Below, piece after piece: positions 1 through 31,235 of a stretch of 31,235 bases of DNA (the stretch's first letter is position 1; every line of letters starts with the position of its first letter). A model generated the notes under the pieces. That model worked only from the letters and a program-made list of their open reading frames with translations, was not told where the DNA came from and ran no database searches. The position numbers and the translations under genes are program-made. The DNA comes from Thermoplasmatota archaeon (GTDB lineage: Archaea > Thermoplasmatota > E2 > DHVEG-1), in NCBI GenBank assembly GCA_048629575.1, contig JAIWHQ010000001.1, positions 1 to 31,235 on the forward strand. The letters run 5' to 3'.

Positions 1-1763
1 TCTCCAAGATTTTCATATCCATCACTGTAACTTTTGAAGAAATTCATTTCCATGACTCGTCCTCTACTCTGATTCCATCCTGCTCCTGATGCTCCATATC
101 CAAGTCCCGTGTTTGCGATAATTGCGATACATCCGCCGCCTTTCTTGTTTGCCATAGACCATGCCCAGCAACGTGGGACCCATTCTCTATGCCAAAAATC
201 ACCAAATGGTTGTTCTGTACTAAAGTATTGCATTCCGTCTTCTATAATTCCTTTTAAGATGTTTAAAAGACTGACATTGTATTGTGCATTGTGACAACCA
301 CCAACAATAGTGACGGGGAGTTTTTCTTTATTTCTCATTTTTATCATGTCAAAAGAACTTGGGCCATCTACCCATACATCTTCTTCATTTGGTGGATGGT
401 TACTCCATACATTAGGATTACCATGTCCTGAGAAATGTAGAAATCCGCATCCTTGACTAACCTCATCTATAACATCTTGTTTTCCTGTAAATCGTCCATT
501 AGATGTCCAAATAAATGATGATTCAAAACCGAGCGGTTCAAGATAATCATAGGAGGCTTGTGTTGCTAGCTCTCCCTCATAGTATGGATCTCCTACACCA
601 GGATATGTATCGCCTGCGACGCCTACAAATTTTTTGACCCAATCATTTCCATATGCCTCGTTTTCATATTTAATTATCTTATTTACTACTGTTTTAACTT
701 CAAATGTTGCTCTGCAAGGAAGTCGACCAACATATACTTCTGGATACATGTCAAGGATGTCCTTATTCATTCCCTCCCACTCTGCAAAAATATCATTTTC
801 ATTAGAATCCCAACTTGAAAAGTTGCCTTCCCCATCATAGAGGTCTGAATAGTATAGATCTGTTAAGTATGATCCTTCTCCGCCATCATTTAGATGTGAA
901 TATCTAACGGGAACATGCCATTTTTCTTGTAGGATTCCGCCACTTCGCCCACCTACAAAAAGAACATATTTTATCCCCCATTCATCAAATGCATTTTTGA
1001 TGAAATATTTGATTTCTTCAGCACAGTCCCTTCCTTCTACTGGGAAATATGTTGAATCATAGATTTCCTCAAGTGTGACAAGTATCGTTTCTAATTCATG
1101 ATCGTTTTTATGGGTGATAAGTGGTTGAACAGCAGATGAAAATTTCTGTGGCGTGATAACAACCAGGTCATATTCGTCATCAAGTATCACTGGGTTTTCT
1201 GGAGGGGTGTAACCTATTTTTATATCGGCATTGTCTGCATAATAGATTGTATCTTTTGATGAATCATATTGAACGGGATACATTTTTACTGATAAGTAAC
1301 AAATCAATTCATCGTTATATCTGCCTGCTCCAACATTGTATGAATATGTTTCTTTAGGAGACAACCCCATAGGATATGTTTGTTTGCATTGTTTAACTGA
1401 TTTTGAGACAAATCTATTGTAAATATCTGGTATTGGTTGTGATGCTATCTGAACTTTTTTTGATATTTTTTGTTCGGTTACTTCTGAAAAAATCACATCA
1501 ACGTTTTCAATGGTGGTTCCAAAAGGAAAATGATAAACACGAGTAACTGTAGGTAGAACAAAGTTACCTGGATCCATTCGATAGGATGTTGCCTCTTCAA
1601 GAGTTACTCCAATATATTCGTTCATGTCTTGTATTTGAGGAACAGAAAACGAGATTGTCTCTGTTTTCTCCAATGTTTCATGTTCGTTTTCAGATAATGC
1701 AGCAGCTCCAAATCCGCTAATTATAAAAATTAACACTATTCCTGTTATTAAAATTTTTTTCAT
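1..1763 (-). CDS. C25 family (gingipain-like) cysteine peptidase, secreted; 3' end runs off the window (absent from the ORF track)
   Basis: My translation from ATG at 1763 (AGGGG SD upstream): MKKILITGIVLIFIISGFGAAA signal peptide, propeptide, then YDLVVITP, KYVLFVGG, VPVRYSH, DLYYSDLYD, YVGRLPCR, catalytic FSGHGN and VGGCHN. Frame spot-checked at both ends and two internal points. Closely parallels 8318-10183. Confidence 0.9.
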   Translation of the reverse strand, partial: MKKILITGIVLIFIISGFGAAALSENEHETLEKTETISFSVPQIQDMNEYIGVTLEEATSYRMDPGNFVLPTVTRVYHFPFGTTIENVDVIFSEVTEQKISKKVQIASQPIPDIYNRFVSKSVKQCKQTYPMGLSPKETYSYNVGAGRYNDELICYLSVKMYPVQYDSSKDTIYYADNADIKIGYTPPENPVILDDEYDLVVITPQKFSSAVQPLITHKNDHELETILVTLEEIYDSTYFPVEGRDCAEEIKYFIKNAFDEWGIKYVLFVGGRSGGILQEKWHVPVRYSHLNDGGEGSYLTDLYYSDLYDGEGNFSSWDSNENDIFAEWEGMNKDILDMYPEVYVGRLPCRATFEVKTVVNKIIKYENEAYGNDWVKKFVGVAGDTYPGVGDPYYEGELATQASYDYLEPLGFESSFIWTSNGRFTGKQDVIDEVSQGCGFLHFSGHGNPNVWSNHPPNEEDVWVDGPSSFDMIKMRNKEKLPVTIVGGCHNAQYNVSLLNILKGIIEDGMQYFSTEQPFGDFWHREWVPRCWAWSMANKKGGGCIAIIANTGLGYGASGAGWNQSRGRVMEMNFFKSYSDGYENLG

Positions 1764-1863
1764 ATTTTAGCCCCTATATAGTTTATTTATAATTTTGGCA
1801 TATATAAATTTTTGTAATTTGCAATCAGGAGGTTTAAAATGTAAAAAATTAGATATGAAAGTT

Positions 1864-1884
1864 AAAAAAAAGAAAAAGAGAGAG
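1864..1884 (-). terminator. Oligo-T terminator after the 423-aa secreted protein gene
   Basis: Minus strand reads CTCTCTC-T5-C-T8, 16 nt past the stop codon; typical archaeal intrinsic terminator. Confidence 0.5.
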
Positions 1885-1900
1885 TTGTTGTGTTTTTTTC

Positions 1901-3172
1901 TTAGAATATCAGTTCAAGTATTTTTGCAAGAATTGGGAATCTCTGTGCAAGTAATTCTAAGAATGTAACAGATTGGCTTACTGGTGTGACAAGAGTAACT
2001 AATACTGTACAAATATCTGCATTATCCTCTGTGTTTACAAGTACAATTTCACCGTCAAACGCTGTCTCTTCTTCTTCAGGAGCAACAATTTCGACAGTTA
2101 TATCTAATGTATCTCCTGCGAGAAGACCTGTTCCACTATCTGGTGTAAATGTCCATGCACCCCAGTCGTCTGGATATGACAATACTTCCCAGCTAAGTAA
2201 TGAACCTGGTAAACCGACGTTTTCAACAGTTATTGTTCCAGTTACCGTTGAACTTGGTTCTACATCAACAAAGTCAAGTTCTCCACTGCAATCGAGATCA
2301 GATTCAACTGGTTCTGGCGCATCGCATAATTCATAGGCAAAGAGGTAATCAGTTTCTGATTCCGTACTATCTTGGTATACACCACCAATAACGACAATAT
2401 CTTCGTCATACTCAATTGTAAGGAATAGACCACCTGCGATACCCAATCCAGATCCTATATCTAAACTTACGTCATAAGTAAATCCTGTGAATGCGGCAGC
2501 AGCAAGATCGTATTGATGAATGAATTGTGGGTTATCGGCACCGTCACCTTGGTCAAAGACCCATAGATAAGGTGAGCCATCACTGTATGTATCATATGCC
2601 ATTCCATATGTACTTGTTGTAGACACAAGGTTAATTGTTGAAACAGTAGCTCCTGTGCGATCTATTACCCAAACAGGATCGCCCCAGTTTGAACAATAGA
2701 AAACATCTTGATCACTATTATAGGCAATTGCACGGCTTTCGAATGCTCCAGTTATTGAGCTTATTAAAGTTTTAGTGTTAAAATCCATTTCCCAGATAGT
2801 TCCACCTGCTGCACCACCGTACATATAAGTTCCATCCCATGCAAGATCTCTTAAACCTGTTACACCGGGTATTGAGAAAGTCTCAATAAAAGTACCATCG
2901 CTGGCAAATTTATCAATCGCGACTCCGTTCCATTGGGTGATATAAAAATAGTTACCATCGAATTCTCCACCAGCTCTACTTCCTCCTCCTCCCTGTCCGG
3001 ATATATCTATTTCAAAGAGTAGATCCCATGGAGCACCAGTTGGGTCTGGGCTTGTGCTTATACAAGATGGAGTACTGCTTGTGGTCTCATCTACAATTCC
3101 GGTCCCTGTTACTGAAAAAACAGTAACGCACATCAGCATACATATAAAAACACTTATTATTTTAGTTTTCAT
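1901..3172 (-). CDS. Secreted protein: beta-propeller-like N-terminal domain, Ig-like/beta-sandwich C-terminal domain, amphipathic tail
   Basis: Signal peptide MKTKIISVFICMLMCVTVFSVTG; GGGAGG SD; repeats FDGNYFY, AWDGTYMY, AIAYNSD, MAYDTY; beta-rich C-terminal domain; ends FLELLAQRFPILAKILELIF. Confidence 0.7.
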   Translation of the reverse strand: MKTKIISVFICMLMCVTVFSVTGTGIVDETTSSTPSCISTSPDPTGAPWDLLFEIDISGQGGGGSRAGGEFDGNYFYITQWNGVAIDKFASDGTFIETFSIPGVTGLRDLAWDGTYMYGGAAGGTIWEMDFNTKTLISSITGAFESRAIAYNSDQDVFYCSNWGDPVWVIDRTGATVSTINLVSTTSTYGMAYDTYSDGSPYLWVFDQGDGADNPQFIHQYDLAAAAFTGFTYDVSLDIGSGLGIAGGLFLTIEYDEDIVVIGGVYQDSTESETDYLFAYELCDAPEPVESDLDCSGELDFVDVEPSSTVTGTITVENVGLPGSLLSWEVLSYPDDWGAWTFTPDSGTGLLAGDTLDITVEIVAPEEEETAFDGEIVLVNTEDNADICTVLVTLVTPVSQSVTFLELLAQRFPILAKILELIF

Positions 3173-3601
3173 ATTGTTCCTCCCTATTTTTTATTTTCTT
3201 ATATTATATATTTCCTTTTGTTGTATTGTAATGTTGGTTCTCATTTATATATTTTTACATTATAAATATAAATATCTTACTCTTTATAAAAACTTTGGAT
3301 GTATTATGTTATTATGTTAAAAAATAAATAATATTTGGATTTCAATACATTTATATAAAAATTACGGTCCTCATCTCTTAATTTACAATTTTATAGTGAA
3401 ATAGAGGGCAAGCCCCCCTTACGCTACCGCTTCAGATCACGCAGTATTCCCAGCCGTAAAATAAATATTTTTCTTTTAAATGGCGATTTTTCAACATTTT
3501 GTAAAATAAAGAGAAAATCAATGAAATTTATTAAACCTGTATAGTATTAACATATACGGGAAATCATTCGATATATGATCATCTATGGCAGGTAGAAAGA
3601 A

Positions 3602-5056
3602 TTGGATAAAACAAATGAAGGCGTTGAGGAGGAATACAAAATAATTAAAGGTAAAAACCCAGTTCTATCCAGAAGAAACATCTTCTTTATCATCGCTGCA
3701 ATTCTAGTAATCGTGTTATTCTATTTTCTTCCCACGCCCGATGGCTTATCGTCTAATGGAAAGATGATGATCGGCATTCTTTTCATGGGAGCTATTCTTT
3801 GGATTGCAGAGCCCGTACCACTTGCTGTTACTGGTCTTTTGATAATGATAATTCAACCAATAATGGGAATACTGCCGGCAGGGGAAGTCTTTTCCTCGTT
3901 TGGCAATCAAGCAGTCTTTTTTTTGATAGGGGCATTTATCCTTGCAGGTGCTTTAGAAAAACATGGTCTGCATAAAAGAATTGCATTAAAATTTCTGAGT
4001 TTTTTTGAAAAAAGCCCTAAAATGTTTACTTTTGGGATAATGCTTTCTTGCGCGTTTTTATCATTTATTATGCCTGAACATGGTGTCGCTGCTATGTTTT
4101 TACCCATTGTAACATCCATTCTTATAGCTATGAAAATAGCTCCTAGAAAGAGCAATTTTGGGATAGTAAGCATGTTGAGCATAGCATATGGATGCTCTAT
4201 TGGCAGTCTTGGTACACTTATAGGCGGAGCGAGAAATCCATTAACCGTTGGTATGCTTGCTGATTTAGAACAACCTATTACGGTTTCGTTTTTTGACTGG
4301 ATGACATATTCTATGCCTATCGTATTTATTACATTACCAATTGTTTGGCTTATTTTGCAGATTTCTTTTCCGATAAAAGTTAAAAATATTGCAGCCGCAA
4401 AAACAGAGATTAACCGTCAAGTTAGCAGATCTGGGAGAATGGGAAGATATGAAATAACTGTCATGTGTATTATGATTCTCACTGTTATTCTTTGGATTTT
4501 TGTTTCTTCTCCAGGATATTTTAGTCTTGCTGTCATTGCAATACTTGGCAGCATCCTTTTGTTTTTTACAGGAAGTATAACATGGAAAGATGTTGAACAA
4601 AGGGTTCCTTGGGGATTAATACTGCTTTATGGTGGAGCGATAACGCTTGGTGTTGGTATGCAAAAAACAGGTGCTGGGGCTTGGATGGCACATCGTCTCT
4701 TTGTTGTTGCAGGAGATAACCCATATCTAGTTATATTTGGGCTTATAATTCTTACTGTCCTGCTCACAAACATTATGTCAAATGTTGGGGCAGTAGCAAT
4801 ACTACTCCCTATAGGCGTGGCTATATCAACTGAAATTCCTGGTATAAGTCCGCTTCTTGCTTCTATGTTAATTGCTCTTAGTGGCGGTCTTGCATTTATG
4901 TTTGTTATCGCAACACCAGGTAATGCCATTACTTATTCGTCAGGATATTTTTCAAGTAGAAATTTGCTCAGAGCAGGTGTTGTAGCAAATATTGCATGTA
5001 TTGGAGTAATTTTTCTTGTGGCAATTATTTATTGGAAAGGAGTGTTGGGTCTATGA
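3602..5056 (+). CDS. DASS/SLC13 family anion:cation symporter
   Basis: 484 aa, highly hydrophobic; WIAEPVPLAVTGL, LEKHGLHKRIAL, GSLGTLIGGARN, VPWGLILLYGG, MSNVGAV, ATPGNAI match DASS motifs. TTG start is the first available in frame. Confidence 0.9.
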   Translation: MDKTNEGVEEEYKIIKGKNPVLSRRNIFFIIAAILVIVLFYFLPTPDGLSSNGKMMIGILFMGAILWIAEPVPLAVTGLLIMIIQPIMGILPAGEVFSSFGNQAVFFLIGAFILAGALEKHGLHKRIALKFLSFFEKSPKMFTFGIMLSCAFLSFIMPEHGVAAMFLPIVTSILIAMKIAPRKSNFGIVSMLSIAYGCSIGSLGTLIGGARNPLTVGMLADLEQPITVSFFDWMTYSMPIVFITLPIVWLILQISFPIKVKNIAAAKTEINRQVSRSGRMGRYEITVMCIMILTVILWIFVSSPGYFSLAVIAILGSILLFFTGSITWKDVEQRVPWGLILLYGGAITLGVGMQKTGAGAWMAHRLFVVAGDNPYLVIFGLIILTVLLTNIMSNVGAVAILLPIGVAISTEIPGISPLLASMLIALSGGLAFMFVIATPGNAITYSSGYFSSRNLLRAGVVANIACIGVIFLVAIIYWKGVLGL

Positions 5057-5092
5057 AAAATACATATGTAGAGAGTAAGGAGGCTGTTTACC

Positions 5093-5950
5093 ATGTTTAA
5101 TAATATTTTAATTCCTGTCTCTTCAGAATTTTATCAAGAAGAAATCTTTCAGAGAGGGGCATTTCTCGCTGAAAAATTCAACAGCGCGACAAAGTTAATA
5201 TATATTATAGAGGAAAAAACACTTAATCAAACAGAAAAACGTTTAAACTCACATAGAACAGATTTTGATAAGGAAGAGACAAAAAAAGAGATAATAAGAA
5301 GACACATCCATGTAGCAGACGCCATTATATTTGAGGATGCGAAACGTCTGTTCACAGAAAAAAACATGCCATTCAATGAAGAAGTAATAGAAGGAGAGTT
5401 CAGTGCAGTCATAAAAGGTCAGATCAATAGACACAAATACGATTTAATACTCATGGGTTTTGAGAAAGGATGCTTGTTGCATTACCGGCTGTTCGATGAA
5501 GTACATGTTCCTATTTGGATTGAATCGGGTTCTGGCAATAACTCCATTCTTGCAGTTTGTTCGAATCTTGCTCCAAATCAAAAGGTACCTGAAATTAGTA
5601 TTAAGTTATCTAAAATTCTAGGTTGGGATTTACATATGGTGTATGTGATAGATACAGAGGATAGCGTTGAAGTAGATAGCATGGGAAAGAGATCGGAAAG
5701 GAAATCAGAAAGAGAGCTACTAACTCAAGGGCATAAATTTGTTTATGAGATGGAAAAAAAAGGGTTAACTGTTTCACTTGTCAAAGGTAGCTTGGAAAAA
5801 GAAATTGCGAAGGCTGCAGAAGATATTGGAGCAGGACTAGTGATTTTAGGACGGGAGCAAAAGAAGAAAAACATATTGGGCATCCCCACTAAAAGCGTCA
5901 AGAAAAAGATGGCGGAAAAATGTAGATATTCTATTCTTTTTGTTAATTAG
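5093..5950 (+). CDS. Universal stress protein (tandem UspA domains)
   Basis: MFNNILIPVS, YDLILMG, ILAVCS, AGLVILG...SVKKKMAEKCRYSILFV: two Usp folds. AGGAGG SD, 36 bp after the DASS gene. Confidence 0.85.
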   Translation: MFNNILIPVSSEFYQEEIFQRGAFLAEKFNSATKLIYIIEEKTLNQTEKRLNSHRTDFDKEETKKEIIRRHIHVADAIIFEDAKRLFTEKNMPFNEEVIEGEFSAVIKGQINRHKYDLILMGFEKGCLLHYRLFDEVHVPIWIESGSGNNSILAVCSNLAPNQKVPEISIKLSKILGWDLHMVYVIDTEDSVEVDSMGKRSERKSERELLTQGHKFVYEMEKKGLTVSLVKGSLEKEIAKAAEDIGAGLVILGREQKKKNILGIPTKSVKKKMAEKCRYSILFVN

Positions 5951-5984
5951 ATCTTCTTCGCTTTAAAGAATAAATGATGGGGGG

Positions 5985-8300
5985 TTAGAAGAATTTTGAC
6001 ACGGTAAGTTCTGTTTCTGCCTCATTACCAGATGTATCAATTGCTACAGCTTTTATTGTATGTTTGAAAAAAGCATTTTGAGTCCAGGTAAAGGTGTATG
6101 GAGCAGTTGTATCTGTTCCCATCTTTTGATCGTCGATATAAAATTCTACTCTGTCAACTCCGCAGAGATCTGTTGCCTCAACTTCAATATCGATATCTCC
6201 TATTATTATCGTTGTGACGAATGGAAATAATTCTTTATTTCTGAAATAGATATATCCCTGTTGGGGTGACAGTATTTCTACCGTTGGTGGCTCAGTATCT
6301 CCGCCTTCTCCAACGATCATCCATTTAAGAGTGCTAAAATCTCCCCAGTCATGTTCATTGTTATAGCCGTTTACTCGATAGTAATAGGTTCCATTCGTTC
6401 TTCCGGTAACTTCATAATAATCATCGGTAATGGAATCTGAAAGTGTTGTTATTGTTTCATATTCTGCAATGGGTGAGATGTCATCAACATAGAATCCTTC
6501 TGCTGTTGTGTGGTCATCAGTTGTGTATCTGAAACGTATGAAAATAGAATCGCCAGCATATGTACTTAGATCATATTCCTTATATTGCCAGCCAGAGGAA
6601 ATTCCTGTGAATGTGTCTAGGACATCATAGCTACGTCCATTTCTACTTACTTCAACCATCGCACAATCCCAGTTGTTTTCTATGTTATACCAGCACCAAA
6701 ATGAAAGGGCAGTACCTGAAGTAATTGGTATTGGATTAATACTTTTCATAGAACAGGCGTCGTTATTTATATTACGGGATTTGAAGCTATGTGATTGTGA
6801 GTAGTATCGCGTTGTGGATAATGAAAAACCATCAAGCTCCCAATTTGAAGAGCCATCTTCTGCATCATCTGTAAGAAGAGTAAGTTCTGTTAACTCATCA
6901 AGTTGAAAATAATCAGGGTTTGCATCAGGATTTTGCTCTTGCCATGAAACAACATAATTTCCATCTGGATCAAACGCCATTTCATCAATTTCTGGCGGAA
7001 TAACTCGTGATACTACAGTGTTTTGTATATTTTCTGCTTCTTGAAGAAGATATAATGCTCCATCAAAGTTTTCGGCAACAATTTGGTCAAGGTAACTTGC
7101 AGATGGATGAAATTCATTACATGCTTCAATGGTGTATAAAAAGAGGGGTTTTCCTAAAATATAATGGTGATATCCATATGCCCAATCACAGGTATCTCCT
7201 GTGGTTGGATAGAGTCCTGAAGCTTGTGATGGAGTATAGGTTCCACCACCGCTTTGACGTGAAATTCTAGATGCAATCTGTTGACCAACAGAAGACATAT
7301 AGGATGCATCTGGTGCATTACTATAGGTGTATCCCCAGGGCCATAAAACGAGTTCTCCATGGGTATGCCAGGTAATTGCTGCACAGATATCGTTTTCAAT
7401 AAAAATGTTACGAATAGCTTGTGTTTCAAGTTCAGAGATTGGTCCTGGGCCACAATAGGTTGAATAGTCAGGATTATGGGTAACAGAAGCTGGCCCTAAT
7501 GATCCCCAGGCCCCCCATGGATCGCCATTGCTTGATCCAGCATAGTTCCGATTGAGGTCCACACCATATGTTCCAAATTCTGGGAAATAATTCCTGTTTT
7601 TACGCCAGTCGTGACCTTGATCATAACAGTAGTAATAACCATCTGGATTAACGCATGTAACAAGCCATAATCTACGATTATTGACTACGTCGGTAATATC
7701 AGGATCTGAGCCATATTGTGAAGTAAGTTGATCAGCAATATTTAGACAGATCTCAACAGTTGGCCATTCTCGTGCATGATGCAGTCCCATATAAAATACG
7801 CCTGGTTCTCCCTCATCAACACCTGGATTATCTGAGATTTCTAAACACCAAATATCTCGTCCTTCATAGGTAGTTCCAATACTGTATAGGCTTGTAATAT
7901 CAGGATAGTCATTTGCAATATCTTCAAGTATTTGTTCAATTTGTGCGAGGGTGTGATATTGACCTGCAAACGATTTACTGTAGGAATCAACATCAGATAT
8001 GAGAACTAGATACTCTATACCTGCATCTGAAAGTTCAGATAATCGTATGTTGGGCAGAATGATATCTAGCCATTCACCAGGCATCCCTCCAACTATTTCT
8101 ATGCCTCTAGGAAGTTGAACATCACCTTCGGTTGTATCGACTCTTGCTAATACGTTATTAAATAATGGAATATTTCCAAAATAAACAGGAGGCATGTTGC
8201 TAGATGGTTGTTCTGATGTATAGTTCTCGCTTCCAGTTGCCAATAAAGATGTTGTTATGAAGATTGTTAAAATCAATATACTAAATATTTTTTTCCACAT
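5985..8300 (-). CDS. Secreted M14 zinc carboxypeptidase (carboxypeptidase T-like) with jelly-roll, FN3-like and C-terminal Ig-like domains
   Basis: HHAREW (Zn ligands H/E), WRKNR, GVDLNRNY, HTHG (third Zn ligand), YTIEAC (catalytic Glu); signal peptide. ATG at 8300 preferred over TTG at 8315 because of the GGAGA SD. Confidence 0.92.
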   Translation of the reverse strand: MWKKIFSILILTIFITTSLLATGSENYTSEQPSSNMPPVYFGNIPLFNNVLARVDTTEGDVQLPRGIEIVGGMPGEWLDIILPNIRLSELSDAGIEYLVLISDVDSYSKSFAGQYHTLAQIEQILEDIANDYPDITSLYSIGTTYEGRDIWCLEISDNPGVDEGEPGVFYMGLHHAREWPTVEICLNIADQLTSQYGSDPDITDVVNNRRLWLVTCVNPDGYYYCYDQGHDWRKNRNYFPEFGTYGVDLNRNYAGSSNGDPWGAWGSLGPASVTHNPDYSTYCGPGPISELETQAIRNIFIENDICAAITWHTHGELVLWPWGYTYSNAPDASYMSSVGQQIASRISRQSGGGTYTPSQASGLYPTTGDTCDWAYGYHHYILGKPLFLYTIEACNEFHPSASYLDQIVAENFDGALYLLQEAENIQNTVVSRVIPPEIDEMAFDPDGNYVVSWQEQNPDANPDYFQLDELTELTLLTDDAEDGSSNWELDGFSLSTTRYYSQSHSFKSRNINNDACSMKSINPIPITSGTALSFWCWYNIENNWDCAMVEVSRNGRSYDVLDTFTGISSGWQYKEYDLSTYAGDSIFIRFRYTTDDHTTAEGFYVDDISPIAEYETITTLSDSITDDYYEVTGRTNGTYYYRVNGYNNEHDWGDFSTLKWMIVGEGGDTEPPTVEILSPQQGYIYFRNKELFPFVTTIIIGDIDIEVEATDLCGVDRVEFYIDDQKMGTDTTAPYTFTWTQNAFFKHTIKAVAIDTSGNEAETELTVSKFF

Positions 8301-8317
8301 ATGATTTTTCTCCAAAT

Positions 8318-10183
8318 TTATGAATATCCTCCAATTTGAAGACTTGGATCGCCTAGAAGGGCAAATTCCTGTACGGTCTTACAATCCAATCTTTCATCCA
8401 TAGGCGGATGTTCAGTTATATAATCAATTAGCGTTTGAGAATGAGCCTGCCCTAGTATTGTAATATTATTTACTCCATAGTTTTTAAAGAAATGTGTATT
8501 GGCAAACCCGGAATAGAATTGAGTGCAGTCAGGTATTTCATCTCCATTGGAATCACCGGTTGCAAACCAATCCAGTCCTGTATATGCCATTATTGCAATT
8601 GCTCCACCATTAATTTTTCGAGCCATTCGCCAAGCCCAACATTCAGGAACCCATTCCTTGTAATAAAAGGTCAATGAGAAGAAATCCATTCCTTCCTCCA
8701 TTATCCCTTTTAAAATATTTAGTAGAGTAACATTGAACTGACCATTATGACAACCACCAATAACAGTAACAGGTAGATGATCACCATTTCTTAATTTTGG
8801 CATATCAGTGACACTAAGACCAGTAATCCATGTATCTTCATCATTTGGTGGGTGATTTGACCAAGTTGATGGATTACCATGACCATCAAAGAATAAAAAA
8901 CCACATCCGCCACTTATTGCCGAAACAACATCACCTACACCCGTGAAACTACCATCGGAGGTCCATAGTTTTATTCCTTCAAAATCAGACATATAGTCTA
9001 AAGCATATTGATTTTCTTCTTCACCTTCATAGTATTGATCACCAGGTGCAGAATCCCCGCCAACAACAACCATTCTATCAAACCATTCCTCCCCATATGC
9101 TGTTGTTTCATAAGTAATAATCTTATCAACCATAATTTTAACTTCCATTGTATTTCTACAGGGTAATCTACCCAAGTAAACATCAGGAACTAGATCGATA
9201 ATATCTTTATTTGCTCCAACCCATTCTGCAAATACGCCATTACCATTGGAATCCCAATCCGAGAAATTTCCATCCCCATCATAGATATCTGCATAGTACA
9301 AATCACTAATAAAAGAGCCCTCATGGCCATCATCAACATGAGAATATCTTACGGGAACATGCCATTTAAAACGCTGACCGACCATACCGCCGACTAGTAA
9401 AACATAATCGATACCCATTGTTTCTTTGGCATCTTTAATGAAATATTTAATCTGTTCTTGATTATCAACACCTTCGTATTCATCATAGATTTCTTCAACA
9501 GGTTTCAAAAGTGTTTGAATGCCGACATCATTCTTATGATCAACAAGAGGTTGAAGTTGTGATGTAAATTTTTCAGGGGCAATAATTACCAGGTTATACT
9601 CATCAGAAACAAATAAAGGCTTCTTTGGGGATTCATACAAAATATTAATATCTACCGTATCAGAGTAAAGGAGGGTCATTTCAGAAGGATTATATCGAAC
9701 AGGAAAACATCGAACAGATAATAAAAAACTGTTTTCATTATTAATAATACCTGCTTTAATTGTATAGCTAAATTGAGATTCAGGATATATTTCAATTTCA
9801 TCTTTCATTTCTCCTGTTTTTGCAGATATCTGTTTTCCGCCAACAAAAGAAATAGGCTCAGGTGTAGAAGCAATTTTCTTTTCTAATATATATTCTTGAT
9901 GTTCTGAAAATGTCACATCAACATCTATTATTTGAGTTCCAAATGGAAAAATATATGTCCTAACATGAGCAGGAAGTAAAGGATAGTCGATCTTCCTTAA
10001 GTTTGAATTTGCATTTTCAATATTGACAATAATATTATCATTTTCTTCAACAATTTGCAGTTCAGAAAAAGTAATTGTTTCTTCTTTTCCTAATTTTTTC
10101 TGTTCAGTTTCAGGAAATGCAACAGCCCCAAGTCCACTTATTAGTAAGACTCCAATTACTACTATCGGTATTATTTTCTTCAT
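8318..10183 (-). CDS. C25 family (gingipain-like) cysteine peptidase, secreted
   Basis: Signal peptide, propeptide, YVLLVGG, SDLYYADI, YLGRLPCR, FDGHGN (His), GGCHNG (Cys), C-terminal LLGDPSL; GGGGAG SD. Confidence 0.92.
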   Translation of the reverse strand: MKKIIPIVVIGVLLISGLGAVAFPETEQKKLGKEETITFSELQIVEENDNIIVNIENANSNLRKIDYPLLPAHVRTYIFPFGTQIIDVDVTFSEHQEYILEKKIASTPEPISFVGGKQISAKTGEMKDEIEIYPESQFSYTIKAGIINNENSFLLSVRCFPVRYNPSEMTLLYSDTVDINILYESPKKPLFVSDEYNLVIIAPEKFTSQLQPLVDHKNDVGIQTLLKPVEEIYDEYEGVDNQEQIKYFIKDAKETMGIDYVLLVGGMVGQRFKWHVPVRYSHVDDGHEGSFISDLYYADIYDGDGNFSDWDSNGNGVFAEWVGANKDIIDLVPDVYLGRLPCRNTMEVKIMVDKIITYETTAYGEEWFDRMVVVGGDSAPGDQYYEGEEENQYALDYMSDFEGIKLWTSDGSFTGVGDVVSAISGGCGFLFFDGHGNPSTWSNHPPNDEDTWITGLSVTDMPKLRNGDHLPVTVIGGCHNGQFNVTLLNILKGIMEEGMDFFSLTFYYKEWVPECWAWRMARKINGGAIAIMAYTGLDWFATGDSNGDEIPDCTQFYSGFANTHFFKNYGVNNITILGQAHSQTLIDYITEHPPMDERLDCKTVQEFALLGDPSLQIGGYS

Positions 10184-10306
10184 ATTTTTTAACTCCCCAG
10201 TTGTGGAATGATTTAGTGTTAGTTATATTGTTTGCGAATATTTATTAAGTTAAGATGGAAGAGGCTGATGTATTGTGAGGATGCGTATTATTTTGGTAAG
10301 TATGTA

Positions 10307-11173
10307 TCATACGTAGTTGGTAGATTTTAGTTCACCATGTACATCGCCATTTGGCATTGTTGCATCGATTTTTATGATGTTTCCAACTTCTGGCGCATAA
10401 TAGTATCTAAACAAATCAAAGAATGTTGATTCTATCTCCCAAGCATCAAAGATTCCTGCATCAACAGATACGCTTTGTTTATTTTTACAATGAAATGCAA
10501 ATGGCATCCAGTAATATCCAGTTGTAAAGGTAATTGGTATCTGTATGAGACCAAAAATGCCTCCAATATCCATTTTCATTACAATATCCATATTGGGAAG
10601 ATCCCAGAATTTATTCGAAGAAAGTGGGAAATCAAAGAGTGGAAAATCAGTGCTTAAATCACCATCTATTGTTACTTTAAATGGGATGGGAAGTGCTATT
10701 GGAAGGGGATATATCTTTGCTAAGGTAATACCTTTTATTTCAGCTGTTATATCTTTTAATTGTAAATCAGATTTGGTGAAAACAAGTGTCCCATCCATGC
10801 GTGTCAATATATTTTTCATACTACCTATAATGTAGATACTGCCACTTGAAGAACTGAAGTATATCTCATAAACGCAGTTCAATTTTCCTGTGAAATCTAC
10901 TTTATATGTACTACCACTTGTATCGGCAACTGTCCAGGTGAAATCATCGATTTCTCCATCAAAATATATTTTTGTTCCTTCCTCCTCATAGTCAAAAGTA
11001 AAGTCATCAATTGTATATGTCCAACTATCTCCAACATTCCAAACAGGAACATCGTCATCAAGGAGAATATATCCTATGTTTTGTTTTTGTTTAATATTTG
11101 TGTTCCCAACAACAGTTATTGCACTGGTTATTAGCAGCATAAAAACTATTATTCCAAATATTTTGATCTTCAT
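10307..11173 (-). CDS. Exported beta-sheet-rich hypothetical protein (DUF3108-like features)
   Basis: Signal peptide MKIKIFGIIVFMLLITSAITVVG; VPVWNVGDSWTY, VSVDAGIFDAWEI, YYYAPEVGNIIK. ATG at 11173 preferred over 11191. Confidence 0.6.
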   Translation of the reverse strand: MKIKIFGIIVFMLLITSAITVVGNTNIKQKQNIGYILLDDDVPVWNVGDSWTYTIDDFTFDYEEEGTKIYFDGEIDDFTWTVADTSGSTYKVDFTGKLNCVYEIYFSSSSGSIYIIGSMKNILTRMDGTLVFTKSDLQLKDITAEIKGITLAKIYPLPIALPIPFKVTIDGDLSTDFPLFDFPLSSNKFWDLPNMDIVMKMDIGGIFGLIQIPITFTTGYYWMPFAFHCKNKQSVSVDAGIFDAWEIESTFFDLFRYYYAPEVGNIIKIDATMPNGDVHGELKSTNYV

Positions 11174-11262
11174 ACTATACCCCCGTAGCATACTATACTA
11201 ATTATAAAAATCTCTATTTAAATGTATCGTATATATAATATTGTAGGATATGTAGAAATTTC

Positions 11263-11874
11263 ATGTTTCCAGAAGATTTATATATCGATGGATGTAATAG
11301 TTATTGTAGAATGACAAAACTCAATAACCGGAAAAAAGAACTGGACAAACAAAGAACTGAATGGAGAAAAAAACATCGAACGCTTAATGGACGAATCATT
11401 CTCTATCCGGAAAAACCTCCGGAACATATAAATGCGCGAGGAAGCAAAGTGTATAATTGGTTCTGGAAGAGAATTCTTTTGGAGACTAATCCACAGGAGA
11501 TACCGGCAATTATTTCAGCTGTTAAAGGTCAAATAAAAAGAGAGTCTGACAAAAAAAAGATACAAGTATTTCGAACTATGATTGGAATGGCAGAAGACGC
11601 CTATCAGCTGAAGCGATTGGAGGATATTAAGGATTATGATTCAGAGCTGATGCTTGGAAAAAAACCGGTGTATAACTCGGAGCAAGGTGTGATTTACAAA
11701 GGCGGCGAGATCTATACTACTGATTATACTGAAGATGAAGATGAAATTATTGTTCGTGACATTGAAGGTATTATTGTTGATGCTCTTTCTTCAGAGGACA
11801 GACAGGGCAATGTGAAACTAAAAACGATGAGAAACAACACCTATAAAAACTGGAATTATATGGGGAAATTGTAG
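11263..11874 (+). CDS. Hypothetical protein (203 aa; basic N-half, acidic C-half)
   Basis: Long ORF filling the gap, upstream TATA-like TATATAATA, no competing ORF; no family recognised. Confidence 0.6.
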   Translation: MFPEDLYIDGCNSYCRMTKLNNRKKELDKQRTEWRKKHRTLNGRIILYPEKPPEHINARGSKVYNWFWKRILLETNPQEIPAIISAVKGQIKRESDKKKIQVFRTMIGMAEDAYQLKRLEDIKDYDSELMLGKKPVYNSEQGVIYKGGEIYTTDYTEDEDEIIVRDIEGIIVDALSSEDRQGNVKLKTMRNNTYKNWNYMGKL

Positions 11875-11944
11875 TTCGCCAATAGATAATATAGTGAGGG
11901 GAAGTTTTTAGGATTATTTTTTTGATGATATTTGTTTTGTTGTT

Positions 11945-12348
11945 TTAGTATGATTCTGGTGTGACGAAATTAAATGGTTGATTTTTGTCAGCGAGAATTT
12001 TTGTTGAATTTGGCATAATGTTTGCAAGATCTGTAACTGTTATAATGCCTACAAATTCGTTGTTTAAAATAACAGGGAGTTTTTTTATTTTATGTTTTCT
12101 CATGAGTTCTGCTGCCTGTTCTATTTTTGCTGATGCATGTATTGTTATAATATTTTTTGACATGATCTCTTCAATTTTTGTTTTTTTAGGATTTTTTTTA
12201 TTTACTATGACTCGTTCGATGATGTCTCTCTCAGTTATAATTCCAACAATAACTTCACTGTTTACAACGACAAGACTGCCTAGTCTGCATTCTTTGTATT
12301 TGTTACATGCATCTAAAACTGTTTTGCCATGACGTCTTTTACAAACAT
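11945..12348 (-). pseudogene. CBS-pair domain protein with a frameshifting deletion near the 5' end
   Basis: AGGTGA SD + ATG at 12348 gives MFVKDVMAKQF-stop (TAG 12313-12315). A different frame with no start codon carries KTVLDACNKYKECRLGSLVVV...VGIITERDII, continuing into the ORF-track 11945-12163 (second CBS: IKKLPV...VGIITVTDL). Confidence 0.8.
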
Positions 12349-12488
12349 TCTGTCACCTAGATTTATATGAAATGGCATATCGCCTAATTATATCTTCTGT
12401 TGCACTGAGCTTGTTTTTTTAACTTTTGAGATCAAGTCTTCTGGGGAGTAAAAATAGGTCTCTTGGAATACCGTTTAATGCATGGTTT

Positions 12489-12504
12489 TACGTCATATGA
12501 CGTA
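12489..12504. promoter_or_regulatory. Perfect 16-bp palindrome TACGTCATATGACGTA, candidate operator
   Basis: Exact self-complementary sequence in the divergent intergenic region, overlapping a TATAAAAT box at 12503-12510. Confidence 0.6.
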
Positions 12505-12561
12505 TAAAATAAGGAAAACTATAAATTGGAATACTAAATTCTTTCTTTTGAGGAGAGCTAG

Positions 12562-12666
12562 ATGGGAATATTGATAGATAAAGAATGGGAGACAACCCTA
12601 TTCTATTTAGCAACACTAACAACAGTTTTTATCTTGGGTTGTTTAGTGCGGTTGCTACTTGCATAA
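12562..12666 (+). CDS. Putative small membrane protein (34 aa) MGILIDKEWETTLFYLATLTTVFILGCLVRLLLA
   Basis: GAGGAG SD at 12550-12555, TATA-like boxes upstream, single hydrophobic helix; below the ORF-track length cutoff. Confidence 0.5.
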   Translation: MGILIDKEWETTLFYLATLTTVFILGCLVRLLLA

Positions 12667-12730
12667 GATATTTATTTCTAGAATAGTTGGAGGAGTTTTT
12701 TTTACTTTTATTGTTGTAGTATTTTGTTGT

Positions 12731-12810
12731 TGTAGTTATTGATGGGGAGGAAAGGGGAGGTGATGGAAATGAGTAAATGGAAAAATGATTCCTTCCCCAT
12801 ACCAACTACA
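12731..12810 (+). other. Imperfect 22-nt inverted repeat (RNA hairpin) enclosing a GGAGGTGA SD
   Basis: TGTAGTTATTGATGGGGAGGAA (12731-12752) pairs with TTCCTTCCCCATACCAACTACA (12789-12810): 7+7+4 Watson-Crick pairs. Confidence 0.5.
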
Positions 12811-12919
12811 TAATATTGAAAATATGGCATATAAATCTACTATATAAAATTTTTCATATAAATTTAAATTTTATGTATAAAAATTTGGAGCAGGCAACAG
12901 ACATCTAATTATATACTAA

Positions 12920-13381
12920 TTAAAACTGAAACTCTTTTGTAAAGATTTTATCCAAAATAAATTTTCTAACACAGCTGATATCTGAATCAAGATAAATAGC
13001 GGCAATTAACGCTTCAAGTGCATTGGCAAGATTCGTACGATTCGAAGAACCGTTCTGTTTAACTTCTCCTTTTCCAAGCAGAAGAAACTGACCAAGTTCC
13101 ATCTTCTCAGCAACCTTTGCTAAAAAATTATTATTCACTCCAGAAGATCTCCTGCGAGTAAGCTCCCCTTCTGAAAAATATTTATTACCTTTGTACAACT
13201 GATCAGAGACGATAAAATTGAGTATGCTGTCTCCAAAAAACTCCAAGCGCTCGTTAAATTCAAGAGGAAGGTCTGCTTCAAAAGCAAACGTCTTATGTGT
13301 AAGAGCAGTTTTCATCAAACTTTTATCTTTAAATGTGTATCCGATTTTCTTCTCAAGAAGTTCATAATCAATTTTTTTCAT
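12920..13381 (-). CDS. rnc: Ribonuclease III catalytic domain only (no dsRBD)
   Basis: ALTHKT, FNERLEFFGDSIL signature, EGELTRRRS, LANALEALIAAIYLD; stops at about 153 aa, before any dsRBD. Confidence 0.88.
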   Translation of the reverse strand: MKKIDYELLEKKIGYTFKDKSLMKTALTHKTFAFEADLPLEFNERLEFFGDSILNFIVSDQLYKGNKYFSEGELTRRRSSGVNNNFLAKVAEKMELGQFLLLGKGEVKQNGSSNRTNLANALEALIAAIYLDSDISCVRKFILDKIFTKEFQF

Positions 13382-13422
13382 AATACAAATCACATATCAG
13401 TATATCCTACATTACTGTATCG

Positions 13423-15135
13423 TTAAAAATTGATGTATTCAAATAATTTTCTACCAACATCTAAATCATCAAGTGCATGAATTAACTCGTCTTTACTCTT
13501 AAAAGGTCTTTTTGCTAGAATTCTTGCTGCTCTCTTTTTACCAATTCCTGGTATCGCCTCAATTGTTTCTCTTGGAGCATTGTTGATGTTGAGAGGAGAA
13601 GGAACTGCAGTTACGGATCTATAACCATAATCTACAATGTTTACATCAAAAAATCTATCTAATGGAAAAACACCAGGGATTCCGACAAGCAATGGATAAC
13701 TACCCAGTTGTCTACCAAACGTTAGTTTCCCATCATAGACTTCTGTAAAAACATCTTTTAAAATAGTCCCCGGGGGGATAAGTCTTTTGAGCATAGGACG
13801 TTCTATTTGCTCTCTTACCTTTCGTTTAAACCTTTTAAACTCAGCTTTATGCCGCTTAATATTCTTATTACCAAAGGAGTGCATCTTTGTATTAGGGATA
13901 GGGATAACTTGACGGAGATTGATTCTTCTTACAAGAAGATGATTGTCATATATTTGTTTTAAGAATTCGAAATCAAGTGTAAATGTGTCTTTAGTTTCAC
14001 CGATAAGACCGAAGACGAAATTAAGACCTGGGAGTAGTTCAGACAAGCCACTTTCGCCTCTCTTTGAGCCTACTTCATTTAAAAGCCGTATAGCACTCAT
14101 AATTTCGTCAGGTGATGCTTTGAGGTTATTCTTTTTAATTACGACGGGATCGACACTCTCCACGCCAAATGCAGCAACATCACCAGAGGTATGATATTTG
14201 ATAATGGTTTTTGCAATTCGCCTGCATTCCTTGGGATATCTCGCAATTATTCCAGGATTGGCATTATCGATGTGAAGAGTTTTTAGATCTGGAGCAAAGG
14301 TTCGAATTCCTGAAAATAGCTTTTCAATGGCATCTGGATTTGGTTGTGGAAATTCTAGTTCTCCAGCTCCTTTTGCCATATATGAAAAAATACATGGTTG
14401 ACTGCCGATGCGAAAATGTCTGATACCTGCATTGTATAACGCTTGAACTTCAGCTATAACATTCTTAATCGGCCTAAAACTGGGTATACCTTTACTTGGT
14501 TCGCTACAAAATGAACAACCACCAACAATACATCGAGCACAACCTCGGTATGTTTCAATTTCAGTTATGAGATGATCTGGAAAAAAAGGATGTTGTTGAA
14601 CAATGCTTGCGCCTCTAATAGCAAACTCTCGTATAGCACCAGGATCTGATCTACATAACGATGAATTAACTTCATCATAATTAAGACTGTTTTGTAATAA
14701 TTCAGAGATAACAATCTCGCCATCACCGTCTGCAATAAGGTCAAAAACATCTTCAACAACTCTAGTGTCTTGAATTTTTTTTCCGCCAGAAATTCCAAAT
14801 CCGTATCGGGCAGCTGGCCCAGTTAAAATCTTTACAGGCTCATGAACATCACTTAAAAAAGATACAAGTTCATTTGGACTAGCTGGAAAACCAGACAGAT
14901 ATCGCCCGGGAACAGACATGCCAGCAATGACGATAAGTAAATCAGATTCAGAAAGAGTTTTCAAAAGAATATTATCGTTTCGAATTTGATCAATGGTAAC
15001 ATAAAAAATCTTGGCAGTTTTATCATACCGCCATACTGCTCCTGCGATATATCGAGGATATGGACTGATATACGGGGGTACTCCAAGGCAGGTTGGTTCA
15101 TCGACATAGCCATCTAGGATCGAGACGTTTAGCAT
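13423..15135 (-). CDS. Radical SAM protein with C-terminal TRAM-like region and helix-hairpin-helix (COG1031-like)
   Basis: ILDGYVDEPTCLGVPPYISPY N-terminus, ETYRGCARCIVGGCSFC Fe-S motif, FGVES, GLNFVFGL, C-terminal LNINNA..ETIEAIPGIGKKRA HhH. Confidence 0.85.
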   Translation of the reverse strand: MLNVSILDGYVDEPTCLGVPPYISPYPRYIAGAVWRYDKTAKIFYVTIDQIRNDNILLKTLSESDLLIVIAGMSVPGRYLSGFPASPNELVSFLSDVHEPVKILTGPAARYGFGISGGKKIQDTRVVEDVFDLIADGDGEIVISELLQNSLNYDEVNSSLCRSDPGAIREFAIRGASIVQQHPFFPDHLITEIETYRGCARCIVGGCSFCSEPSKGIPSFRPIKNVIAEVQALYNAGIRHFRIGSQPCIFSYMAKGAGELEFPQPNPDAIEKLFSGIRTFAPDLKTLHIDNANPGIIARYPKECRRIAKTIIKYHTSGDVAAFGVESVDPVVIKKNNLKASPDEIMSAIRLLNEVGSKRGESGLSELLPGLNFVFGLIGETKDTFTLDFEFLKQIYDNHLLVRRINLRQVIPIPNTKMHSFGNKNIKRHKAEFKRFKRKVREQIERPMLKRLIPPGTILKDVFTEVYDGKLTFGRQLGSYPLLVGIPGVFPLDRFFDVNIVDYGYRSVTAVPSPLNINNAPRETIEAIPGIGKKRAARILAKRPFKSKDELIHALDDLDVGRKLFEYINF

Positions 15136-15224
15136 CAGAATTACTGCAAGCTGTTATGTTTTAAAAAAACTTTGTTGAATCGTATGCAATCGATCACATT
15201 ACTTAAACATCCAAAGCAGATACA

Positions 15225-15232
15225 TTTATAAA
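15225..15232 (+). promoter_or_regulatory. TATA box for the RAM/EamA operon
   Basis: TTTATAAA about 36 nt upstream of ATG 15268, in the divergent intergenic region. Confidence 0.45.
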
Positions 15233-15267
15233 AGAAACCCATATTCGACGTGAAATTGGATGATACC

Positions 15268-15507
15268 ATGATAAATGCATATATACTTATAATGATGAAG
15301 CCAGGGAACACAGACAAGGCTATTACAGCAATGAGAAAGATTGAAAATGTTGAAAAAATCTCGGTTGTCGCTGGCGAATATGATATTGTTGTAAGAGTGC
15401 ATGTAAAACGTCTCGAAAATCTTCTCAAAGTAACGGAGAAAATTCAGATGATAAATGGTGTGAAAAAAACAACCACTCAAGTAATTGAAAAAGAACTTGC
15501 ATTATGA
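15268..15507 (+). CDS. Stand-alone Lrp/AsnC ligand-binding (RAM) domain protein, no HTH
   Basis: MINAYILI...VVAGEYDIVVRV...INGVKKTTTQVI, the AsnC C-terminal domain pattern; 79 aa from ATG 15268. Confidence 0.88.
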   Translation: MINAYILIMMKPGNTDKAITAMRKIENVEKISVVAGEYDIVVRVHVKRLENLLKVTEKIQMINGVKKTTTQVIEKELAL

Positions 15508-16748
15508 GAATTAGAAGGAAATATCTCTTCTACGCACTTGCGTTTACCTCTGCAATTATTGCAGCAGCAGTATCGGCGATAGATGCGAAAATAATTAATG
15601 ATGTTATAACAGATGACCCATGGGCATTCGGCGTCTCGTGTTTTGTCGTAGGTACTTTTGTAACACTTATTATTGTTCTTATCTTTTCAATACCTCTGAA
15701 GGGTAAAAGTCTTGGATCAAAAATTATAGATCCATCATTTAGACGACTCAGACTTGTACGAAAAGAGGAGCTGAAATATCACACGCTCGCTGGGATCGGA
15801 AATGCTTTTCTGACGATTGGTTATTTTTTCCTTCTTTCCATGCTTGGGGATCCATCTGCTGTGCTTCCGTTCTCCCAAATCGTTATTTTATATCTTATTC
15901 TTATGGAATCAATCGTTGAAAAAAATATACCGACACTCTCTGAAATTCAATCCTCACTCATCGTAACATTCGGGGCAATCCTTGTATCAATTAGTCTTAC
16001 GGGAACTCTAACTCTTGAATCAATGGCTATAGTATTTCTTGTGATAAATCCTGCATGGGTTTTATTTTCCATCTATCAAAGAAAACTAAAGCTGTTAAAA
16101 ATTGATAAGAGACCAAATGATGCCCTTAACATCAGGTTTTGGAATGTTGTATTTGCATGCATATTCGTATTTATTTTGGTTAATATGTATGATTTATTTA
16201 TGGGAAGTAGTCATTTTCTCGCAGGGCTTTCTGCATCAATTAATCATTTTGGTTGGGTAGCACTTACAATGGCTGTCACGTTTTTTTCATATGTCTTTTA
16301 CATTCGTGCTCTTGGAATTGGAAAGGCAAGTGTCACCCAAGCTGTTCGTGCATCAACAGTTCTTTTTGCCATCCCGTTTTCTCTTCTGCTTGCATACTTA
16401 AACATTATCCCGCCATTTTCTACAGATCCAGTGATGTTGTTGATTAAAGTGATTGGTACGACTCTTGTCATTCTTGGTATTGTCTCTTTTGCTCTTAGTC
16501 TTGTGAAAGCATATGTATTCATCAATGTTAAAACAGGTGTTCCTATTGAAGAGACAATGAAGAAACTTTGGAATATCCGTGGTGTGACTCGTGTTACTGC
16601 AACTGCAGGTCCATATGATTTTATTGTTAAGATTCGAACGCGAACTCTTGTTAAAGGATATGAACAAATTATTCGGAAGATCGAAGAAATTGAAGCCATT
16701 GAAGAGTACAAATGGGAATCGGTTTTGAAGGAATGGGAAGATATCTAA
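15504..16748 (+). CDS. EamA/DMT-like membrane transporter fused to a C-terminal Lrp/AsnC RAM domain
   Basis: About 10 hydrophobic segments with DMT-like motifs (DPSAVLPFSQ, GKASVTQAV..S, VIGTTLVILG), then KAYVFINV...TAGPYDFIVKI...IEAIEEY; ATGA overlap with the upstream gene. Confidence 0.8.
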   Translation: MRIRRKYLFYALAFTSAIIAAAVSAIDAKIINDVITDDPWAFGVSCFVVGTFVTLIIVLIFSIPLKGKSLGSKIIDPSFRRLRLVRKEELKYHTLAGIGNAFLTIGYFFLLSMLGDPSAVLPFSQIVILYLILMESIVEKNIPTLSEIQSSLIVTFGAILVSISLTGTLTLESMAIVFLVINPAWVLFSIYQRKLKLLKIDKRPNDALNIRFWNVVFACIFVFILVNMYDLFMGSSHFLAGLSASINHFGWVALTMAVTFFSYVFYIRALGIGKASVTQAVRASTVLFAIPFSLLLAYLNIIPPFSTDPVMLLIKVIGTTLVILGIVSFALSLVKAYVFINVKTGVPIEETMKKLWNIRGVTRVTATAGPYDFIVKIRTRTLVKGYEQIIRKIEEIEAIEEYKWESVLKEWEDI

Positions 16749-16799
16749 TCTAATAAGAAAACTATTTCATCATTTCCGGCATTCTCATTTTGATTGATT

Positions 16800-17906
16800 A
16801 TGATTGATAAGAGACTTGAGAAACTTGCCTATGTTTTAATACATCATTCACTTAGAATAAGGAAAAATGATTTGTTTGTGATATCAGGTAGCCCGGTTGC
16901 AGCTCCATTGATAAAGGAAGTGTATAAGCAGGCGGTACAAGTTGGTGCCTACCCATTTACAAGAATAGGGATTGACGGGCTTGCTGAAACTTATTTTAAA
17001 TATGCATCTGAAAAACAACTGAAATATGTATCTCCTATCGCTAAATTCGAGATTGAACATATTGATGCGCGTCTTGCAATTATTAGCCAAGAGAATACAA
17101 AAAGTATGACAAATGTTGATCCAAAAAAGCAAGCGATGAGTAGTGTTGCTATGAAAGATATACATCAGATTTTTTTGGAGAGAGCTGCAAAAAAAGAGCT
17201 TCGATGGTGTGTTACTCAGTATCCGACAAATGCTGCTGCTCAAGATGCAGATATGTCTCTTGGAGACTATGAAGATTTTATTTTTAATGCAGCACATGTA
17301 GACAAGAGGGATCCTGTTGGTCATTGGAATAAGGTTTTCAAAGAGCAGGAAAAAGTGAGAAAGCTTATGGATTCTAAGAAACAATTGCATGTAATAGCAA
17401 AGGATACCGACTTGACTGTTTCTGTTGATGGTAGGAAATGGATTAATTGTTACGGTAGGGAAAATTTTCCTGATGGTGAAGTATTCACAGGGCCTATTGA
17501 AAATTCGGCAGAAGGCTACATTAGTTATTCTTTTCCAGTATCTCATGGTGGCCGTGAGGTAGATGATATTAAGCTTTGGTTTAAGAAGGGTAAGGTTGTG
17601 AAAGCAGAGGCTTCTAAAGGTAAAAAATTCCTTGAGTCCATGCTTGATATGGATAAGGGAGCTCGCATGATTGGGGAGTTTGCTTTTGGCTTGAATTATG
17701 GTGTTAAAAAATATACGAAAAATACGTTATTTGATGAAAAGATTGGTGGCACTATACATTTAGCTGTTGGGAGTGGGTATCCTGAGACGGGGAGTAAAAA
17801 TGAGTCAAGTCTGCATTGGGATATGATGTGTGATTTACGTAAGTTTGGCGAAGTCTATGCAGATAACGAGTTGATTTATAAAAATGGTAAGTTTTTGACT
17901 GTCTGA
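16800..17906 (+). CDS. M29 family aminopeptidase (AmpS/AmpT-type)
   Basis: KLAYVLIHHSL, NFPDGEVFTGP, IGEFAFGLN, LFDEKIGGTIHLAVG, LHWDM. Confidence 0.92.
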   Translation: MIDKRLEKLAYVLIHHSLRIRKNDLFVISGSPVAAPLIKEVYKQAVQVGAYPFTRIGIDGLAETYFKYASEKQLKYVSPIAKFEIEHIDARLAIISQENTKSMTNVDPKKQAMSSVAMKDIHQIFLERAAKKELRWCVTQYPTNAAAQDADMSLGDYEDFIFNAAHVDKRDPVGHWNKVFKEQEKVRKLMDSKKQLHVIAKDTDLTVSVDGRKWINCYGRENFPDGEVFTGPIENSAEGYISYSFPVSHGGREVDDIKLWFKKGKVVKAEASKGKKFLESMLDMDKGARMIGEFAFGLNYGVKKYTKNTLFDEKIGGTIHLAVGSGYPETGSKNESSLHWDMMCDLRKFGEVYADNELIYKNGKFLTV

Positions 17907-18022
17907 TTTATAGCCAATTAAAAATGAACAATATTTTAGATATATTTAAATATAAAATTTAATATATCAATATGGGAAAAAACATACCATTTAAGATAAA
18001 GTTTTATAAGGAGGAAAAATAA

Positions 18023-19828
18023 ATGAGATATAACAATAAGTTAAATAAGATATTAAAGGCAGCAATCGTATTTATGATCGCATTTGTAGTGATCATGCCA
18101 GCATCGGCTACTATTTTTAAAGGAAATGTACAATCAATAACTCATAAACAACCACAAGGAGCAAGTCTTTCTACTACAATATATGTCGATGATGACAATA
18201 CAGGTGGGCCATGGGATGGAACACCAGAGCATCCATATCAGTATATACAGGATGGGATAGATGCTGCAGAGGATGGTTATGAAGTCTATGTTTTTAATGG
18301 AACATATCATGAAAATATTGTTGTATTCAAATCTATCTTGTTAACTGGTGAGGATAAAGAGATAACAATTATCGAATGCGGTGGCGCTTGTTCAGTTGTT
18401 TCAATAACTGCAAACAGTGTAAATCTTAGTGGTTTTACTATAGAAAACAGTGGAACTGGCAGCAATCATGCAGGCGTTTCTATTAACTCACAAAATAACA
18501 CCATAACTGTAAATAATATCATACATAACAACTACGGTATACGTGTGATTGAACCAAATAATAATATCTATTTCAACAACTTTATTGACAATATTCAAAA
18601 TGCGTATGACGAAGAGAATAATAGCTGGGATAATGGATGTGCTGGTAACTTCTGGGATGACTACCCAGGTGTTGATGAAAACGAAGACGGCATAGGAGAT
18701 ACAACATATACTATATTAGAAAATGAAACATATGATTGGTATCCACTTATACATTGGTATGGATCAATAAAAAATCTTGATACAGAAGAAATCTTTCTCA
18801 CAATACAAGATGCAATTGATGACGTTGACACTGAATCAGGGCATACAATTTTTGTAAAATCAGACATCTATCATGAACATATTTTAATTGAGAAACCTAT
18901 AAACTTAATCGGCGAATATAATAAAAATACAATCATTGATGGACGTGAATTTGGAATTGTTGTAAGAATCAATGATGAATTAAAAGATGACTATTCAGCC
19001 TATCTAACTGGTTTTACAATTAAAAACAGCGGAAATGAATACACTGATGCAGGAATAGAAGTTACCTCTGATGAAAATACAATAACTAAAAATATTATCG
19101 AAGATAATTATCATGGAATCTACCTCAAACATTCATCAGATGACAACAATATCTCGTATAACCTGATAAGAAACAATAATTGGAACGGTATCTATATAGA
19201 GTCAGTCTGCTCTATAAATGATGGAAATATAATTTTTGAAAACACTATTGAAAACAACAATTACGCAGGCATAGCGATGGAGGGCTCTTCATATAATTAT
19301 ATTTATCATAATAATTTCATCAGAAACTTGCTCAATGCATATGATGACTCCAACAATATATGGGATGATGGTTATCCATCCGGCGGCAATTACTGGGATG
19401 ACTATACAGGCGAAGATGCAAATGGAGATGGAATCGGAGATACTCCATATGAAATCGAGGATGGGATCAACAAAGATAGATATCCTCTCATGGAACCCCG
19501 TAGTGAACTATATGTAGAAATCACATCACCGCAGAATGGACTCTATCTACGAAATCTTAGATTATTTCCGTTTTTATTGCAACAAAGAACGATTATATTT
19601 GGAGCGGTCACAATAGAAGTTGAAGCATTCGCTCATTCCGGGATTGAAAAAGTTGAATTCTATATTGACGCTAATGCATTTGCAGACGGAACAGACTACG
19701 ATGAGCCCTACAGTTGGACATGGAAAGGAGGCTCTCTGATAAGAAGTAGACATACCGTACTTGTCGTAGCCTACGATAACGCTGGAAACTTCAAAACCGA
19801 CGCGATAAGTGTCCGTAAGTTTATCTAA
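18023..19828 (+). CDS. Secreted NosD-like right-handed parallel beta-helix protein with C-terminal Ig-like domain
   Basis: Signal peptide; TIYVDDD, YQYIQDGID, two modules of N/G-rich beta-helix repeats each ending GN.WDDY.G.D...DGIGDT; GAGGA SD. Confidence 0.85.
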   Translation: MRYNNKLNKILKAAIVFMIAFVVIMPASATIFKGNVQSITHKQPQGASLSTTIYVDDDNTGGPWDGTPEHPYQYIQDGIDAAEDGYEVYVFNGTYHENIVVFKSILLTGEDKEITIIECGGACSVVSITANSVNLSGFTIENSGTGSNHAGVSINSQNNTITVNNIIHNNYGIRVIEPNNNIYFNNFIDNIQNAYDEENNSWDNGCAGNFWDDYPGVDENEDGIGDTTYTILENETYDWYPLIHWYGSIKNLDTEEIFLTIQDAIDDVDTESGHTIFVKSDIYHEHILIEKPINLIGEYNKNTIIDGREFGIVVRINDELKDDYSAYLTGFTIKNSGNEYTDAGIEVTSDENTITKNIIEDNYHGIYLKHSSDDNNISYNLIRNNNWNGIYIESVCSINDGNIIFENTIENNNYAGIAMEGSSYNYIYHNNFIRNLLNAYDDSNNIWDDGYPSGGNYWDDYTGEDANGDGIGDTPYEIEDGINKDRYPLMEPRSELYVEITSPQNGLYLRNLRLFPFLLQQRTIIFGAVTIEVEAFAHSGIEKVEFYIDANAFADGTDYDEPYSWTWKGGSLIRSRHTVLVVAYDNAGNFKTDAISVRKFI

Positions 19829-19830
19829 TA

Positions 19831-19854
19831 TTCCCACTCTCCTCTCTTTTTTTT
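19831..19854 (+). terminator. Pyrimidine-rich/oligo-T terminator
   Basis: TTCCCACTCTCCTCTC followed by T8, right after the stop codon at 19828. Confidence 0.5.
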
Positions 19855-19915
19855 ATCTCAATAGTTGATTTTTTAAAAAACCATTAAATAATATCTTTTC
19901 ATTCCCAAACGTACA

Positions 19916-21349
19916 ATGTGCGGCATTATTGGCATTATTGGGGAAAAACCAGTTTCTCGTCTGATCTATCATAGCTTATTTGCAATACAGCATCGTGGTC
20001 AGTCGTGTGCAGGAAAACTTACCTATGATGGTAACATCCATGTGACAAAAGATGCTGGACTTGTCCGAGATGTCTTTAACGAGGAAAAAAAGATCGATAC
20101 ACCCGGAAGTGTAGGAATTGGTCACACCAGGTATTCAACCGCAGGGATGGATGATATCGGATCTTTAAAGAAAAATGCACAGCCAGAATATCTGGTAAAC
20201 CCGTTTCTTGCAGCGGTTCACAACGGCAACATATACAATTGTTTTGAACTGAGCAAAAAAACTAAGAGAAAACCACGGACAGATTGTGACATTCAATGGC
20301 TATTACTCCTCATGGCAGATAAACTCTACAAACAAGAACTAACAGTTGATATCATCTTTAAAGCATGTGAGGACATTATGCATCAACTTAAAGGGAGTTT
20401 TGCTGCTTTATATCTTGCTGATTCTGGAGACAACCCATATCTTTTTGCAATAACTGATCCTCATAAAATTCGACCATTGGTTTTAGGAAAATCTGACGGT
20501 ATGTATTGCCTTACCTCTGAGACACGGGTCTTTAAGAAAATAAATTTTGAATATGTGAGAGATATTCCAGGAGGTGCAGTTGTTGTCATTGATAAAGATG
20601 GGAATATCTACGAAAAACAGATAATCAAAAAACAAGAACTTCCTTGTATGTTTGAATACGTCTATTTTGCAAAACCTGACTCACGGATTAATGGACGATC
20701 AGTCCATAAGGTTCGTGATGAGATTGGAAGAATACTTGCAAGAGAACATCCTGTTGAAGCAGATATTGTCATCCCTGTTCCGGAATCCGGAAGAAGATAT
20801 GCAATTGGGTATACACAAGAATCCAATATTCCTATTGATGATGGAATAATGAAGGATAAAGATGAACGTTCTTTTATACAACAAACACAGGAAAGTAGAG
20901 ATAAGATTGTTGCAGAGGGTTTGTCTTTTATTCGTTCTGTTCTCGAAGGAAAACGAGTGGTGCTTCTCGACGACTCAATTGTCCGTGGGACAAACATCAG
21001 AAAACTTGTTCGAGGTTTAAGAAACGCTGGTGCAAAAGAAGTTCACGTAAGAATCGGCTGCCCGCCTCTTATTGCCCCATGTTATCTTGGAATTGATATG
21101 AGAAGTAAAAAGGAGTTTATCGCCCGAGACAATGATGGAAATATAAAACCATGGGATGCCATTGTAAAAGAGATCGATGCTGACTCCCTTGGATATATTA
21201 GTATAGAGGGGTTGAAGAAAGCTATAGGATCTGAAATTTGCAAAGGGTGCATCGAGTTTCCAGAAGGATATCCTCCTGACATGCAAAACGACGTGAAAAA
21301 AATGTTTAAAGACGATAAAACAGGAATACGAGCATACGAATGTGTATAG
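19916..21349 (+). CDS. purF: Amidophosphoribosyltransferase
   Basis: MCGI N-terminal nucleophile Cys, QHRGQ, GHTRYST, HNGNI, CMFEYVYF, PVPESG, DDSIVRGT, PCYLGID, CKGC Fe-S ligands. Confidence 0.95.
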   Translation: MCGIIGIIGEKPVSRLIYHSLFAIQHRGQSCAGKLTYDGNIHVTKDAGLVRDVFNEEKKIDTPGSVGIGHTRYSTAGMDDIGSLKKNAQPEYLVNPFLAAVHNGNIYNCFELSKKTKRKPRTDCDIQWLLLLMADKLYKQELTVDIIFKACEDIMHQLKGSFAALYLADSGDNPYLFAITDPHKIRPLVLGKSDGMYCLTSETRVFKKINFEYVRDIPGGAVVVIDKDGNIYEKQIIKKQELPCMFEYVYFAKPDSRINGRSVHKVRDEIGRILAREHPVEADIVIPVPESGRRYAIGYTQESNIPIDDGIMKDKDERSFIQQTQESRDKIVAEGLSFIRSVLEGKRVVLLDDSIVRGTNIRKLVRGLRNAGAKEVHVRIGCPPLIAPCYLGIDMRSKKEFIARDNDGNIKPWDAIVKEIDADSLGYISIEGLKKAIGSEICKGCIEFPEGYPPDMQNDVKKMFKDDKTGIRAYECV

Positions 21350-21370
21350 AACTATGTTTTTGGTTGAATC

Positions 21371-21679
21371 ATGATTGAAATCGTCAATGGAACACTTGAA
21401 GAACAGATCATAAAACTTTTACAGAAAACATATCCAATAACAATCATTGATCTTGAGAAAAAACTTCATATTTCAAGAAACATGATTATACGAGTATTGC
21501 AAAAACTTCAAGTCAAAGGCGTCGTACAATTAGAGCCTCTGCCAGATAAAACATACATCAGACTGATAAGAAGAGATTTTAGGTTTGTAGGGAAAAAGAG
21601 GCAGAAAAAATTTATAAAACATCGTTCGGGAAAGAAAATTCAAGAGCCGGGAAAATACGACGGCAATATGTATTCTTAG
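21371..21679 (+). CDS. Winged-HTH DNA-binding protein with a basic C-terminal tail
   Basis: EEQIIKLLQKTYPITIIDLEKKLHISRNMIIRVLQKLQVKGVV is a wHTH pattern. Confidence 0.7.
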   Translation: MIEIVNGTLEEQIIKLLQKTYPITIIDLEKKLHISRNMIIRVLQKLQVKGVVQLEPLPDKTYIRLIRRDFRFVGKKRQKKFIKHRSGKKIQEPGKYDGNMYS

Positions 21680-21773
21680 AACAAGTATTTAGTATATCCC
21701 CCCCAAAGTGTTTTTTTGTATGATAACATTTAAAACAAAATCGTATTATACCCTAGTCGGTGGAAGGAGAGCA

Positions 21774-23483
21774 ATGGAAGAAACTACGGTAACGGCAAAA
21801 GAAAAAAAAGGCAGTACTGCTAGTAAGAATGGAAAACCAAAAATTGCCTATTTTTCTATGGAGATCGGTATCGATGAACATATACCTACCTACAGCGGCG
21901 GTCTTGGCATATTAGCAGGGGATACGTTAAAATCATGTGCAGACCTCAACGTTCCAATCGTAGGAGTTACACTACTTTCTGAACATGGATATTTTTATCA
22001 AAAAATAGATAAAGAAGGCAATCAAATTGAGTTGCCCATTAATTTTAATATCAATGATTTTCTCACGCTTCTTCCAAGTAAAACAAGTGTGACAATAGAA
22101 GATAGAACAGTACATATTCGTATCTGGAATTATCTTGTTAAAGGCGTTAGTGGCTATATCGTCCCAATTTTTTTCCTTGACACAAATGTTGATAAAAATA
22201 GTGAATCTGACAGAGAGATTACAAAACATCTCTACGGTGGTGATAACAAGTATCGTCTCGCACAAGAAATCGTTCTCGGCATTGGAGGCGTTCGAGCGTT
22301 ACAGGCACTTGGCTATAAAACAATAGATAAGTATCATATGAACGAGGGGCATGCTGCTCTTGGTACTCTTGAACTTCTCGATAAACTTAGAAATATTGAA
22401 AAAGTCAGAGAACAATGTGTCTTTACAACACACACTCCTGTTGCTGCTGGTCATGATCAGTTTGATCTCTCGTTTGCAAGACCTATGATTGGAGAGATAC
22501 TGCCAGAGTCTATTCTGAATGAGGTTACTTTTGAAAACAGATTAAATATGACTCGGCTTGCGCTTTTTTTCAGCCATTATGTTAATGGTGTTGCAAAAAA
22601 ACATGGTGAGGTTTCTCGTCTTATGTTCCCAGGGTATTCCATCGATTCCATTACAAATGGTGTTCATACGCCAACTTGGGTCTCTGAACCTTTTCAGCGG
22701 TTATTTGATAAACATATGCCTGGATGGCGCTCTGATCCATATATTCTTAGAGCTGCGTTCAGCATAGATAAAAACGAAGTATGGGACGCTCATATGGAAG
22801 CGAAAAAGAAACTGATCGATTTTGTCAACAACAGATACAACGTCGGCATGAACTATGATCATTTCACTATAGGGTTTGCAAGAAGACAAACTCCATATAA
22901 AAGACCTGATCTGTTGATTTCTGATCCAGAGCGGCTTATGCAGCTTGCTGAAAGAGTAGGGAATGTACAGATTATTTATGCGGGAAAAGCACATCCTAAA
23001 GATGGCCGTGGTAAGGAAGCAATTAAAAGAATTTTTCATACGATGAAAACAATTCATGGGAAAGTAAAAATTGCGTATATCCACAATTACGACATGACCA
23101 TTGGGAAAATGATGACTGCAGGTGTTGATATTTGGCTGAATACGCCAAGGAGGCCGATGGAGGCATCAGGAACTTCTGGGATGAAAGCAGCTCACAATGG
23201 AGTTCCACAGTTCAGTACTCTTGATGGTTGGTGGCTTGAGGGATGTATCGAGAACATCACTGGATGGGCAATAGGTCCAGAAAAAACAGAAGAAGAAGAA
23301 TCTGATGATGATATCGATAGAAACGATCTCTACGGTAAGCTTGAAAGTTGGATCATACCTAAATTCTATAACGACCGTGATAACTGGATAAGAACTATGA
23401 GAAGCTGCATTGCAATTAATGCATCGTTTTTTAACACAAACAGAATGGTTCAACAATACGTTTTAAACGCGTATTTTATGTAA
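21774..23483 (+). CDS. glgP: Alpha-glucan (glycogen/maltodextrin) phosphorylase, GT35
   Basis: IAYFSMEIG, YSGGLGILAGD, HMNEGH, FTTHTPV, GFARR..YKR, AGKAHP, EASGTSGMKAA (PLP lysine), DGWW. Start at 21774 has an AAGGAG SD. Confidence 0.93.
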   Translation: MEETTVTAKEKKGSTASKNGKPKIAYFSMEIGIDEHIPTYSGGLGILAGDTLKSCADLNVPIVGVTLLSEHGYFYQKIDKEGNQIELPINFNINDFLTLLPSKTSVTIEDRTVHIRIWNYLVKGVSGYIVPIFFLDTNVDKNSESDREITKHLYGGDNKYRLAQEIVLGIGGVRALQALGYKTIDKYHMNEGHAALGTLELLDKLRNIEKVREQCVFTTHTPVAAGHDQFDLSFARPMIGEILPESILNEVTFENRLNMTRLALFFSHYVNGVAKKHGEVSRLMFPGYSIDSITNGVHTPTWVSEPFQRLFDKHMPGWRSDPYILRAAFSIDKNEVWDAHMEAKKKLIDFVNNRYNVGMNYDHFTIGFARRQTPYKRPDLLISDPERLMQLAERVGNVQIIYAGKAHPKDGRGKEAIKRIFHTMKTIHGKVKIAYIHNYDMTIGKMMTAGVDIWLNTPRRPMEASGTSGMKAAHNGVPQFSTLDGWWLEGCIENITGWAIGPEKTEEEESDDDIDRNDLYGKLESWIIPKFYNDRDNWIRTMRSCIAINASFFNTNRMVQQYVLNAYFM

Positions 23484-25325
23484 AAACACATCTTTATATT
23501 TTGGCATGATGTTTTCTATATCTTCCACCCAGCAGCGTAGTATTTCTGCAACACTCCATGCCTGGGTGATGCATCCACGTGGGAGATATGGAGGTTCTCC
23601 ATCAAATATTTCGTAGATGGAACCATCCCATCTGTCTCCAAAAACGTTAAACATTGGCTGTAAAAAATTTTGAAATGCAAACTCTCTCCATGTGGGTTCA
23701 TGGTTTTTTACTTTAATAAACGCAGTAATAAAGGGACCCATAAGCCATGGCCACACGGTACCGTTATGATAGGCGACATCTCTGTTGTGATCGCCAATGT
23801 AGCTTCCCATATATCTTGAGTCATCCGGCGAAAGTGTTCTCAACCCAAAGACGGTGGTCAATCTATCTTGAACGTCGTTTACGATTTTTTCTTGCAACTC
23901 TTTATCAATCATAGGGAAATCAAGGGAGACAAGAAAGATCTTATTTGGTCTACATGATTCATCTTTGGTGTCAATCACGTCATATTGTTGGTCATATTGA
24001 CGGGTAAAACTTTCTTTTACTTTTTCTGCAAGATCAGAATAAACATCATCTCTTGCGATTATGTTGGCGAGATTTCCCATTATTTTCAATGCATTATACC
24101 AGAGAGCCTGAATTTCAACTGCTTTTTTTGCACGAGGTGTTGGATAGTAGTCTCCTATTTTTACATCCATCCAGGTAAGACCTTCTGCATGGCTTATGAG
24201 AAAATCATCATCCATGTGAATGTCAAAGTCGGTTCCGTTTTTGTAGCCATCAACAATAGAACATAAGGTCTTCCACATATCCTTTATTGAATCTGTATCG
24301 TTTGTATATTTTAGGTATTGATACACTCTATCGATAAACCATAATGAAGCATCTACGGTGTTATATACTGCAACAGAATCTCTCTCCATAAACGCATTGG
24401 GAATTAGACCATTCTTACAGTAATTGCTAAAGCTAAATAGTATTTGTTTTGCATCATCAAATCGTTTTGTAACAAGCGCGATTCCTGGTAGTGCGATAAG
24501 TGTGTCTCGCCCCCAGTCTGCAAACCAATGATACCCTGCAACAATAGATTTTTTGTCTCCTTTTTTAACGACGAAATTATCTGTTGATAGAGCAAGTTTT
24601 TTGAATTTACTTGGAAGACTTGCATGTTCAAGTAGTCTATTCTTCCTCCAAAACTCCTTGAAATATATTTTTGAAGGGTTACTATACTCATCATCTTCAA
24701 GTGTAAGAACTAGGTAATATTCACCAGATTTTTTGATTGTTTTACAAAAATCACCGACATGTAGATTGTTGTCTATGAAGGAGTCGTTTCTTTTGAAATC
24801 TTTTTCATAATGGGATTCAATCCAGAACTCCTCTGGGAGATATGATGAATCTCTAAGCATAATCTTTAATGTTTTATCGATGTTGCTTGGTTTTATCAAA
24901 ACGCCATGTTCAAACGTGTCTTGTTTAAACGAGACAGAACCTTGCCCGGTTACATCATAAAAATGCCTAGAGTTAATTGTTGGACTGTGAATAATAGATA
25001 CCTGCTTATCTGTCTTTACTTCATATTTGATAATGGTTGTGTTTTTTTCATGTTCCATAAAAATTGTCTTTCTTATTTTTACGTCTCCAATGTCATAAAG
25101 AAATGAGGGGAAAACGTCAAAATCAAAAATTCCTGTATCATTATTCAAATCATATATCCGATTGTCAATCTGAATTTTCTCATACACATTTGATACGAAA
25201 AGATGTCTTTTTGTCGGTGGATCCAAACTGGCAATAAGCAGGCCATGGAACTTACTCGTATTTACGTTGGAATAAGTGAGCGAAGCATAGCTGCCAAGGC
25301 CGTTTGTCGTTATCCATTCTCTCAT
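23463..25325 (-). CDS. Glycogen debranching enzyme / amylo-alpha-1,6-glucosidase (GH133)
   Basis: EWITTNGLGSYAS, AGYHWFADWGRDTLIALPG, YNTVDASLWF, LTWMD, EIQALWYNAL, YHNGTVWPWL, QAWSVAE. Confidence 0.93.
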   Translation of the reverse strand: MREWITTNGLGSYASLTYSNVNTSKFHGLLIASLDPPTKRHLFVSNVYEKIQIDNRIYDLNNDTGIFDFDVFPSFLYDIGDVKIRKTIFMEHEKNTTIIKYEVKTDKQVSIIHSPTINSRHFYDVTGQGSVSFKQDTFEHGVLIKPSNIDKTLKIMLRDSSYLPEEFWIESHYEKDFKRNDSFIDNNLHVGDFCKTIKKSGEYYLVLTLEDDEYSNPSKIYFKEFWRKNRLLEHASLPSKFKKLALSTDNFVVKKGDKKSIVAGYHWFADWGRDTLIALPGIALVTKRFDDAKQILFSFSNYCKNGLIPNAFMERDSVAVYNTVDASLWFIDRVYQYLKYTNDTDSIKDMWKTLCSIVDGYKNGTDFDIHMDDDFLISHAEGLTWMDVKIGDYYPTPRAKKAVEIQALWYNALKIMGNLANIIARDDVYSDLAEKVKESFTRQYDQQYDVIDTKDESCRPNKIFLVSLDFPMIDKELQEKIVNDVQDRLTTVFGLRTLSPDDSRYMGSYIGDHNRDVAYHNGTVWPWLMGPFITAFIKVKNHEPTWREFAFQNFLQPMFNVFGDRWDGSIYEIFDGEPPYLPRGCITQAWSVAEILRCWVEDIENIMPKYKDVFLHKIRV

Positions 25326-25370
25326 AATCCAAATATCATAATTTATAGTAAGTGATTTTTAAGCATTGTA

Positions 25371-26615
25371 TTATTTTACAAATTCTTTGTAAATATCCAG
25401 TGTTCTTTTTGCAACAGCATCCCAGCTGAAAACATCTATTGCTCGTTTTCTTCCGTTTTTACCCATTTGAACGCCTTTATCATCTAATGATAAAACCTGT
25501 TTGATACCCCATGCGATATCGTTTGGATCAAATGGATTTATATGAACACCACATTGGTCCTTACCACTAGCAACTATTTGTTCACGAAAACCACTTGTCC
25601 CTCTTGCTCCTACGACAACGGGTTTTGCCATAGACATCGCTTCTGTGGAGACAATGCCAAATGGTTCATAAAGAGACGGAAGTATAACGATATCACTTGC
25701 TGCATAGTGTAAAATACGTTCTTCTTCAGTTACAAATTCAGTTCTTAATATGATTTTTCCGTCTAGCCCCAACTCTTTTATCCGGTTTTTGATATCACTC
25801 TCCATATCACCAATTCCCAGAAGTACAAGTTTGGTGTTTGGAAACTCCTTTAAAACATTTGGCATCGCTTCAACCAGTTTATCTGCACCTTTTACCGTTA
25901 CAAGACGTCCGATGAAAAAAAGCATGGTTTCATCATCTTTAACTCCATATCTTTGTCTAAGGTTTTTCTTATCTTGTTGCGGTATCTTATCGGGATCGTA
26001 TTTGTTTGGGTCTATCCCGTTCCAACAAACCCTGATTTTTTCTTCAGGAAAACCTAATTTTTTGAGTTCATCCTTCATGGCATAAGATACGGTTATAACA
26101 CAATCGGCAATTTGCCCTCCTTCAAATTCGATATCTTTAATTGTTTGAGAGCCGCCTCCAACAGATCTTCCCACCTCTGTTGAATGAACATGAAACATCA
26201 GTGGTATATCTAACGCTTTTTTAGCAACGATCCCTCCCATGATTCCAAGCCAGTCATGGGCATCAATAACATCAAAAGATTTACCACCATTGTCAGTAAT
26301 TAAGTTGACAAGTCTGGATGCGGAAAATAAATTATAGCTTATTACATCTGAGAAAAACTGAAAATTATCCCCCCAATTTTTTAATTCTTGATTTGTATAC
26401 ATATGAAGAGTAGATGCGATATCAATATTTTTTGGCCTATAAACAGTGATACCTTTCCAGCTATCTGACGTTTTATGTTTATTTTGATCATTTAAAGAAA
26501 AAACCGTAATTTCGTTACCCATCGCCATTTGTTTTTGGGTAATTTCAGTAGCAAACGTTCCCAGCCCGCCAAAGATTACTGGTGGAAACTCCCAAGAAAA
26601 ATGCACGATTTTCAT
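25371..26615 (-). CDS. GT4 glycosyltransferase (glycogen synthase-like)
   Basis: WEFPPVIFGGLG, DAHDW, HVHSTE, FIGRL..KG, PSLYEPFGIV; GAGGAG SD. ATG at 26615 preferred over TTG at 26621. Confidence 0.9.
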   Translation of the reverse strand: MKIVHFSWEFPPVIFGGLGTFATEITQKQMAMGNEITVFSLNDQNKHKTSDSWKGITVYRPKNIDIASTLHMYTNQELKNWGDNFQFFSDVISYNLFSASRLVNLITDNGGKSFDVIDAHDWLGIMGGIVAKKALDIPLMFHVHSTEVGRSVGGGSQTIKDIEFEGGQIADCVITVSYAMKDELKKLGFPEEKIRVCWNGIDPNKYDPDKIPQQDKKNLRQRYGVKDDETMLFFIGRLVTVKGADKLVEAMPNVLKEFPNTKLVLLGIGDMESDIKNRIKELGLDGKIILRTEFVTEEERILHYAASDIVILPSLYEPFGIVSTEAMSMAKPVVVGARGTSGFREQIVASGKDQCGVHINPFDPNDIAWGIKQVLSLDDKGVQMGKNGRKRAIDVFSWDAVAKRTLDIYKEFVK

Positions 26616-26639
26616 ACTCAACCATCTCTCCTCATTAAA

Positions 26640-27824
26640 TTAATCTAATCTATGCTTTAAATCCTGAAGGATATTCATATAATTAATAAAACCATCATAG
26701 GGAACGTCATACGGACTGAAATATGCATGAACATTGCCATCCTCAAATCCTTTTGTTGAGACATAGTAAAGATGATCTGATGTTTGCAGTAGGCGCCATG
26801 TATGCAATAACTCTTTATCATCATGTTGTCTCAACTTTCGTCCGATATCTCGAAGCTCATTAAAGCAGGCGATCTGCATATCGTTCCCAAGCCATGTGGA
26901 GACATCTCGATCTTCATCTGCCCATGAAATCGCCCAAGGAACATCAATTTCACCAACTGGCTCGTATCTCTCAGCTGCTTCACTAACAGTGACAAAGTCA
27001 AGATGGTTATGTTTCAATACCTCTCCAGGAAGGTGTCGTACGAAATCAAATATACCTGTCTCAGTCCATTGATGCTCTCCAAATGTTTCATAGTCCATAA
27101 AGAGATTAATAAGATCTCCTTCGCAGTGAGACATCCAACGTGCATATTTATCTGCAGTAAGTGGAAAACCAGGCCAATCACGAGCTGAAAATCGAAAACC
27201 AACATCATCACTGAGTTTATAGTTTCTCAGAAGTACTTTGAGATCTGCATTCACTGGTTTATATATGAAGTTTGGTGAACGCCAGCCTAAAATCCTGTCC
27301 GAACCTTCAGTAATAATTCCTTTGTAACCTAGTTCTGCAATTTTTTTTGCGATACGATTATCATAGATAGCTTCTGTGTTTCTGAAAACCTTTGGCGTAT
27401 AGTTGAAGATTCTTTTGATCATCTGCCGATGCATTTTTACTTGTTCTTCAAATTCATCAAGTTCATCATATAATGAGGATAACGAGTGAAAATAGGTTTC
27501 TTCAATGAAATCAACAGCACCTGTTCGAAATAATTCTTTAAAACTGTCAAGAACTGCCGGCATAAATCGCTCACAGTATTCAACAAATGTTCCCGTGAGA
27601 CTGAACGATATTCTAAATTTACCATCAAATTCATGTATTAAATCAAGAAGAAGTTTGTTTGTTGGAAGATAGCATTTGTTCGCTACTTTTTCAAATATTT
27701 CTACATTCAGTTTTTTATCAAAATATGTGGAAAGGGAATCCATATTTTGACCAATGTTAAATACTGAAAAATGATTGAGTCGCATTGGTTGATGTACTTC
27801 AAAATAGAAACAGACAGAAGGCAT
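26640..27824 (-). CDS. GH57 alpha-amylase-type glycoside hydrolase
   Basis: FEVHQP, ETYFHSL, FRNTE (nucleophile Glu), MDYETFGEH (acid/base Asp), SWAD, LQTSDHLYY. Confidence 0.92.
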   Translation of the reverse strand: MPSVCFYFEVHQPMRLNHFSVFNIGQNMDSLSTYFDKKLNVEIFEKVANKCYLPTNKLLLDLIHEFDGKFRISFSLTGTFVEYCERFMPAVLDSFKELFRTGAVDFIEETYFHSLSSLYDELDEFEEQVKMHRQMIKRIFNYTPKVFRNTEAIYDNRIAKKIAELGYKGIITEGSDRILGWRSPNFIYKPVNADLKVLLRNYKLSDDVGFRFSARDWPGFPLTADKYARWMSHCEGDLINLFMDYETFGEHQWTETGIFDFVRHLPGEVLKHNHLDFVTVSEAAERYEPVGEIDVPWAISWADEDRDVSTWLGNDMQIACFNELRDIGRKLRQHDDKELLHTWRLLQTSDHLYYVSTKGFEDGNVHAYFSPYDVPYDGFINYMNILQDLKHRLD

Positions 27825-28933
27825 TATGCTATTCCTCTGTAAACATCAAGTGTTTTTTCTGCAACGCGATCCCAAGTAAACAGGTCTATCTCTCTTTTTG
27901 AATTTTCATTTATTGTGTTTCTTAAGGCATCATATCGTAACAGGGCAATAATCTTATTTGCCATCTCATCAGTATCCCAAAAGTCAGCCCTTAGACAATT
28001 TTGAAATGCTTCAGAGACACCAGCAGTTTTTGAGACAATAGTAGGTGTACCCGCAGAAATAGCCTCAAGAGCAGTAATTCCAAACGGTTCACTCACCGAT
28101 GGCATAACATACACGCTGGATATCTGGTAGATATGTCTCACTTCTTCTTCAGTCAGTTTACCAGTGAAAATAATGCGATTTGAAATCCCCATATCAACTG
28201 CTTGGCTTATCAACTTTGGAAGCATATCGCCGATTCCTGCTACAACAAATTGGGTGTCTTCATGCTCTAGGACTTTTTTTGCGGTTTTTAAGAAAAACTC
28301 TGGACCTTTCTGAATGGTGAGTCTTCCTAGGAATAGCACGATGTTCTTTTTTTCACCTTCCCCAATTGGATACACTGCATTATGGACCACAGTTATCTTA
28401 TCAGGGGTTATACCGTATTTTTCAACAATTACTCTTTTTGTGAAATGACTGACGGCAATGATTTTGTCTGCTTTTTCCATGCCTTCTCGCTCAATATCAA
28501 TAAACCATTGATTTGGATAAAGCCAGCCTGACCGATCATACTCAGTTGAATGGACCGTAAGAACAAGTGGAGTGCCTGTTTTTTCTTTGATTGCTACTCC
28601 TGCCTTCATAGTAAGCCAGTCATGACAGTGGATGGCATCATATTTTCCTTTTACCTTTGAGACGAGAAGTTCGTTATATCGATATACTGCTTCAAAAAAC
28701 TGCCCTGCAAGTTCCTTATCTTCAGGTCGATCGTAGGGAAATATTTCTGTCTCTCCAACTTCAATTATTTTTAAATTATCTTTATCGTTATCAAATTTAT
28801 GCTTGGTTTTTGGCATATAGAAATCTACTTTTACGTCTTTATCGGCAAGGCTACGAGTAAGACCGTAACAATGGGTTCCAAGACCCCCCACCTTGAACGG
28901 CGGGTATTCCCATCCAAGCATAGCCACTTTCAT
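27824..28933 (-). CDS. GT4 glycosyltransferase (glycogen synthase-like)
   Basis: WEYPPFKVGGLG, HCHDW, TVHSTEYDR, FLGRLTIQKG, PSVSEPFGI; AGGTGAGG SD; 1-nt overlap with the GH57 start. Confidence 0.92.
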   Translation of the reverse strand: MKVAMLGWEYPPFKVGGLGTHCYGLTRSLADKDVKVDFYMPKTKHKFDNDKDNLKIIEVGETEIFPYDRPEDKELAGQFFEAVYRYNELLVSKVKGKYDAIHCHDWLTMKAGVAIKEKTGTPLVLTVHSTEYDRSGWLYPNQWFIDIEREGMEKADKIIAVSHFTKRVIVEKYGITPDKITVVHNAVYPIGEGEKKNIVLFLGRLTIQKGPEFFLKTAKKVLEHEDTQFVVAGIGDMLPKLISQAVDMGISNRIIFTGKLTEEEVRHIYQISSVYVMPSVSEPFGITALEAISAGTPTIVSKTAGVSEAFQNCLRADFWDTDEMANKIIALLRYDALRNTINENSKREIDLFTWDRVAEKTLDVYRGIA

Positions 28934-29441
28934 CGTCCTTTTTCCTCACCTAAACATTGTTTTCATAGCTGATCTGTATGTGTTAATACACTATATACAT
29001 CTCTCTTTTTAATCTACCTAAATCTAGCATTATTTTTCTCTTATGTAGAGCAATCCGCGAGTTATAGAACCTACTTTTTATCTTTAAATCTTTCGTTTTT
29101 TTTAAGACTACATATGAGAGGTTCCTGAACGAATCGTCTTTGCTTTTAACCCAGGATTTTGACGTAATTACTTTTATGTATTTTAACTCCCAAAGGGACA
29201 CTCGTCAGACTCTTACTAGTATCTGTGATATGGTTTATTGGGTTATAATAGTATCTAAAAAATGTATAAAAATTTAAATAATATAAAATGTAATATATAA
29301 TATACAAATGTATAAAATAAAATGTTTGGGAAACAGAAAAATAACCATGCAATGTACCTATACACCCAGGAGGTCTTTGTTTAACTTACATGTAATCTTA
29401 TTTTATTATCCTTATAAAATAAATCAAACGAGGCAATTTAA

Positions 29442-29741
29442 ATGAAAGAAGACGAAAACATTTCAATTAAACAGGCAATGGATGAACTCTTAGAGACAAA
29501 TATTTTTAAGAAAGTGGCAAAGAGAAATAACCGAGATTTCGCTCAAAAACTTGCGATGTGGCTTGTTAGATACATCTTGATTATTTCTTCCATGAATGAA
29601 TATTTAAAAATAAATCTGGAAGTGGTTTTACTAAAGCTACATGGAGAAAAATTCAAAAAAATCTTGGAAGTTACAGACAGAACTTTTAATGTCGTCTACG
29701 AAGATTCAGATTCAGATAATTATAATAAATACATCTGGTAA
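29442..29741 (+). CDS. Hypothetical protein (99 aa)
   Basis: GAGG upstream of the ATG, AT-rich promoter region, plausible helical composition; no family recognised. Confidence 0.55.
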   Translation: MKEDENISIKQAMDELLETNIFKKVAKRNNRDFAQKLAMWLVRYILIISSMNEYLKINLEVVLLKLHGEKFKKILEVTDRTFNVVYEDSDSDNYNKYIW

Positions 29742-29834
29742 AAAGTAGAAAAACTCCCTATTTGATAGCAGGATTTAAAAAATAAAGAAATGGCTGAGAG
29801 ATTTTGTTTTTTCTCTCAAAACCTATATTTTTAT

Positions 29835-30395
29835 CTAGAAAGTGTGGTGTTGTTTCCAGTATTCTTTTAACTCATCTAATGTTTTATCTAGGCAAATGGT
29901 GTCTTTTACATCGCTTATGTAGTTTGTTGGTATTGGCATCAATGTGTTGTATGGGAATTTGTAGGTATCACATATAAAGGGGTCTACAAGGACTCCGTAG
30001 TTCTTGTATGTTCCATCGCTTTCTACCCAGGTATAGAATGTTCCAACTCGTGAGCAGTTCTTGTCGTAGATAGGCATGTCAATTAATTCATCTGTCGGAC
30101 AGGTTTTATGGCCGCAATGAACTGTTTTATTCCAAAAGCGACCTAATTCCTCGGTTGTTTTGTTCAGGGTTACGTGTTCACCTATTTCTCTTATATAATC
30201 GCTGTATATTGGTACCAACTTGTTTGTTCCTCTAAACCAGGTATCTCGTGTGTTTTCATTTGCTCTTATACCAAAGAAACAACCAGGGTATTCATTGTTC
30301 CAACTATTCCAGCTTTTATCTATTGTACCTATTGTGTTTCCATTTGTATCAAAAACTTCTTTTCCTACTAACTCATATGGGTTGTTTACTTTCAT
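29835..30395 (-). CDS. Tandem PRC-barrel domain protein
   Basis: Two repeats: ELVGKEVFDTNGNTIGTI...IREIGEHVTLNKTTEEL and ELIDMPIYDKNCSRVGTF...ISDVKDTICLDKTLDEL. GAGGAG SD 9 nt before ATG 30395 (alternative start 30404). Confidence 0.75.
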   Translation of the reverse strand: MKVNNPYELVGKEVFDTNGNTIGTIDKSWNSWNNEYPGCFFGIRANENTRDTWFRGTNKLVPIYSDYIREIGEHVTLNKTTEELGRFWNKTVHCGHKTCPTDELIDMPIYDKNCSRVGTFYTWVESDGTYKNYGVLVDPFICDTYKFPYNTLMPIPTNYISDVKDTICLDKTLDELKEYWKQHHTF

Positions 30396-30437
30396 AGTAC
30401 ACATCTCCTCAATTTTTATCCCTTTATGTACTAGCCC

Positions 30438-30530
30438 CTATATAAAATATGTGATACTGTAAAAAACCCACATCGCGGGATTAAAGATTTCCCGTTACTC
30501 GACTATTACAACATCACATATATTATATAG
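30438..30530. promoter_or_regulatory. Divergent promoter region with a 25-bp inverted repeat (22/25 match)
   Basis: CTATATAAAATATGTGATACTGTAA (30438-30462) versus the reverse complement of 30506-30530, CTATATAATATATGTGATGTTGTAA; each arm holds an outward-facing TATA-like box. Confidence 0.6.
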
Positions 30531-30688
30531 ACCTTTCTGCATCTATTAAAGCAATTAGCGAGGGTAAAATCAAGGGATGTGGAATTTTAACTTCAATGGT
30601 ACCTCTTTACGTACCTTCTTACTTGCTCTCTTTGTTCTACCTTCGGTTAATCTTGAAAAAAGTCGAATACCGCAAGAGGGTTGAAAGT

Positions 30689-31235
30689 ATGAAAAATAGA
30701 CGAGCAGATACTGGAGTATCTGAGGTAATAGGAATTGTTTTACTATTGGTGATGGCTATAGCGCTTTTCTCTACCATTTATCTCTTCGTCATGGACGAGG
30801 CACTAGACGTTCAGGAAAAAGCCTCACCATCCGCAACTGTGCTTGGAACAATTGGAGGAAGTGATATAATATTAGAACATCGTGGTGGAGATGCATTGAG
30901 CTTGGATACGAAAATCATGATAACTATATCTGGTGTGACCTACAATATGACCGTTGGAGACCTGTTAGACGATGAATCCAAGGGGAACGGAAAGTGGAAT
31001 ATAGGTGAAAAACTATCCTATGCTCCATCTTTGGATATAACAGGCCGACAGGTTAGAATTCTGGTCATTGATGAGGAAAGCGGTTCAATGATAATGCAGG
31101 GAATTCTTCAAGAGGGAGATACATCGGTGGATCCGTTTGTTATTACTAGATATGCTACTAATGTTCTGAGCTATTCGGCGAAGTTGTGGATGGATTATGA
31201 TTTAAAAAACTACTCTGGGTATTTGGGATTTGCAT
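30689..31235 (+). CDS. Archaeal type IV pilin-like protein (DUF1628-type N-terminus), 3' partial (absent from the ORF track)
   Basis: My translation: MKNRRADTG/VSEVIGIVLLLVMAIALFSTIYLFV class III signal peptide, IILEHRGGDAL, GKWNIGEKL; open to the window end; GAGGG SD. Confidence 0.88.
   Translation, partial: MKNRRADTGVSEVIGIVLLLVMAIALFSTIYLFVMDEALDVQEKASPSATVLGTIGGSDIILEHRGGDALSLDTKIMITISGVTYNMTVGDLLDDESKGNGKWNIGEKLSYAPSLDITGRQVRILVIDEESGSMIMQGILQEGDTSVDPFVITRYATNVLSYSAKLWMDYDLKNYSGYLGFA

Follow-up and report, generated by a model that had tools for sequence, protein, structure and literature searches.

A DMT-fold membrane protein fused to a divergent RAM domain and co-encoded with a free RAM protein in sediment Thermoplasmatota

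Why would an archaeon encode a small, free copy of the Lrp/AsnC sensor fold (the RAM domain) immediately upstream of a membrane protein that ends in the same fold? This arrangement is found in the window analysed here, a stretch of 31,235 nucleotides of contig JAIWHQ010000001.1 from a Thermoplasmatota archaeon. Our reading, with slightly better than even confidence, is that the two genes encode a DMT carrier under metabolite control whose sensor is a RAM heteromer. The features of the locus are listed in Table 1.

Table 1. Features of the RAM-transporter locus and its downstream genes (positions in the window).
Feature	Position	Strand	Evidence
Candidate archaeal TATA box TTTATAAAA	15225..15233	+	About 35 nt 5' of the free RAM start codon; by reading the sequence
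Free RAM protein, 79 aa, HTH-less	15268..15507 (ATG 15268, TGA 15507)	+	PF01037 E 5.6e-13, 49 bits
Membrane domain with predicted DMT fold (fusion protein residues 1-332; about 10 TM helices)	15504..16499	+	Hydropathy, AF2 model, Foldseek, VIA-align
Tethered C-terminal RAM domain of the fusion protein, residues 333-414, divergent	16500..16748	+	PF01037 26.8 bits; RAM profile and fold matches
M29 aminopeptidase	16794..17906 (start TTG 16794 or ATG 16800)	+	PF02073 E 8e-94
purF (amidophosphoribosyltransferase)	19916..21349	+	TIGR01134 E 4.5e-111, 372 bits (cut-off 350)

The initial annotation had described an HTH-less RAM gene overlapping a transporter gene, and this description holds: the two genes share an ATGA at 15504-15507, and the free RAM protein lies above the PF01037 gathering cut-off of 25 bits. 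There is no space for an HTH in the free RAM gene, because its whole open frame comprises 91 aa. Its product aligned over the full length with 2cvi/2e1a, a stand-alone RAM protein of 75 aa (GEYD matching GEYD, TTT matching TST), and an E-value of about 7e-6 was obtained for its RAM fold. Residues G36, D39, T68, and T70 and the C-terminal E74-K75-E76 are all present. From work on DM1, FL11, and ST1022 we take the G-x-x-D and T-x-T positions to be those that hold an amino-acid ligand by its main chain. Among 100 orthologues D39 and T70 were invariant (100% each) and T68 was retained in 98%, with isoleucine at this position in both Odinarchaeia sequences. In an approximate alignment T68 and T70 correspond to T132 and T134 of ST1022, which according to PDB titles were mutated in studies of the glutamine complex.

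The downstream gene (15504-16748) encodes a fusion protein of 414 aa with approximately 10 hydrophobic segments by hydropathy. That a second RAM domain closes this protein, as had been proposed, is supported by a PF01037 match spanning residues 340-408 and by matches of the family profile to the stand-alone RAM structures 2cvi (E 5e-13) and 2e1a (E 2e-12) in the PDB. In the AF2 model of the fusion protein (pLDDT 84.3, pTM 0.78) the last TM helix (309-331) leads within 2 residues into a predicted beta-alpha-beta-beta-alpha-beta domain (334-407), with strands at 334-342, 361-366, 373-379, and 399-407 and helices at 348-356 and 382-395. VIA-align comparisons of this modelled domain returned TTHA0845 (Z 13.8), PH1519 (Z 12.4), and STS042 (Z 12.3). 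The tethered copy is nevertheless divergent. G369 and D372 (96%) are kept, the T-x-T position reads Y/F402-x-W404 with the tryptophan replacing Thr in 97%, and the domain has conserved motifs of its own (R380-x-L-x-K384-G-Y386-E387 and K409-E-W411-E412). Recent duplication of the two copies was rejected, as BLASTP gave zero alignment between them. No N-terminal HTH is present in the fusion protein, residues 1-332 being membrane helices. Since neither protein has an HTH, source labels such as "DNA-binding Lrp family transcriptional regulator" are misnomers for these proteins, a practical point for annotation.

The membrane domain clearly has a DMT fold in the predicted model and is EamA-like, and it has no Pfam family. 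Foldseek searches with the predicted model returned DMT carriers as all of the best 36 matches (E 4e-6 to 1e-3). VIA-align gave LicB (Z 28.8, rmsd 2.3, 253 aligned), TPT (Z 25.9), PfCRT (Z 23.0), Vrg4 (Z 22.2), and YddG (Z 21.3); DMT matches scored Z 20-29 across 253-304 residues, against Z 8.7 for the best helical non-DMT match. Look-alikes in the ESM Atlas were EamA clusters (feature score 0.95, structural TM 0.76/0.83). Profile-profile alignment to EamA proteins of the same genome was weak and ran end to end (E 0.016, 273 columns), while shuffled controls gave E 0.5-0.8 over 14-23 columns. An hhalign comparison of the N-half and C-half profiles for a 5+5 repeat gave a plausible register without significance (E 0.34). 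The label "EamA/DMT transporter" in the initial annotation was right in fold and helix number, but the Pfam EamA assignment, for which each half has to exceed the PF00892 gathering cut-off of 28.2 bits, did not stand: the best PF00892 score was 13.5 bits (E 0.091), in the N-terminal half only. For comparison, each half reaches 65-112 bits in five canonical EamA genes of this genome. PF00892 was likewise absent from the precomputed Pfam annotation of all 120 relatives among the matches listed, Pfam and NCBIfam scans assigned no family to the membrane domain, and a PDB sequence search for the membrane domain matched the RAM part alone. Ten RAM-less relatives (326-455 aa) are likewise without a family. 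At one metagenome locus a RAM-less relative overlaps a 361-aa ORF, by eye a tryptophanyl-tRNA synthetase, and no RAM gene was found nearby.

The membrane domain contains a set of invariant residues (D27, D76-P77, E135, E147, R193, D206, N209, R211, and R268). Both of its ends are likely to be cytoplasmic: the N-terminus is basic (MRIRRK) and about 10 TM helices follow, and therefore the tethered RAM domain should be cytoplasmic as well. Helix number and the inferred N-in, C-in topology are those of 10-TM DMT carriers, with which sequence identity is just 9-14%. The predicted fold resembles LicB (7b0k), the plastid TPT (5y78), YddG (5i20), the nucleotide-sugar transporters SLC35 and Vrg4, and PfCRT over nearly the whole membrane domain; unlike the fusion protein, all of these lack both a RAM domain and a partner subunit of the RAM type.

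The fusion does not reflect an assembly artefact, nor is it a singleton. The family comprises 744 clusters at 90% identity, and uninterrupted full-length matches were found in 148 of 197 genomes of the class. Outside the class, two families belonging to other classes have full-length matches, as do 92 of the 201 Asgard genomes sampled. The pairing of the two genes is also conserved. Of 100 evaluable loci, which come from Odinarchaeia and six families of Thermoplasmatota, 99 have a free RAM gene directly upstream of the fusion, mostly with a 4-nt overlap or a gap of at most 32 nt; at the sole unpaired locus a 77%-identical free RAM gene sits on another contig. The core of the module is the free RAM gene together with the transporter-RAM gene. 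Genomes have one copy of this module, which is widespread among sediment Thermoplasmatota and present in nearly half of the Asgard genomes sampled. In a literature search neither a paper that combined a RAM domain with EamA, DMT, or a transporter fusion nor experimental data on transport activity were found.

Pairing of the two RAM domains, anticipated in the initial annotation, is predicted by a complex model with an ipSAE of 0.81 (best of three controls 0.00), a value that likeness to solved RAM homodimers may account for and that, being for the heterodimer alone, does not separate the heterodimer from tethered-tethered or free-free homodimers. The ipSAE mark was passed by 58 of 80 solved complexes and by 2 of 110 mismatched pairs. 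At least 97% of the contacts were common to the model runs, and partner pLDDT was at least 91. The modelled interface uses the canonical RAM dimer strands, with tethered residues 363-367 against free residues 73-77 and tethered residues 405-411 against free residues 31-34. In APC-corrected mutual information between the proteins (100 pairs, Neff about 59) interface pairs showed an approximately 2-fold enrichment at the top of the ranking, and the median rank of the 25 listed contacts was 3737 of 6715, with many contact columns invariant and phylogeny uncontrolled. Charge complementarity was rejected as a general rule: the means are +4.1 for the tethered and -0.3 for the free domain, but in the window the free domain has +4 and the tethered domain +1.

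How might such a pair act on a carrier? We propose that the free RAM subunit, made from the translationally coupled 79-aa gene, would pair with the tethered RAM domain via the beta-sheet interface typical of RAM dimers. The resulting heteromeric RAM module would bind a small molecule of the cytoplasm, most probably an amino acid, and shift in conformation or association state. Because the linker to TM10 has only about 2 residues, this change would bias the alternating-access cycle of the carrier, and the outcome would be trans-inhibition or trans-activation. In this way a cell metabolite would probably switch transport directly through the pair. Close parallels exist for single parts of this scheme. 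In the methionine ABC importer MetNI the C-terminal C2 (ACT-like) domains pair and slow transport at high internal ligand (trans-inhibition). As in the proposed RAM module, a ferredoxin-like amino-acid-binding domain is there fused to the cytoplasmic end of a transporter; MetNI differs in being an ABC ATPase rather than a secondary DMT carrier, in using another domain family in a homodimeric pair, and in having no separate soluble subunit. In GlnK-AmtB a PII trimer is encoded beside the ammonium channel and plugs it, inserting loops into the channel exits. Here too a small soluble ferredoxin-like metabolite sensor stands in an operon with its transporter, but AmtB has no fused sensor domain, whereas the transporter of the RAM module itself carries half of the sensor.

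The RAM fold of both copies is that of DM1 (P. horikoshii; 2cvi, 2e1a, 2z4p), FL11 (PH1519), STS042 (S. tokodaii; 2zbc), Grp (ST1022), and TTHA0845 (T. thermophilus; 2djw), and the GEYD and T-x-T positions of DM1 are retained in the free copy. Compared with stand-alone RAM proteins and Lrp/AsnC (feast/famine) assemblies the module lacks an HTH, DNA-binding part and has a membrane carrier as partner, and its tethered copy shows Y/F-x-W instead of T-x-T besides conserved motifs of its own. The ligands of RAM domains are amino acids that sit between dimers, and the stand-alone DM1 co-assembles with full-length FL11 (PMC2995911), a precedent for a free RAM protein joining a RAM-bearing partner. 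A single heterodimer may not make a pocket, because in known Lrp assemblies the ligand lies between two dimers.

The missing T-x-T of the tethered copy counts against the sensor reading, and it would suit a RAM pair that senses no ligand and acts constitutively, as a structural or oligomerisation module that serves the carrier's assembly, stability, or localisation. A lack of amino-acid binding is assumed for some Lrp-like proteins of archaea (PMC2995911), and non-sensing Lrp-like folds exist, such as the sirohaem decarboxylase AhbA/B (VIA-align Z 9.9). In the free copy D39, T68, and T70 are retained at 98-100% across Thermoplasmatota and Odinarchaeia. Such retention is difficult to account for unless a ligand site is present, and we regard a purely structural role as unlikely.

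A sensor could also report to transcription. By analogy with the sequestration systems GlnK-AmtB and Mlc-PtsG, the DMT-RAM protein might be a membrane-anchored signalling device (transceptor or anchor) that retains the free RAM protein or lets it go, depending on substrate or ligand; once released, the protein would join Lrp-type regulators and alter transcription. Such joining has its model in DM1 with FL11 (PMC2995911), and the genome encodes two further stand-alone RAM genes as well as AsnC-type HTH frames (178 and 155 aa) that could be partners. The PF01037 search of the genome gave four RAM frames, all too short for an HTH; an argument from the lack of full-length Lrp was dropped, given these HTH frames and a genome that is 79% complete. 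The 4-nt overlap points to a stable complex made at a 1:1 ratio and not to a diffusible messenger, no conserved regulator gene was seen beside the pair across approximately 100 loci, and the many invariant polar and charged residues of the membrane domain fit a working carrier. Signalling of this kind appears improbable to us.

If the module is instead a ligand-regulated carrier, as we favour, the neighbouring genes bear on what it senses or carries. The M29 aminopeptidase starts 45-51 nt past the transporter stop, in agreement with the roughly 50 bp given in the initial annotation. Its proposed place in a conserved transporter system had to be abandoned: M29 lies directly 3' of the pair in 40 of approximately 100 loci, only in families f1 (36/63) and f2 (4/6) of one order, and was not found adjoining the pair in f8, f9, f11, f16, f26, or Odinarchaeia, so that a flux of amino acids released by the aminopeptidase would depend on a lineage-specific neighbour. 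In loci without M29 the pair is followed by purF, by an MTA-phosphorylase-like gene, or by unrelated genes. The usual co-directional 3' neighbour in f1 is purF, directly in 21 loci and just past M29 in many others; in the window M29 and a NosD-like gene stand between purF and the RAM pair. In f8/f9 an MTA/purine-nucleoside-phosphorylase-like gene (PF01048 E 4.5e-44; TIGR01694 258 bits against a cut-off of 274.85) is directly 3' of the pair in 17 of 24 evaluable loci. These conserved neighbours favour amino acids no more than metabolites of purine or methionine salvage.

Instead of relating to an amino-acid flux from proteolysis, the substrate or effector of a ligand-regulated carrier could belong to the metabolism of purines or nucleosides or to methionine salvage. 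Examples would be glutamine (the substrate of purF), purine bases or nucleosides, MTA, and methionine. Two lineages have different purine-linked neighbours, with purF directly or nearly downstream in most f1 loci and the MTA-phosphorylase-like gene in f8/f9, and DMT carriers move highly diverse metabolites. The neighbourhoods are just two independent cases, however, and synteny is inherited inside a family; neither neighbour was seen in f11, f16, f26, or Odinarchaeia, and the RAM ligands known so far are amino acids. We give this variant a low probability.

A more specific form of the amino-acid-regulated carrier, speculative and to be considered doubtful, is a hetero-octameric ring under the membrane. 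Four tethered and four free RAM domains would form a one-sided ring of C4 symmetry, not the D4 of Lrp octamers, with amino-acid sites between heterodimers, and ligand-driven assembly or opening of the ring would gate four DMT carriers at once. RAM homodimers would misfit a single membrane because their two N-termini point to opposite disc faces, so that a one-sided ring would explain the need for a separate free subunit. If it exists, the long-unexplained stand-alone RAM proteins would gain a defined role outside transcription.

If the regulated-carrier model is true, the Lrp/AsnC sensor fold would be used for direct post-translational control of a membrane carrier. Among the solved DMT structures matched in this analysis, none has a comparable regulatory domain or subunit. 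The physiological significance of stand-alone RAM proteins was called unclear in a 2010 review of archaeal Lrp proteins (PMC2995911), and under the model these proteins would gain a concrete function. Both soluble RAM domains are small and expected to be easy to express, which makes the key claims cheap to test. For uncultured archaea, the module probably has a basic task in nutrient or metabolite balance.

The three co-directional genes at 15268-17906 were arranged as the initial annotation had described them, with a RAM gene free of an HTH domain, an ATGA overlap, a RAM fusion of about 10 TM segments and an M29 aminopeptidase, and both coordinates and Pfam matches bore this out (see table). 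The entire open frame of the free RAM gene is only 91 aa, so an HTH domain cannot fit, and a TTTATAAAA element lies approximately 35 nt 5' of the gene. The carrier-RAM protein has a basic N-terminus ahead of its membrane segments, and the M29 start codon lies 45 nt (if TTG) or 51 nt (if ATG) past the carrier-RAM stop. The divergent genes 5' of the pair encode a radical-SAM protein carrying helix-hairpin-helix motifs, and an RNase III nuclease domain without dsRBD. The two recur together 5' in loci L034 and L036, and the radical-SAM gene alone in other loci of families f1 and f2.

Locations of the genes discussed (window positions unless a locus, L, or contig, C, is named)
Feature	Location	Strand	Remarks
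Free RAM gene	ATG 15268, stop 15505-15507	+	79 aa; PF01037 sole match, E 5.6e-13
Carrier-RAM gene	start 15504, within ATGA	+	414 aa; ~10 hydropathy segments; PF01037 at residues 340-408
M29 aminopeptidase gene	third gene of 15268-17906	+	PF02073 E 8e-94
purF	19916-21349		co-directional with the pair, 3'
Radical-SAM and RNase III domain genes	12920-13393; 13423-15135	-	RNase III domain of 157 aa
Two further stand-alone RAM genes and a 112-aa protein preceding one of them, own genome	L042:1018-1356 / L042:1381-1677	+	contig C4
	L041:1483-1716	-	contig C113
AsnC-type HTH matches, own genome (G000)	C8:13988-14110		178-aa frame
	C111:4-87		155-aa frame
Phosphorylase-like genes	L021:6256-7005; L026:6185-6952	+	15 other f8/f9 loci
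C25 peptidase gene, example	L035:6347-8584	+
Second carrier-RAM copy	L039:4998-6257	-	also in genomes G071, G076, G048
RAM partner of second copy	L039:6601-7020	-	343 nt upstream; in 139-aa open frame
RAM-less relative and overlapping ORF	L107:1919-3004; 3001-4011	+	metagenome contig Ga0172370_10006110

The carrier-RAM fusion is no artefact, nor is it a singleton. It was matched by 744 clusters at 90% identity, and an uninterrupted full-length match was present in 148/197 genomes of the class (102/107 in family f1, 12/13 in f8, 25/25 in f9 and 0/32 in f6). The fusion was also found in two families of other classes within the phylum and in 92 of the 201 genomes sampled from the phylum of an Odinarchaeota MAG (Asgard archaea), and one matching cluster holds a protein of a 'Thermoprotei archaeon' MAG. 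Among the matches listed, the closest named relative was Thermoplasmatales archaeon SCGC AB-540-F20. In source annotations the fusion proteins are labelled either as hypothetical or as DNA-binding regulators of the Lrp family. A further copy, more divergent at 48-55% identity, is present in some genomes.

Neighbors were called by BLAST against the window's proteins in 101 fetched loci. Of the 100 loci whose upstream DNA was long enough, 99 had the free RAM gene directly 5' of the carrier gene; in the sole exception, genome G081, a 77% identical free RAM gene is on another contig. The two genes overlap by 4 nt or lie no more than 32 nt apart, except for one paralogue at 343 nt, and the 85-aa free RAM gene of the Odinarchaeota MAG stops 4 nt ahead of the carrier gene. 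Unlike the free RAM gene, the gene 3' of the pair differs between lineages. M29 is directly 3' in 36/63 f1 loci (21 more have purF there, and 6 have another gene or none) and in 4/6 f2 loci. A gene resembling MTA/purine-nucleoside phosphorylases (PF01048 E 4.5e-44; TIGR01694 258 bits, below the cut-off of 274.85) takes this place in 7/11 and 10/13 loci of the sister families f8 and f9, none of the three is found there in f11, f16 and f26, and Odinarchaeia have orc1/cdc6. The conserved unit is therefore the pair of free RAM and carrier-RAM genes, and the aminopeptidase cannot be kept as part of a conserved system. The usual co-directional 3' neighbor in f1 is purF (L004, L005, L014, L017, L019, L020, L038, L040 and others). 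M29 is a lineage-specific neighbor that seems to have been inserted between the pair and purF. The window also has a NosD-like gene in this interval. C25 (gingipain-like) peptidase genes 0.6-2 kb from the pair in many f1 loci fit a protein-degrading lifestyle; their position and orientation vary. On the 5' side, f9 has a divergent PHO4 phosphate transporter gene and f8 two PhoU/TrkA-C genes.

The initial annotation had called the membrane part EamA. Pfam membership was not reached (13.5 bits, E 0.091, cut-off 28.2), but the predicted model supported a distant EamA-like DMT fold. An AlphaFold2 model built on 29 family members (alignment A1; 23-91% identity to the window carrier) had a mean pLDDT of 84.3 and a pTM of 0.78, with the last helix at 309-331 followed within 2 residues by a beta-alpha-beta-beta-alpha-beta domain. 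Top Foldseek matches in the PDB were DMT-superfamily carriers only (SLC35B1, LicB, TPT, CMP-sialic acid transporter, Vrg4, YddG and PfCRT; E 4e-6 to 1e-3). Independently, VIA-align against 48,161 representative chains ranked LicB best (Z 28.8, rmsd 2.3, 253 aligned), with further DMT carriers at Z 25.9 (TPT), 23.0 (PfCRT), 22.2 (Vrg4) and 21.3 (YddG), and the first helical protein of another fold at only 8.7. In the ESM Atlas the neighbors belonged to EamA clusters, at a feature score of 0.95 and a structural TM of 0.76/0.83. A profile-profile comparison with the five canonical EamA proteins of the same genome gave a weak, collinear match (273 columns, E 0.016; column-shuffled controls 14-23 columns, E 0.5-0.8). 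We conclude that the membrane part is, as modelled, a DMT-fold carrier, distantly EamA-like, of a family without a Pfam model. Sequence likeness between its two halves was not significant (E 0.34), and no Pfam family was found for RAM-less relatives (326-455 aa). The gene for one of these, a 336-aa protein at 27% identity, shares 4 nt with a 361-aa ORF that by eye resembles a tryptophanyl-tRNA synthetase, and no RAM gene lies nearby.

The tethered RAM domain scored 26.8 bits against PF01037 (cut-off 25), and the family profile matched solved stand-alone RAM proteins (2cvi E 5e-13, 2e1a 2e-12, 2zbc 1.8e-11). The modelled tail superposed on TTHA0845 (Z 13.8), PH1519 (12.4) and STS042 (12.3); the free RAM and the 75-aa protein of 2cvi/2e1a aligned along their full lengths. 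BLASTP gave no alignment between the window's two RAM copies, their divergence being too great, which rules out a recent duplication. Across 100 orthologous pairs the copies differed consistently. Both keep a Gly (free G36 100%, tethered G369 100%) preceding an Asp (D39 100%, D372 96%). The free T-x-T (T68 98%, T70 100%) is replaced in the tethered copy by Y/F402 and W404 (97%), an asymmetric loss that, judged from this map, is confined to the tethered copy. The C-terminal motif is E74-K75-E76 (97-100%) in the free and K409-E-W411-E412 in the tethered copy, which also has its own R380-x-L-x-K384-G-Y386-E387 (97-100%). T68 and T70 align with T-S-T of 2cvi/2e1a; in DM1 and FL11 these positions reportedly hold the ligand backbone. 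The approximate counterparts of T68 and T70 in ST1022, T132 and T134, were mutated by the depositors in glutamine-complex work (PDB entry titles).

When the tail (330-414, with alignment) was modelled in complex with the free RAM (alignment A2, 16 rows), ipSAE was 0.81 against 0.00 for the best of three controls, a mark attained by 58/80 solved complexes and 2/110 mismatched pairs. Runs shared at least 97% of contacts, with partner pLDDT of at least 91. In the model the strands pair reciprocally, as expected for RAM dimers (tail 363-367 with free 73-77, tail 405-411 with free 31-34). Canonical pairing of the two RAM domains was thus recovered, but because RAM homodimers are already solved the pass may stem from model memory, and it shows likeness to RAM dimers rather than binding of this pair, homodimers being also compatible. 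In an inter-protein covariation analysis of 100 pairs (Neff about 59; phylogeny uncontrolled, many contact columns invariant), interface residue pairs were enriched about 2-fold among top scores, and the 25 listed contacts ranked at a median of 3737 out of 6715. Independent support for a partnership is genomic: near-universal adjacency and translational coupling across phyla.

Amino-acid ligands of RAM domains sit where dimers meet, binding alters the association state or conformation of the domains, and a stand-alone RAM protein and a full-length family member co-assemble in vitro (PMC2995911). A linker of two residues would hold the tethered RAM to TM10 at the cytoplasmic face of an alternating-access carrier, the free subunit would complete a heteromeric module there, a cytoplasmic metabolite would bind the module, and the resulting change would trans-inhibit or trans-activate the carrier. 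Our best reading, held with moderate confidence, takes heteromeric module, metabolite binding and effect on transport jointly. The closest known functional analogues are the MetNI importer, through its C2 domains, and the GlnK-AmtB pair.

As an alternative to amino acids from proteolysis, the effector or substrate might come from purine or methionine-salvage metabolism, as purF and MTA-phosphorylase-like neighbors of the pair in two lineages suggest; these are only two independent contexts. The carrier may instead be a membrane-anchored signalling device sequestering the free RAM protein, an idea kept credible by two further stand-alone RAM genes (~77-80 aa) and two AsnC-type HTH frames in the same genome. 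One of these RAM genes is directly 3' of a 112-aa protein, by eye an HTH with a Cys-rich tail, and the two could form a split Lrp-like regulator. PF01037 gave no score in the C-terminal halves of the two HTH frames, which could be Lrp-like regulators whose RAM domains have diverged strongly. The RAM pair may also be purely structural.

The papers covered by the literature search contained no description of DMT or EamA carriers bearing a RAM domain. The carrier-RAM module, for which we favor metabolite-responsive control of transport, belongs to a known kind, transporters with a fused ligand-binding regulatory domain. Added here are counts that place the aminopeptidase outside the core, purF and the phosphorylase as alternative downstream contexts, the conservation map of 100 pairs with its one-sided T-x-T loss in the tethered copy, the failure of EamA membership alongside a strong predicted DMT fold, and the prevalence of the fusion in Thermoplasmatota and Asgard archaea.
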